A DNA stretch of 64,000 bases, from contig CAWDRG010000009.1 in NCBI GenBank assembly GCA_963804645.1, positions 1,088,001 to 1,152,000 on the forward strand, given 5' to 3'. This stretch comes from an uncultured Bacillota bacterium. Its GTDB lineage: Bacteria > Sysuimicrobiota > Sysuimicrobiia > Sysuimicrobiales > Segetimicrobiaceae. The notes under the pieces were generated by a model. It did not search any database. It had not been told where the DNA came from and saw nothing but the letters and a program-made list of their open reading frames with translations. Positions 1 through 64,000 of this stretch are shown in pieces; the first letter of the stretch is position 1; every line of letters starts with the position of its first letter. The translations under genes and the position numbers were made by a program.

Positions 1-57
1 CGCCGCGGGCATGTATACTTATGGGCGGGCTGTGCTGGCCCGGCTCAGGAGGGAACC

Positions 58-756
58 GTGGCGAACGGGCGGCAGCGATCATCGCCGAGGCGCGCGTCGG
101 CGAGACGTCGACGGATACCGTGGATCGCGATCTCGCTCCTGACGGCGGGCGCGATCGGGCTCGTCTTTATCTTCGTGCGCCTATTCGAGGGCCCCGGGTC
201 GACCGCGGACGTGGGACCGGCGGCGTATCCCTACCCGTGCCTGCCGAATGAGGGGACGGCGCAGCACATTCACCCCTACGTGCGGATCGTGCTCGACGGC
301 GATTCGATCACCATCCCCGCGTATGTCGGCATCCGCGACATCGGCGGCACGGCGTGCTTCGAGCCGGTCCACACGCACGATGCGTCCGGAATCCTGCACA
401 TCGAGGCCGTGAGCCCGACACAGTTGTTCACGCTCGGCGATTTCTTCGCGATCTGGCGCGATACGTACCGCACCGCCGAGGTGCACAACGCGACCGTCCC
501 GGTGAGCTATACGGTCGGGGATCTCTTGGGACGCCCGATCGATGCGGGCCATGACGTGCGGCTGCTGGTCGATGGAACGCTGTCTCGCGCCGGCCCGACG
601 CTGGTGCTCAACGCGCTCGACTACTGCACCGCGGCGATGACGAATCCGCCGTGCTTCCCGACCGCGGTCGCCGATCCGTATCCGCCGTTCCTCGTGCAGC
701 GATACGGGACCGGCCACGTGATCGTCCTGCAGTACGCGGCGCGCGGCGGGTCCTGA
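58..756 (+). CDS. Membrane-anchored hypothetical protein with His-rich motifs (HIHP...HTHDxxGxxHxE)
   Basis: 232-aa ORF. Basic N-terminus followed by a hydrophobic helix (IPWIAISLLTAGAIGLVFIFV). Motifs QHIHP and PVHTHDASGILHIE. AGGAGG upstream of the GTG start. Confidence 0.7.
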   Translation: MANGRQRSSPRRASARRRRIPWIAISLLTAGAIGLVFIFVRLFEGPGSTADVGPAAYPYPCLPNEGTAQHIHPYVRIVLDGDSITIPAYVGIRDIGGTACFEPVHTHDASGILHIEAVSPTQLFTLGDFFAIWRDTYRTAEVHNATVPVSYTVGDLLGRPIDAGHDVRLLVDGTLSRAGPTLVLNALDYCTAAMTNPPCFPTAVADPYPPFLVQRYGTGHVIVLQYAARGGS

Positions 757-812
757 CCGGACCGCGTCCGCGTGTCCGGAGGGCCAGGCGGAGCGATGAC
801 GAATCGGAGAGC

Positions 813-1748
813 ATGGTGACTTCGGCCGGTGAGGGTGTGACCCTGAAGCGCCTCCTCGTCCCCCTGGACGGGTCGCGGCTCGCCGAGTCCGTGATCCCGA
901 TCGTGGTGTCCCTGGCCGCGCACCTCGAAGCCCGCGTCACGCTGCTGTACGTCATGGAACGGCAGACGCCCGCCACGGTGCACGGTGACCGTCACTTGCA
1001 CGGCACCGCGGAGGCCGACGCGTACCTCACGGACCTGTCCGCGCGGATGCTCGCGGCGGGCGTCGTGGCCGACCGCCACGTGCACCCGAACCAAGAAGGC
1101 GACGTCGCCAAGAGCATCGTGGACCACGCCGGCGATCTCGCGGCGGACTTGGTCATTCTCGCCACGCACGGCGGGGGAGGGGCGCGCCGCGTGCTGTTCG
1201 GCAGCGTCGCGCAGCAGGTCCTCCGACGCGGCACGCGGCCGGTGCTGCTCATCCGTCCGCCCGAGACGGCGCCGTCCGCGTCGGCCGCGCCGTTTGACGT
1301 GCGCCGGCTGCTGGTGCCGCTCGACGGGCAGCCCCCCGCGGAAGCCGCGATGCCGTTCGCGGCGACCATCTCCGCGGCGTACGGGGCGGAGGTACTGCTG
1401 GTCCGCGTGGTCCCGACGCTCGCCACCCTCGGCGGCGACCGGGTGAGCGCGGCCCGCCTGACGCCGACCGCGGCCGCGGCGTCGCTGGACTTGGAAGAGG
1501 AAGAGGCGCGCCACTACACCGACACGATGGTGCGCCGGTGGGAGGCGGACCGGCGCCGGGTCACCGCGACGGTCATGCGGGGCGATCCCGCGCAGATCCT
1601 GCTCGACGTCGCCGCGCAGGCGCCGGTCGACATGGTCGTGATGGCCAGCCACGGCCGCGCCGGCCTCGACGCCGTGTTCTCCGGGAGCGTCGCGTCGCGG
1701 CTCGCCGGACGGATCCAGGCGCCGCTGCTGCTCGTCCGGGCGCCGTGA
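813..1748 (+). CDS. Universal stress protein, two tandem USP domains
   Basis: Two LLVPLDG starts and two ATP-binding-type motifs (ATHGGGG...FGSVA; ASHGRAG...SGSVA). GGAG RBS before ATG 813. Confidence 0.92.
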   Translation: MVTSAGEGVTLKRLLVPLDGSRLAESVIPIVVSLAAHLEARVTLLYVMERQTPATVHGDRHLHGTAEADAYLTDLSARMLAAGVVADRHVHPNQEGDVAKSIVDHAGDLAADLVILATHGGGGARRVLFGSVAQQVLRRGTRPVLLIRPPETAPSASAAPFDVRRLLVPLDGQPPAEAAMPFAATISAAYGAEVLLVRVVPTLATLGGDRVSAARLTPTAAAASLDLEEEEARHYTDTMVRRWEADRRRVTATVMRGDPAQILLDVAAQAPVDMVVMASHGRAGLDAVFSGSVASRLAGRIQAPLLLVRAP

Positions 1749-1782
1749 CCGGCCGGCGCGCGTCCCGCGGCGCGCCTCCCAT

Positions 1783-1811
1783 TTGACACGGTAGAGCGCC
1801 GGGGCTATACT
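1783..1811 (+). promoter_or_regulatory. Near-consensus sigma70/sigmaA promoter
   Basis: TTGACA at 1783-1788, exactly 17-bp spacer, TATACT at 1806-1811, in an intergenic region of high-GC DNA. Confidence 0.85.
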
Positions 1812-1817
1812 CGTTCA

Positions 1818-1996
1818 AAAGTTCACACCGTGACGTCCGGAACGCACGAGACACGGTCGCATCAGGGAGCCGATCCAGAAGAGACGCAGCAGCCGACGAC
1901 GGAGCGACGCTGGACCACGATCGTGGTACGGGCCGGACGAGCCACGAAGCTCAGCCGGGGAGCGCCAGACGCTCCCGCGCTGGGCTTCTGCGTTTT
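1818..1996 (+). ncRNA. Candidate structured small RNA (~180 nt), possibly Ms1/6S-like
   Basis: Lies between the strong promoter and a terminator hairpin. Long-range pairing of CGTG-A-CGTCCGG (1829-1840) with CCGGACG-AGC-CACG (1933-1946). Internal palindrome ACCACGATCGTGGT (1914-1927). No convincing ORF. Confidence 0.55.
1948..1996 (+). terminator. Intrinsic terminator-like hairpin
   Basis: AGCTCAGC-CGGGGAGCG / CCAGA loop / CGCTCCCG-CGCTGGGCT, followed by TCTGCGTTTT. Confidence 0.65.
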
Positions 1997-2018
1997 GTGT
2001 AACGGCAGCCGACCGGTG

Positions 2019-2044
2019 GGAACGGCGCCGGAGTTCGGCACGTA
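2019..2044 (+). promoter_or_regulatory. Possible ECF-sigma promoter for the prkA operon
   Basis: GGAAC (2019-2023), 17-bp spacer, CGTA (2041-2044). Located downstream of the terminator and upstream of prkA. Confidence 0.3.
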
Positions 2045-2125
2045 GGTTCTGGGGTAGAACAGGAGCGCGGGCCGGATCGCGCCGCCGGAGTGCGGACGAT
2101 GAAGCCGCGGGGGCGAGTGAGCGGG

Positions 2126-3790
2126 ATGAGCGAAATCACGACGGTCGAAACTTACGTGGCGGCAAGCCGGCAGAACCCGCGTTTGGCCCGCACCACGCTG
2201 CACTACATCGCGGACATGATCGACTACTTCGGCAAGGCGCGCGTGTTCGAAGGCATCTATGGCATGGACCGGCAGCTGGACGACATCGTGGACTTCTTCC
2301 GCGGGTACGCGATGAGCATGGAGCGCCGGCTCCTGCTCCTCGTGGGGCCGCAGGGGTCCGGCAAGTCGATGACGGTCGACAAGCTGAAGCGGCGGCTCGA
2401 GGAGTACTCGCACAAGCCCGACGGTATCCTGTACGCGGTCGCCGGATGCCCGTTTCACCAGCACCCGTTCGATCTGATCCCGCTGGACGCGCGCGAGGCC
2501 GAGGGCATCTGGTGGCACGAGGAAGCCGTGCCGTGTCCGGTCTGCGAGCGGGCGGTGGCCGCGCGCGGCGACTGGCGGACCGTGTCGGTGCGGCCGCTCC
2601 TGATCTCGGCCCGCGACAAGGTCGGGGTCGCGAAGCACACGCCGACCGACCTGCGCCGGGAAGACATCACCAACTTCGTCGGCAACATCAACTTCGCGAT
2701 GCTGAAGGAGCGCGGCTCGACCTATGATCCCGACGCGTACGATTTCGAGGGCAAGGTCATCTGGGCGAACCGCGGGATCCTGGATTGGACCGAGGTGTTC
2801 AAGAGCCGCCGGCAGCTGCTGTCGCTTCTGCTGGAGCTGATCCAGTCGAAGCGCATCGACCTGGCGAACTTCCCGACCGTCCACGTCGACGAGGTCGTGG
2901 TCGGGCACACGAACTATCCCGAGTACAACGTGTTCCTGTCCGAGGACATCATGGAGCCGCTCCGCGGGCGGATCCACAAAGTGGACTTCCCGTATAATGT
3001 GGACATCGGCGGCGAGATGCGGATTTATCGGGGACTCGTCGAGCGCGCGAACCGCGCCCGCGGGGAGCAGAAGCACGTCCCCGGGGACGTGTACGAGCTC
3101 GCGGCGACTTATGCGATCAAGACGCGGCAGGAGTCCGAGGGACTCCGCGGCCTGTCTCCGCGGTTCTTCGAGGACGCGTTCTCGCTGGCGTACACGCGCG
3201 CCAACCGGTGCATCGACCTCGAGGTGATCACGGACGCGATCGAGCAGACGTTCGCGCACCAGTCGATCAAGGACCTCAACCTCAAGGACCTGCTCAAGCT
3301 GTTCGAGGAGACGAAGGTTGAGTTCATCCACAAGAAGGTCGACGTGATCGTCGAGGAGATCGTGCCGAGCCACTTCTACGATTACGGCCAGAATCTCTAC
3401 CTGAACTACCTCGACGTCGCGGCGCGCAGCGTGCTGGGCGAGGCGATGTCGGACGGCGACAAGGAGCTGCTGGACGACATCGAGGGCGTCCTGGTGCAGA
3501 AGCGGCAGATCAGCCGGCAGGGGCGAATCGCGTTCGAGAACGTCCTGCTGGAACGCCGCGACGAGCTGCGGCGCATGAGCTACCGCGACAACGAGCATCT
3601 CGCCGGCGCGATCAACGAGATCGTGTTTAACAAGATCAAGAACTGCCTGCGGTTGTACGACAAGACCGAGGAGATGGACGCGAAGAGCCGGGACCTGCTC
3701 GACGTGCTGCAGCGCAGCGCGATCGAGGAGCACGGCTACTGCGCGTCGTGCGCCAGCGCGCTGTTCAAGGTCATCGGCCGGAGCTTTTAG
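2126..3790 (+). CDS. prkA: PrkA/YeaG-family AAA+ serine protein kinase
   Basis: Walker A (LLLVGPQGSGKS) and motifs DPDAYDFEG, WANRGILDWTEVFK, VVVGHTNYPEY, GLSPRF. Followed by yeaH and spoVR homologues. Confidence 0.92.
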   Translation: MSEITTVETYVAASRQNPRLARTTLHYIADMIDYFGKARVFEGIYGMDRQLDDIVDFFRGYAMSMERRLLLLVGPQGSGKSMTVDKLKRRLEEYSHKPDGILYAVAGCPFHQHPFDLIPLDAREAEGIWWHEEAVPCPVCERAVAARGDWRTVSVRPLLISARDKVGVAKHTPTDLRREDITNFVGNINFAMLKERGSTYDPDAYDFEGKVIWANRGILDWTEVFKSRRQLLSLLLELIQSKRIDLANFPTVHVDEVVVGHTNYPEYNVFLSEDIMEPLRGRIHKVDFPYNVDIGGEMRIYRGLVERANRARGEQKHVPGDVYELAATYAIKTRQESEGLRGLSPRFFEDAFSLAYTRANRCIDLEVITDAIEQTFAHQSIKDLNLKDLLKLFEETKVEFIHKKVDVIVEEIVPSHFYDYGQNLYLNYLDVAARSVLGEAMSDGDKELLDDIEGVLVQKRQISRQGRIAFENVLLERRDELRRMSYRDNEHLAGAINEIVFNKIKNCLRLYDKTEEMDAKSRDLLDVLQRSAIEEHGYCASCASALFKVIGRSF

Positions 3791-3815
3791 CCACGGCCGC
3801 CCGGAGCGCGGGACG

Positions 3816-4955
3816 ATGAAAATACACCGCGGGCGGATCGCCCAGTACAAGCACGACCAGATGCTGCGGGATTACCTCAAGCAGAACCTCAACGAGCTGA
3901 TCCAGCAGAAGGAACTGATCGTCGACGGCCGGGTGAAGACGCAGATCGCCACCCTGGATCTGCCGACGCTCAAGTTCGGCGAGGAGTCGCAGTTTCTCGC
4001 CCAGGGCGGCGGGAGCGGGGCCGGCGCGGGCGGGGGCGCGGCGGGCGCCGGCGGCGAGCAGGTCCAAGCGCTCGGCGGCCTTCTCGGCGGCGATCACCAC
4101 GGCAAGGAGCTGACGGTCGAGCTGGATTTCGATGAATTCGTCCGGCTCGCGCAGGAGGTGCTGCTGGACGAGCTGCGGCTGCCGACGTTTCGCGAGCCGG
4201 CCCGCGCCGGGGAAGTGGAAAGTCAGGATACCTCGGAGCTCGACGACCTGGAGCGCGTCGGCCTGCGCGCGGATCTCAACCTTGAGGAGACGATGACGCA
4301 GAGCCTGCTGCGCAACGCGCGCGAGCGCGGCCGTCTCGACTACGACGTGGACGTCCAGCAGGACGCGTGGTACTTCGTCGAGGATCCCGCGACGTTCCAA
4401 AACCACCGGTCGGTCGAGATCTACGTGCTCGACATCTCGGGCTCGATGCGGGGCGAGTACCTCGCCCTCGTGCGCAAGACGATCTTCGTCCTCTGGCACT
4501 ACCTGGAGCGCCGTTATCCCACGAACCTCCGCCGGTACGTCGTGTTCCAGGACGTGGCGGAGGAGAAGACGCGCGACGAGTTCTTCTGCGTCGAGTCGAG
4601 CGGCGGGACCCACATCAGCACCGGGTTTCGCAAGGCGGTCGAGCTGCTCCGCGGCGTGACGGAGCACGACAAGTTCCTGTTCATCTTCACCGACGGGGAG
4701 ACAAGCTCGGGCGATTTCGACCTCGCGAAGCGCACGTACGAGGAGGCGCTCGAGGCGTTCGACGTGGTGACCTACGGCCACGTCAACCCCGGCGGCCGGG
4801 GCATCGGCGGGTTCAGCGAGCACGCGCAGGAAGGCGTGAAGACACGCGCCAATGCGGTGTTTGCGAATCTCGTGGATCTGGAGACGATTCGGACCGCGAT
4901 GCGGCAGTTTCTCGAGTTTTTCGACACACGGAAGACCGCCGCGTCGCCGCGTTGA
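3816..4955 (+). CDS. yeaH: YeaH/YhbH (DUF444) vWA-domain protein
   Basis: Gly-rich linker, MIDAS motif LDISGSM, ESSGGTHIST and FTDGET. Position between prkA and spoVR. Confidence 0.88.
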   Translation: MKIHRGRIAQYKHDQMLRDYLKQNLNELIQQKELIVDGRVKTQIATLDLPTLKFGEESQFLAQGGGSGAGAGGGAAGAGGEQVQALGGLLGGDHHGKELTVELDFDEFVRLAQEVLLDELRLPTFREPARAGEVESQDTSELDDLERVGLRADLNLEETMTQSLLRNARERGRLDYDVDVQQDAWYFVEDPATFQNHRSVEIYVLDISGSMRGEYLALVRKTIFVLWHYLERRYPTNLRRYVVFQDVAEEKTRDEFFCVESSGGTHISTGFRKAVELLRGVTEHDKFLFIFTDGETSSGDFDLAKRTYEEALEAFDVVTYGHVNPGGRGIGGFSEHAQEGVKTRANAVFANLVDLETIRTAMRQFLEFFDTRKTAASPR

Positions 4956-4971
4956 TCGGAGGGCCGGGACG

Positions 4972-6132
4972 ATGATGCAGACCGAGTACGACCAGGTCAT
5001 CTCGCGGATCGAGGGCCTGGCGCGCGACCGCGGGCTCGCGTTCGACCCGGTGATCTTCCGGATGACCGACAGCGACGAGATCGCCGAGGTCGCCAGCATG
5101 GGGCTGCCCAACCGCTTCATCCACTGGTACTGGGGCGGCACGTACAAGGAGCTGGTGACGCAGCAGAGCAAGGAAGTATTCACGATTCTCGAGCTGGTGC
5201 TGAACACCGCGCCCTCGCACGCGTTCCTGCGCAGCACGAATACGTACCTGCAAAACGTGCTCGTGATCGCCCACGTGTTCGGCCACGCCGATTTTTTCGC
5301 GAACAACCACTGGTACCGCAAGTCCAACAAGAACATGCTGAACGCGACCGAGCAGCACGCGCGTCTCATCCGGTCGTACGAGGCGCAGTACGGGCAGGAG
5401 CGCATCGAAAAGCTGCTCGACGCGCTGCTGACCGTGGCGACCTCCGTGAACACCTTCGAGCGGAGCCAGCCGGAGCGGCGGAAGCGCCTGATCTACTACC
5501 TCGAGGAGCGGGCGCCGCTCGAGGAGTTCGAGCGCGTGCTGCTGCAGGCGATCCGCGAGGAGGCCGAGTACTTCGACCTAATCCAGCGGACCCACCTGAT
5601 CAACGAGGGATGGGCGACGTTCATCGAGGCCGAGCTGCTGACGCGCCTCTTGACCGCGCGGGAGTGGGCGAGCCTGTCCGTGCAGCTGTGCAATCGGCCG
5701 GCGCCCTACACGATCGGCTATACGCTGTTCAAGCACCTTCGCGACCGGGAGGGGTTTGCGCGCGCGCTCGAGGTCCGGCGGTTTTACGAGGATGTCAGCC
5801 TCATCGACGTCGCGCTGACCGAGGACCTCGTGCGGCGCCTCGACATCTTCGTGTACGATCCGAAGGAGAAGCAGAAGAGCTACGACCTGCAGAAAGTGAA
5901 GGACATGCTGATCACGCAGAAGCTCTACAAGGGCGAACCGCGGGTCGAGGTGGATCCGGCGTCCCAGGGCCGCGATCTCCTGCTCGCGCACATGGACGAG
6001 GACCGCAAGATCGAGTCCAAGCGCATCGGGCTGTTTCTCAAGTCCGTGTACGCGCTCTGGCGCAACCCCGTGAAGCTCCGCGCGAACGGCAAGGTGTATA
6101 CGTACGATCGGCGGGGGCTGTCGTCGACGTAG
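4972..6132 (+). CDS. spoVR: SpoVR/YcgB family protein
   Basis: Motifs GLPNRFIHWYWG, ILELVLN, VIAHVFGHADFFANN and LINEGWA. Confidence 0.92.
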   Translation: MMQTEYDQVISRIEGLARDRGLAFDPVIFRMTDSDEIAEVASMGLPNRFIHWYWGGTYKELVTQQSKEVFTILELVLNTAPSHAFLRSTNTYLQNVLVIAHVFGHADFFANNHWYRKSNKNMLNATEQHARLIRSYEAQYGQERIEKLLDALLTVATSVNTFERSQPERRKRLIYYLEERAPLEEFERVLLQAIREEAEYFDLIQRTHLINEGWATFIEAELLTRLLTAREWASLSVQLCNRPAPYTIGYTLFKHLRDREGFARALEVRRFYEDVSLIDVALTEDLVRRLDIFVYDPKEKQKSYDLQKVKDMLITQKLYKGEPRVEVDPASQGRDLLLAHMDEDRKIESKRIGLFLKSVYALWRNPVKLRANGKVYTYDRRGLSST

Positions 6133-6177
6133 CCCGACCCCGCAGGGGACGCGCGCGCGGCCCCGGAATCTCCCGGC

Positions 6178-6684
6178 GTGGATGTTCTTGAGGTGAAGCG
6201 CACCCTCCACGGTGAGGAGCGGACGTACGCGTGCCGGGCGGCGGAGTGCTCCCCGGAGCGTGCGGTCCTGCTGTACACGCTGGCGCGCGACGGCCGGGTC
6301 GGCGGGCTGACGCTTCCCGCCGGGACGCTGACCGTTGCCTACTACTGGGCGGCGCGCCCCTACAACGTCTACCATTGGATCGGTCCCGACCGGAATACGC
6401 TCGGATACTACTTTAACCTCAGCGGCCCCGCGCGTATCGCGGGCGACCGGCTCGAGTGGGAAGACCTGGAAGTGGATATCCTGGTGCTCCCTGATGGGCG
6501 GCACGAAGTGCTCGACGAGGACCGGGTGCCGGCCGCCGCGGCGGCGCGGCTGCCCGAGATCGCGGCCGCCCGCGACGCGGTGCTGCGCGATTACCCGGAC
6601 GTTACCCGCGGCGTCGAGGCCGCGTCGCGCGCGCTTCTGGCGCGCGACCCGACGCTGCTCGCCGGGCCCCCGGCGGGCGCCTGA
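6178..6684 (+). CDS. DUF402 domain protein
   Basis: YNVYHW...YYFN...WEDLEVDILVLPDG...VLDED pattern. Confidence 0.8.
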   Translation: MDVLEVKRTLHGEERTYACRAAECSPERAVLLYTLARDGRVGGLTLPAGTLTVAYYWAARPYNVYHWIGPDRNTLGYYFNLSGPARIAGDRLEWEDLEVDILVLPDGRHEVLDEDRVPAAAAARLPEIAAARDAVLRDYPDVTRGVEAASRALLARDPTLLAGPPAGA

Positions 6685-7427
6685 TGCCGCCGCGCGGCCG
6701 CGTCGCCGTGGTCACCGGGTCGAGCCGCGGCATCGGGCGCGCGATCGCGCAGGCGTTCGCGCGCGACGGCTGCGCGCTCGTCGTGAACGCCGCCCGGTCC
6801 GTCGCGGAGGCGGAGGCGGTGGCGGAGGCGATTACGGCCGGCGGCGGCCGTGCGGTCGCGGTGCAGGCCGATGTCGGCGATCCGGCGCAGGCGCAGGAAT
6901 TGATCGCGCGGGCCCTCGAGGAGTACGGGCGCGTCGACGTCCTCGTCAACAACGCCGGGATCGTGGACCGCTCGGATCTGTGGCAGATCGACGAGGCCGG
7001 CTGGGCCGCGATGATGGCGGTGCACGTCACGGGGCCGTTTTTCGCGAGCCGGGCGGCCGCCGAGGCGATGCGCGGGCAGGGAGGCGGCGCGATCATCAAC
7101 ATCGCGTCGATGCGGGGGATCGAGCCGGGGTCGGGGCCGCTGCACTACAACGTCAGCAAGGCGGCGGTGCTGATGCTCACGAAGTGTCTCGCGCGCGATC
7201 TCGCCCCGCACGTGCGGGTGAACGCGATCGCGCCGGGGTACACGGAGACCGGCTTCCACGCCGGCCGGACGATCGCGGAACGCGAGCAGATCAGTGCGAG
7301 GATTCCGCTCGGGCGGTTCGGGCGCCCCGAGGAGGTCGCGCGCGCCGCAGTGTTTCTCGCCTCCGACGGCGCCGCGTATATGACGGGGCACACGCTGGTG
7401 CTCTCGGGCGGCGTGGTGATGGCGTAG
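6684..7427 (+). CDS. Short-chain dehydrogenase/reductase (FabG-like)
   Basis: TGSSRGIG, NNAG, YNVSK (YxxxK) and VNAIAPG. Start overlaps the previous stop. Confidence 0.92.
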   Translation: MPPRGRVAVVTGSSRGIGRAIAQAFARDGCALVVNAARSVAEAEAVAEAITAGGGRAVAVQADVGDPAQAQELIARALEEYGRVDVLVNNAGIVDRSDLWQIDEAGWAAMMAVHVTGPFFASRAAAEAMRGQGGGAIINIASMRGIEPGSGPLHYNVSKAAVLMLTKCLARDLAPHVRVNAIAPGYTETGFHAGRTIAEREQISARIPLGRFGRPEEVARAAVFLASDGAAYMTGHTLVLSGGVVMA

Positions 7428-7445
7428 GCGGGCCGCCGTCCCGGA

Positions 7446-7964
7446 CTACGATTCCTCGAGCTTGCTGTCCTTCCGGGGAGTGTCGCCGGCCTGCGTCTGG
7501 CCGAAGTCCGCGGGCCGCACCTGGTCGATAAACTTCTTGAACTCCTCGACCTCGTGCTCGTCGAACGCCTTCTTGAGCGGGATCGCCGCGGCCGCGACCT
7601 TGTCCTCGACGAAGATCGGCGCCTCCGCCCGCAGCGCGAGGGCGATCGCGTCGCTCGGGCGCGAGTCGACGATCACCTCGGCGCTTTTGGTCCGCAGGTG
7701 GATTTCCGCAAAGTACGTGCCGTTCTGGAGGTCCGTGACGACGATCCGGCTGACGCTGACCGTCAGGTGCGTCAGCATCGTGCGCATCAGATCGTGGGTC
7801 ATCGGGCGCGGCATCTTCTGCCCGCGCAGCTCGAGCGCGATCGACTGCGCCTCGCTCTGGCCGATCCAGATCGGCAGCGCCAGCGACTCCGCTTGATCGA
7901 CGAGCAGGACCACCGGGTTCATCTGCTGGTCCATCGCCACGGTGCGCACTTTCACCGAGATCAT
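7446..7964 (-). CDS. Bifunctional nuclease (DUF151/BFN) family protein
   Basis: LPIWIGQSEA, RPMTHDL, DSRPSDAIALALR and C-terminal EEFKKFIDQVRPADF. GGAGG RBS. Confidence 0.92.
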   Translation of the reverse strand: MISVKVRTVAMDQQMNPVVLLVDQAESLALPIWIGQSEAQSIALELRGQKMPRPMTHDLMRTMLTHLTVSVSRIVVTDLQNGTYFAEIHLRTKSAEVIVDSRPSDAIALALRAEAPIFVEDKVAAAAIPLKKAFDEHEVEEFKKFIDQVRPADFGQTQAGDTPRKDSKLEES

Positions 7965-8288
7965 GCGTCGCCTCCAGGGCACCGACCGGGTGCGTCGAGT
8001 TGTTCCCATTATAACAGACGAATCGGATTTGGCCCGGCGCGCGGTGAATCTTTTGAATCATTCTGCGGCGGGCGGGCCGGGGCGAGCGCGCGTCTGGCGC
8101 GAGGAGATCTGGGGCATGTAACGGGTCGGTGCCCCAGGCGGCGTGAATGGGCAGGCAGGAGAACCGGCCGTCGGCAAGAATAGGCTCGGAGTTGATCCGC
8201 GGGGGGGCAACGATCCGGAGGTCGTCCGGATCGGTCCGGCGGCGGGGCGCCCGACGGGCGCCACTGCGGACATCACTGGAGGCGCGGA

Positions 8289-8966
8289 GTGATCAAGTAC
8301 GTCCTGGTGGCGCTGACGTGTGTGTGCAGTGCCGCATTCCTCTCGCTCGTTCCGCATGCTGACGCTTCCTCGGTCTACGTCGTCCGTCAAGGGGACACGC
8401 TCTGGGCCATCGCGGGCCGCCTCGGCGTGAGCGTCGGGCAGCTCGCCTCCGCGAACCACCTGTCGCTGACCGCTACCATCCAGCCCGGGGAGCGCTTGGT
8501 GTCTCCTGGGAGGACGGACGCGTACGTCTCGGCCGGCGCATCCGCGTCCCGCGCCGCAGTCTCGCCGGTGCGCGTGCTGCGCACGCTCCCGTCGCGCGGC
8601 GTGGCGTTCACCTCGTCGGTGGTGCGGACGGCCCTGCGATTTCTCGGCCGGCCGTACCAGTGGGCGGGGATTGGGAACCGCGGGTTCGACTGTTCTGGGC
8701 TGGTCTACCGCGTGTACGCGATGATGCGGCTGTCGGTCCCGCACTCCTCGTTCGACCAGTTTCGTGAGGGCGTCGCGGTGCCGCGCGGGGCGCTCGCGCC
8801 GGGAGATCTCGTCTTCTTCCACACGTACAGCTACGGCCCGTCCCACGTCGGGATCTACGTCGGCGGCAACCAGTTCATTCACGCGTCGACGGACCGCGGC
8901 GTGATCGTGTCGTCGCTGTCGGAATCGTATTACGCGTACCGCTATCTCGGCGCACGCCGGATCTAG
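8289..8966 (+). CDS. Secreted LysM + NlpC/P60 peptidoglycan endopeptidase
   Basis: Signal peptide, LysM domain (YVVRQGDTLWAIA), and NlpC/P60 motifs GRPYQWAG, GFDCSG, PGDLVFF, HVGIY and FIHAS. Confidence 0.93.
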   Translation: MIKYVLVALTCVCSAAFLSLVPHADASSVYVVRQGDTLWAIAGRLGVSVGQLASANHLSLTATIQPGERLVSPGRTDAYVSAGASASRAAVSPVRVLRTLPSRGVAFTSSVVRTALRFLGRPYQWAGIGNRGFDCSGLVYRVYAMMRLSVPHSSFDQFREGVAVPRGALAPGDLVFFHTYSYGPSHVGIYVGGNQFIHASTDRGVIVSSLSESYYAYRYLGARRI

Positions 8967-9016
8967 GCGCGGCGTCGCCGCCGCGGGGCTCACGGCCGGG
9001 CGCCGGTAACATGAGA

Positions 9017-9040
9017 AAGGGACACCTGAGGGTGTCCCTT
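9017..9040. terminator. Hairpin between convergent genes, probable terminator
   Basis: AAGGGACACC-TGAG-GGTGTCCCTT, a perfect 10-bp stem. Confidence 0.65.
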
Positions 9041-9072
9041 CCCATTTGCGCGCGGCGCGTGAGACGGCCGGG

Positions 9073-10356
9073 TCAGGCGGTCGCCACGCTTTCGCAGATG
9101 GCACGAAACTCGTCGATCGTCAAATAGTGCCGGGTGTACGACGTCGCTACCGCGGCCCGGGCCCGGCGGAGGATGGTCTGCCACCCCGCCTCGTCGACGC
9201 GGAGGCCCCATTCCGCGATCAGCTTCTTGAGGAACAGCGGCTCGCTTGTGGTCGCGCTGCTCCGTTCGCGCCCGAAGAGAATCTTCGCGCCGATGCCGGA
9301 CTCGAACCGTCGTCCCAGCACCTCCGGGGCGATGCCGATGGAGGCCTCGGAGACCGTCGCGCCGCTGAGGTGCCCGAGTCCCTCCTCCCGATTCCAGTTC
9401 TCGCCCACGAGCGGTTTCCACGGGGCCAGCGTCACCCCGAACGCTTCGCGGGCGAAGTTGGCCAGGTCGTACAGCGCGTCCAGCCTGATGCCGGTGTGGA
9501 CCCCGTAGACCTCGAGTACTGCGGCGATCTCCTCGAGCGCGCACGTTCCCCCGCGGTCGCCGATGCCGATCACGGTCGCGTCGATCCAGTTCGCGCCGCC
9601 TTCGACGGCCGCCAGCGAGTTGGCGGTCGCGCAGCCGAGGTCGTTGTGGTGCTGGATGTACACATCGCACGTCCCGATCGCCGCCTTGACGCGCCGGACG
9701 ACCGACCGGGAGGCCAGCGGGTTGCTGTTGCCCCGGCTGTCGACCAGGTAGACGCCGTCGGCGCCGGCGCCCGCGATGGCGCGCGCGAACGTGACGACCG
9801 TGCCCACCCGGGTGCGCATCGTGTCGCCGATCCACGGCACCACCCGCACGCCCTGCGCCTTCGTGTAGGCGGTCGCCTCGCTGACGGCGTCGACGATCAT
9901 CTGCTTGCTGAGCTTGCCGGTGAAGTCGGAGACCGTGTCGTCGTACGACCAGTGGTAGATCGGGCAGACCGTCTCGGCGCCCAGGTCGATCTGCTGCGTG
10001 AGGGGCCCGCGCCAATCACCCGACAGCGGGACCGGCACCGCGGGGCCCTTCGCGGCGAGCGGCGTCTTGCACCCCAAGCGGCGGTACGCGCGGGCGAGGT
10101 CCCGCTCGTCCTCCTTCATCGTGTGGCTCGGGAGCGTGATCTCGCCCACCCCCACCGCGTCGAGCCGTCGCATCAGCTCCAGGCGCGTGTTCCAGTTGAG
10201 CTGGTGACCGACGCAGTCGTCGCCCTCGGTCAGGGTGCAGTCGATCACGTGCACCTTGGTCGGCATGCCAGCGCGCTCGGCCAGCACCTCGGGGTCCCAA
10301 TACGCCGGATTGACGAGCCACTGGCCCGGCTTGTGCCACGGTGTGGAACTGGACAT
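9073..10356 (-). CDS. DRE-TIM metallolyase-fold protein (LeuA/homocitrate synthase/HMG-CoA lyase-like), atypical active site, copy 1
   Basis: VIDCTLTEG, YLVDSRG, QHHNDLGCATANSLAAVEGGA and GIGDRGG..ALEE. The true start is ATG 10356; the longer ORF extension runs through low-complexity sequence. Confidence 0.85.
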   Translation of the reverse strand: MSSSTPWHKPGQWLVNPAYWDPEVLAERAGMPTKVHVIDCTLTEGDDCVGHQLNWNTRLELMRRLDAVGVGEITLPSHTMKEDERDLARAYRRLGCKTPLAAKGPAVPVPLSGDWRGPLTQQIDLGAETVCPIYHWSYDDTVSDFTGKLSKQMIVDAVSEATAYTKAQGVRVVPWIGDTMRTRVGTVVTFARAIAGAGADGVYLVDSRGNSNPLASRSVVRRVKAAIGTCDVYIQHHNDLGCATANSLAAVEGGANWIDATVIGIGDRGGTCALEEIAAVLEVYGVHTGIRLDALYDLANFAREAFGVTLAPWKPLVGENWNREEGLGHLSGATVSEASIGIAPEVLGRRFESGIGAKILFGRERSSATTSEPLFLKKLIAEWGLRVDEAGWQTILRRARAAVATSYTRHYLTIDEFRAICESVATA

Positions 10357-10389
10357 GCGAACAGCGAAATGAATGAAATGGATCGTATC

Positions 10390-11475
10390 GTTAAGTAAGA
10401 GAAGAGAGAGAGAAGAATAAGATTGAGATATAGAGAAGAAGTAGAAAGAGAAGAAAAAAAAGAGAGAAAGTAGAGAGAGAGAGAATAAAATAATAAGAGA
10501 GATGGAAGAGGAGGAGAATAAGAGAGAGAAAAAGATAAAGAGATAAAAGATAAAGAAAATGAGAAGAGAGAAATTTAAAATAGTAGATAAAGGATAAGAG
10601 AAAAAAGGAGATAATAAGGATAAAAATGAAGGAAAGATAGATAAGAAAGAGAAGAATAAAAGAGAGAAAGATAAAAAGGGAGTAAAGAGGAAAGGATGAG
10701 ATAAGTAAGTAGAGATGAGATATAAAAGGAGGAAAGGAGAGAAAGAGAAATATAGTATGTAGAGAAAAAGTATAAAAAAAGAAGGGAAAAGAAAAAAAAG
10801 ATAAAAAAAGAAAGAAAAGTGAGAAAATGAGGAGTATAGAGATGATAGAAACGGGAATAGGAAAAATAGTAGGAGGAATATAAGGAGGAATAGGAAGAAT
10901 AAATAGGAGTAAAAAAAAGGAAAAAGAAGAAGAAAAAGAAGATAAATAGAAGAAGAGATAAGATTAAAAGAGAAAGGAGTGAGATTAGCTAGAGTGGTTA
11001 TGAGAAAAAAGGTAAAGATATGAAAGATAGTACTAAAAGATGATGTAAGAGGGGTGATGGTGAAGGAGAAAAAAAAGATATAAATATAGAGGAAGATAGA
11101 AAAGATAAAGAAGAATAGAGATATAAGGATGTAAGATGAGAAGGAATAGGTATAGAAAAAAGAAGTAGGTAAAAGAATAGAAAGGGTAGGAAAGAATGAA
11201 AAGCAAGGTAGTAAGAGAGAAGGAAAAAAAGGATATATAAAGAAAAGAAGAAAAAGTGAAATAGAAGAGGAAAAGGAAGAAGGAGAAAGATGAAAGAAGA
11301 GAAATATGATGATAAGATGGAATAGAAAGAGGAGAAGAAGAATGTGAAGGAATGAAGGATATATTAGTATAAGAAAATAAAGGTAAGATAGTATTGATAA
11401 TAAAAATGAAGAATGGAAGAGGAAAGAGTAATAAAATAAGGGAAGAAGATACACGTTAAGACTATAGAAAAAGAA
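10390..11475. other. Purine-rich (A/G) low-complexity block, probable base-calling or assembly artefact
   Basis: About 1.1 kb of A/G with some T and almost no C, no periodic unit, in otherwise GC-rich DNA. It merges into an error-ridden recombinase gene. Confidence 0.75.
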
Positions 11476-11929
11476 AGGCGAGGATATGAAGCTCTGCTTC
11501 GGACATTGCGCCCTTCAAGCCGAACAGGAGCTGTCGTTAAAATGTTGCAGATAGTACACGCCGTCGGCATCGATGATCAGCGTGTACGTCAGGTTGCAGA
11601 ATAACAACAATCGTTGGAGGTACGCGGAACTGCGGGCTAACAGCGAGACCTCCAACGACAAGATGGCGCGGACCTCGCGCAGGCACACCAGACTGACGAG
11701 CTCCTGAAAAAGCGCACGGGTGGTGCCGCTGCGACGGACAGGCACAGATCGGCATCGATCACGAGGATCTTGGATGGTAACACCGCAATCGGGTGGCTTA
11801 CTCCGCCAGTGCATACTGCCGGGCGGTAGACTCGGTGTGTTCGCGCACCTGGGTCATAGTGGACTGTAGCACATACACGATTGCCAGACGCTCGCGGTGA
11901 GTGGGCGTGATCGTACTAGCGTCGCTCAT
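11476..11929 (-). pseudogene. Large serine recombinase, N-terminal catalytic domain (disrupted or mis-sequenced)
   Basis: Manual translation across stops and shifts: MSDASTITPTHRERLAIVYVLQSTMTQVREHTESTARQYALAE...VIDADL...FQELVSLVC..EVRAILSLEVSLLARSS...LIIDADGVY...FND..LFGLKGAMSEAELHILA. This fits the resolvase domain of large serine recombinases (canonical YxRxS reads YVLQS). Confidence 0.8.
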
Positions 11930-12014
11930 GCGCGTTAGACACGGCGGCGAGCGCGGCCTCGAGCATGTTGGCCAGCGGCGCCACGAGTTCGCTCGTCGCG
12001 CCGCTGAACCACAC

Positions 12015-12362
12015 TCAGGTCAGCTCGCCGCGGGTCAGCAGTTCCAGGTTGATCGCGGAGATCTCGGCCAGCGTCGCCTCGATGCGGGCGGTGAGCATGA
12101 CAAGGCGGCGTACCGCCGCCGCCAGCGCCGCCGGAATATACAGGAGACGCCGTCGCGTTCGCCGCCGGACCGTCAGGAACACGTACGGACCGTGCAGCTC
12201 CCCCCGCGCGCACCGGCAGCGCGGTTTCCCACACGCCGGTGCTGGATTACCAGCGCGCCGTGCATGACCGCCTCGAGCGTCGGGAGGCTGCGTGCCCGTT
12301 GGGTCCGGCGCGCGCGTAATTGCCTCGTGCTGAGCTTGGCGAGTGGTATCTTTTGTATGATT
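12015..12362 (-). CDS. DUF6788-like small Cys/His protein (one frameshift near 12235)
   Basis: Joined reading: IQKIPLAKLSTRQLRARR...VMHGALVIQHRR/CGKPRCRCARGELHGPYVFLTVRR...LLYIP...ISAINLELL. Confidence 0.7.
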   Translation of the reverse strand, partial: NHTKDTTRQAQHEAITRAPDPTGTQPPDARGGHARRAGNPAPACGKPRCRCARGELHGPYVFLTVRRRTRRRLLYIPAALAAAVRRLVMLTARIEATLAEISAINLELLTRGELT

Positions 12363-12367
12363 GGTAC

Positions 12368-12868
12368 CGCCAGGGCCGCGATGTCCTCCGGCCCGACCTG
12401 TCCCGCGGCCAGGGCGTCCAGCATCGCCCGCCCAGACTTGCCTAAAATGTCGCTCACAACTGACCCGAGTTTGATGTTCCCGCCTTCGAGGACCTTCTGG
12501 ATGCGGTTCGCTTCCGCCGCCCGTTCGCTCACCAACGTGATGCGGTACCGGACCAGTTCCCGCAACTCGCGCTGCGGCCGCGACGGAATCAAGCTGGCTT
12601 TCAACAGGCCATGGCGCATTAGATCGCAGATCCATTCCGCATCCTGCACATCGGTCTTTCGCCCCGGGACGGCTTTCATATGCGCCGCATTCACGACGTA
12701 CACCGTCATGCCTGTCGTTTCCAGCAGGTTATAGAGCGGCTTCCAGTACACGCCCGTGCTTTCCATCGCGACGTGTGTCACCTGCAAGGCACCCACCCAG
12801 TCCAGTAGCGTCAGCAAATCCCGAGTCGTCGTACCAAAGGTCCGTGCCTCGCTGTGTCCTGGGACCAC
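12368..12868 (-). mobile_element. IS110-family transposase fragment (DEDD domain), truncated at both ends
   Basis: VAMESTGVYWKP, VVNAAHMKAVPGRKTDVQDAEWI, RELRELVRYR and NRIQKVLEGGNIKL. Lacks the N-terminal GxDxxK strand and the C-terminal domain. Confidence 0.88.
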
Positions 12869-12904
12869 CCTCCTTTGACGCTGGGATGCGGGTGTGTGCG
12901 GGGC

Positions 12905-13750
12905 CTACATCGATTCCACGTGCCGCGACACGGCGCGCCACTGCCTGGCTCGGCTCCGCAGCCGGATGATCACTTCGTTGCACGCCGCGGTGAGGATCAT
13001 GAGCACGGTCAGGGCGGCGAACACCCCGGCCGCGTCCAGCGTGTTCGCCGAGGTGGCGATGATGTAACCCAGCCCTTTGGCCGACACGATGATCTCCCCC
13101 GCGACGGCGCCGATGAACGCGTAGGGCAGGGCGATCGTCATGCCGGTGACGATCCAGTCGGCCGTGGCCGGGATGATCACCAGGGACAGCACCCCGAGCG
13201 TCCGCGCCCCGAGGATCTGCACCGACTCGATCAGCTCCGAGTCGACGTCGCGGACCCCGTTGAACGTGCTGTAGAACATGAGGAAGAACACGACGACCGC
13301 CGCGAGGGCGATCTTGGACGGCGCGTAGATACCGAAGTACAGCACGAACAGCGGGGCCAGCGTCACCTTCGGGATCGCGTACAGCCCGGTCAGCAGCGGG
13401 CCGACCGCGCGCGACAGCATGCGGAAGACGCCCAGGACGAATCCGGCGACCAGCCCCAGCGAGACGCCGACGCCGTACCCGATCAGCGCCTCGGAGGTGG
13501 TCGCCCATAGGTGCGGCCAGATAAACCCGGTGCCGATCCACTCGGCGAGGCGCGCCGCCACCGCGGTCGGACTGCTGACAAAACGCGCGTCCAGGACGCG
13601 CCCCGACATCCACTGCCACGGCACGATCACGGCCGCCGCGACCGCCGCCCGCCACAGGAACAGGCGGACCCCCGAGAGCCGGCGGGGGACGCCGTCGTCG
13701 GCGATCCGCGCCCCCGGCGCTCCCTCCCCGGTGCCCACCGCGATCGTCAT
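12905..13750 (-). CDS. NitT/TauT-family ABC permease
   Basis: LYAIPKVTLAPLFVLYFG, EAA-like loop (ELIESVQILGA) and GAVAGEII...GLGY. Confidence 0.9.
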   Translation of the reverse strand: MTIAVGTGEGAPGARIADDGVPRRLSGVRLFLWRAAVAAAVIVPWQWMSGRVLDARFVSSPTAVAARLAEWIGTGFIWPHLWATTSEALIGYGVGVSLGLVAGFVLGVFRMLSRAVGPLLTGLYAIPKVTLAPLFVLYFGIYAPSKIALAAVVVFFLMFYSTFNGVRDVDSELIESVQILGARTLGVLSLVIIPATADWIVTGMTIALPYAFIGAVAGEIIVSAKGLGYIIATSANTLDAAGVFAALTVLMILTAACNEVIIRLRSRARQWRAVSRHVESM

Positions 13751-13778
13751 GCGCGCAGTCCCCCGCGACAGGCGCCCG

Positions 13779-14573
13779 TCACCGTTCGGCCCGGCGCCAT
13801 CCGAGCAGCACCCGCTCGAGCCGTTCCAGCCCGACCGTGATGGCCACGGCGACGATCATCAAGACGCTGAGCGCCGCGAACATGTTGGTCATGTTGAACG
13901 ACCCCTTGGCCCACATGGTCAGGTAGCCCAGGCCGCGGGTCGACGCGATGATTTCGCCGATGACGGCGCCCTGCAGCGCGTAGGGAAACGACGTCTTCAG
14001 GCCGACGAAGATCTGCACCGCGGCGGTCGGGAGGGCCAGGTACCGGACCTCGTCCCAGCGCGACGCGCCCATCAGGCGGACCCCGACGAGGAGATCCTCG
14101 TCGAGCGCGCTCACGCCCGCGTAGACGTTGAGGCAGACGAGGAAGAACACGATGAACGCCGCCACGAGGACTTTGGGGGTCAGGTCCAAGCCGAACCACA
14201 GGACGAACAGCGGGGCGAGCGCGATCTTCGGGATGCTGTACAGCGCAAGGATGTACGGGCTCAGCACGCGCGAGACGTTCTGGTACAGTCCGAGCGCGAG
14301 CCCGGCCGCCACCCCGGTGCCCGCGCCGAGGAGGAACCCGAGGATCGTGGACTCCATGGTGTAGATGAGGTGCGGCCACAGGAATCCGGTCGCGATCCAG
14401 CGCCACACCGTGGGGAATACCAGGGTCGGCTTGCTGACGAAAAACGCCGGGACCAGCGTCCCCGAGACGGCCTGCCAAGCGGCGAGGACCACCCCGACGG
14501 TGGCGGCCTGCATCGCCAGCACGACCGCGGGGCGTTCGTGCCAGGGCGGCGCGGCCAGCCGCACGCGCATCAT
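13779..14573 (-). CDS. NitT/TauT-family ABC permease
   Basis: LYSIPKIALAPLFVLWFG and GAVIGEII...GLGYL. Confidence 0.9.
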   Translation of the reverse strand: MMRVRLAAPPWHERPAVVLAMQAATVGVVLAAWQAVSGTLVPAFFVSKPTLVFPTVWRWIATGFLWPHLIYTMESTILGFLLGAGTGVAAGLALGLYQNVSRVLSPYILALYSIPKIALAPLFVLWFGLDLTPKVLVAAFIVFFLVCLNVYAGVSALDEDLLVGVRLMGASRWDEVRYLALPTAAVQIFVGLKTSFPYALQGAVIGEIIASTRGLGYLTMWAKGSFNMTNMFAALSVLMIVAVAITVGLERLERVLLGWRRAER

Positions 14574-14574
14574 G

Positions 14575-15369
14575 CTACCCGGCCTCGCCCGTCTTGTAGT
14601 CGTCCTCGATCGCCTTCCACAAGATATCGTGCAGGGCGCTGAACTCGGGCGTGAACCGCACGCGGAACACGTCGCGGGGCCGCGGCAGGTTGATCGGCTG
14701 GACGAGCTTCACGGTCCCGGGCCGGCTCGTGAGCACGATCACCCGGTCCGCGAGGGTGATCGCCTCGACGATGTCGTGCGTGACGAACACGATCGTCTTG
14801 CGCGTCGCGGCCCAGATGCGCAGCACCTGGTCGTGCATGATCAGCCGGAGCTGGGCGTCGAGCGCGCCGAACGGCTCGTCCATCAGCAGCGTTTCGGGAT
14901 CGTAGATGAGGCTGCGTGCGAGCAGGACGCGCTTGCGCATGCCGCCCGACAGCTCCGCGGGGTAGTGCCGCTCGAATCCGGTGAGCCCGATCATGCGCAC
15001 GTACTGGTCGATGAGGGTCCGGCGGCGCGCCGGCTCCACGTGCCGGATGCGGAGCGGCAGGCCGATGTTGTCCTCGACCGTGCGCCACGGGAGGAGGTTG
15101 TCCTTCTGGGTCATGTACCCGGTGCGTGTGTTGATGGCCTGGACCGGCTGGTCGTCGTATCGGACCGTCCCGCTCGTGGCGCGCGCGAGTCCCGCGGTCA
15201 TGTGGAGCAGCGTGGTCTTGCCGCACCCCGATGGGCCGAGCAGGGCGACGAACTCTCCGCGCTCGATCGACGCGGAGATCCCGCGGACGGCCTCGACGGT
15301 GCGGCCGTTCTTCTGGAACTGCTTCGTGATGTTCTCCCAGACGATGATCGGTCCGACAGGCATCCTCAT
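14575..15369 (-). CDS. NitT/TauT-family ABC ATP-binding protein
   Basis: GPSGCGKTT, LLPWRTVEDN, LSGGMRKR, LLMDEPFGALD and FVTHD. Confidence 0.93.
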   Translation of the reverse strand: MRMPVGPIIVWENITKQFQKNGRTVEAVRGISASIERGEFVALLGPSGCGKTTLLHMTAGLARATSGTVRYDDQPVQAINTRTGYMTQKDNLLPWRTVEDNIGLPLRIRHVEPARRRTLIDQYVRMIGLTGFERHYPAELSGGMRKRVLLARSLIYDPETLLMDEPFGALDAQLRLIMHDQVLRIWAATRKTIVFVTHDIVEAITLADRVIVLTSRPGTVKLVQPINLPRPRDVFRVRFTPEFSALHDILWKAIEDDYKTGEAG

Positions 15370-15680
15370 CCCTCGCGTCACGGCGAGACGCAGATGCACC
15401 ACTGAATGACGTCGACGACCCCGGTACGTGCGGGGGGTGTGCGGACCGCGCCTGTCGCGCGCGCCTGCGGGACGATGTGCGTTCGACGATCGCGGCGCGT
15501 GGACCCCACGCGCATCCGTCGAGTTCGTCGGACGGCCGACACTTCCTGCCATCCCAGGTAATCGCGCGGTCGCGGAGAATCGGCTACGGTACGGCGCGGG
15601 GACCGGCGGCGTGCTCGATCCCGCCGATCGCCGCGCCGGGAATGACGGCACGCCGCGAGGGCGTGCGAGGGGGTAGACGG

Positions 15681-16796
15681 ATGAGAAGCGGGACCGTGGG
15701 ACGGGCGAGGGCGCGGCCGGCGGCGGTCGTGATCGTGCTGGTCGCGGCCATGTTCGGCGGCGGCACGCTCGCGGGAGGCCCGTTCGGGGGCGCGCCCGCG
15801 GCGCAGGCAGCGGCACCCAATCTCGGCAAGGTGGCGCTGATCGACGCGGGGGTCGGCCTGCTGTACGTGCCCGCGAACATTGCGAAGGCGAAGGGGTACT
15901 TTCAGCAGCAGGGCCTCGACGTCGAGATCTCCGTCGCGAGCACGGGGGCGGGCACCGACGCGACCGCCGCGGTGATCGGCGGCAGTGCGCAGTTTACCGA
16001 TACCGGCATGGCGCAGATCACCGACGCGGTCGATCAGGGCAGCCCGCTGGTCGCGATCGCCGGGTCGATGACGGAATACGGCGTCAGCATCGTCATTACC
16101 AAGGACGCGGCGGCGAAGGCCGGCGTGACCGCGGCGTCGCCGCTCGAGGCGCGGCTCAAGGCGCTGAAGGGACTCCGGATCGGCATCTCCGCGCCCGGAT
16201 CGGCGACCGACCAGTTCATGCGCTACGTCGCCAAGCAGGCCGGGCTCGACGCGGACCACGACATGACGCTCGTCGCGCTCGGCAGCGTCGGGGCGACGCG
16301 CGCGGCGTTTGCGCAGCGCCGGATCGACGGGTTCGTCCGGTCCTCGCCCGACCCCGAGGCCGCCGCGATTCAGGATAACGGGATGATCCTCCTCTCGCAG
16401 ACCGGCGTGAGCGGCCTGCCGTCGATGCGGGGCTTCATGATGAGCGTGTACGCGACCAACAAGACGCTCCTGACGCAGCACCCCGAGCTCGTGCGGGCGT
16501 TCATGGTCGGGCTGACCCAGGGGGAGAAGTTCCTGGCGGCCCGCAGCGACGAGTCGAGCCAGATCTACCGGACCCTCCGCGGCGGCAGCATCCCCACCGA
16601 CATCTGGGACGCGGCGTGGAAGAACAACTATCCCGCGATGGCCAAGGATCCGGTCATCGGGCGGCACAACGTGGACGTGACGTTCTCGATCCTGCAGCAG
16701 ATCGAGGGGAAGGCGCCGGCGACCACGTACGACCAGGTGGTGAACAACTCGTTCGCGCAGCAGGCGGACGCGCTCCTGAAGAACTGGACGCCCTAG
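15681..16796 (+). CDS. SsuA/NMT1-type ABC substrate-binding protein, copy 1
   Basis: Signal-like N-terminus, AKAKGYFQQQGLDV and LKGLRIGISAPGSATD. Paralogue of 58726-59868. Confidence 0.88.
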   Translation: MRSGTVGRARARPAAVVIVLVAAMFGGGTLAGGPFGGAPAAQAAAPNLGKVALIDAGVGLLYVPANIAKAKGYFQQQGLDVEISVASTGAGTDATAAVIGGSAQFTDTGMAQITDAVDQGSPLVAIAGSMTEYGVSIVITKDAAAKAGVTAASPLEARLKALKGLRIGISAPGSATDQFMRYVAKQAGLDADHDMTLVALGSVGATRAAFAQRRIDGFVRSSPDPEAAAIQDNGMILLSQTGVSGLPSMRGFMMSVYATNKTLLTQHPELVRAFMVGLTQGEKFLAARSDESSQIYRTLRGGSIPTDIWDAAWKNNYPAMAKDPVIGRHNVDVTFSILQQIEGKAPATTYDQVVNNSFAQQADALLKNWTP

Positions 16797-16830
16797 GTCA
16801 ACGGCCCACCGCGCGCGAGGAGAACCGACG

Positions 16831-17757
16831 GTGCCGACGGCCGGCCATCGACTGAAACAGCTCATCCGCGCGCCGGAGATCCTCGTGCTCCCGGGGGTGT
16901 TCGACGGCTACAGCGCGCGGCTCGTGCACCGCGCGGGGTTCGCGGCGGCGTTTGTCACCGGCGCCGGATTGTCCGAGGACCGGCTCGGCCGGTCGGACGT
17001 CGGCATCATGGGGTTGGCCGAGAATCTGGACGCCTCGCGGGCCATCGCGGCGTGCACGGACCTGCTCCTGCTCGGCGACGCGGACACGGGGTACGGCAAC
17101 GCCGTCAATGTGTGGTTCGCCGTGCGGGCGTTTGAGCAGGCGGGCCTGGCCGGCGTCATGCTGGAAGACCAGGTCTGGCCGAAGCGCTGCGGACACATGG
17201 CGGGGAAGGAGCTCATCTCGGCCGACGAGATGGTGCAGAAGATCCGGGCGGCGTGCGACGCGCGCGTCGATCCGGATTTCGTCATTAAGGCGCGCACCGA
17301 CGCCGCCGGCCCGCTCGGCCTCGACGAGGCCGTGCGCCGCGCCGTGCGGTACGCCGAGGCCGGCGCGGACCTCGTGTTCGCGGACGCGCTGCTGTCGGCG
17401 CAGGACATCGAGGCGTTCTGCCGCCGCGTGCCCGCGCCGGTCTCGGTTAACATGGGGTTCGGCATCCGCCAGCGCGGCACGACCCCGCTCGTGTCCGCGC
17501 GCGAGTTGCAGGCGATGGGGGTGGCGGTCGTCATTTTCCCCCGGCTGCTGACCGCGGCCGCGGTGCGCGGCATGATCAACGGGCTCGAGGCCCTGCAGGA
17601 GTCTCTTCGCACCGGCCGCGTCGTGGAGCGCCCCGAACTGGCGGTGTCGTTCGAGGAGTTGAACGAGCTCGTCGGGCTTGGGGAGATCCAGCAGCTGGAG
17701 GCGCGCTACCTGACGCCGGCGCAGCTGGACGCGAAGTACGGGCGCGATCGAGGGTAA
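16831..17757 (+). CDS. Isocitrate lyase/PEP mutase family lyase (PrpB/2,3-dimethylmalate lyase-like)
   Basis: DADTGYGN, LEDQVWPKRCGH, VIKARTDA and YAEAGAD. Confidence 0.92.
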   Translation: MPTAGHRLKQLIRAPEILVLPGVFDGYSARLVHRAGFAAAFVTGAGLSEDRLGRSDVGIMGLAENLDASRAIAACTDLLLLGDADTGYGNAVNVWFAVRAFEQAGLAGVMLEDQVWPKRCGHMAGKELISADEMVQKIRAACDARVDPDFVIKARTDAAGPLGLDEAVRRAVRYAEAGADLVFADALLSAQDIEAFCRRVPAPVSVNMGFGIRQRGTTPLVSARELQAMGVAVVIFPRLLTAAAVRGMINGLEALQESLRTGRVVERPELAVSFEELNELVGLGEIQQLEARYLTPAQLDAKYGRDRG

Positions 17758-17866
17758 GCCGCCGGCGGCGGCCGCCGGACCAGCGCATCAGGACGCCGCC
17801 GTCCGTCCCGGGACGGCGCGCCGCGCCGGATGCCTCCGCTGAACGAGGCACCGCAGAGGAGGGCGC

Positions 17867-19180
17867 ATGGGGTACGAGTCACTGGCCGGCGATCTCTCGC
17901 TCGTGCTGACGGGCGAATCGCTGATCACGCGGGCGCTCTCGCCGTTCCGGGAGGACGGTTTCCTGCGGCTGATCGAGCTGCTGCGCGCGGGCGATGTGAC
18001 GTTCACCGACGCCGAGATGCTGTTCCACGACTACGAAGGCTGCCCCGGCGTGGCCCACACCGGTACGTGGATGCGGGCCGATCCCAGCCTGATCGATGAG
18101 CTCAAATGGGCCGGCATCGACCTGTGCGCGACCGCGATGAACCACGCCTACGATTTCGGCGAAACCGGCGTCCTGGTCAACATCGCCAACTTGAAGAAGC
18201 ACGGCATGGTCTACGCCGGCACCGGCGAGAACCTCGCGCTGGCGCGGGCCCCCGGGTACCTCGACACGCCGAAGGGGCGCGTGGCGCTCGTCGCCGCCTG
18301 CGACACGATGCGGGTCCAGGGCGCCAAGGCGGTCGATCAGCGGCCGGACATGAAGGGAAAGCCCGGCGTCAACCTGATCGCTGCGGAGCGCGAGTACACC
18401 GTGGACCACCAGGCGTTCGCGGACCTGACGCGCATCGGCGCGGCGATGGGGTTCGGCGCGGCGGCGCGCGGCTCCGGCGGCGGGGGCGTGTACCGGTTCG
18501 GATCGGGTGCGGTGCGGATGACGATCCGGGAGGGCGATCGGTTCGGCGTGACCACGCTCCTGGACGAGCGGGATCTCGCGGACAACATGAAATGGATCCG
18601 TGAGGCCCGCAAACTGGCCGACTGGGTGCTGTACAGCTTCCACAGCGGGTTCCACGGGGCGGCGTTTGAAGACCCGGCCGACCACGTCGTGGCGCTGGCG
18701 CACGCCGCGATCGATGCGGGGGCGGACGTGTTCGTCGGACACGGCTCGCACTCGGACAAGGGCATCGAGCTTTACCAGGGGAAGCCGATCTTCTACAGCC
18801 TGGGCGACTTCATTCTCCAGAACGACACGGTCCTACGCCAGCCCGCGGACGCTTACGCCCTGTTCGGGCTCGGGGCCGACGCCACCCCGGGCGAGTTCTA
18901 CGACGCGCGAAGCGGCACGCAAACGCGGGGCCAGGACGTGAAGGCGGTCTACTGGCAGACGGCGGTCGCGACGGTGCGGTGGCGGGATCACCGCCTCGAG
19001 GAGATCCGGCTCACCCCCGTCGATCTCGGCATGGGGCTGCCGCGGGGGCAGCGCGGGCGTCCGATGCCGGCGGAGCCGCCGCTCGCGGGCGAGATTCTCG
19101 CACGGTTTCAGCGCATGTCCGCGCCGTTCGGCACGCGGATCGAGATCGCGGGAGACTGCGGCGTCATCACGGCGGGCTGA
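17867..19180 (+). CDS. CapA/PgsA-family metallophosphoesterase-fold hydrolase, cytoplasmic
   Basis: AMNHAYDFG, AGTGENLALARAP, SFH, AHAAIDAGADVFVGHGSH and GIELYQGKPIFYSLGDF. No signal peptide. Confidence 0.85.
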   Translation: MGYESLAGDLSLVLTGESLITRALSPFREDGFLRLIELLRAGDVTFTDAEMLFHDYEGCPGVAHTGTWMRADPSLIDELKWAGIDLCATAMNHAYDFGETGVLVNIANLKKHGMVYAGTGENLALARAPGYLDTPKGRVALVAACDTMRVQGAKAVDQRPDMKGKPGVNLIAAEREYTVDHQAFADLTRIGAAMGFGAAARGSGGGGVYRFGSGAVRMTIREGDRFGVTTLLDERDLADNMKWIREARKLADWVLYSFHSGFHGAAFEDPADHVVALAHAAIDAGADVFVGHGSHSDKGIELYQGKPIFYSLGDFILQNDTVLRQPADAYALFGLGADATPGEFYDARSGTQTRGQDVKAVYWQTAVATVRWRDHRLEEIRLTPVDLGMGLPRGQRGRPMPAEPPLAGEILARFQRMSAPFGTRIEIAGDCGVITAG

Positions 19181-19232
19181 GCGCGCCGGACACGGCGCCG
19201 TGGAGACCGCGGCGCGCGTTTGGGGGGTTGAT

Positions 19233-20006
19233 ATGGCCATTCGGGTGGAGCGGCACGAGCACATCGCCGTGGTGTGCATCGAGCGTCCGGAGGTGCTGAA
19301 CGCGATCGATGCCGTGGACCGAGCCGCGCTTCGGGCCGCATGGGACCTCGTGCGCGCCGACGAGACGATCTGGGTGGCGGTGCTGACCGGGGCCGGGGAC
19401 AAGGCGTTCTGCGCCGGGAACGACCTCCGCAACCCACCGCCCGAGCCGGAGCAGTTCGTCGCCGGCTATCTCGCCGCGGGTCGCGAGAGCATCATCGCGG
19501 GGATGGACATGACCAAGCCGCTGATCGCCGCGGTGAACGGGTACGCGCTCGGGGGCGGGTTGGAGCTCGCCCTCGCGTGCGACATCCGGATCTGCACGCC
19601 GAACGCGCAGTTCGGAGCGGTGGAGGTGAAGACCGGCACGATGGCGGCCGCGGGCTCGACGCAGCGGCTGCCGCGGATCGTCCCGCACGCCGTGGCGATG
19701 CAGATGCTGTTGACCGGAGACCGCCTGACCGCCGACGAGGCGCTGCGCAGCGGGCTCGTGACCGAGATCGTCCCGCAGGAGCGGCTGCGGCTCCGGGCGC
19801 TCGAACTCGGCGCCAGGATCTGCCAGAACGGACCGCTGGCGGTGCGGGCCACCAAGTTCGCCGCGACGCGGGGGATCAACATGCCGCTTGGGGAAGGCAT
19901 GGTCCTCGAGACGCTGCTCTGGGGCCTGCTGCGGGACACCGAAGACCGCCGGGAAGGCCGTCAGGCGTTCATCGACAAGCGGCCGCCGCGGTTCAAGGGC
20001 CGGTAG
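19233..20006 (+). CDS. Enoyl-CoA hydratase/isomerase (canonical, both catalytic Glu present)
   Basis: AFCAGNDL, AAVNGYALGGGLELALACD, FGAVEV and EGRQAFIDKRPPRFKGR. Confidence 0.92.
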   Translation: MAIRVERHEHIAVVCIERPEVLNAIDAVDRAALRAAWDLVRADETIWVAVLTGAGDKAFCAGNDLRNPPPEPEQFVAGYLAAGRESIIAGMDMTKPLIAAVNGYALGGGLELALACDIRICTPNAQFGAVEVKTGTMAAAGSTQRLPRIVPHAVAMQMLLTGDRLTADEALRSGLVTEIVPQERLRLRALELGARICQNGPLAVRATKFAATRGINMPLGEGMVLETLLWGLLRDTEDRREGRQAFIDKRPPRFKGR

Positions 20007-20019
20007 GAGGTTCGTCCGG

Positions 20020-20997
20020 ATGCACGTGCTGACGGGCGAGCACGCGATCGCCGAACTCGACCCGCCGCTGCGCGCCATCGATCCGACCGTCCGCCTGAGC
20101 CCGATCGGTCCGGACGGCGAGCTCGACGGCGACGTCTCGGACGTCGAGGTGCTCTTCCGATTCTTTCCCGGTGAACGCTTCCCGCTCGGCGCGTTGGGGG
20201 GAGATGCGCTGGGCCGGGCGCTCGCGCGTCTGCCGCGGCTCCGATGGATCCACACGGGCGGCGCGGGCGCGGACGGCCTCTTGATCCCGGAGGTGCTCGC
20301 CCGCGATCTGGTGCTGACGAGCTCGACCGGTCTGAACGCGGTCCCCGTGGCCGAGACCGCCGTCGCGCTCCTGCTCGCTCTCGCCAAGCGGCTGCCCGCG
20401 CACCTGGGGGATCAGCGCCAGCGGCGCTGGCAGCGCCATCAGAAGCTCGAACTCGACGGGATGACGGTGCTGATCGTCGGGCTCGGGCGGATCGGGACCG
20501 AGGTGGCGCGCCGATGCGCGGCGTTTGGCATGCGCGTCATCGGGGTGCGCACCCGACGCGGCGCGGAACCCGGTGTGGAGCGGATCGTCGGGCCGGACGG
20601 GCTGATGGCGGCGCTCGGGGAGGCCGACTGGGTGGTCCTCACGGTCGCGCTTACGGACCAGACGCGCGGTCTCATCGGACGCGCGGCGTTCGAGGCCATG
20701 AAGCCCGGTGTGATGCTGATCAACGTCGCGCGCGGCGCGCTCGTCGACGAGCCGGCGCTCTGCGATGCGCTCCGGTCCGGGCGCGTGGGCGGGGCCGCGC
20801 TCGATGTCTTCACGACCGAGCCCCTGCCGCAGACCAGCCCGCTGTACGATTTTCCGAACGTCATGCTCCTGCCGCACAATGCGGCGTCATCGCCGCACAC
20901 GCGCCGCCGGGCGCTCGGACTCTTTGTCGACAACTTTCGGCGCTTCCTCAGCGGCGCGCCGATGCGCAATCAAATCGATCCGCGGCGCGGGTACTGA
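20020..20997 (+). CDS. D-2-hydroxyacid dehydrogenase
   Basis: GLGRIG, LINVARG, AALDVFTTEPLP and LLPHNA. AGGAGG RBS. Confidence 0.92.
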   Translation: MHVLTGEHAIAELDPPLRAIDPTVRLSPIGPDGELDGDVSDVEVLFRFFPGERFPLGALGGDALGRALARLPRLRWIHTGGAGADGLLIPEVLARDLVLTSSTGLNAVPVAETAVALLLALAKRLPAHLGDQRQRRWQRHQKLELDGMTVLIVGLGRIGTEVARRCAAFGMRVIGVRTRRGAEPGVERIVGPDGLMAALGEADWVVLTVALTDQTRGLIGRAAFEAMKPGVMLINVARGALVDEPALCDALRSGRVGGAALDVFTTEPLPQTSPLYDFPNVMLLPHNAASSPHTRRRALGLFVDNFRRFLSGAPMRNQIDPRRGY

Positions 20998-21581
20998 CCG
21001 CCGCGCCGCGCGGATCGAGAGGCGCGACGCGCGCACTCCGAAACTACGCAGGCGCGCCACGATGCCACGCTCGTGCCGGACGAGCACGAGGGAAGGCGGG
21101 GCGAGAGGAGGGGAGGAAGGGGGGGGGGGGGGGGGGGAGGAGAGAAGGAAGGAGAGAGGAGGAGGGAGAGAGGGGGGGGCCTCCGGGTGAGGCTGCTCAG
21201 CGGGGCGCCTTCGCGCGCAGTTCATCCGGCGCGCGCGCCGGATGGGTGCAGACGGAAAGGGGGGCTAGAGGGTGGGGGCGACGAGTAGGGAGGGGGCCGG
21301 GGGAAGGGCCGCGGGGGGGGCGAGCGGGGAGCGGCGGACGCACACGCGAGTAAAGAAGGACGCGCGCCGCGAGCGACACGCGGCGGCCAGAGAGACGCCG
21401 CCGCGCGTCTCAGCGGAATAGGCCGCGGAACGCGCCGCCTAACGCCGCGAAGCTGTTCGAAGATACTACATGAGCCGTCGGGGCAGAGTTTCTGGTGGCA
21501 GGCGGCAACGTGACGTTCCGCTCCGGCGGACGCGACGGCAGTAATCAGATGGTAGTGGCGCCGACCGAGAGTATGGCGTAG

Positions 21582-22375
21582 GTGGGCGCTCGCGCGGATG
21601 CGAATCGTCAGAGTGGCGCGGATGTGGAGGGGAACCGGCATCGCGTGGGGGCCGCCGTGGGTGATGCGACGCTCGTCCTGCTGCACCCGGTCGGCCTCGA
21701 CGCGGCATGCTGGCAGTTCCTGGACCTGACATCGCCGGTGGTGCCGGAGTTCCCTGGGCACGGGGCCCGCCCCGGCCCGAGGCGAGCTGGACGCTGGACG
21801 ACGCCGCGGACGAGGTCGCGGCGTCCGTGGAGGGACCGCTCGACGTCGTCGGGGTATCGATGGGCGGGATGGTGGCCCAGCACCTCGCGCTGCGGCACCC
21901 CGGCCGCGTGCGCTCGTTGGTGCTGGCATGTACCTCGGCGCGCGCGCACAGGGCGGCTACGTTGGAACGAGCCGATGCGATCGCGCGCGGCGGGATCGAG
22001 AGCGTGCTGGACTCGACGCTCGCCCGCTGGTTCACTCCCTCGACGCTCGCCGAGCCCCATCACGTGGGGGTGGCGTACGCGCGGCAGCGCCTACGGACGG
22101 ACGATCCGGTGACGTTCGCGCAGACGTGGCGCGCGATGGCCGAGCACGACGTGGTCGAGCGCCTCGGGCGAATCGTCGTGCCGGTGACGGTGATCGCCGG
22201 TGCGCACGACACGGCGTCGCCGGTCGAGCAGCGGCGTGCGGTGCAGCGGAGCCTGCCGAACAGCCGGATGGAGGTCCTCGACGGTCCGCACATGCTGCAG
22301 TTGGAGGTTCCGCAGGTCTTTTCGGACGCGATCCGCCGCCATCTGCGGTGGGTCGTCCGCGGCGGGACGGGCTGA
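21582..22375 (+). CDS. Alpha/beta hydrolase, PcaD (enol-lactonase)-like; frameshift near 21770
   Basis: LVLLHPVG...FPGHG in one frame, then GVSMGG, LARWFT, IAGAHD and GPHML in the next. Start codon uncertain. Confidence 0.78.
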
Positions 22376-22399
22376 GAGGCTTCGAACACAGATAGAGCG

Positions 22400-23420
22400 G
22401 AGAAGCTCAACTGTCGGCCGGTAGGTCTGACCGGCATCGGCCGCCGCTGCTGCGCAGGCGCACGCATTCCACTCGGCACGATGGGCCGTCCGGTTTCGGT
22501 CGCTTCGAGGCATGCGCTTGATCGACGCGTCGTGGCGCGTGCGCGCCGACCGCGTGGTCGCGCCGACGCCGCCACCGAGGTGTCGTCCGAGGCACGGTAG
22601 TGCGGGAGGTGAGTCCACGCTGACTGACGGCGCGTGTGGCGGCTAGTGCGGGCCGGCGTGGCGAGGCCGGGCGTCGGCCGCGGGAGGCCGACCGATGAGC
22701 GCGGCATCGAGGGCCGATTGTGCGGTTGGCCGAGGTGCCGGCCGAGGCGCCGTCCCGGCGGCGCGGGAACCGGCTTACGTGTTGCGCGGCCGGGGTCTGA
22801 GACGCGGTGGATGCGCGTGACGCTGTGCCGGCTGGATCCGGCGGACGGTCGACGTCCGTGACGTGCCGGGGGCCGGCGCCGAGTACGTCTAATACTCCAG
22901 GGCGCGTCCGCGTGCGCCGGACGCGAGGACGACCTGATCCGACACGGCGGCTCCATGCGGAGCGCGTCACGATCCGCGCGGTAAGCGCCGGCGGCGTGCA
23001 CGTCCTCCGGTGGATGCCGGTGCCGCGGAGATGCCGTCGAACGCCGACGGCCGCCCGCCGGCGCCGCCGCGGTCCGCGGCTCGGCGCGCCGAGACCGGAG
23101 CGAACCGGCGTCACCGGCCACATCAACATGAGCGCGTACCGCTTCGCGCGCGCGGGGCAGACCACGCGCTGGCGCACGCGACGCTCGATGTCCTCCGGGA
23201 GGGCGGCGGCACAACCTGCACTACCACGAGGGGATCGATGCGACCAGCCTACATCTGTCCGAGGGACGGTCGAGGCGCAGGTGGCCGGCCGGACGTACCG
23301 CGAGATCGGACCGCACTCGCTGATGGTGTCGAGTCGAAGATCCGCACGGCTCGCGTCGTGGGCGCAGGGGGCGCGAGTGTTGCGGCTGGGCGCGAGCGTC
23401 GGGCGGGACAGGGGGGAGTG
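22400..23420 (-). pseudogene. Possible amidohydrolase (cytosine deaminase-like), heavily corrupted
   Basis: Fragments in different frames, LPEDIERRVR and EAVRAHVDVAG, resemble the EDIxxR / RxHVDV elements of this family. No intact ORF. Confidence 0.3.
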
Positions 23421-23506
23421 GTGCGTGGGGTGTGAGGGAGGGAGGGGGGGGGGGGGGGGGGGGAGGTGGGGGGGGCGTAGGGTGTGGCCCGCAGAGGAGG
23501 TGTAGC

Positions 23507-24895
23507 GTGGAGGAGACGCGTCAGCTCGCACGGTTTGCGTCCCGGACACAGTATGAGGATCTGCCTCCGGATCTGGTGGCGCAGGCAAAGATCTACATCC
23601 TCGATAACCTCGCCGCCGGGTTGGTGGGGAGCCGGCAGCCGTGGGCGCAGATTGTCATCGGGCTCGTCCGGGATCTCGGGGGCCGCGGGGAGGCCTCCGC
23701 GTTCTGCCAGGCGTGGCAGACGGACGTATCGCGCGCGGCGCTGCTCAACGGCACGATGATCGGGGCGTTCGAGATCGAACACATCGGACACAGCGCGCAC
23801 GCGAGCGGGACCGCGTTCCCGCCGGCGCTCGCCGTGGCCGAGCGCGATCATCGGGACGGCCGGGCGCTCATCACCGCCACACTGGTCGGGTACGAAGTGG
23901 TGTGCCGGATCGGCGCGGCCCAGACCGGCGCGGTCGAGCGCGACCGCGGGTTTCACAATCCCGGCGCGAACGGCCCGTTCGGCGCGGCGGCCGCGGTCGG
24001 CAGCCTGCTCGGGCTCGACGAGACGCGGATGGCCTGGGCGCTCGGGATCGCCGGGTCGAGCGGCGGCGGGCTCACCGAGTTCGTCTGGGAAGGGGCCATG
24101 ACCAAGCGCATCCACCTCGGGCGGGCAGCCCAGCTCGGGCTGGAGAGCGCCCTGCTGGCGGCGCGCGGGTTCACCGGCCCGACCACCGTCCTCGAGGGGC
24201 CGTACGGGTACTTTCACGCGTTCTCGCCGCGCCCCGCGGTCGAGAAGCTGCTCCCGGGGTTGGGGCACGAGTGGCTCTCTCGGCGGCTGACCGTCAAGGC
24301 GTACCCCAGCCACGCGACGACCCAGGCGATCGTGCACGCGGTCCGCGTGTACAAGGACACACACCCGGTTGACCTCTCGACGCTGACCCGCGTCTCCGTC
24401 ACCTCGGGCGGACGGGTCGTGGAGCCGCGGCACTTTGATCGGGCGCCCACCTCCATTCTGGGTGCGCAGTACAGCGTGCCGTACGCGCTGGCCGTCGCGC
24501 TCGTCCGCGACATGTCCAATCCGTTGGTGTTCGGCGTGGACGTACTCGAGGACCCGGCGATCCGCGGCCTCGCGGCCAAGATCGAGGCGCACGAGGACAA
24601 CGAGCGGTTCGGTGACGACCACCATGGGTACGTGTCGGAGATCACGCTTGAGTTCGGTGACAGATCCGTGCGCCTGCTGGCGGATGGATTCCCGGGGGCG
24701 CTCGCGCAGCCGCTCGACTTCGCCGGGATCACCGAGAAGTTTACGCGGTTCGCGACGCCGGTGATCGGACGCGCCCCGGCCGCGGCGATCGTCGAGCGGG
24801 TCGCCGATCTGGAGCGCCTGGGCGACGCGGCCGACCTGGCGGCGCTGCTGCGGGCGCCGCATGTTCCGATCGGACACAGGGGTGACCGGGGATGA
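23507..24895 (+). CDS. MmgE/PrpD family protein, copy 1 (divergent type)
   Basis: AALLNG, HASG..FPPALA, GYEV, GFHNPG, TKRIHLGRAA, AARGFTGP and KAYPS. GAGGAGG RBS before GTG. Confidence 0.92.
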   Translation: MEETRQLARFASRTQYEDLPPDLVAQAKIYILDNLAAGLVGSRQPWAQIVIGLVRDLGGRGEASAFCQAWQTDVSRAALLNGTMIGAFEIEHIGHSAHASGTAFPPALAVAERDHRDGRALITATLVGYEVVCRIGAAQTGAVERDRGFHNPGANGPFGAAAAVGSLLGLDETRMAWALGIAGSSGGGLTEFVWEGAMTKRIHLGRAAQLGLESALLAARGFTGPTTVLEGPYGYFHAFSPRPAVEKLLPGLGHEWLSRRLTVKAYPSHATTQAIVHAVRVYKDTHPVDLSTLTRVSVTSGGRVVEPRHFDRAPTSILGAQYSVPYALAVALVRDMSNPLVFGVDVLEDPAIRGLAAKIEAHEDNERFGDDHHGYVSEITLEFGDRSVRLLADGFPGALAQPLDFAGITEKFTRFATPVIGRAPAAAIVERVADLERLGDAADLAALLRAPHVPIGHRGDRG

Positions 24896-26215
24896 CGGGA
24901 CAGGCCTACACAGCACGGGCGGAGGGCCCGGGCGCTGGTAGAGGACTTGGGGCGGTGGTGGGGAGCGAGCTGATGGTGCTGGACAGCGTGGGGTGGGGCT
25001 CTTGGGAGCGGGGCTGGTGGTCGGTGGGCTGCGGGCGGCGCTGGAAGGGGTGGAAGCGCGGGAGACGTGAGCGTGTGGGAGGGATGAAGCTGTCGGCGCG
25101 AGCGCGGCGCTGGCGAACGGGACGGCGGTGCACGGGTTCGAGTTGGATGATGTGGGGGTGGGGGGTCATAACGGGTCGGTGGTGCTGACGGCGGGGCTGG
25201 GGCTGGCGGAGCACCGGGGCGGGGTGACGGGGAAAGAGCTGCTGGCGGCGGTGGTGGCGGGGGTCGAGACGGCGAGCCGGGTGCAGAACTGCATCGGGCG
25301 GGCGCCGCACGTGAAGATGGGATTTCACGGGCCGAGCGTGATCGGGACGTTCGCGGCGACGGCGGCGGCGAGCCGGGTGCTGGGGCTGAGCGGGGCGCGG
25401 TGACGGACGCGCTGGGGCACGCGGGGCAGCAGACGGCGGCTATGGCGGTGCAGCACGGGGGATGGGGAAGCGGCTCTTGGCGGGGAAGGCGGCGCAGAGC
25501 GGGACGCTGGCGGCGGTGCTGGCGGAGGCGGGGTTCACGAACGTGCGGGACATTTTCGAATGCGAGTACGGGGGATTCTGTTCGGCGTTCAGCGGGGGGC
25601 AGCGGACGTACACGCTGGAGGAGTGGTGAGCGGGCTGGGGACGCGGTGGGACACGCCGGGGGTGAACCGAGATGGGGCGTGCCGGGTGCCGATCCACCCG
25701 GCGCTGGAGGCGCTGCGGGGGCTGCAACGGGAGCACGGGGTGCGGGCGGAGCAGGTGGCGCGGATGCGGGTGTGGCTGGACGAGGGGGCGTACAAGGCGG
25801 TGGGGTTCGGGTGGGAGCCGACGACGGTGACGTCGGCGCAGATGAACTTGCAGTACTGCGCGGCGCAGCTGCTGCTGGAGGGGGACGTGTTCGTGGACCA
25901 GTTCACGGACGCGAAGCTGGCGGCGGTGTTGGATATGGTGCGCCATGAACGATTCACGACACGTCGATGGACCCGCTGCACCGGACTTCCGAGCGCAAGG
26001 TGCGGATGGAAATACAGCTGCGGACGGACGGACGGTCGAGACGACGGCCATGACGCGGGGAGGTCCGGAGAACCCGCTCGGGCCGGCGGACGTCATCGAG
26101 AAGTTTCGCAAGATCGGCCGCCGCTGTCTGTCTCCAACCGTCAGGACCAGTTTCTCACTGTCGACGATGAGGGGGAGTGGGGGGGGGGGCGGCCCACATG
26201 GGTAATCGCCTCGCG
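24892..26215 (+). pseudogene. MmgE/PrpD family protein, copy 2 (many frameshifts; close paralogue of 39951-41322)
   Basis: VHGFELDDVGVGGHNGSVV, KMGFHGPSVIGTF, ACRVPIHPALEAL, EPTTVTSAQMNLQYC and RGGPENP are spread over several frames. Confidence 0.8.
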
Positions 26216-26277
26216 GCCGGCGAAGCGGGACGCGCAGGACGGGCACGCGATGCCAGAAACGTGGGGGACCCGAACGG

Positions 26278-27429
26278 ATGAATCCGGCATCGGTGGATCT
26301 TCGCGATAAAACGGCGATCGTGGGCATCGGAGCGACGAAGTTCGACGCGATGTACCGGGATCTCGATCCGGAACGGTCCCCGTACGAGCTCGCCGCGGAG
26401 GCGTTCCGGAAGGCGCTCGAGGACTCGGGGTTGGAGAAGCGGGAGATCGATGGGCTGATCTGCGTGCGCGTCCCCTCGTACCAGCGCATGGCCGACGTGC
26501 TGGGCCTGCCGCGGCTCCGTCTCGTCAACGTGCTCGAAGGCGCCGGCCGGATGGCCGGGGCGGCCCTGCAGTACGCGGTGATGGCGGTCGCGACGGGCCA
26601 GGCCCAGACCGTCGCAGTCGTGTACGGGAACAACGGGCGCTCTGCGGGCGCGCGCTACGGCGGCGCCGTCGATCCGAACGCGACGACCGCATACGACGCG
26701 ATGTACGGAATGACGTCGCCGGGCGCGTACGTGGCGATGATGTTCCGGCGCCACCAGTACGAATACGGTACGACCGAGGACGCGCTGGCGGCGCTCGCGA
26801 TCAACAACCGCAAGAACGGCGCCTTGAACCCCGATGCGGTCTTTCAGAAGCCGATCACGCGCGACGAGTACTTCGCGGGGCGCTACGTGGCGGAGCCGCT
26901 CAGGCTCTACGACTACTGCCTGATCAACGACGGCGGGGTGGCCTTCATCGTGACCTCCGCCGACCGCGCCAAGGGGCTGCGGCACCCGCCGGCGTACATC
27001 GCGGCGACATACGCGGCGACCGAGCTGACCAACTTCTACACGGTGCGGGACTGCTTCTACGGCGCGTGCCAGGACATCGCGCAGCGACTCTACCCGGCGG
27101 CCGGCGTCGGGCCCCGCGACATCGACTGCGCGCAGATCTACGACAATTTCACGCCGACGATACTGTTCAGCCTGGAGGGGTTCGGGTTCTGCCCGCGCGG
27201 GGAAAGCGGCGCGTGGGTGCAGGGCGGCCGGATTGAGCGGGGCGGGGAGCTACCGATCAACACCGGCGGCGGCCACACGTCCGAGAGCTACATGCAGGGG
27301 TTCGCGCTGACGATCGAGGCCGTGCGGCAGATTCGGGGCGAGGCAGGCCCCCGTCAGGTGGCGAACTGCGAGGTCGTCCAGTACATCTGCGTCGCGCCGA
27401 TCTGCAACTCGCACATCCTGCACCGGTAG
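26278..27429 (+). CDS. Thiolase-fold protein, Ltp2/SCP-x aldolase-like
   Basis: AIVGIG, PLRLYDYCLINDGG, QIYDNFT and INTGGGHTSESY. No catalytic Cys in the expected EGAG segment. Confidence 0.88.
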   Translation: MNPASVDLRDKTAIVGIGATKFDAMYRDLDPERSPYELAAEAFRKALEDSGLEKREIDGLICVRVPSYQRMADVLGLPRLRLVNVLEGAGRMAGAALQYAVMAVATGQAQTVAVVYGNNGRSAGARYGGAVDPNATTAYDAMYGMTSPGAYVAMMFRRHQYEYGTTEDALAALAINNRKNGALNPDAVFQKPITRDEYFAGRYVAEPLRLYDYCLINDGGVAFIVTSADRAKGLRHPPAYIAATYAATELTNFYTVRDCFYGACQDIAQRLYPAAGVGPRDIDCAQIYDNFTPTILFSLEGFGFCPRGESGAWVQGGRIERGGELPINTGGGHTSESYMQGFALTIEAVRQIRGEAGPRQVANCEVVQYICVAPICNSHILHR

Positions 27430-27447
27430 CGGCCAAAGGAGCGGAGC

Positions 27448-27861
27448 ATGGACACGCCGGCCTACTCGAAACCACTACCCGTGTTGACGAAGCTGAACGC
27501 GCCGTTCTGGGAAGGGACGAAGCGCGGCGAGCTCCGGCTCCAGCGCTGCCTGGCGTGCGGGCACGTCTGGTTTCCCCCGTCCACGCACTGCGCGCGGTGT
27601 CTCGCCACGACCTACGAGTGGATAACGGTCTCGGGCCGGGGCAAGGTCTGGTCGTGGATCGTGATGCACCAGCGGTATTTCAAGGCGTTTGATGCCGACC
27701 TGCCGTACATCGTCGCGATGATCGAGCTCGCGGAAGGCCCGATGCTGATGAGCACGCTCGTCGGCATTTCGAAGGCGGAGATTCACTGCGATCTTCCAGT
27801 CAGGGTCGTCTTCGAAGACGCGACGGACGATATGGCCGTGCCGAAATTCACCTCGGGATAG
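27448..27861 (+). CDS. DUF35 Zn-ribbon/OB-fold protein
   Basis: PFWEG..LQRCLACG..FPP..CARC, SGRGKVWSW, PYIVAMIELAEGP and PKF. Confidence 0.93.
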   Translation: MDTPAYSKPLPVLTKLNAPFWEGTKRGELRLQRCLACGHVWFPPSTHCARCLATTYEWITVSGRGKVWSWIVMHQRYFKAFDADLPYIVAMIELAEGPMLMSTLVGISKAEIHCDLPVRVVFEDATDDMAVPKFTSG

Positions 27862-27872
27862 GGCGCGCTCCG

Positions 27873-29081
27873 ATGACGGCGCTGCTTCCACTTGACGATC
27901 TTGTCGTGCTCGAGACGGGTGAGGGGATCGCGTCGGCCTATGCCGGAAAGCTGCTGGCCGAGGTCGGGGCGACCGTGATCCGGGTGGAGCCGCCGGGCGG
28001 CGGTCCGTTCTTCCAGTCGGCTCCGCTGGTGGGCCGCGACGGCGGGACGCGGGTGGGCGCGCCGTACCTGCACCTGAACCGCGGCAAGCAGAGTGTGGGG
28101 CTCGATCTCCACGGCGCCGGAGGGCCGGAGGCCTTCGGCCGGTTGGCCGCCACCGCGGATGTGCTGCTCGACGGGCTCGGGGTGCGCCCGCTCGCCGAGC
28201 TCGGGCAGTCCCACGAGGCGCTGTGCCGGCGGCATCCCGGGCTCATCGTGGCCGCGATCACGCCGTTCGGCCTGACCGGCCCGTACCGCGATCTCGCAGT
28301 CTCCGACTTCGTGCTCCTGGCGCTCGGCGGCCTGCTGAATATGATCGGGTACCCGACCCGCGAGCCGCTGCAGCTTGGGGGCGCCCAAGTCCAGTACGCG
28401 GGCGGGATCAGCGCGTTTACGGCCCTGATGGCGGCGATTCTGTATCGGATCGCTACCGGGATCGCTCGGCGCACGGGCAGCTCATCGACGTGTCGCTGCT
28501 CGAGTCCGTCGCCTACATAGAATGGAAGAGCGGGGCGTACTTCGACACGGACGGCCGGGTGCGGCGCCGCGGGTCGGACTCCGAGTGGGTGGTGCTGCCC
28601 GCCCGCGACGGCCACATCGGGCTCGTGTATCAGGCTGAGGACTGGGCGGCCCTGAAGGCCTTCCTGCAGCTCGACGGCCTGGAAGACGAGCGATTTGCGA
28701 CGCGGCGCAGCCGGACCGCGCACGCGCGCGAGCTGCAGGCGATCGTGGCGCCGTGGTTTGCGGCGCGGACGAAATCCGAGATCTACCACGAAGGGCAGGC
28801 GCGCGGCGTCCCGCTCGGATACGTTGCGACGATCAGCGACCTGCTCGCCTCGGAGCAGTACGCCGCGCACGGGTTCTGGCAGACCTGGACTATCCCGGGA
28901 TCGGGCCGGCCGCGTACACGGGTCTGCCGTATCGGGCGGCCTGGGCGCCGGTGCCGCGGCGCGCGCCGGTGCCAGGGGAGCACACGCGGGAAATTCTCGA
29001 AGAACGCGCGGGCTACTGGCCGACGAGCTCGACCGCCTGCAGCATGCCGGGACGATCGCGCCGGCGCCGGCCGGCGAATGA
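27873..29081 (+). CDS. Family III CoA-transferase (CaiB/BaiF), frameshifted
   Basis: GKLLAEVGATVIRVEPPGG, LNRGKQS and ITPFGLTGPY; GQLIDVSLLE in the next frame; shifts near 28460 and 28890-29020. Confidence 0.85.
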
Positions 29082-29914
29082 CCGCGCCGGGCTACGGACA
29101 GCTCGTGCTCTTCGAGCGGCACGACGGGGTCGGCCGCATCACCTTGAACCGGCCCGAGAAGCGCAACGCGCTGAGCCGGGCGCTGCAGGAAGAGCTACGG
29201 GCGGCGCTCGATGCGGCGCGCGCCGACTGCCGGGTGCTGGTGCTGACGGGCGCCGGGCCCGCGTTCTGCGCGGGGGTGGATCTCTCCGAACGGCGCGAGA
29301 CGTCCGGCACGACGCGGGTCGCCGCGAGGCGAGCGGCGTCCGGGACGCGGCGCGAGCCGATGCGCGCGATGTGGGTGGAGACGAACGAGGTGATTCGGAG
29401 GCACCCGGCGATCATGATCGCCGCGGTGAACGGGTTCGCGCTTGGGGGCGGGCTGACGCTGGTGCACAACTGCGAGCTGGCGGTCGCGTCCGAACGGGCG
29501 GAGTTCGGCATGCCGGAGGTCGGGTTCGGGATCTTTCCCGCGGTGTCGGGGCCGGCGACGATCCGGCGGCTGCGGCCGAAGCACGCCGCGCACATGATTC
29601 TGACGGCGCGGCGGGTCGACGCTCCGACGGCGGAGCGATGGGGCTTGGTCAATGCGGTCGTGCCCCACGAGCGGCTGCTGGAGGAGGCGGAGGGGCTGGC
29701 GCGGCACATCGCGCAGTTCGATCCGGTGGTGCTGGACTACAGCAAGAAGGCGATGCGGGATCTCGCCCTGATGCCGTGGAGCGAGGGGATCGGGTACGGC
29801 AGGTACGTCAACAGCGCGATCCGGGAGCACTCGCAGGCGTCGCGGGAGGGTGTCGACCGCTTCCTGCGCGGGCAGCGGAATCCTGGCCAGGGCACCGACG
29901 CCGGGGGCCGATAA
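29078..29914 (+). CDS. Crotonase-fold protein, hydroxycinnamoyl-CoA hydratase-lyase-like, copy 1
   Basis: ITLNRPEKRNAL, AFCAGVDL, GGGLTL (first Glu absent), FGMPEVG, DPVVLDYSKK, PWSEGIGY and RFL..QRNPG. Confidence 0.88.
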   Translation: MTAPGYGQLVLFERHDGVGRITLNRPEKRNALSRALQEELRAALDAARADCRVLVLTGAGPAFCAGVDLSERRETSGTTRVAARRAASGTRREPMRAMWVETNEVIRRHPAIMIAAVNGFALGGGLTLVHNCELAVASERAEFGMPEVGFGIFPAVSGPATIRRLRPKHAAHMILTARRVDAPTAERWGLVNAVVPHERLLEEAEGLARHIAQFDPVVLDYSKKAMRDLALMPWSEGIGYGRYVNSAIREHSQASREGVDRFLRGQRNPGQGTDAGGR

Positions 29915-31249
29915 TGGAGGGATCGATGGGGCGCGACAGGACGCGGCGCGGCTGGGCCGTTCGGCGGGGACGCGCTGCGGGGACTGCGGATCGCCGACCT
30001 GACGATCATCACGGCCGGCCCGAACGCCACGCAGATGCTCGCGGATCTCGGGGCCGAAGTCGTGAAGGTGGAGTCCGGCCAGCACCCGGATCCATTTCGG
30101 TTCTGGCACGCCCCGTTGGGGAGCGCCGCCGAGGCGGCCCCGGATCCGTGGAACTGGTCCTGTATGTTCAACATGCTCAACCGGAACAAGCTCGGCGTGG
30201 TGCTCGACCTGAAGCACCCGCTCGGCAAGGAGGCGTTTCTCCGGCTCGTCAAGGTGAGTGACGCCGTCACGGAAAACTTCCGGCAGGGCGTGATGGACCG
30301 GCTCGGCCTCGGCTTCGACGACTCCGCCGGGTCAATCCGCGGATCATCCTATTGTCGGTCGGAAGCCAGGGAGTACCGGTCCCGAGCACGGGTACCGGTC
30401 GTACGGGTCGACGCTCGACGCGCTGTCGGGGCTGATGAGCCTGACCGGGTACGAGGATTCGCCCCCGGTATGGTCCGGGCAGGGCATGAACTATCCCGAC
30501 CAGGTCGCATCGATGTTCAGCGCCGGACTGTTGCTGGCCGCGGTGCGCTATCGCGACCGCACCGGGCAGGGATGCTTCCTCGACGTGTCGCAGCGCGAGC
30601 TCGTAACGACGATGATCGGCGAGTACGTCCTGGAAACCACCATCAGCGGCACAACGCCGCGGCCGCGCGGCAACCGCCGTCCGGGGATGGTGCCCCAGGG
30701 ATGCTTCCCGTGCGCGGGCGAGGATGCGTGGGTGGCGATCAGCGTGGAGACCGACGCGCAGTGGCGGGCCCTGTGCGAGGCGATCGGACGCCCGGACTCG
30801 GCGACCGACGATCGCTACCGGACGGCGGCCGCCCGGCGCGCCACACCGAAGAGCTGGAACAGGCGATCGCAGCGTGGACGCGGTAGCGGTCCAAGCACGA
30901 GGCGATGCAGCGCCTTCAGGCCGCGGGGGTGCCCGCCGGCGCGGTGCAGTCGGGCCGCGACATGCTCGAGGATCCGCAGTTGGTGAGCCGCGGGTACTAT
31001 GTGACCGCGCACAACGTGTAGGCGGGCCCGCAGCGGCTCCGGGTGGCGCCCTACCGGATGACGGCGACCCCTCCCGCGATGACCCGCGCGGCGCCGACCT
31101 TGGGACAGGACACCACTACCGTGCTGCGCGACCTACTGGGGTATTCGCCCGACGAGATCACAGAAATGGAGCGGTTGGGCGTGACCACCGTGGGGGCGAG
31201 TCCGGGGAGGCGCTCCCGAACTGCGCGTACCGCACCGGCGTCGAGTTAA
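29914..31249 (+). CDS. Family III CoA-transferase (CaiB/BaiF), frameshifted
   Basis: LRGLRIADLTIITAGP..TQMLADLGAEVVKVES, FNMLNRNK, ENFRQGVMDRLG, YPD, LDVSQRE and APTLGQDT. Several shifts and a TAG near 31019. Confidence 0.85.
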
Positions 31250-31366
31250 CCATCCCCGGCGATCCGCACGCGCCCGCGAGCCCGGGCGGCGCGGCATCGA
31301 GCTGGGTCGTGCGTGGTGCGTCGATGACGCACCATCCGTTCTGACAGCCGTGGGAGGCGATTCTCG

Positions 31367-33073
31367 ATGACTAGTTCGGCAGCGTCACGCACGCGGCATG
31401 GGCGCTACACTCGGCGGTGGATCCTGCGCGCCGGCGCGGCCGCGGCGGTGGGTCTTGCGGGCGGTCCGGCATTTGCGCCCGATCGGGCGACGGCGGCGGG
31501 CGTAAAGCGTGGCGGCGTCTACTCGGGGTCGCTGGATGCGGATCCGGCGAGCCTGGATCCCTACACGACCGCCAGTGAGGGCGTGGCGGAGTTCGCCTGC
31601 TATTCGTACAGCCGGTTGTTCATGCTGAAGTCCGGCCCAGGGACCGTCAAAGGATCGATCGCCGTTGTGCCGGACGCGGCCGCATCGTACCGGGTCTCGA
31701 AGGACGGACTGACCTACGTGGTGCAGCTCAAGAGCAACGTCCGGTTCCACGCGCCGCTTGACCGCACGATGACCGCTGACGACGTGGTGTTCTCGTGGGA
31801 CCGCATGAACGGCCGAGTGAAGGGGACCAGCCCGAGCATCCGGCTCACGAACCTCAACATGGTGGAGTCTGTCACGGCCATTGGTCCGCTGACGGTGGTC
31901 TTTCTCCTGAAGACGCCGTATCCGTTTTTCACGGGGCGTTTGGCGGATCCGAAGGGGCTTGTGATTTTGCCGAAGGAGGCCTGGACCACGTTCAACCCCA
32001 CCGAGAGGATGATCGGATCGGGGCCGTGGATCATGGGGCAGTACACGCCCGATACCGTCGTGCAGTTTCGGCGGAATGCCGCGTGGCATCTGGGCCCCGA
32101 GCTCCCGTACTACGACACGCTCACGCTCAGCATCATCCCGTCGTACGCCACCCGACTGACCCAGTTTCAGGCGGGCCATCTCGACGCGCTGAACGTCGAG
32201 GGCGCCGATCTCAAGCAACTGAAGGACACGGTGTCCGGCGTGCAGATTTACGAGACCCCGGAGGCGCCGCTGAGCGTGCTCAATTTTTCTCCGCACGAAC
32301 CGCGCTGGGACGACGTGCGCCTGCGGCTCGCCGTTTCGATGGCATTGGACGGGACGCGATGCTGGAGTCTGCCTACAGCCTCAAGCAGGTCGCGCAGGCC
32401 GGGTTCCCCGTGGCCCGGAAGTGGCACAACAACGTCCCCGCGGCGTTCGCGGACTACTGGCTCGATCCCAAGGGGAGCCGCATCCGCGCGAAGGCCGCGG
32501 CGGGGTTCAAGTACAATCCCACCGCCGCGAAACAGTTGGTGGCGGCGGCCGGCGGCCCGTTCGACACGGAGTTCCACTACGCGGCCGCAAACTCGCGGTA
32601 CGGCGATGCGTACCGCGTGATCGCCGATTTGACGGTGCAGTACCTCGGTCAAATCGGGATCAACGCGCGCGGGATCGAGGAAAGACTACAACGCTGTGTT
32701 TATCCCCCAGACCGGCGAGGGCGGGCGGTTCAACGGCTTGATGTACATCCCGCAGACGCGCACCGATCCGTTCGCACACCTGCAGTATCAGTTCGTTGAC
32801 CCCGGGCACCCTTTGTATGGGCACCGGAGCCACCCGACGATCACCGACCGGATCCAGAAGATCCAATCCCTGCTCGACCCGGCGGAGATCCGATCGCAGA
32901 TTCTCGACGTGCAAAACGACATCGACGAAGCGATGTTCATCGTCCCGATGGAGTTCGGCGCCGCGCCCAGTTTCGTCGCGTACCAGCCGTACATGCGAAA
33001 CGTCCTGCAGTACCAATCGCTGGGCGAAGGGGGCGCGACGGAGAACCTGCCTTCGTACTGGTCAAGCCGCTGA
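31367..33073 (+). CDS. Family 5 (peptide/nickel) ABC substrate-binding protein with Tat signal; frameshifted
   Basis: TRRWILR twin-arginine leader, DPASLDP, TADDVVFSW, IGSGPW and DVRLRLAVSMALD. Shifts near 32350 and 32680. Confidence 0.85.
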
Positions 33074-33082
33074 CGGCCGCCG

Positions 33083-34037
33083 ATGCGGCCGTACGTGATC
33101 CGTCGGTGCGCGCTCGCGGTGCCGACCATCATCGGCATCACGATCGTGGTGTTTCTGTCGGTGCACTTTCTCCCCGGCGACATCGTGACGCAGCTGATCG
33201 GCGCCGACGCGCAGTACATCAACCCGGAAAACGCGGGCCGCAATGGAGCGGCGGTACGGGCTGGATAAGAGCCTCGCCGAGCAGTACGTCGCGTGGTGGG
33301 AAGATCTGGCCGCCGGCAGCCTCGGCCGGTCGCTGATCAGCGGACGTCCAATCACCTGGGACCTTGGGGTCCGGCTACCCGTGACGTTCGAGCTGAGTTT
33401 GCTCGGTATGGTGATCTCGCTCGGGATTGCGGTGCCAACGGGTGTCTTGTCGGCGGTTCACCGTGACACGCCGCTCGACTACGTCATGCGCAGCTTCTCG
33501 ATCCTCAAGCTCGCCGTCCGGGCGTTCTGGTTCGGCCTCCTCACGATTACGTACGGGTTCATCCTGTTTCGCTGGACGCCGCCGCTTCATTTCACGCCGG
33601 TGTGGGAGGATCCGCTCGCGAACCTGCGGATCGTGTGGGTGCCGGCCGTCATCCTCGGCACGTTTCTGGCGAGCAGCGTCATGCGGTTCACGCGCACGGC
33701 GATGCTGGATGTGCTGCACCAGGATTACGTGCGGAGCGCGCGCGCGAAGGGGCTCGCCGAGACCGGGGTGGTCGTGCGCCACGCGCTCCGCAACGCCCTG
33801 ATCCCGGTCGTGACGATCGTCGGCCTCCAGGTGCCGGTCCTGGTGGGGGGCACCGTCGTCCTCGAGCAGATCTTTTCGATGCCCGGTGTCGGCAGCTTTC
33901 GGGTGACCTCCGTGCAGCAGCGCGACTATCCGGTGGTGCAGGCCATCGTGCTCCTGACGGCCGTGGTCGTGGTCCTGAGCAACCTTGTGGTGGATATGGT
34001 TTATGTGCTGCTCGATCCCCGGATCAAGTACTCGTGA
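33083..34037 (+). CDS. DppB/OppB-type ABC permease (frameshift near 33240)
   Basis: MRPYVIRR, LPGD, LGRSL, RLPVTFEL, QDYVRSARAKGL, HALRNALIP and LDPRI. Confidence 0.9.
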
Positions 34038-34879
34038 CGAACTCGCGCGCGCTGCTCCGGTTCGCCCGCACGAAGCCGCTCGGCGCGGCGGGAGGCGTGA
34101 TTGTCCTCGTGCTGATCCTGTGCGGTCTTCTGGCGCACGAGATCGCCCCGTACCGCTACGATCATTTCGACGTGTCGCAGCGGCTCGAGCCGCCGTCGAG
34201 CCAGCACTGGTTTGGGACCGACGAGCAAGGGCGTGACGTGTTCAGCCGCGTGATCTACGGCGCGCAGTCGTCGATACTCATTGGGTTCGGCGCGGTCGCG
34301 ATCTCAGCGGTGATCTCCATCTCGCTCGGGCTCGTCTCGGGATTCTACGGCGGGTGGGTGGATCTGTCCCTGCAGCGGCTCGTGGACGTGTGGCTGGCGT
34401 TCCCCGGGGTGATCTTCGTGATTCTCGTCGTGTCGGTGCTCTCGAACAGCGGCACGACGCTCGTGCTGACGATGGGGACCCTGCTCGCCGCCGGCTCGTC
34501 GCGGATCGTGCGCGCCGCCGTCCTTGCGATCCGGGAGATGTCGTGGGTCGAGGCCGCGCGGGCCGCCGGGGCGCGCGACGGCCGCCTGGTGATGCGCGGC
34601 CTGTTGCCGAACATACTCCCGATCGTCATCGTGAACGCGTCGATCCAGGTCGGGATCGTGATCCTGCTCGAGACGACGCTTTCGTTCTTGGGGTTCGGAC
34701 CGCCGCCGCCGTTTCCGTCCTGGGGCCGGATGCTTTCGGAGGCACAGACTCAAATGCTGTATCATCCAAATCTGGCGGTGTTCCCGGGGCTCGCGATCAC
34801 CGTCGCCGTCTACGCGTTCAATATCTTCGGCGATGCGCTCCGGGACGTGCTCGACCCACGACTGCGGGGCCGGGGCTAA
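34034..34879 (+). CDS. DppC/OppC-type ABC permease
   Basis: HWFGTDEQGRDVFSRVIYGA, EAARAAGA, LSFLGFG, PSWGRML and GDALRDVLDPR. Confidence 0.92.
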   Translation: MTNSRALLRFARTKPLGAAGGVIVLVLILCGLLAHEIAPYRYDHFDVSQRLEPPSSQHWFGTDEQGRDVFSRVIYGAQSSILIGFGAVAISAVISISLGLVSGFYGGWVDLSLQRLVDVWLAFPGVIFVILVVSVLSNSGTTLVLTMGTLLAAGSSRIVRAAVLAIREMSWVEAARAAGARDGRLVMRGLLPNILPIVIVNASIQVGIVILLETTLSFLGFGPPPPFPSWGRMLSEAQTQMLYHPNLAVFPGLAITVAVYAFNIFGDALRDVLDPRLRGRG

Positions 34880-35002
34880 CGGCGCGGGGCGGGGGCGCGC
34901 GCTGGCGCCGCGCGACGGCGCAGCGAGCTCGGATCATCGGGGGATGGGTGCGCCTGCCCCGTGCCGGCCGCGCCAGCCGGGATCAGTCCGAGGAGGGCCG
35001 CG

Positions 35003-35704
35003 ATGTCTGAACCGCTTCCGATCGTGCTCATTCCCGGCCTGCTGTGCTCGGCCCGGCTGTACGGCGAGCAACTGCCGGCGCTGTGGCGGCACGGTCCCGT
35101 CGTGCTCGCCGATCACACGCGCGGCGACAGCATGGAGGAGATCGCGCGGCAGATCCTCGCCGCGGCGCCGCCCAGGTTCGCCCTCGTGGGCCTCTCGATG
35201 GGCGGATATCTTTCGTTCGAGATCATGCGCCAGGCGGCGGACCGGGTCCCCCGGCTCGCCCTGCTCGACACGACCGCGCGAGCCGACATGCCGGAACAAA
35301 GCGAACGCCGCCGCGCGCAGATCGCGGTCGTCCGGGACGGGCGGTTTGGCGAGATTCCCGACTCGCAGTTCCCGGTCTGGGTCCATCCCGCCCGGGCGCA
35401 CGACGAGGCGCTGCGGCGGATCGTGCGGCTGATGGCGGAGGAGACCGGCGCCGAGGCGTTCATCCGTCAACAGACCGCGCTGCTCAGCCGTCCCGACTCG
35501 CGGCCGGGGCTCGCCGCGATCCGGTGTCCGACCCTGGTCCTGGTGGGGGATGCGGATCAGGCGACGCCACCCGATCGGGCCGCGGAGATCGCCGAGGGGA
35601 TCGCGGGGGCACGGCTCGTCACCGTGCCTGGGTGTGGCCACCTGTCGACCCTTGAGCGGCCGGCGGAGGTGACGCGGGCGCTCCTCGAGTGGTTGGAGGC
35701 GTGA
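35003..35704 (+). CDS. Alpha/beta hydrolase
   Basis: LIPGLLC, GLSMGG, PTLVLVGDAD and GCGHLSTLERP. Confidence 0.9.
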   Translation: MSEPLPIVLIPGLLCSARLYGEQLPALWRHGPVVLADHTRGDSMEEIARQILAAAPPRFALVGLSMGGYLSFEIMRQAADRVPRLALLDTTARADMPEQSERRRAQIAVVRDGRFGEIPDSQFPVWVHPARAHDEALRRIVRLMAEETGAEAFIRQQTALLSRPDSRPGLAAIRCPTLVLVGDADQATPPDRAAEIAEGIAGARLVTVPGCGHLSTLERPAEVTRALLEWLEA

Positions 35705-35743
35705 GCGCCAGTGGAGCGGCGAGCGGGTCGCGACGGCGCTGCC

Positions 35744-37482
35744 TTACACGCCGCGGCGGAGCGCGCCGAACAGCCACTGGCTCAGCGCGATCGCGACGAA
35801 CGAGAAGGTAGCGAGGATCGCCGCCAGGCTGAACGCGACGTTCGGGTTGCCGCCGAAGTACGTGAACCAGATGTCGATCGCGGCGGTCATGGTCTTGGAC
35901 GTGTAGAGCATCAGGGTCATGCTGACCTCCAGCGTGACCTGCACGAAGATGAGGGTCCAGGCGGCCAGGAGCGCGGGAGCGTGCGAGCGGCATGAGGATG
36001 CCCGCGACTGCCCGGCCGGCGCCGGCGCCGTGGACCCGGGCGGCCTGCTCCAATTCCGGGTCGATCTGGGTCAGGCTGGCACTGATCCCGCGGATGCCTT
36101 GGGGCATGAAGTGGGTCACGTAGGCGATCAACAGGATCGACGGCGTCCCGTAGACGCCGGTCGGGATGAAGAGGTACGCCCACAGAATGCCGAGGCCGAG
36201 GCTGATCGCGGGAACCTGAAAGCGGGAGCATCGCGAGAAACCCGATCACGCGGGGCCAGCGCGATTCGCTCCGCGAGACGAGATAGCTGATGCCGCTGCT
36301 CAGGCCGAGCGTCACCGTCGCGGCGAGCAGCGCGTAGAGGAACGTGTTGCGGAGCGCGAGCGCGGTCGTCCCGAGGCTGGCGAGCTGCGCGTAGTTCTGG
36401 AGCGTGAAGAGGTTCGGGGTAATCTCCGGCGTGAAGTACCGCATCAGTGACACGAGCAGCAGCGTGCCGTACGGGGCGGCGACCGCGATCAGCAGGTAGA
36501 GGATCGCGAGGCCGCAGGTCAGGTGCCGCCAGGGGCCGAGTGCTACGGGCTTCGGCGCACTGGCTTTGCCGGTGACGGTGATGAACCGGCGCTGGAAGCG
36601 CGTCGCGCGGCTGTTGAGGAAAAACCCCACGATCGTGATCACGAGCAGCAGGCAGCCGATGGCGGCCGCGTAGTTCGGGCGGCTGGGCGAGTCGACCATG
36701 GAGAGATAGAGCTCGTACTGCAGCGTCGGGATGCGCGCCCGCAGTCCGATGACCACCGGGACGATGAACTGCTCGCTCGCGAGCGAGAAGATGAGGAGCG
36801 AGGCCGCGGCGATGCCCGGCGTGACGAGCGGCAGCGTAACGCGGCGGAGCGTCGTGAGCACCCCGGCCCCCGCCGTCCGCGAGGTGTCCTCCAAGCTCGG
36901 GTTCAGCGTGTCCAGGATGCCGACGATCAGCAGATACGCGAACGGAATGAAGAAGAGCGATTCGACAAGGACCATCCCGCCGATCGAGTAGACATTGACG
37001 AGCGTCCACGATCCGGGGATCACGTGGCGGGCCCAGTCATTCAGGAGGCCCACCCGCGCGATTGGCGAGGATCGTCCACGCGATCGTGGTCAGCACCGGC
37101 GAGAACAACATCGGCAGAATGAAAAGGATGCGCGAAACTGGCGGCGGTACGGCGTGTCCGTACGGCTGACGATCCACGCGAGGAACGCGCCGACGGCAAC
37201 CGAGGCGACGGTGACGCACACCGAGACGAGGAACGTGTTCTGCATCGCGGGCAGATTGGCCGTGGTGAGGAGTTGGGCCCACGACTTGAGGGTCAGCGTG
37301 GCCCCGGGCGTGCCGGGCGAGTCGCTCAGCACCGACGCGTACAGGAGCGCGCCGATCGGCAGCACGGCGAGCACGACGGTGAGAGCCAGTGTCAGCGCGG
37401 TGGCGAGCGAGGTCCCGAGCGCACGCAGGTCGCCCTGGATGACGGCGGTGTCTCCCCCGGGTTCGATTCCGGAAACGCTCAT
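35744..37482 (-). CDS. FbpB-type double-domain ABC permease, frameshifted
   Basis: AWIVSRTDTP, LNPSLEDTSRTAGA..TLRRVTLPL and QIDPELEQAARVHGA, in consecutive frames. Confidence 0.85.
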
Positions 37483-38577
37483 CCGGCGGCGGGTTCGCCG
37501 GCGAATCCCAGCACGGTCGACGACGGTGCGCTCGAGACAATCCTGCGGTGCCGGGCTGCCATCCGCTGTCCTCCGACTGGACGGTGAGCTCCGCCTCTCC
37601 CACGGCCACGAGGTATTCGATCTGGGACCCGAAGTACGTGCGCTCGCGCATCCGCATCGGCCAGCAGTTGGTGTCGCCCATCGGTTCCTTTCCGAGGCGA
37701 GAGGCCCTGCCGGCGCAGGACGACCTGCACCGCCGCATCCGGGGCGGGGGCTGCGGGCAGCGCGCACTGGATGGTCAGACCGGCCGCGCGCACGGTCGCG
37801 GTGCGGGTGCCCGCGTCCCACCCCGCGAGGCTTCCCTGCAGCAGGTTGCCGCCGCCGACGAACTGCGCGACGAACAGGCTGGCGGGGCGGGCGTACAGAT
37901 CTTCAGGCGTGCCGTCCTGGAACGATGCGCCCGCCGTTCATCAGCACGACGCGCTCGCAGATGGCCATCGCCTCGGTCTGGTCGTGCGTGACGTAGATCG
38001 AGGTGACCCCCAGCTGCCGCAGCACGATCTTGAGCTCGCCGCGCATCTGGAGTGCGGACGACGCGTCGAGGTTCGACAGCGGTTCGTCGAGGAGGACGAT
38101 CTTCGGGCCGCGCGACGAGGGCGCGGGCCAGGGCCACGCGCTGCTGCTGCGCCGCCGCGACAGCTGATGCGGGTAGCGCCGGCCGAGCTCGCCCAGGCCG
38201 AACGCTGGGCGAGGGCGTCGACGACGCGCTGGGGCGATCTCGGTTTTGGCGACCCGTCGCATCTCGAGGGGATAGCCGACGTTGGCCGCGACGGTCATGT
38301 GCGGCCACAGCGCATACGATTGGAAGACCATGCCGATATCCCGCTGTTCGGGGGGGGAGGTCGGCCGGCCGTCGGCGACCAGCCGGTCGCCGATGTAGAT
38401 CGCGCCCGCGCTCGGCGTCTCGAGGCCGCCGAGGCACTTGAGCGTGGTGGTCTTGCCGCACCCCGATGGGCCCAGCAGGGCGACGACCTGGCCGGACGGG
38501 ATGTCGAGCGAGATCCCGCGCAGCGCCGTGACGTCGCCGTAGGATTTGCGGAGGGATTCGATGCGGATGGATGACAT
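37479..38577 (-). CDS. FbpC/PotA-type ABC ATP-binding protein, frameshifted
   Basis: GPSGCGKTT, MVFQSYALWPHMTV, LLDEPLSNLD and YVTHDQTEAM; TOBE-like tail RTYFGSQIEYLV. Confidence 0.88.
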
Positions 38578-38876
38578 GGCGAAGCGGTGCCGAGACGGCT
38601 TAGGGTGCGCCCTGCGCGCGGCTGGCGATCGAGACGGCCGCGTGTGCGGCGCGATGCAGAGAGGGGCCCTCCTCGTATTGCTCGGTGTGTGCTTGAATCA
38701 CCGCACGACGTGTTCGCTTCGTCGCGGTCCGCTCCCTTTCAGCTCGTGGGCGATCCACGTGCGACGCGCGGGAGGAAATGTCGAGGGCCGGCCCCGAAGC
38801 CGATCGGCGGCCCGGAGCCCCGCGCAGAGGGGAGCCGGCCGCAAGGCCGCATGACGGAAGGCAGGGAGCCATCGCG

Positions 38877-39904
38877 ATGTTGACCGGGACGCTGGCGATC
38901 TTCGCAAGCCGTTTCTCTCCAACGTCGGCCGGACAGCAAGTCCTGACTTGAGCGACACCGCGCACGACCCGCGTGTCTGGCAGGCGGTGATGTCGATCAT
39001 CGCCGACCTCGGCGCGGAGCCCACGCTCGCGCTGTTCGCGCCCCGGCCGGCGGACTACGACGATCCGCCGCGCGCCGTGTGCGCGTCCATGACGAAGTCC
39101 GATCTGAACGTCCTCTTGGCGTCGACCGGGATGCTGCACAGCGCGGCGTCGATGGAGGCGATGGCGGGTGGCGTGCCGTGCATCTGCATGGACGGCGGAC
39201 TGCGCCTCGAGAATTTTCAGGCCGGGGCGGTGACCGCCGACTACGCCGAGATCGCGAGGATCAAGCATTTCGTGGCCAAGAACGTGTTCGGGCCGCACCC
39301 CCGGCAGGTCCGGGTGGCCTCGCGGTTCGGGACCGACTTGACCTATTCTGTCGAGGGGCGCATTTTCGTGCCGCCGCTCCGGGGCCCGGAGTACGATCCG
39401 TTCAAGGTGTACCGCCGGACCGAGGAGGGGCGGGCGCGCAGCCCCCTCCACGCGTGCTGGTTCCCGACCGGGGAGTTCAACATCCCGCCGGTCGAGGGCA
39501 GCGCGAACGGCAAGGCCGTGATCGACCTGAGCATGCATCACCTGGGCCGGCTGCAGAGCCCGATCGAACTGACGGTCCGCGACGGCCGCATCACGACGAT
39601 CGACGGCGGCGCCGACGCGCGGACGCTACGGGACTATCTGGCCGCGTACGGCGACGACAACGCCACTCAGTTCCCAACGGAAGCATCGATCGGGCTCAAC
39701 CGCCAGGCGCGCGTGACGGGGGTCCAACGCGAGGACAAGAACATTTTTGGGTCGATGCATTTCGGGCTCGGTACCAACATCGACGTCGGTGGGACCGTGA
39801 AGAGCAACATCCACATGGACGGCGTGATGCTGGAGCCGACCTTGATCGTCGACGGCGAGGTCAGGATCCACGACGGGAAGTTTCGCGTCCCGGTGACGGA
39901 GTAA
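38877..39904 (+). CDS. Peptidase M29 (aminopeptidase T)-fold protein; N-terminal frameshift
   Basis: GTDLT, FPTGEFNIPPVEGSANG, EASIGLN, EDKNIFGSMHFGLG and SNIHMDGVM. Upstream ATG 38877 with GGGAG RBS. Confidence 0.8.
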
Positions 39905-39950
39905 CATCGCACGCTGCACGGGCGGCGCGCGGGACGCCAGGGTGATAGGG

Positions 39951-41322
39951 ATGACGGGGCAGACGTACACAGAGGGGCTGGCGGCATTTATCGCGGGCGT
40001 ACGGTATGAGGACATCCCGGCAGCGGTGCTGGGGCACGCGAAGCTGATGGTTCTGGACAGCGTGGGGTGCGGGCTGTTGGGGGCGGGGTTGCCGTGGTCG
40101 GTGCGGCTGCGGGCGGCGCTGGCGGGGGTGGAGGCGCCGGGGGACGTGAGCGTATGGGGAACGGGGACGAAGCTGTCGGCGCCGACCGCGGCGCTGGCGA
40201 ATGGGACGGCGGTGCACGGGTTCGAGCTGGACGATGTCGGGGTGGGGGGCCACAACGGGTCGGTGGTCCTGACGGCGGGGCTGGGGCTGGCGGAGCACCG
40301 AGGCGGGGTGACCGGGAAAGAGCTGCTGACGGCGGTGGTGGCGGGGGTAGAGACGGCGAGCCGGGTGCAGAACTGCATCGGCCGTGCGCCGCACGTGAAG
40401 ATGGGGTTTCACGGGCCGAGCGTGATAGGGACGTTCGCGGCGACGGCGGCGGCCAGCCGGGTGCTGGGGCTGAGTGGGGAGCAGGTGACGGACGCGCTGG
40501 GGCACGCGGGGCAGCAGACGGCGGGGCTGATGGCGGTGCAGCACGGGGGAATGGGGAAGCGCCTCTTGGCGGGGAAGGCGGCGCAGAGCGGGACGCTGGC
40601 GGTGGTGCTGGCCGCGGCCGGATTCACGAACGTGCGGGACATTTTCGAATGTGAGTACGGGGGGTTCTGTTCCGCGTTCAGCGGGGGGCAGCGAACGTAC
40701 AAGCTGGAGGAGTTGGTGAGCGGGCTGGGGACGCGGTGGGAACGCCGGGGTGAACTTCAAGATGTGGGCGTGTCGGGTCCCGATCCACCCGGCGCTGGAG
40801 GCGCTGCGCGAACTGCAGCGGGAGCATGGGGTGCGCGCGGAGCGGGTGGCGCGGATCCGCGTGTGGCTGGACGAGGGGGCGTATAAGGCGGTGGGGTTCG
40901 CGTGGGAGCCGACGACGGTGACATCGGCGCAGATGAATTTACAGTACTGCGCGGCGCAGCTGCTGCTGGAGGGGGACGTGTTCGTCGATCAGTTCACGGA
41001 CGCGAAGCTGGCGGCCCCGGCGGTGTTGGACATGGTCCGGCGCGTCGAGACGATCTACGATCCCGAGCTTGATGCGCTAGGCCACTTTCAGCGGCAGGAG
41101 CGGGTGGAGGTAGAGCTGAAGGACGGAGGGGTTCTGCAGACGGTGGGCATGACGCGGGGAGGCCCGGAGAACCCGATCGGGCCGGCGGACGTGATCGAGA
41201 AGTTTCGCAAGATCGGTCGCCGCTGCCTGTCCTCGACCATTCAGGACGAATTTCTCAGCCTGTATGACCGTGTCGAAACGCTGCCGGACGTCGCGCCCTT
41301 GATTGCGCTCCTCCGCGTCTGA
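39951..41322 (+). CDS. MmgE/PrpD family protein, copy 3 (frameshift near 40745)
   Basis: LDSVGCGLLG, ALANGTAVHGFELDD, GHNG, GFHGP, MGKRLLAGKAA, FKMWAC, SAQMNL and RGGPENP. Confidence 0.9.
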
Positions 41323-41427
41323 GCGCCGGGCTGTTGGCTGCCGCCGCCGTTCCCGTTCGGGCGCGCGAGTTCCGGCACGACCACACGCGTTCCGCGTGCG
41401 AATGCTGCTGAGTGGGAGGGAGACTCG

Positions 41428-42644
41428 TGTTGATCAGTGAGACCCAAGACGGACGGCGGGCCAGCCGGCGATCCTTGCTGCTCGGCGCGGGGCGCCGCAT
41501 CGGCGACGCGGTGCTCGGTGCGGCGCTCCTGCGCTTGGGCGTTCCGGATGCCGCGCTGGCGCAGACTCGAGCCGATGGGCCGCAGGGTGCGGTCACCGCC
41601 GCGGTGGCCGGGTCGCCCCAGATCGATGCCGACGTCCAGGAGGTCTACACGCAGTTCGTCCGGACGGAGATGCCCGGGGTCCCCGTTGAGCTCGTCCAGG
41701 CGGCGAAGCGCGAGGGCACGGTCACGTTCTACCATCTCGTGAACCCCGCCAACACGGTTATCGTCGCGGCATTTCAGGATCGGTTCCCGTACATCAAAGT
41801 GGAGACGCAGGAGATGAACGGGGGCGCCTTGGTGCAGCGGTTCATGTCCGAGGCCGAGGCCAAGGCGAGGATTGCCGACGTCGTGCAGTTGTCGTCCACT
41901 CCGGATGCCCAGAAGGCGCTGGCGGACCATTTCGTGCTGCAGTATTCGTCGGAGGCAGAGCACGACTTCCAGACCACCCACTACGTGCCCGGCTACATCG
42001 CGCCCGTGTCCGGCGAGGTGATGGGAATCGGATACAACCCCCAGCGGATCTCCGATGCCGACGCCGCGGTGTTTCGGTCGTGGGACGGCCTGATGGATCC
42101 CCGGTGGCACGGCAAGCGGTTTGCGGTCGCCGAGGTGCTGGGCGGCGGCTCGACGGAGCTCCTCAACTACTACGAATACCAGAAGTACGGCACCCGGCTG
42201 TGGCAGCAGATGGCGAGCTCGGGCTACGCGATCTATCCCGGGGCCGTCCAGCAGAGTGACTCGGTGGTGTCCGGCGAGACCGACATCGCCGCTGGGATGC
42301 CGGGCGCGCTGATCGCCGCGAAATGGGATACCGGCGCCCCGATCCATTGGAAGTTTCCGCAGCCGTTCCTCGCTGCCCCGGCCGCTCAGTTCATCAACGC
42401 CTCGGCGCCGCACCCCAACGCCGCCAAACTGCTTCAGGAATACTGCTTGACTCGGCAGGCGCAGGAGTTCATCGTGGCCGGCGGCAGCGTGTCGTTTCGG
42501 ACGGGCGTGCAGCAGACGGCGAAATATGCCCACGAGGCGTGGTACATCGCCCCGGACGCAAAGCTGTTCTGGAAGTTTACCGACCAGGCACTGGCGGCGA
42601 CGATGCCCGACATCGCCGCGAAGTGGAGGGCGATCTTCAAGTGA
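41428..42644 (+). CDS. AfuA/FbpA-type ABC substrate-binding protein, Tat-like leader
   Basis: SRRSLLL leader, LVQAAKREGTVTFY, SWDGLMDPRWHGK and APHPNAAKL. Exact start uncertain. Confidence 0.85.
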
Positions 42645-42759
42645 GCGGGCGGGTGATCCCCGGTTACGCCCCTGTGGTGTGTGCCCCGGCTCGAGGTACG
42701 GACCGTCGACGGCGATCGAGCGCACGCCGGCGGAGGCTCGGAAGGAGGACGCCGTGACG

Positions 42760-43614
42760 ATGGCTACGCCGGGCGATGGACAGCTCGTACTGTTTGAGCA
42801 GCGTGACGGCGTCGGACGCATCACATTGAACCGTCCCGAGAAGCGCAACGCGCTGAGCCGGGCGCTGCTGGGGGAGCTGCGAGCGGCGCTCGACGCCGCC
42901 CGCGCCGGCTGCCGAGTTGTGGTGGTGACGGGCGCCGGCGTGGCGTTCTGCGGGGGAATCGATCTCAGCGAGTCGCGCGAGCTTCGCGGGCTGCGAGCCG
43001 CGGAGGACCCCTCGGGGACAGATGCCGCTGAGGACCGCGCCGCCCAGACGCCCCGTCCGGTGCCACTCCGGGACGTGTGGGTGGAGACGAACGAGGTGAT
43101 CCGGCGGCACCCGGCGATCATGGTCGCCGCCGTGAACGGGTTCGCGCTCGGGGGCGGGCTGACGCTGGTGCACAACTGCGAGCTGGCGATCGCGTCCGAG
43201 CGGGCGGAGTTCGGCATGCCGGAGGTGGGATTCGGCACCTTTCCGGGAATCGCCGGGCCGGCGACGACTCGGCGGATTCTGCCCAAGCACGCCGCCGACA
43301 TGATTCTCACGGCGCGGCGGATCGGCGCCGAGACGGCGGAGCGGTGGGGGATCGTGAACGCGGTGGTGCCGCACGAGCGGCTGCTCGAGGAGGCGGAGGC
43401 GCTGGCGCGGCACATCGCGCAGTTCGATCCGGTGGTGCTGGACTACAGCAAGAAGGCGCTGCGGGAGCTGGAGCTGATGCCGTGGAGCGAGGGCATCGGA
43501 TACGGCGGGTACGTCAACAGCGCGATTCGGGAGCACTCGCAGGCGTCGCGGGACGGCATCAGCCGCTTTCTGAGCGGACAGCGGAATCCTGGCCAGGGGG
43601 CTGGCGGGCAGTGA
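42760..43614 (+). CDS. Crotonase-fold protein, HCHL-like, copy 2
   Basis: Same motifs as 29078-29914. AAGGAGG RBS. Confidence 0.88.
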   Translation: MATPGDGQLVLFEQRDGVGRITLNRPEKRNALSRALLGELRAALDAARAGCRVVVVTGAGVAFCGGIDLSESRELRGLRAAEDPSGTDAAEDRAAQTPRPVPLRDVWVETNEVIRRHPAIMVAAVNGFALGGGLTLVHNCELAIASERAEFGMPEVGFGTFPGIAGPATTRRILPKHAADMILTARRIGAETAERWGIVNAVVPHERLLEEAEALARHIAQFDPVVLDYSKKALRELELMPWSEGIGYGGYVNSAIREHSQASRDGISRFLSGQRNPGQGAGGQ

Positions 43615-43648
43615 CCGTATCTCGCGGCGCGAGAGGAGAGATCGGCGC

Positions 43649-44461
43649 ATGGCCATGATCGGATACGGAGAGCTCGTCCTGCTCCGGAAGGGCGACGGCA
43701 TGGGTGTGATCACCTTGAACCGTCCTGAGAAGCGCAACGCGCTGAGTAGTGCGCTGCAGCTGGAGCTCCGGGCGGCGCTGGAGGACGCGCGCGCCGACTG
43801 CCGCGCCCTCGTCGTGACGGGCGCCGGCGTCGCCTTCTGCGCCGGCGTCGACCTGGCCGAGCAGCGGGAGCGCCGGGCGCAGGGCGGCCAGCGCGTCTAC
43901 GCGCACGGCGGCAACATGTGGGTGGAGACGAACGAGATCATCCGGCGGCATCCGGCGATCATGATCGCCGCGGTGAACGGGTTCGCGCTCGGCGGCGGGC
44001 TGACGCTGATCCACAACTGCGAACTGGCGATCGCGTCCGAGCGGGCCGAGTTCGGCATGCCGGAGATGGGGTTCGGCACGTTTCCGGGGCTGGCCGGGCC
44101 GGCGACGATCCGGCGGATCCTGCCCAAGCACGCCGCCTACATGATTCTCACGGCGCGGCGGATCAGCGCCGAGACGGGCGCACGGTGGGGGATCGTGAAC
44201 ACGGTGGTGCCGCACGAGCGGCTGCTGGAGGAGGCGGAGGCGCTGGCGCGGCACGTCGCGCAGTTCGATCCGGTGGTCCTGGACTACAGCAAGAAGGCGC
44301 TGCGGGAGCTGGAGCTGATGCCGTGGAGCGAAGGCATCGGGTACGGCGGGTACGTGAACAGCGCGATCCGGGAGCACTCGCAGGCGTCGCGGGAGGGCGT
44401 CAACCGCTTCCTGAGCGGGCAGCGAAACCCCGGCCAAGGGGCCGACGCGGAGAAGGCATGA
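43649..44461 (+). CDS. Crotonase-fold protein, HCHL-like, copy 3
   Basis: Same motifs as 29078-29914. In tandem with copy 2. Confidence 0.88.
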   Translation: MAMIGYGELVLLRKGDGMGVITLNRPEKRNALSSALQLELRAALEDARADCRALVVTGAGVAFCAGVDLAEQRERRAQGGQRVYAHGGNMWVETNEIIRRHPAIMIAAVNGFALGGGLTLIHNCELAIASERAEFGMPEMGFGTFPGLAGPATIRRILPKHAAYMILTARRISAETGARWGIVNTVVPHERLLEEAEALARHVAQFDPVVLDYSKKALRELELMPWSEGIGYGGYVNSAIREHSQASREGVNRFLSGQRNPGQGADAEKA

Positions 44462-44489
44462 CCGCGGGATCCCGGGTCGCGGAGCGGAC

Positions 44490-45866
44490 GTGACGGTGGT
44501 GCGAGGGTACACGGAGGATCTCGCCCAGTTCATCGCCACCGTGACATTCGATGATATTCCCCTGCCGGTGGTCGAGCACGCCAAGCTCCTCGTGCTGGAC
44601 AGCCTGGGATGCGGGCTCCTCGGAGCCGGACTGCCGTGGTCCGTGCGGCTGCGCGCCGCGCTGCAGGCGGTCGAAGCACCCGGTGACGCGAGCGTGTGGG
44701 GGACCGGGGTGAAGCTGTCGGCGCCGAGTGCGGCGCTGGCGAACGGGACGGCGGTGCACGGATTCGAGCTCGATGATTTCGGGACCGGGCACAACGGGGC
44801 GGTGGTGCTGCCCGCGGGGCTCGCCCTGGCGGAGCACCGGGGCGGGGTGTCGGGAAAGGACCTGCTGACGGCGGTCGTGGCCGGCGCCGAAACCGCGAAC
44901 CGCGTGCAGAACTGCCTCGGGCGCGAGCCGCAGGTGGCGATGGGATTTCACGCGCCGAGCATTATCGGGACGTTCGCGGCGGCGGCGACGGCGAGCCGGG
45001 TGCTAGGCCTGAGCGGGGCGCAGGTGACGGACGCGCTGGGGCACGCGGGGCAGCAGACGGCGGGGCTGATGGCGGTGCAGCACGGGGGGATGGGGAAGCG
45101 GCTCTTGGCGGGGAAGGCGGCGCAGAGCGGGACGCTGGCGGCGGTGCTGTCGGCGGCGGGGTTCACGAACGTCCCGAACATCTTCGAGTGCGAGTACGGG
45201 GGCTTTTGCTCTGCGTTCAGCGGCGCGCGTAAGACGTATCGGCTCGAGGCGCTCGCGGAGGGTCTCGGGACGGACTGGTACACGCCCCGCGCGCACTTCA
45301 AGATGTGGGCGTGTCGCGTGCCGATTCATCCGGCGCTGGAGGCGCTGAGCGCCCTTCGGCGGGACCACCCATTTGCGGTCGACGACGTCGAGCGGATTCG
45401 CGTGTGGCTAAACGAGGGAGCCTACAAAGCCGTGGGGTTTCCCTGGGTCCCGACGACCGTCACCTCCGCGCAGATGAACCTCCGGTACTGCGTGTCGATG
45501 CTGCTGCTCGAACACGATGTGTTCGTCGACCAGTTCACCGACGCGAAGCTGGCCGACCCGCGCCTGCTCGACCTGACGGCGCGGATCGAGACGATTCACG
45601 ACCCCGCGCTGGATGCGGCGGGCCACAAGCCTCAGCGCGAGACCCGGATCGAGGTGCACCTCCGCGACGGCGCGGTGCGCCGCGGAGTCGGGGTGACCCG
45701 AGGAGGCGCCGGGTACCCCATCCGGCCCGAAGACGTGACGGAGAAGTTTCGCAAAGTCGCGGGCCGCTGCGTCTCGGATCAGGTGCGGGACCGGCTCGTC
45801 GATCTGGCGGCCCGACTGGAGACGCTGTCGGACGTCGCCCCGCTGCTCCAGTGCCTGCGCGCGTGA
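44490..45866 (+). CDS. MmgE/PrpD family protein, copy 4
   Basis: Intact 458-aa ORF with HGFELDDFGTGHNG, GFHAP, FKMWAC and SAQMNL. Confidence 0.92.
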   Translation: MTVVRGYTEDLAQFIATVTFDDIPLPVVEHAKLLVLDSLGCGLLGAGLPWSVRLRAALQAVEAPGDASVWGTGVKLSAPSAALANGTAVHGFELDDFGTGHNGAVVLPAGLALAEHRGGVSGKDLLTAVVAGAETANRVQNCLGREPQVAMGFHAPSIIGTFAAAATASRVLGLSGAQVTDALGHAGQQTAGLMAVQHGGMGKRLLAGKAAQSGTLAAVLSAAGFTNVPNIFECEYGGFCSAFSGARKTYRLEALAEGLGTDWYTPRAHFKMWACRVPIHPALEALSALRRDHPFAVDDVERIRVWLNEGAYKAVGFPWVPTTVTSAQMNLRYCVSMLLLEHDVFVDQFTDAKLADPRLLDLTARIETIHDPALDAAGHKPQRETRIEVHLRDGAVRRGVGVTRGGAGYPIRPEDVTEKFRKVAGRCVSDQVRDRLVDLAARLETLSDVAPLLQCLRA

Positions 45867-46060
45867 ACGCCGGATCGGGCGGCGGAGGCGGCGCGTGCGC
45901 GCGGCAGGAGTGGGGATGGTGGAGCGGAAGGTCGAGATTGTCGTGCACACCGCGTCGCATCGTCCGCGCGGGATGAGCGGGGAATCGAATCGGGCGCGGC
46001 CTCGGTCTTATGATCGGCGGACGCCGCCGGCCGCGACCCGGCATCTGGGAGGGTGAGAGC

Positions 46061-46747
46061 ATGCGAGGACGCTGGTACGGACAGTCGTCGTTTCGATTGG
46101 AGAGCGGTACGCAGTCAGTCTGTATTGACCCGTTTGCGCCACCGACCGAAGCCAATCGAAAGGGACGGCAGTTTGATTATCCCGCGATTCGGGATGTCGC
46201 AGCCCAGGTGCTGCTGATCACGCACGAGCACTGGGACCACAACGGCGTCGAGGCAGTCAGCGGGTCTCCGACAACGTTTCGCTCCAGAGCCGGTACGTTC
46301 GAGTCGCCGATCGGCCAGGTGCTGGCGATCGCCTCAGAACACGATGACGTGGCCGGGACGAAGCGCGGGTCGAACATCATCTTCGTCTTCTCGCTCGGAG
46401 GCGTCCGCGTTGCCTACTTCGGGGATTTCGGGCAGCGCGATCTGCGTCCGGAGCAGGCCACCGTCATCGGCCATCCCGATCTGGTGTTTATGCCGGTCGG
46501 CGGTGGCGCCACTTCCGGCGCGGACCAGGCGTTTGCCATCGTGACGCGCCTCGGCGCCCGGTGGATCGTGCCGATGCACTACCGCACCTCGGCCATCAAT
46601 TTTCTCGAGCCGGTCGACGCGTTTTTGGCCAAGTATAAGCCCGGTCAGATCGTGCGGTTCGACCGCCCCGAGTTCGATACCGACGATCCGAGGATGTCGG
46701 CCGCCGCGCCGGTGGTGGTGCTGCCCGCCGTCCCCGCGGGCGCGTAG
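46061..46747 (+). CDS. MBL-fold metallo-hydrolase
   Basis: WYGQSSF, IDPF, LITHEHWDHN, FGDFG and IVPMHY. Confidence 0.9.
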   Translation: MRGRWYGQSSFRLESGTQSVCIDPFAPPTEANRKGRQFDYPAIRDVAAQVLLITHEHWDHNGVEAVSGSPTTFRSRAGTFESPIGQVLAIASEHDDVAGTKRGSNIIFVFSLGGVRVAYFGDFGQRDLRPEQATVIGHPDLVFMPVGGGATSGADQAFAIVTRLGARWIVPMHYRTSAINFLEPVDAFLAKYKPGQIVRFDRPEFDTDDPRMSAAAPVVVLPAVPAGA

Positions 46748-46780
46748 CGCGGCTCCGGCGGCGCGGCGGGACCGCGGCGC

Positions 46781-47353
46781 ATGCTGATTCGGGCAGATCT
46801 GCACACACATGCTTTTGGCGACGGGCGGTTCGGCCCGTCGACCGCGGATCTGGTCGCGGCGCTGGTGGACGCCGCCGTCGACGTTGGGCTCGACTGCCTG
46901 GCGGTGACCGATCACGACGACCTGCGCCCCGGACTCCTGGCCGAGGAGTACGTGGCGGCGCGCGGCCTTCCGATTCTGGTGGTGCCGGGCATGGAGGTCA
47001 CCACCGAGGGCGGACACCTCGTGGCCCTCGGGGTGCGGACGCCGATTCCGGGATGGCAGCCGCTGGCGGAGACGATCGCACAGATCCGTGCGGCCGGGGC
47101 GATCAGCCTGCTGCCCCATCCGTTCTTCGATCACCTGCGCTGGCGTACGGACGTCGACGCGATCGAGCGATTCAACAGCCGGTACGGCGATTTTGAGGTG
47201 GCGGGCGCGCCGGTCGCCGTCGTCGCGAGCAGCGACGCGCACGGGGCGGCGGACCTCCGGGGCAGTGCTCACCACACGCTGATCGACGGTGTCGCGCTCC
47301 GGTGGTCGGCGGTCGCCGATGCGGTGCGCGCCGGTCGCACCACCGCCGTCTGA
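46781..47353 (+). CDS. PHP-domain metal-dependent phosphoesterase
   Basis: DLHTH, AVTDHD, PGMEVTT..GHL, PHPF and SSDAH. Confidence 0.9.
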   Translation: MLIRADLHTHAFGDGRFGPSTADLVAALVDAAVDVGLDCLAVTDHDDLRPGLLAEEYVAARGLPILVVPGMEVTTEGGHLVALGVRTPIPGWQPLAETIAQIRAAGAISLLPHPFFDHLRWRTDVDAIERFNSRYGDFEVAGAPVAVVASSDAHGAADLRGSAHHTLIDGVALRWSAVADAVRAGRTTAV

Positions 47354-47412
47354 CCCTACGACCCCGGCGCCGGGCCGCAGGGCGTACCCATCACCGAGCG
47401 CCTGGGGGCCGA

Positions 47413-48465
47413 ATGTTCATCGAGGCCAATCTTCGGAACGTGACCCTTGACGGGCTGCCGCGGCTGTCCGCGTTTGCGGAGGACGTGGGGTTCGACGGCC
47501 TCGGGCACTCCGAGGTGACGCGCGATCCGTTTCTTGCGCTGACGATCGCCGCGTCCAACACGCGCCGGGTGCGCCTGACGACGGCGGTCGCGATTGCCTT
47601 TCCGCGCAGTCCGATGATCGTCGCCTATCTCGCGCGCAACCTGCAGGAGCTGTCGCGGGACCGTTTCGTCCTGGGTCTCGGCACGCAAGTGCGCGCGCAC
47701 ATTCAGCACCGATTCAGCAGCGAGTGGGGGGCTCCCGGCCCGAGACTGCGGGACTACGTCGAGTCGCTGCGCGCGATCTGGGACACCTGGCAGCGCGGAG
47801 TGCCGCTGGCGTATCAGGGAAAATTCTACTCCTTCACGCTGATGACGCCGGAATTTTCGCTCGGCCCGACGGAATATCCGCCGATCCGGGTGCAGATCGG
47901 CGCGATGAACCCCTACAACGTGCAGCTCGCCGGAGAGATCTGCGACGGGGTGCGCCTGCACTCGTTCGTGACGCCGGAGTACATCCGGGACGTGATCTGG
48001 CCGAATCTGCGCGCGGGCGCGGCCCGGCGCGGGCGCTCGCTGGACGGCTTTGAGGTCATGGCGGGCGGGTTCATCGCGACGGGCGCGACCCAGGCCGAGG
48101 TCGACGCGGCGCGCGAGAAAGTGCGGTACCGCATCGGGCACTACGCCTCGACGCGGTCCTATCTCCCGGTCCTGGAACATCACGGGTGGACCGACACGTT
48201 TGGGCAGCTGCGCGAACTGATCGCCGCGGGGCGCTGGAAGGCGCTGGCGTCCGTGATCACGGACGAGATGCTTGACCGGTTTTGCGCGGCGGCCACCTAC
48301 GAGCGGCTGCCGGGCGTGATCCGCGACCGGCTGGGCGGGCTGGTCGATGGCGTCGTGCTGCCGATGTCAGAGGAGCTGTACGCGCATCGCGACCGAATGG
48401 CGTCGACCGTGGCCGAGCTGCGGGCGCTTGCCGCCGCCAGCCGGGCACCGTCCGTGCGCGGGTGA
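47413..48465 (+). CDS. LLM-class oxidoreductase, F420-dependent type (TIGR03617-like)
   Basis: EVTRDPF, AVAIAFPRSPM, LGLGTQVRAHI..RF, FTLMTPEF and HYAST..Y..VL..HGW. Confidence 0.85.
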   Translation: MFIEANLRNVTLDGLPRLSAFAEDVGFDGLGHSEVTRDPFLALTIAASNTRRVRLTTAVAIAFPRSPMIVAYLARNLQELSRDRFVLGLGTQVRAHIQHRFSSEWGAPGPRLRDYVESLRAIWDTWQRGVPLAYQGKFYSFTLMTPEFSLGPTEYPPIRVQIGAMNPYNVQLAGEICDGVRLHSFVTPEYIRDVIWPNLRAGAARRGRSLDGFEVMAGGFIATGATQAEVDAAREKVRYRIGHYASTRSYLPVLEHHGWTDTFGQLRELIAAGRWKALASVITDEMLDRFCAAATYERLPGVIRDRLGGLVDGVVLPMSEELYAHRDRMASTVAELRALAAASRAPSVRG

Positions 48466-48540
48466 TCGTCCGGCCCCCTCGCGCCGGGCACGCGCACGGG
48501 CGCACTCGACCGGATGACAAGGAGTCCCTCGGAGGCGAAC

Positions 48541-49287
48541 ATGGCGGAATTGACGGAACAGCGGGCGGTCGTGACCGGCGCGGCGCGCGGGATCGGGTTC
48601 GCGATCGCGAAGCGGCTGCTGACCGACGGCGCGGTGGTCAGCGTGTGGGATGTCGACCGCCTCAAGGCCGACGAGGCGGCGGAGCGTCTGCGGCCGCTGG
48701 GCGATGTGCACGCGGTCGCGGTCGACGTCACCGACGCGGCCGCCGTCGCGGCGGCGGCCGAGGCCACGGTCGCGCGACTCGGGGCGATCGAGATCCTCGT
48801 CAACAACGCCGGCATCGCCGGCCCGAACATGCCCACGTGGGAGTATCCTCCGGACGCGTGGCGGCAGGTCCTTGATGTTGACTTGACGGGGGTGTTCCAC
48901 TGCTGCCGCGCGATTATTCCCGCGATGCTCGCGCGGCGCTATGGCCGCATCGTCAACATCGCCTCGATCGCGGGCAAGGAGGGCAACCCCAACGCCCCCG
49001 CCTACAGCGCGGCGAAGGCCGGCGTCATTGCACTGACCAAATCCCTCGGAAAAGAGCTCGTGGGTACGGGCGCGCTGGCCAACTGCGTGACCCCGGCCGC
49101 CGTGGAAACCGACATTTTTTCGCAGATGACGAAAGAGCACATCGAGTACATGCGGTCCAAGATCCCGCTCGGACGCTTCTGCACGGTCGACGAGGTCGCA
49201 TCCCTCGTCGCCTGGCTCGCGTCCAGGGAGTGTTCGTTTTCCACCGGGGCGGTGTTCGATATCTCTGGGGGGCGTGCGACCTACTGA
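48541..49287 (+). CDS. Short-chain dehydrogenase/reductase (sugar-acid dehydrogenase-like)
   Basis: TGAARGIG, NNAGIAG, ASIAGKEGNPNAPAYSAAK and FDISGGRATY. Confidence 0.92.
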   Translation: MAELTEQRAVVTGAARGIGFAIAKRLLTDGAVVSVWDVDRLKADEAAERLRPLGDVHAVAVDVTDAAAVAAAAEATVARLGAIEILVNNAGIAGPNMPTWEYPPDAWRQVLDVDLTGVFHCCRAIIPAMLARRYGRIVNIASIAGKEGNPNAPAYSAAKAGVIALTKSLGKELVGTGALANCVTPAAVETDIFSQMTKEHIEYMRSKIPLGRFCTVDEVASLVAWLASRECSFSTGAVFDISGGRATY

Positions 49288-49434
49288 GCGGACCCGCCTC
49301 GCCTGCGCGGCGCTGGGCGCCGGGCGTACGAGCGTGCCACAGATCGCGTCAGCGTGGCGTTTGCCTGCGCGTCAGTCCGGGAACACTTCAGGTGACGGCT
49401 GAAGGACCACGGTGCCGACCGGAGGTGATTTCGC

Positions 49435-49767
49435 GTGCCCTTCGACTGTCCGTTCTGTGAACGGGATCGTCCTCCCGGGGTGTCTCCCCGCGCGTACGTA
49501 TCGTGCCCGCACCCATGCTTTCGTTCGCTGATGTCGTCCCAACCCGGCGGAGACTACGCGTACCATGCGCTGGGTATCGACATCAATGTGGGGTTTCCAG
49601 TCGCCGGGGACGTGATGGACATCGATCGTGCGATCCTGGCGATCCTCGAGCGGCACTACGTCCGTATGGACGGCGTCTGGTTCGCCGAGACCAACGAGAT
49701 GGTCGCCGCAGCGCACCGTGAGATCCGAAACTATCTCGCGTCGCTCGAGGTGTGCGTGATCGTGTAA
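49435..49767 (+). CDS. Small hypothetical protein with Cys motifs
   Basis: 110 aa with N-terminal CPFC and CPHPC. GGAGGT RBS before GTG. Protein-like composition. Confidence 0.6.
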   Translation: MPFDCPFCERDRPPGVSPRAYVSCPHPCFRSLMSSQPGGDYAYHALGIDINVGFPVAGDVMDIDRAILAILERHYVRMDGVWFAETNEMVAAAHREIRNYLASLEVCVIV

Positions 49768-50185
49768 GACGATCGCGGGACGGTGCCCGCGCAGTCCGAC
49801 CGTCGTCTGAACCCTTGCCGATGGGTCCGGCAGATTCCGCAGCCCGCCGCTGAAGCGTTGACTGGCAGAGTCGCGAGGACCGTCCCGACCCCCGAGACTG
49901 CGGTCCGCCATGGCGCCATAGCCGCGCGGTCGCCGCAGACGGCCGTCGATCCTTGCCGAATGGGCCGGCACTCTTGTGCGGCCCGTTGAGGCGTCCGGAG
50001 ACCGCTGCGGGGAGTCGGCGCGAACACGGCTGGAGGGTGTCACGGACGAGTAACTCGGAGGCCCCGGGGCGGGAAAGGCTCTCTGGGAGGAGTTCGGGAC
50101 CGCAGAACGGAAATTCCGGCCGGATCATACGCCGGGGGACCGCCGCGTCAGTCACCGCGGGCTCGTGTCGACGGAGTACGTTCCT

Positions 50186-51337
50186 ATGCGCGCGGAGACA
50201 CAGCCGAACAGCGGAACCTGGCGGCAGGGCGGTGCCACGGATGCACCGGCCGACCTCGAACTGCGCGACGTTACCAAGTCGTTCGGCGCCGCGCCGGTCG
50301 TGAACCGGCTGTCGCTTGCGGTCGGGCGCGGCGAGTTCGTCACGATCCTCGGACCGAGCGGCTGCGGCAAGACCACGACGCTCCGGATCGTGGCGGGGTT
50401 CGTCTCGCCGGACGTCGGAGACGTGTTCATCCGCGGGACCGACGTGACGGCGCTGCCCCCGGATCGGCGCGGCATCGGACTGGTGTTCCAGCACTACTGT
50501 TTGTTCCCCCACATGACCGTCGCGGCGAACGTCGGGTACGGCCTTCGGCTGCGCGGCCTCCGCGGGGACGCGCTGACGCAGCGCGTGCGCGAGGCGCTCG
50601 ACCTGGTGCGGCTTGACGGGCTCGACGCGCGGTATCCCCACCAGCTCAGCGGCGGCCAGCAGCAGCGGGTGGCGCTCGCGCGCGCGATCGTAATCCGGCC
50701 AGCGGTCCTGCTGCTGGACGAGCCGCTCAGCAACCTGGATACCAAGCTGCGCCTGACCATGCGGGACGAGCTCCGGCAGCTGCAGCGGGATGTCGGCGTC
50801 ACAACCGTGCTCGTAACGCACGATCAGGAGGAGGCGCTCGCGCTGTCGGACCGCGTGGTCGTCATGAATCACGGCCGCGCGGAACAGGTCGGCCCGCCCG
50901 ACGCCGTCTATCGGCGGCCGCGTAGTCCATTCGTCGCCGAGTTCCTCGGGGCCAAGAACATGTGGGACGGCGTGGTCACGATGCGCGACGGTCCGGTCGC
51001 CCTCATCCGCACCGCCGATTTTGAGATCGCCGCCGCGGTCCCCGAGGTGCGCGAGCCGACGCCGGTCGTGGTCATCGTGCGGCCCGAGGCGATCTCGATC
51101 GTCCCGGACGACCGCGCGGCGGCGCGTACGGGCCGCAATCGTGTGGCCGGTGAGGTCCGCAGCGTGCAGTATCTGGGCGCGTGGATCGAATACATCGTTC
51201 AGGTAGGCTCGACGCACATCCGGTTGATCGCGCAGAATCGCGAAGGCAGCTCCGGCGCCCCGGACCCGTCGCTGGACGGGGGACGGGTCATCCTTGAGTG
51301 GAGCGCGGCGGCGTGTCACGTGATCCCGCCGGCGTGA
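50186..51337 (+). CDS. PotA-type ABC ATP-binding protein
   Basis: GPSGCGKTT, LSGGQQQRVALARA and LLLDEPLSNLD; TOBE tail. Confidence 0.92.
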   Translation: MRAETQPNSGTWRQGGATDAPADLELRDVTKSFGAAPVVNRLSLAVGRGEFVTILGPSGCGKTTTLRIVAGFVSPDVGDVFIRGTDVTALPPDRRGIGLVFQHYCLFPHMTVAANVGYGLRLRGLRGDALTQRVREALDLVRLDGLDARYPHQLSGGQQQRVALARAIVIRPAVLLLDEPLSNLDTKLRLTMRDELRQLQRDVGVTTVLVTHDQEEALALSDRVVVMNHGRAEQVGPPDAVYRRPRSPFVAEFLGAKNMWDGVVTMRDGPVALIRTADFEIAAAVPEVREPTPVVVIVRPEAISIVPDDRAAARTGRNRVAGEVRSVQYLGAWIEYIVQVGSTHIRLIAQNREGSSGAPDPSLDGGRVILEWSAAACHVIPPA

Positions 51338-52224
51338 GCCGTCCGCCGGGCGGCGGTCCGGCGCGCCGACGCGGCGGCGGGCGGGTGGGGGGGCTCTTGC
51401 TGCTTGCCCCGAGCGTGACGGCCGTCCTGGTGTGTTTCGTCGTGCCGCTCGCGCTCATGGTGTCCGCCGGCTTCGACCGGTTTGCACCGCCGAGCACCGT
51501 GATCCCCGCGTTCACGCTGGACAACTTCGGGCGATTTTTTGGCGATTCGTTTTACCGCGCGATCTTCGTGCAGACCGTGGGGATGGGACTCGCGGTCGCC
51601 GCGATCTGCGCGCTCCTATCCTATCCGCTGGCGTACGTGCTGGCTCGCGGGACGGCGCGGTGGCGGGGCGCGCTGGTACTCGTGATCTTGTCCCCGTTGA
51701 TGATCAGCGTCGTCGTTCGTAGCTACGGGTGGACCATCTTGCTGATGCAGGGCGGTCCGCTCGACGCGGTGTTCACCGCGGTGGGGCTGCCGGCCCCGCA
51801 CCTGCTGTTCAGCATGACCGGGACGATCATCGCGCTCGCCGAGGTGCTGCTGCCGTTTATGATCTTCACGCTTTCGTCGGTCCTCCAGCACGTTGACGCG
51901 GGGCTCGAGGAATCCGCGCAGAGCCTTGGGGCCAGCCGCTGGCGGGTGTTTCGCGACATCGTGCTGCCGTTGAGTTTGCCTGGGCTCGCCGCGGGGGGGC
52001 TGCTCGTGTTTGTGCTCGCGATCAGCGCGTTCGCGACGCCGGTGCTCGTGGGAGGGGCTACGACCCAGGTGATGGCCAGCGTGATCTTCGGCGAGGCGAC
52101 CAACGCGCTGAACTGGCCGTTCGCGTCCGCGATGAGCACGTTCCTCATCGTCTTCATTCTGGCGCTGGTCGCGGCGCAGGGCTGGTTGATGCGGCGGGCG
52201 CGCGCGTGGGCCCCGGGGCGATGA
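51334..52224 (+). CDS. PotB-type ABC permease
   Basis: LSYPLAY, SVVVRSYGW, LEESAQSLGA and NWPFASA. Confidence 0.92.
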   Translation: MSRPPGGGPARRRGGGRVGGLLLLAPSVTAVLVCFVVPLALMVSAGFDRFAPPSTVIPAFTLDNFGRFFGDSFYRAIFVQTVGMGLAVAAICALLSYPLAYVLARGTARWRGALVLVILSPLMISVVVRSYGWTILLMQGGPLDAVFTAVGLPAPHLLFSMTGTIIALAEVLLPFMIFTLSSVLQHVDAGLEESAQSLGASRWRVFRDIVLPLSLPGLAAGGLLVFVLAISAFATPVLVGGATTQVMASVIFGEATNALNWPFASAMSTFLIVFILALVAAQGWLMRRARAWAPGR

Positions 52225-53084
52225 CGCCGACGGGAACGGCCGTGATGCCGGCGTCGGGCCGCGCGCGGGGGCGCCGCCGGGTCCGCGCGGGCTCGGCCCT
52301 CGGGACGGCGTTCAACGCCGGCGTGATCGTGTTTCTCCTGGCGCCGATCGTCATCATGATGATCGAGTCGTTCAACTCGGGCGGCTACCTGCTCTTCCCG
52401 CCGCAGGGGGTCTCGCTGCGGTGGTATCAGGCGTTCTTCGACAACGCCGATTTCGTCGAGTCGCTGCGCATCAGCCTCGCGCTCGCGTTCGTGGCCACGC
52501 TCGTGGCCACGACCATCGGGGTGATGGCCGCCCTCGCGCTTGCCGCGGGCCGCTCGCGCGCGGCCGTGATCGTGAAGAGCGGATTGGTCGCTCCGGTGAC
52601 GGTCCCGGGGATCGTGACGGGAACCGGGATGCTGATCGCGTTCAGCCGGGTCAATCTGGAGGGGTCATTTCTCAGCCTCGCGATCGCGCACACCGTGTTG
52701 ATCCTGCCGTTTGTCGTGCTGATCGTCTCCGCGGGGCTGGAGGCGTTCGATCGGTCGATTGAGGAGGCGGCGCGCAGCCTGGGCGCCGGACAGCTTCGTG
52801 CGTTTCTCACGGTCACGCTGCCGCTGATCCGGGGCAGCCTGGTCGCCGCTGCGGTGTTGGCGTTTCTCACCTCGTTCGATGAGGTCGTCGTCTCCCTGTT
52901 TCTCGCCGGACCGCTCACCACCACGCTGCCGGTCCGGATCTTCCACTACGTCGAGGGATCGAGCAGCCCCCTGATCGCCGCCGTCTCGACGCTGCTGGTG
53001 CTGCTGGCCGGCGCCGTGGTGCTGACGCTTGATCGGACGATCGGGTTCACCCGGTTTCTCTCGAGACGTCCGCAGGATAGTTAG
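52221..53084 (+). CDS. PotC-type ABC permease
   Basis: FPPQGVSLRWY, IEEAARSLGA, AFLTSFDE and TTLPVRIF. Confidence 0.92.
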   Translation: MTPTGTAVMPASGRARGRRRVRAGSALGTAFNAGVIVFLLAPIVIMMIESFNSGGYLLFPPQGVSLRWYQAFFDNADFVESLRISLALAFVATLVATTIGVMAALALAAGRSRAAVIVKSGLVAPVTVPGIVTGTGMLIAFSRVNLEGSFLSLAIAHTVLILPFVVLIVSAGLEAFDRSIEEAARSLGAGQLRAFLTVTLPLIRGSLVAAAVLAFLTSFDEVVVSLFLAGPLTTTLPVRIFHYVEGSSSPLIAAVSTLLVLLAGAVVLTLDRTIGFTRFLSRRPQDS

Positions 53085-53106
53085 CGCACGGCGAGGAGGC
53101 AGAACG

Positions 53107-54183
53107 ATGCGCACGATGCTCCGCAGTCACGTGGTCGGTGTTGCCGTGGCGGGCCTGCTCGTGATCCTGATCGGCGGGGCGGGATGGGGGGCGCCGGCTC
53201 CGGAGAACTTCGGCGGCGAGCAACTCGTCGTCACGATCCCGGGAGGCAAGCAGGAGGACGATTTCACGCGGCTCGCGTTCCAGCCCTTCGAGAAGCTGTA
53301 CAACGCGAAGATCTCCATCGTGGAAGGGTCGACGTTCGACATCCTGGCGAAACTGCGCGCGCAGCGCGCGAATCCGCAGATCGACGTGTGGACGATGGCC
53401 GAGCCCGGCCCGATCATCGCCCGCGACGAAAAGCTCGTGGAGCCGATGACGGTGGCCGACGTGCCGAACCTCGCCAAGCTGATTCCGGCGGCGCAGTGGA
53501 ACCGCCTGCCGGACGGCAGTTACCCGTTTGTCGACGTTGAGCTGACCGCGATCGCCGTCGGGTACAATCCAAACTTCGCGCACACGGTGCCCACGAACTG
53601 GAACCAGCTTGCCGACCCGATGTACAAGGGGCATCTCCTGATGCCGAACATGAACGTCGCGGCGGGGGTCGTGCTGCTGGTCGTGCTGGCGCGCGTCAAT
53701 GGCGGCAGCGAACGCAACATCGACCCGGGATTCGCGGCGGCGGCGAAGGTGCGGCAGAATGCGATTACTCTCTGGTCGTCCCACGACCAGGTCGCGACGA
53801 TGCTCACGCAGGGGACGGCGTGGCTGACCGTGGAATCGGTGGACCGGTTGGGTCCCTTGAACCGGAGCGGCGCCCCCATCAACATCGATTACCCGCAAGA
53901 TGGGGTCGTGGCGATCGGAAACTCGATGGGTATCTCGGCGGGCACGCGCCACAAGAAGCTGGCGGAGCGCCTCCTCAACTACCTGCTCGCCCCCGAGCAG
54001 CAGAGTGCGCTCAGCGCCGCCGGCATCTTCTTTCCCCCGGTCGCGGGCGTGCGGATGTCGCCGCAGGTGTCGTACTACTTTCCGCCGTACGTGATGAAGA
54101 AGGCGATCGCGCTCGATTGGGAGCAGATCGCGCAGCACGCGGACGTGTGGCAGGAGCGGTGGAACAAGGAGATCGTGAAGTAA
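53107..54183 (+). CDS. PotD-like ABC substrate-binding protein, copy 1
   Basis: Signal peptide, KLRAQRANPQIDV, IDPGF and WQERWNKEI. Confidence 0.9.
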   Translation: MRTMLRSHVVGVAVAGLLVILIGGAGWGAPAPENFGGEQLVVTIPGGKQEDDFTRLAFQPFEKLYNAKISIVEGSTFDILAKLRAQRANPQIDVWTMAEPGPIIARDEKLVEPMTVADVPNLAKLIPAAQWNRLPDGSYPFVDVELTAIAVGYNPNFAHTVPTNWNQLADPMYKGHLLMPNMNVAAGVVLLVVLARVNGGSERNIDPGFAAAAKVRQNAITLWSSHDQVATMLTQGTAWLTVESVDRLGPLNRSGAPINIDYPQDGVVAIGNSMGISAGTRHKKLAERLLNYLLAPEQQSALSAAGIFFPPVAGVRMSPQVSYYFPPYVMKKAIALDWEQIAQHADVWQERWNKEIVK

Positions 54184-54256
54184 CTCTGCGGGCCCGATCG
54201 GCCGTCCGGGCGCGGGACGCGCGGAGACCAATCCGAGTACGATAAGGGGGGAAACG

Positions 54257-55333
54257 ATGCGCCGGGTCCTTCGCAGCCACGTGATCGGCCTCACGCTCGC
54301 GGGCCTGCTCGTGATCTTGATCGGTGGAGCGGGCTGGGGGGCGGCGGCTCCGCAGAATTTTGGCGGCGAGCAGCTGGTGATCACCATCCCCGGCGGGGAG
54401 CAGGAGGAGGACCTCACCAAGTACGTCGTGCAGCCGTTCGAGAAGCTGTACAATGCCAGGATCTCCATCGTGGAAGGCTCGACGTTCGACATCCTGGCGA
54501 AGCTGCGCGCGCAGCGCGCGAATCCGCAGATCGACGTGTGGACGATGGGGGAGCCGGGCCCCGTCATCGCCCGCGACGAGAAACTCGTGGAGCCGATGAC
54601 GGTGGCCGACATGTCGAGCCTCGGCACGCTGATCCCGGCGGCGCAGTGGAACCGCCTCCCCGACGGCAGCTACCCGTTTGTCGACTTCGAGCTGACCGCG
54701 ATCGCCGTCGGGTACAATCCGAAGTTCGCCCACCAGGTGCCCACGAGCTGGAACCAGCTGGCCGACCCCATGTATAAGGGGCATCTGCTGATGCCGAACA
54801 TGAACGTCTCGGCCGGCGTGGTCCTGCTGGTCGCGCTGGCCCGCGCGAACGGAGGCAGCGAGCGCAACATCGATCCCGGCTTCGCCGCGGCGGCCAAGGT
54901 GCGCCAGAACGCGATCACGCTCTGGACCTCCCACGACCAGGTCGCGACGATGCTCTCCCAGGGGACGGCGTGGGTCGCGGTGGAGTCCGTGGACCGGCTG
55001 GGTCCCCTGAACAGGAGCGGCGCTCCGATCGACATCGACTATCCGGAAGACGGCGTCGTGGCGGTCGGGAACTCCATGGGGATCTCGGCGGGGACCCGCC
55101 ACAAGAAGCTGGCGGAGGCGTTCCTCAACTTCTTGCTCGCCCCCGAGCAGGAGGGACCGCTCAGCAATGCCGGGGTCTTCTTCCCGCCCGTCCAAGGCGT
55201 GCACATCTCTCCGCAGCAGTCGCTCTACTACCCGCCGTACGTGATGAAGAAGGCGATCGCGCTCGACTGGGAGCAGATTGCCCGGCAGTCGGATGCGTGG
55301 CAGGAGCGCTGGAACAAGGAGATCGTGAAGTAA
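54257..55333 (+). CDS. PotD-like ABC substrate-binding protein, copy 2 (tandem duplicate)
   Basis: Closely similar along its whole length to 53107-54183. Confidence 0.9.
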   Translation: MRRVLRSHVIGLTLAGLLVILIGGAGWGAAAPQNFGGEQLVITIPGGEQEEDLTKYVVQPFEKLYNARISIVEGSTFDILAKLRAQRANPQIDVWTMGEPGPVIARDEKLVEPMTVADMSSLGTLIPAAQWNRLPDGSYPFVDFELTAIAVGYNPKFAHQVPTSWNQLADPMYKGHLLMPNMNVSAGVVLLVALARANGGSERNIDPGFAAAAKVRQNAITLWTSHDQVATMLSQGTAWVAVESVDRLGPLNRSGAPIDIDYPEDGVVAVGNSMGISAGTRHKKLAEAFLNFLLAPEQEGPLSNAGVFFPPVQGVHISPQQSLYYPPYVMKKAIALDWEQIARQSDAWQERWNKEIVK

Positions 55334-55377
55334 GGACGCAAGCCCGGCCCAATTTCGCTGACGCCAAGGAGCTGTCG

Positions 55378-57306
55378 ATGTTCGAGGCCCTGTTCAGCCC
55401 GCTGCAGATCGGCCCCGTCACGGTCCGCAACCGTGTGATGCACCTGGCGACGCGCACGCTGCTCCACGACCGCAACCAGGTCAGCGACCGGCTGATCGCG
55501 TTTTTCGAGGAGCGGGTGCGCGGCGGCGTCGGGTCGATCGTGCTGAGCCAGCCCCGGCCGGCCGCGCGCCACGCGGAGCCCGTGGCGTACGGGCGCGACA
55601 CCATTCCGGGGCTGCGCCTGCTGGCCCACGCGATGCACCGCAGCGGGGTGCCCATCTTCGGACAGCTGAACGACAGCGGGCGCCAGCACCGCACCGATGC
55701 GATCCCGTTCCTCCAGGGGCCGTCGCCAGTCCCGTGTCCGTTCAGCGGCGGCACGCCTCACGAGATGACGGTGGACGAGATCCGGGCGGTGACGGCGGGG
55801 ATGGTCGTGTCGTCGCGGCACCTGCAGGAGGCCGGGATCGACGGCGTCGAGATCCACGGCGCGCAGGGGCATCTGCTGCAGCAGTTCCTGTCGCCCGTCA
55901 GCAATCACCGCACCGACGCGTACGGCGGGTCGCTCGCGAACCGGCTGCGGTTCCACCTCGAGACGCTCGGCGGGATTCGACAGGCCTGCGGACCGGAGTT
56001 CGTCATCGGCCTCCGGCTGGGCGTCGAGGAGTTCACGGAGGGCGGGCTGACCTTTGCTGAAGCCCGGCTCGCGGCGTCGACGATCGCGGCCACGGGACTG
56101 ATCGATTACCTGTCGATCAGCCAAGCCAATTTCAACAGCATCGCCAAGTTCACCCCGGACCGCCGGGATCCGCCGATGCCGCATGTCCAGTTTCCGGCGG
56201 GGATTCGCGCGGACCATCCGGGCGTGCCGGTGGTGGCCTGCGGGCGCATCTTGGAGCCGGCGCAGGCGGAGCAAATCCTTCAGAACGGCCAGGCGGACCT
56301 GATCGGCCTGTGCCGGCCCCTCTTGGCCGATGCCGACTGGGCGCGGAAGGCCTTCGAGGGCCACGCGGCCGAGATCCGGCGGTGCATTGGATGCAACCAA
56401 TGTTGGAGCTGGACCGGGGCGGGCCGGCCGATCGCGTGCGTCGAGAATCCCGTCACGGGCCGAGAGCTGGAGTTGGGAGGCGATACGCTGCGGCCGGCCG
56501 AGACGCCGCGGCGCGTCGTCGTGGTCGGCGGAGGGCCGGGCGGGATGGAGGCGGCGCGGGTCGCCGCGATGCGAGGACACCGCGTGACGCTGTTCGAGCG
56601 TGAGACGCGCCTGGGCGGGGCGGTGGTGGACGCGGCCGTCGTGCCGAGCCAGGCCGATGTGGGCTGGCTCGCGGAGTTTCTCGGCGATGAGATGGGGCGG
56701 ACCGGGGTGGAGGTGCGTTTGGGCGTGGAGGCCAGCGTGGACGAGGTGCGGGCCGAGCGTCCGGACGCGGTCATCGTCGCATGCGGCGCCGCGGAGATCC
56801 GCGATGGATTGGGGGACACCGGGGCGGTGCCGGTGCACACCCCGGTGGAGATCCTCCGCCATACGGCGGCGGCCGGAGACCACGTGGTCGTGCTGGACGA
56901 AGACGGGTACTACGAGGGGTGCGCCATCGCCGAGTTCCTGGCCCAGCGCGGCGCGCGCGTGCACCTCGTGACACGGTTCTTCGAGGTGGGACGGGAGATC
57001 CCGACGACCTCGCTCACCACGACCTTGGGCGCGTTGGACCGCCTCGGCGTCGAGCTGGTGCCGACGGCCTGGCTGGCGCGCGTGGACGGCCGCGACGTCC
57101 GGCTCGCCCACTACTACAGCGGTCGCGAGTGGTCGCTGCGGGACGTGGACAGCCTCGTGCACGTCGGAGGACGCTCGGCGCGGAACGCGCTGTACCTTGC
57201 TCTCAGGGGCACGCTGCCAGAAGTGCGCTGCGTCGGTGACGCGTACATGCCGCGGCGGATCGCCGACGCGGTGCGGGAGGGGCATGCCGCCGGGCGGACC
57301 GTCTGA
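55378..57306 (+). CDS. OYE-family NADH:flavin oxidoreductase with 4Fe-4S and FAD domains (FadH/TMADH-like)
   Basis: EIHGAQGHLLQQFLSP..NHRTDAYGGS, CIGCNQC...CVENP, VVGGGPGGMEAA and VGDA..PR. AAGGAG RBS. Confidence 0.92.
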   Translation: MFEALFSPLQIGPVTVRNRVMHLATRTLLHDRNQVSDRLIAFFEERVRGGVGSIVLSQPRPAARHAEPVAYGRDTIPGLRLLAHAMHRSGVPIFGQLNDSGRQHRTDAIPFLQGPSPVPCPFSGGTPHEMTVDEIRAVTAGMVVSSRHLQEAGIDGVEIHGAQGHLLQQFLSPVSNHRTDAYGGSLANRLRFHLETLGGIRQACGPEFVIGLRLGVEEFTEGGLTFAEARLAASTIAATGLIDYLSISQANFNSIAKFTPDRRDPPMPHVQFPAGIRADHPGVPVVACGRILEPAQAEQILQNGQADLIGLCRPLLADADWARKAFEGHAAEIRRCIGCNQCWSWTGAGRPIACVENPVTGRELELGGDTLRPAETPRRVVVVGGGPGGMEAARVAAMRGHRVTLFERETRLGGAVVDAAVVPSQADVGWLAEFLGDEMGRTGVEVRLGVEASVDEVRAERPDAVIVACGAAEIRDGLGDTGAVPVHTPVEILRHTAAAGDHVVVLDEDGYYEGCAIAEFLAQRGARVHLVTRFFEVGREIPTTSLTTTLGALDRLGVELVPTAWLARVDGRDVRLAHYYSGREWSLRDVDSLVHVGGRSARNALYLALRGTLPEVRCVGDAYMPRRIADAVREGHAAGRTV

Positions 57307-57354
57307 GGCGCGCGGCGGCGCGGCGGGAAGACGCGAGCGTCTGGAGCGGGAGCG

Positions 57355-58648
57355 TCAGCGGCGCAGCACGCCCTCGCAGATCTCGCGAAACTCATCCACC
57401 GTGATGTAGTGCCGGACGTAGGACGTCGACACCGCCGCCCGGGCGCGGTGCAGGATCGTCGCGAACCCGGCGTCGTCGACCTCCAATCCCCACTGCGCGA
57501 TCAGCCGGCGGAGAAAGACCGGCTCGCTCGTATGCGCGCTGCTGCGCTCCCGTCCGAACAGAATTTTTCCGCCGATCGCGAACTCGATGGAGCGCCCCAC
57601 GACCTCGGGGGCGATGCCGATCGTCGCCTCCGAAACCGACGCCGACGCCCCGCTGAGATGTCCGAGGCCTTCCTCTTTGTTCCAGCTGCTCCCGACGATC
57701 GACTTCCACGGCGAGAGCGCGACCCCGAACGCGTCCCGCACGAAGCAGCCGAGCTCGTACAGGGCCTCCAACCGGATGCCCGTGCGCACGCCGTACATCT
57801 CCAGCAGGGCGGCGACCTCTTCCAGGGCGGCCGTGCCTCCCCGGTCGCCGATCCCGAGCACCGTGACATCGAGCCACGTGGCGCCGCCCTCCGCCGAGGC
57901 GATGGCGTTGGCCGTGGCGACACCGAGGTCGTTGTGGTGCTGGACGCAGACGTCGCACGCGCCGACGGCCGCTTTGACCCGGCGGATGAACAGCCGGGAC
58001 GCGAGCGGCGTGCTGTTGCCTCGGCTGTCCACCGCGTAGACGCCGTCCGCGCCGGCGTCGGCCATCGCGCGGAAAAACTCGCACACGATGTCGACGCGGA
58101 CGCGCATCGAATCCTCGGCCCAGGGTACGACCCGCACCCGCTGCCGCTTCGCGTAGCGCACCGCTTCGCCTATCGCGTCGACGATCGCGTGGGGGCTCAG
58201 GGCGCCTGTGAAATCTGAGATGACGTCGTCGTACGAATAGCGGAAGATCGGGCAGATCGTCTCCGCGCCGAGATCGACCTTGCGCGCGATCGCGCCCTTC
58301 CAGTCGCCGGCGAGCGGGATGTCGATGCCCGGGCCCTTGGCCGCGAGCGGCGTCCGGCAGCCGAGCCGGCGGTACGCCCGCGCGAGGTCAGCTTCTTCAT
58401 CGGAGGTGGTATGGCTCGGCAGCGTGATCTCCGCCATGCCGACCGCGTCCAGCCGCCGCATTCAGCTCCAGGCGCGTGTTCCAGTTGAGCTGGTGCCCCA
58501 CGCAGTCATCGCCTTCGGTCAACGTGCTGTCGATCAAATGTACTTCGGGCGGCATGCCCGCGCGCTCGGCGAGCGCCTCGGACTCCCAGTACATGGGGTT
58601 GACGCGCCATTGACCGGGCCGGTGCCAGGGGACCGAACGAGCCATCAT
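57355..58648 (-). CDS. DRE-TIM metallolyase-fold protein, atypical active site, copy 2 (frameshift near 58462)
   Basis: LIDSTLTEGDDCVGHQLNWNTRLEL continues in another frame as MRRLDAVG...QHHNDLG...GIGDRGG. Paralogue of 9073-10356. Confidence 0.85.
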
Positions 58649-58725
58649 ACCCTCCTTGGGATCACGCATGGGAGCGCACCCGGCGGCCGGGCGCGTCCGT
58701 CACGATGCCCGCCGACGGGGTCGAT

Positions 58726-59868
58726 CTACGGGGTCCACGTCTTCAGCGAGGCGTCGGCGTCCTCGGCGAACGACGTATTGACGAAGTCGTCGAACTTCAC
58801 CGTCGGCGCCGCTCCCAGGACGGCCTGCAGGAATTGGTAGGTCACGTCGACGCTGTGACGGGTGATCAGGGGATCCTTGGCCATCGCCGGGTAGTTGTTG
58901 GTCCAGGCCGCGTTCCAGATGTCCGTCGGCGTGTCGCCGCCACGGAGGCCGCGGAACACCGCGTTCGCCTGGTCGCTCTGCGCGGTGAGGAACTTGCCGC
59001 CCTTGGTGAGGCCGCGGACGAACGCGCGCACGACACCCGGGTGCGCCGCCAGATAGGCCTTCGTGGTCACGAACGAGCCGAACAGCATTCCGCGCAGCTG
59101 CGGGATGTCGCCGCGGGTCTGCGCGACCAGGATGAACCCGTTGTCCTGGATGGCCGCCGCCTCCGGCTCAGGCGACGAACGGACAAATCCGTCGATCCGG
59201 CGCTCCTTGAACGCCACGCGCATCGCCCCGACGCCCCCGATCGTGATCAGCGACATGTCGTGGTCGGGATCCACGCCGCCCAGCTTGGCCACGTACCGCG
59301 TGAACTGGTCGGTGGCGGTGCCGGGGGCCGAAATGGCGATGCGGAGCCCCTTCAGCGCCTTGAGGCGCTGGGGAAACGGCGTGGCGGCGGTCACCCCGGC
59401 CTTGTCCGCGGCTTCCTTGGAGATCACGAAGCCCACGGAGAACTCGGTCGTCGAGGCCGCGATGGCCACGAGCGGACTGCCCTGCTCCACCGCGTCGATC
59501 ACCTGCGTGAGCCCGGTATTCGCGAACTGGACGCTTCCGCCGATCAATGCGGCGACGGCATCGGTCCCGGCGCCGGAGTTCACCACGCTCACGTTGACAT
59601 TGAGTCCCTCCTGCTTGAAATATCCCTTGGCCGCGGCGATGTCGCCGGGCGCGTAGATCATTCCGATCCCCGCGTCGAGCAGCTCGACCGTGCCGAGATT
59701 CGGCGTGGCGGCGGCGGCGCCGAACGGTCCCGCGCCCCCACCGCCGATTGTGACGACGCCCAGCAGCAGCGCCGTGACCACCGCTGCGGCGCGGATGCGA
59801 GCGGGATGCCGACCCGCAGTCGACCTGGACGCGCGTGCCTCGTGGACCTCCGACCGCTGTCGTATCAT
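58726..59868 (-). CDS. SsuA/NMT1-type ABC substrate-binding protein, copy 2
   Basis: Paralogue of 15681-16796 (NNYPAMAKDP, IDGFVRSSP, terminal WTP). GGAGG RBS. Confidence 0.88.
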   Translation of the reverse strand: MIRQRSEVHEARASRSTAGRHPARIRAAAVVTALLLGVVTIGGGGAGPFGAAAATPNLGTVELLDAGIGMIYAPGDIAAAKGYFKQEGLNVNVSVVNSGAGTDAVAALIGGSVQFANTGLTQVIDAVEQGSPLVAIAASTTEFSVGFVISKEAADKAGVTAATPFPQRLKALKGLRIAISAPGTATDQFTRYVAKLGGVDPDHDMSLITIGGVGAMRVAFKERRIDGFVRSSPEPEAAAIQDNGFILVAQTRGDIPQLRGMLFGSFVTTKAYLAAHPGVVRAFVRGLTKGGKFLTAQSDQANAVFRGLRGGDTPTDIWNAAWTNNYPAMAKDPLITRHSVDVTYQFLQAVLGAAPTVKFDDFVNTSFAEDADASLKTWTP

Positions 59869-60185
59869 GATCGAACCTCCCTGAACTCGCGTGACGTCGG
59901 CGCGGCGCGGCGCGCCCCACGCCTCCCCACGGGTCCTGCCGAGCGTGGCGTCGGGTGCGATCATCGCGGCCGCCCGCTGGCGGCCTGCCCGCGCCGCGTC
60001 CCCGGGCGTCCGATTCCACGCCATTCCGCCCCGCCCCTTCGGACGGGGTCGCCGGGGCCGTTCCCGCGTGTCCCTGACCCCGCGTTGAGGCGGCCCCCTG
60101 GGACCGCTCGACGTGCGATGCGCGGCGCTCGTCCGGGGCCCGCTCAACGACGGGACGGAGCGCGTGCCGCGTCGAAGCTCCATAG

Positions 60186-63100
60186 ATGGTGTTCTCGCTC
60201 GTCGATGCCCTCGACATCCGATCTCTGCGCCGCATCGCGGATGATCTGTCGTTTCATCGCGGCCAGCAGTATAACGCGGATGGGCGGGTGCTGTCGCTCT
60301 CCGGAGACGCGTCGGCGATTCGTGCGACCGTGCGCGGCACGCGAGAGTACGACGTGTCGCTCGCCGTCGAGGGCGGCCACCTCGAGTACGCGTGCACATG
60401 CCCGCGGGCCGCCGACGGGTCGTTCTGCAAGCACTGCGTGGCGGCCGCGCTCGCGTGGTCGGCGCGGGCGCGGCGGACGCCTGACGGCACCGATGCCGCG
60501 CCGCGCCGCCTTCGCGCGGTGGCCCGGCCGTCCGCGGGCCCCTCGTGGAAGAGACGCCTCGCGTCGCTCGAGCAGGCGATGGGCGCGGACTCGCATGACC
60601 CGGCGGGCTGGCCCGCCGGGCGGGAGATTTTGTACGTGCTTGATCTGGCGCCGGCGCCCAGCGGGCTGGGGCTGATCCTGCACGTGCATACGCGGCGCAG
60701 AAAGGCGACCGGCGGATGGCAGGTGTTCACGAGCGTCCCGGCGGTCGGCGGCCAGATCGACGATCTGCCGGACCCCGCCGACCGGGAGATCTTCGGCCTG
60801 ATGGTCGGGACGGCGGACGCCTACGGCTACGCGTGGCACTATCAGTGGAGCCTGCGCCGCGCCCTGTCGACGCGCCACGTGATTCCGGCGCCGCTGCAGG
60901 GCACGCTGATTCCGCTCTTGTGCCGGACGGGCCGCCTGCAGCTGCGGCTGCCCTCGGGGCAGGAGAGTCCCGTCGAGTGGGACGGCGGGCCGCCGTGGGA
61001 CCTGCACCTCGAGGTCACCCGGGACGGCGCGGCCGGCGGCTATGCCGTGTCTGCATCGCTCCGCCGCGGGGACGAGCAGTTGGCGCTGTCCTCGCTTGCG
61101 CTGATGCTGCCCGCCGGGTTTGTGGTCAGCGGCGGGCGCTGCGCGCGGCTCGCGCACCCCGGGACGTTCGCGTGGATTGCCGAGCTGCGCCGGGGCGGTC
61201 CCATCACGGTGCCGGCGTCGGAGGCCGAGGAATGGCTCGCCGGGCTGCTGCGTCTTCCGTCGCTTCCGTCGCTGGCGCTCCCGCCGGAACTCCAGTACGA
61301 CGAGGTTGCGGTGAGCCCCGCACCGAGGCTCGCGGTCCGCATGGCGCCTCGGGAGCGTCAGGCGCAGGTGCTGTGGGGCACGCTGTCGTTTGACTACGAG
61401 GGCGAGGTGGTCGACGCACACGAGCCGGGCCGCGGGCGCTTCCAGCGCGACCAACGGCGCCTGATCGTGCGCGATGCCGCGGCCGAACAGCGCGCCGCGG
61501 CGCGGCTGATCGAGCTGGGATTCCGCCCGGCCGCCGCCGACCGCCACGGAGGGCCCGCGCTCGAGCTCGCGCCCAGGCTGCTCCCGCGTGCGACGCGGGA
61601 CCTGGTTCGGGAGGGATGGCGCGTCGAGGCCGAGGGCCGTTTGTATCGGTCTCCCGGCGCCGTCAGCGTGGAGGTGGCGACCCGCATCGACTGGTTCGAG
61701 CTCAAGGGTGCGGTCGCGTTCGGCGACGTGTCGGCGCCCCTGCCTGCGGTCCTCGCCGCGGCCCGCCGCGGCGACACGGTCGTGCCGCTGGGCGACGGCA
61801 CCTTCGGCGTCCTGCCCGAGGAATGGCTCGCGCGGTACGGGCTCCTCGCCGGGCTCGGGACGTCGGAGGGCGATGGGCTTCACTTCGCCCGCAGTCAGGC
61901 GGGGATCCTCGACGCGTTGCTGGGCTCGCAGCCCGGCGCGGTGTGGGACGAAGGGTTTGCGCGGGCGAGGGAGGCGCTGCACCGGTTTGGAGGCGTCACG
62001 CCCGCGGACCCGCCGGCCGGCTTCCGGGGCGTGCTGCGGGACTACCAGCGGGACGGACTCGGCTGGCACGCGTTCTTGCAGCAGTTCGGGTTCGGCGGCT
62101 GCCTCGCGGACGACATGGGGTTGGGCAAAACGGTGCAGGTGCTGGCGCTCCTGCTGGCGCGCCGGGGTGAAGGGGCCGGGCCGTCGCTCGTCGTTGTGCC
62201 GAAGTCGCTCGTGTTCAACTGGAAGCAGGAGGCCGCGCGGTTTGCGCCCGAGCTGCGCATCCTCGACCATACCGGCACCGCGCGAAGCACGCCCGGGGAC
62301 CACTACCGCGGGTACGACGTCGTCCTCACCACGTACGGGACGCTCCGTCGGGATGCCGCCGCGCTGTCGGGGTTCGTGTTCGACTACGTCATCCTCGACG
62401 AGGCGCAGGCGATCAAGAACGCGGCGACGGCGACCGCGAAGGCGGCGCGCCTCCTGCGGGGGGCCCACCGACTTGCGCTCAGCGGCACCCCGGTGGAGAA
62501 CCATCTCGGCGAGCTCTGGAGCCTCTTCGAATTTCTGAATCCCGGGATGCTCGGCGCGTCCTCGGCGTTCCGGCACAGCGGCGCGGAGCTGCGCAATCCG
62601 TCGGCGGAGACCCGCGCGCTCTTGGCCCAGGGGCTGCGCCCGTTCGTGCTGCGCCGCACGAAGGAACAGGTGGTCCGCGAGCTCCCGCCCAAGCTCGAGC
62701 AGACCCTGTACTGCGACCTGGACGCGCCTCAGCGCGCCGCCTACGACCAGATCCGCACTCACTACCGCCGCTCGCTCCTCGCCCGCGTCGAGCGCGAGGG
62801 GCTCGGACGCTCGAAGATCATGGTCCTCGAAGCCCTGCTCCGGCTCCGCCAGGCGGCCTGTCACATCGGGCTGATCGATCGGACGCGCGCCGGGGAGACG
62901 AGCGCCAAGCTCGACGTCCTGCTCGCGCGCCTCGCCGAGGTCATCGAGGGCGGCCACAAGGCGCTGGTGTTCTCGCAGTTCACGCGCTTCCTGGCGATCG
63001 TGCGCGAGCGGCTCGACCGCGACCGCGTGCCCTACGCGTACTTGGACGGCAGGACGCACGACCGCGCCGCGCGCGTGGCCGAGTTCGAGGGAGACCCGGC

Positions 63101-63407
63101 CTGCCGGCTGTTCCTCGTGAGCCTCAAGGCGGGGGGGCTCGGCCTGAACCTGACCGCCGCGGACTACGTGTTTCTGCTGGACCCGTGGTGGAATCCCGCG
63201 GTCGAGGCGCAGGCGATCGACCGCACGCACCGCATCGGCCAGGTGCGGCCGGTGTTCGCCTACCGTCTGATCGCGCGCGACACCGTCGAGGAAAAAGTCC
63301 TCGCGCTGCAGGAGTCGAAGCGCTCGCTCGCCGAGTCCATCATCACCGCGGACAACAGCCTGATCCGCACCCTGACGCGAGAGGACCTCGCGCTCCTGCT
63401 CTCCTGA
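60186..63407 (+). CDS. SWIM zinc finger + SNF2-family helicase
   Basis: CTCP...FCKHCVA, LADDMGLGKT, ILDEAQ, LSGTPVEN, LVSLKAGGLGLNL and QAIDRTHRIGQ. Confidence 0.95.
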   Translation: MVFSLVDALDIRSLRRIADDLSFHRGQQYNADGRVLSLSGDASAIRATVRGTREYDVSLAVEGGHLEYACTCPRAADGSFCKHCVAAALAWSARARRTPDGTDAAPRRLRAVARPSAGPSWKRRLASLEQAMGADSHDPAGWPAGREILYVLDLAPAPSGLGLILHVHTRRRKATGGWQVFTSVPAVGGQIDDLPDPADREIFGLMVGTADAYGYAWHYQWSLRRALSTRHVIPAPLQGTLIPLLCRTGRLQLRLPSGQESPVEWDGGPPWDLHLEVTRDGAAGGYAVSASLRRGDEQLALSSLALMLPAGFVVSGGRCARLAHPGTFAWIAELRRGGPITVPASEAEEWLAGLLRLPSLPSLALPPELQYDEVAVSPAPRLAVRMAPRERQAQVLWGTLSFDYEGEVVDAHEPGRGRFQRDQRRLIVRDAAAEQRAAARLIELGFRPAAADRHGGPALELAPRLLPRATRDLVREGWRVEAEGRLYRSPGAVSVEVATRIDWFELKGAVAFGDVSAPLPAVLAAARRGDTVVPLGDGTFGVLPEEWLARYGLLAGLGTSEGDGLHFARSQAGILDALLGSQPGAVWDEGFARAREALHRFGGVTPADPPAGFRGVLRDYQRDGLGWHAFLQQFGFGGCLADDMGLGKTVQVLALLLARRGEGAGPSLVVVPKSLVFNWKQEAARFAPELRILDHTGTARSTPGDHYRGYDVVLTTYGTLRRDAAALSGFVFDYVILDEAQAIKNAATATAKAARLLRGAHRLALSGTPVENHLGELWSLFEFLNPGMLGASSAFRHSGAELRNPSAETRALLAQGLRPFVLRRTKEQVVRELPPKLEQTLYCDLDAPQRAAYDQIRTHYRRSLLARVEREGLGRSKIMVLEALLRLRQAACHIGLIDRTRAGETSAKLDVLLARLAEVIEGGHKALVFSQFTRFLAIVRERLDRDRVPYAYLDGRTHDRAARVAEFEGDPACRLFLVSLKAGGLGLNLTAADYVFLLDPWWNPAVEAQAIDRTHRIGQVRPVFAYRLIARDTVEEKVLALQESKRSLAESIITADNSLIRTLTREDLALLLS

Positions 63408-63421
63408 GACGCCCGCACCGG

Positions 63422-64000
63422 TCAGATCACGTTCAGTTCGAGAAGACGCCGTCCCTCGACGACGCGGGTGAACGACAGCGGCGTGAGATCGAGGCTGCGG
63501 TAGCCGCCGTCCACGATCAGCTCCGCGACGCCGCGCCCGACGCCCGGCGACTGCTGCAGGCCGTGGCCGCTGAACCCGTTCGCGAACACGACGTTCGCGA
63601 GCGACGGATGGGGCCCGACGATGCCGTTGTGATCGAACACGTTGAACTCGTAGTACCCGGCCCAACTGCGCACGAGCTTCAGCGCCTCGAACGCCGGCAC
63701 ACGCGCGGCGAGGGCCGGCCATATGGGACGGTGGAAGAGGCGCTCGTCGACCTCGAGCGGCGCGTCGTCGGGGTCCTCGTCCCCTTCTTTCGGAGACGTG
63801 CCGGAGAGAAAGTACTGGCCTTCGGGGCGGAACCACACCCCCGACGGGTCGATGATCAGGGGGCATCGCGGCAGCGCCTCGCGGCACGCCACCACGAACA
63901 CGCAGCGGCGGCGTGCCCGTACCGGGAGGTCGACGTCGAGCATCGCGGCGACGCGCGCGGCCCAGGGGCCGGCGGCGTTGACCGCGGTGTCGCACGGCAG
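63422..64000 (-). CDS. FAD-dependent oxidoreductase (DAO/sarcosine oxidase-like), 3' part only
   Basis: VNAAGPWA, WAGYYE, DHNGIVG and ANGFSGHGLQQSP. Runs off the window end. Confidence 0.88.
   Translation of the reverse strand: MPCDTAVNAAGPWAARVAAMLDVDLPVRARRRCVFVVACREALPRCPLIIDPSGVWFRPEGQYFLSGTSPKEGDEDPDDAPLEVDERLFHRPIWPALAARVPAFEALKLVRSWAGYYEFNVFDHNGIVGPHPSLANVVFANGFSGHGLQQSPGVGRGVAELIVDGGYRSLDLTPLSFTRVVEGRRLLELNVI

Follow-up and report, generated by a model that had tools for sequence, protein, structure and literature searches.

The locus described here lies near the beginning of the window, by which we mean the whole stretch of 64,000 nucleotides that was analysed. It comprises a tandem universal stress protein (USP) gene, a non-coding region, and prkA followed by a yeaH-like and a spoVR-like gene, all on the same strand (Table 1). 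PrkA/YeaG, YeaH and SpoVR/YcgB form a widespread starvation and sporulation module. We placed the prkA start codon at ATG 2126 from alignments with relatives. As listed, the reading frames of the yeaH-like and spoVR-like genes overlap by about 100 nt, so the true start of spoVR probably lies downstream of 4852. A 232-aa ORF upstream of USP (58-756) has no Pfam match. PrkA has been reported to act as an ATP-dependent protease (PMC9512850), and yeaG has been connected with the proteolysis that starvation induces (PMC13684143); our literature search found no RNA-level control of the PrkA-YeaH-SpoVR module. The genome belongs to an uncultivated phylum variously called CSP1-3, Ca. Sysuimicrobiota or ANGP1 (PMC11604079), and our comparisons drew on 94 genomes of this phylum.

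Table 1. Features of the prkA upstream region and its neighbouring genes (positions in the window; promoters, RNA and terminator are predictions).
Feature	Position	Strand	Basis or detail
Tandem USP gene, upstream neighbour, outside the unit	816-1748	+	Pfam
P1, sigma-70-type promoter TTGACA-N17-TATACT	1783-1811	+	11/12 consensus matches
Predicted non-coding RNA, ~183 nt	1818-2000	+	Covariance models, conservation
Conserved 5' end AAAGUUC, initial transcribed sequence starting with A	1818-1827	+	
Closing helix CGUCCGG/CCGGACG	1834-1840/1933-1939	+	MFE and consensus fold
Conserved core GACGACGGAGCGACGCUGGACCACGAUCGUGGU	1895-1927	+	Alignments
Terminator hairpin, loop CCAGA	1946-1988	+	Outer stem 1946-1955/1979-1988, inner stem 1958-1964/1970-1976
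U-rich tail UGCGUUUUGUGU	1989-2000	+	T-run 1993-1996; 7 U in 12 nt
P2, ECF-sigma-type promoter motif GGAAC-N17-CGTA	2019-2044	+	Between terminator and prkA
prkA (AAA_PrkA and PrkA C-terminal domain)	2126-3790	+	Pfam
yeaH-like gene (DUF444)	3816-4955	+	Pfam
spoVR-like gene	4852-6132	+	ORF list, Pfam

The region begins with P1, the sole promoter-like site returned by a promoter scan of positions 1500-2400, where shuffled sequences gave an expectation of 0.0. Its -35 and -10 hexamers, 17 nt apart, are those of a predicted sigma-70-type promoter. The 5.3-Mb genome contains no more than four exact copies of this pattern, and a reversed control gave none. Both hexamers and the length of the 17-nt spacer are identical in all 23 genomes of the window's family while the spacer sequence itself differs, which confirms the near-consensus promoter proposed in the initial annotation. 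Beyond the family, a phylum-wide survey of 40 additional prkA upstream regions (G039 was skipped) found a relaxed form of P1, of the TTGACA-N16-18-YATACT type, 5' of prkA in 39 and the variant TTGGAC-N18-TATACT in the remaining one. As far as sequence can tell, P1 serves prkA as its promoter throughout the phylum, and the RNA and its terminator would accordingly constitute a module inserted between promoter and gene. The three other loci of the window's own genome that carry the exact P1 pattern gave no Rfam match. At one of these (L259, contig C6:73854-73882) the identical pattern stands ahead of a greA-like gene, whose leader of about 100 nt contains a GC-rich hairpin and then a U-rich run. 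The genome may thus have another promoter-proximal terminator unit here.

Transcription from P1 would begin at A1818, 7 nt past the -10 hexamer, and the 3' end would fall in the U-rich tail; AAAGTTC or a near variant occupies the predicted RNA start in 23/23 family genomes. The element is present in one copy in the window's genome, and BLASTN places it upstream of prkA in 6/6 genomes of the window's genus. A covariance model built from seven sequences of the genus (R1) gave full-length matches in 20 of the 23 family genomes, one per genome, all of them directly 5' of prkA and on its strand, weak E-values included. A second model, comprising the core and terminator and built from 23 sequences (R2), gave exactly one strong match per genome (E 8e-10 to 7e-20) in every family genome, each upstream of and co-oriented with prkA; the RNA occupies the prkA 5' leader on the coding strand in 23/23, as is expected of an attenuator. 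The other R2 matches examined (E<=0.1 with full model coverage) were four weak ones in family f4, again all upstream of prkA, and three that we reject as false, one lying inside a 530-aa tRNA-synthetase-like ORF (G064:C22) and two in a context without promoter or terminator (G027 and G089:C13). PrkA was found in 62 of the 94 phylum genomes (a tally that includes G039), and in searches of the phylum genomes with R2 the RNA was never found away from prkA, nor in genomes without it. An upstream USP gene is present at only five of the family loci that have 2.5-kb flanks, and at no locus outside the family. By its genomic context the RNA appears to be tied to prkA and not to the upstream USP gene.

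The predicted length of the RNA ranges from 165 to 234 nt (median 188) among the 23 family genomes, and core sequence and length are kept across six genera as the flanks diverge. A metagenome scan with the P1/+1 pattern yielded 95 stretches, 80 of which were fetched; the RNA was present in 11 of these 80, six of the 11 being identical to genome copies. Directly adjoining the U-rich tail, the heptamer TGTAACG (1998-2004) is invariant in 7/7 genomes of the genus but not beyond it; possible roles are a binding site or an element upstream of P2. The discrete non-coding unit between USP and prkA that the initial annotation had described is thus borne out by conservation, single copy and prkA linkage, and the comparison of syntenic relatives it had suggested found the unit kept in 23/23 family genomes, with a covarying terminator stem. 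The unit may be described, on these comparisons, as a conserved promoter-to-terminator element with a structured RNA, and the RNA as an uncatalogued family, confined to one phylum, whose kind is familiar: a leader that ends in a terminator, or a small RNA.

In both minimum-free-energy and consensus folds the RNA is predicted to leave its 5' end unpaired and to form a branched domain, with the terminator hairpin standing apart from it on the 3' side. Its folding energy is ordinary (z = -1.64, with 12 of 200 shuffles folding equally well), and the case for an RNA is accordingly made by conservation and not by folding energy. Within the genus the closing helix has seven pairs, three with compensatory changes, and the consensus structure, which was derived from the same alignment, is 96% paired there versus 33-46% when the 3' partners are slid. 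Other genera present different complementary pairs at equivalent places, the series running CGUCCGG/CCGGACG, GCACUGCCGU/GUGGCAGUGC, GCCGUUG/CAACGGC, UUCGCCGC/GCGGCGAA and GUUUGCACCC/GGGUGCGGAU. Taken sequence by sequence, the closing helix exceeds 95% of shuffles in 9 of 23 (22/300 for the window), and its support outside two genera is modest. A closing helix had originally been placed at 1829-1840 with 1933-1946; what stands of it is the 7-bp helix inside that range. The inner helices of the 5' domain show hardly any variation.

The best-conserved sequence is the core, with the family consensus GACGGAGCGR-CAUCGGACCA-N5-CGUGG, and it varies even inside the genus (CGCUGGACCA, CACCGAACCA and CAUCCAACCA). 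A related core (ACGGAGCG...GACCA...YG) recurs in the prkA leaders of families f1, f4 and f2. Within the core a hairpin of the form CCA-N6/7-UGG is paired in 81.5% of cells and weakly supported; it corresponds to the palindrome at 1914-1927 (ACCACGATCGTGGT) that had been picked out from the sequence and is indeed present. Two further elements proposed at that stage are likewise present but fare less well in comparison: the alternative pairing of ACCGTG (1827-1832) with CACGGT (1852-1857) is not kept in the nearest relative, and the purine-rich centre CCAGAAGAGAC (1876-1886) falls within a variable stretch. A pairing of the AAAGUUC 5' end with the GGAAC of P2, proposed by RNAalifold, was dropped, since inspection by eye left GUUC/GAAC as the sole part shared by every sequence.

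The hairpin at 1946-1988 and its U-rich tail form a predicted intrinsic (Rho-independent) terminator. In the window the hairpin is worth -33.6 kcal/mol (-37.6 over a 60-nt segment), and 23/23 family genomes have one of between -24 and -38 kcal/mol, with five or more U among the 9 nt that follow. The lower stem is 97.3% paired, with compensatory changes in five of eight pairs and a covariation score that 0/500 shuffles reached. These results support the predicted terminator with a T-run ending near 1996 that the initial annotation had recognised, but a simple terminator scan called no terminator, this hairpin included; the miss is attributable to internal loops in the stem and an interrupted U-run. 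Across the family genomes no consistent antiterminator helix was found between the terminator's 5' arm and upstream sequence. The arm pairs upstream with only -2 to -12 kcal/mol, versus -20 to -36 kcal/mol for the terminator, and the partners differ between genomes; the mutually exclusive terminator and antiterminator of an attenuator were, in this comparison, not found.

Promoters of ECF (group IV) sigma factors have a -35 element GGAAC and a -10 element CGT. By that consensus we take P2 to be a predicted ECF-sigma promoter. The motif GGAAC-N17-CGTA has two matches on both strands of the 64 kb, where 0.71 would be expected, and GAAC-N16-18-CGTA recurs between terminator and prkA in 17/20 and 3/3 family genomes; it is absent in G008 and G009, and G018 carries GAAT. 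In genus g6 the motif stands about 25 nt ahead of the ribosome-binding site. The distance from terminator to prkA varies from about 66 to 280 nt in the family, and the spacers of about 270-280 nt in G008 and G009 (L024/L025) contain a direct repeat consisting of two copies of CGTTCGATGCGAAC with flanks. In family f4 a P2-type motif (with CGT[ACT]) lies 40-75 nt upstream of prkA in 11/20 loci. A strongly conserved f4 box, GGGCATGAGAACAGGCA, found about 70-100 nt before prkA (e.g., L102, L113 and L116), looks sigma-54-like at first sight; we rejected the sigma-54 reading of the box, GGGCATGAGAAC, since by eye its GG-to-GC spacing is one base too long, and a -35 region belonging to the putative ECF-type motif is the better interpretation.

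Elsewhere in the phylum, a structured RNA with a terminator precedes prkA in most lineages, often together with an ECF-type promoter. The P1-to-prkA leader measures 16 to 522 nt in the further loci, and in 26/39 it contains a terminator by thresholds set in this analysis. The leaders of other families are only partly alignable and very different in length, so that any function deduced from them applies to the window's family indirectly. Comparison of 11 prkA leaders of other families with Rfam gave no match at E<=1. In six genomes (G063, G065, G066, G033, G034 and G035) the terminator ends 14-40 nt ahead of the prkA start, a gap that leaves no room for another promoter, and prkA would there be reached only by read-through. 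The position of the ECF-type motif relative to the RNA module also differs: it follows the terminator in f1 and f4, and in f2 it comes just after P1, 5' of the core and terminator, so that in those lineages too prkA would be expressed only by read-through. In two short-leader f2 genomes the motif lies 38-39 nt before the start codon. One locus (L100, in G066) has two tandem terminator hairpins.

Evidence of expression is thin and comes from one study of peat, four metatranscriptome runs of which were compared as contigs; such contigs show neither transcript ends nor strand. A 151-nt contig covers 1850-2000 at >=99% identity, and other contigs at the same identity cover five pieces of prkA. Coverage leaves out 1500-1849 and 2001-2092, and no read or contig bridges the terminator.

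We consider the best explanation, with a probability of about 0.5, to be that the RNA acts as an attenuator in the promoter-proximal leader of prkA-yeaH-spoVR, with read-through depending on a factor. P1, as a near-consensus housekeeping-type promoter, would start transcription at about A1818, and the nascent RNA would fold its 5' domain, with the closing helix drawn around the variable region and the core. The GC-rich hairpin and U-rich tail would then stop most transcripts at about 1996-2000 and release an RNA of about 183 nt, and part of the polymerases would read through into prkA. A factor, which might be a small molecule or a protein, would bind or otherwise recognise the conserved core and so set the fraction reading through; we invoke it since the search for a competing antiterminator helix found none. 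In the window's family P2, lying 3' of the terminator, would supply prkA with a stress input of its own. The motifs and their conservation, the prkA linkage, the covarying terminator stem and the lack of coding potential or of a known RNA family are observations; where transcription starts and stops, that read-through is regulated, and by what factor, we infer. Three observations favour the attenuator leader: the RNA was never found without prkA, P1 is the predicted universal promoter of prkA, and in several lineages prkA would be transcribed by read-through only. It gains further support from G064, G036 and G037 (L098, L123 and L126), where P1 lies 16-64 nt from the prkA start and the RNA/terminator module is missing. 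Against it, the 5' domain and terminator are predicted to be structurally independent, as in many small RNAs, the closing helix is modestly supported outside two genera, and prkA in the window's family has P2 of its own and lies at a variable distance from the terminator. An attenuating leader had figured in the initial annotation as a fallback; prkA linkage and the read-through lineages now make it the preferred reading, albeit one without the antiterminator it would ordinarily imply.

The most serious competitor, which we regard as possible but do not favour, is a free-standing small RNA: an abundant product of about 183 nt acting in trans, with prkA in the window's family transcribed only from P2 and the prkA linkage reflecting shared function or inherited gene order. 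It would account for a unit that has its own near-consensus promoter and strong predicted terminator, a 5' domain independent of that terminator and no detectable antiterminator. The position of P2 downstream of the terminator in 20/23 family genomes and the variable spacer to prkA mean that the P1-to-terminator unit could stand alone. The contig ending exactly at 2000 points the same way, although as a single read-length contig it is a very weak hint. What argues against independence is that the RNA was met neither away from prkA nor in prkA-less genomes, that it offers no long conserved single-stranded seed and has a core that varies within the genus, and that other lineages in which prkA needs read-through have this promoter too, together with a terminator and a related core. 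By eye, neither conserved complementarity to the prkA 5' region nor a trans-acting seed was seen. The leader and the free-standing small RNA could also both be true at once.

It is improbable, in our view, that the region has no RNA function, the hairpin being a USP terminator or an insulator that shields P2 and the intervening sequence a spacer. In favour of this explanation, no terminator was found between the USP stop (1748) and P1, and USP transcripts therefore probably also end at 1946-2000. The unit is nevertheless kept where the upstream USP is absent, the core and an RNA length of 165-234 nt are conserved across six genera against diverging flanks, and a spacer would have no need of a consensus promoter kept without change.

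An RNA-polymerase-binding RNA of the 6S or Ms1 type, the identity first proposed for this element, now seems very improbable. The likeness consists in the size class (about 183 nt), a strong promoter and the adjacency of stationary-phase or stress genes, and to this may be added that no 6S was found in the window's own genome, either with RF00013 (0 matches at E<=10) or by BLASTN with the 6S-like RNA of the genus-mate G011 (0 matches). However, an Rfam scan of 1600-2300 at E<=10 with all families returned only noise (sR16, E 0.49, in the prkA start region), with no match that would speak for Ms1, and the whole window gave nothing at gathering score. The predicted fold is not the 6S rod, with its paired 5' and 3' ends and large central bubble, and strict prkA linkage is foreign to both 6S and Ms1; for Ms1, moreover, the host lineage is not actinobacterial. 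Canonical 6S (RF00013) is found elsewhere in 67/94 phylum genomes (63 above the curated cut-off; the tally includes G039 and G047) and at other loci in 15/22 family relatives that also carry the prkA RNA, which argues that the latter is not the 6S of the lineage. RF00013 was not found in the window's own genome (G000) or in 5/6 genus-mates, and the 6S of this genus is either divergent or unassembled.

The 71-aa ORF at 1830-2045, named in the initial annotation as the competing possibility and present in the ORF list, has a negligible chance of being a small protein gene, given that it is not kept at protein level, has no Pfam match and shows (by eye) no Shine-Dalgarno before GTG 1830, that the longest ORF of the closest relative (87% DNA identity) is 40 aa with a different start, and that homologous stretches fall in different frames of an alignment with 1-2-nt indels; the roughly 180 nt do appear to lack a credible ORF, as was originally observed.

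A bolder extension of the attenuator leader, which we offer as speculation and think unlikely, would cast the core as the sensing part of a novel antitermination switch, either riboswitch-like or dependent on a protein, that gates PrkA-YeaH-SpoVR across the phylum. As a module the switch could change place, standing upstream of the ECF-type promoter in f1 and f4 and downstream of it in f2, and some lineages would have lost it. It would release a stable RNA of about 183 nt, which might have a second role in trans. The combination of a phylum-wide invariant consensus promoter, an RNA with terminator and an ECF-type promoter suggests a testable two-input model for switching the module on, and the core provides a defined RNA that may be probed for a ligand or protein. 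The phylum that keeps this arrangement of prkA promoter and RNA is uncultivated and comes from soil and hot springs.

Several known systems resemble parts of this arrangement. Promoter-proximal terminated leaders, such as the greA leader of E. coli with GraL, produce a short RNA together with a read-through mRNA. The prkA unit resembles the greA leader in that a strong promoter is followed by a structured leader of short length and, ahead of the gene, by a predicted intrinsic terminator, with a short RNA as the predicted by-product; it differs in the gene concerned, in having no sequence similarity to that leader, in its conserved core and in the ECF-type promoter downstream. Like transcriptional riboswitches and protein-dependent attenuators, the RNA occupies a 5' leader on the strand of the gene and comprises, by prediction, a helix-closed domain and a subsequent intrinsic terminator, with conserved core nucleotides adjoining the 3' strand of the closing helix; unlike them, it has no mutually exclusive antiterminator that we could find, matches no Rfam class and lies at a long distance from its gene, a distance that holds another promoter. 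P2 for its part resembles ECF promoters in its GGAAC and CGTA elements at 16-18 nt and in its conserved position before prkA, a likeness of motif that concerns P2 and not the RNA.
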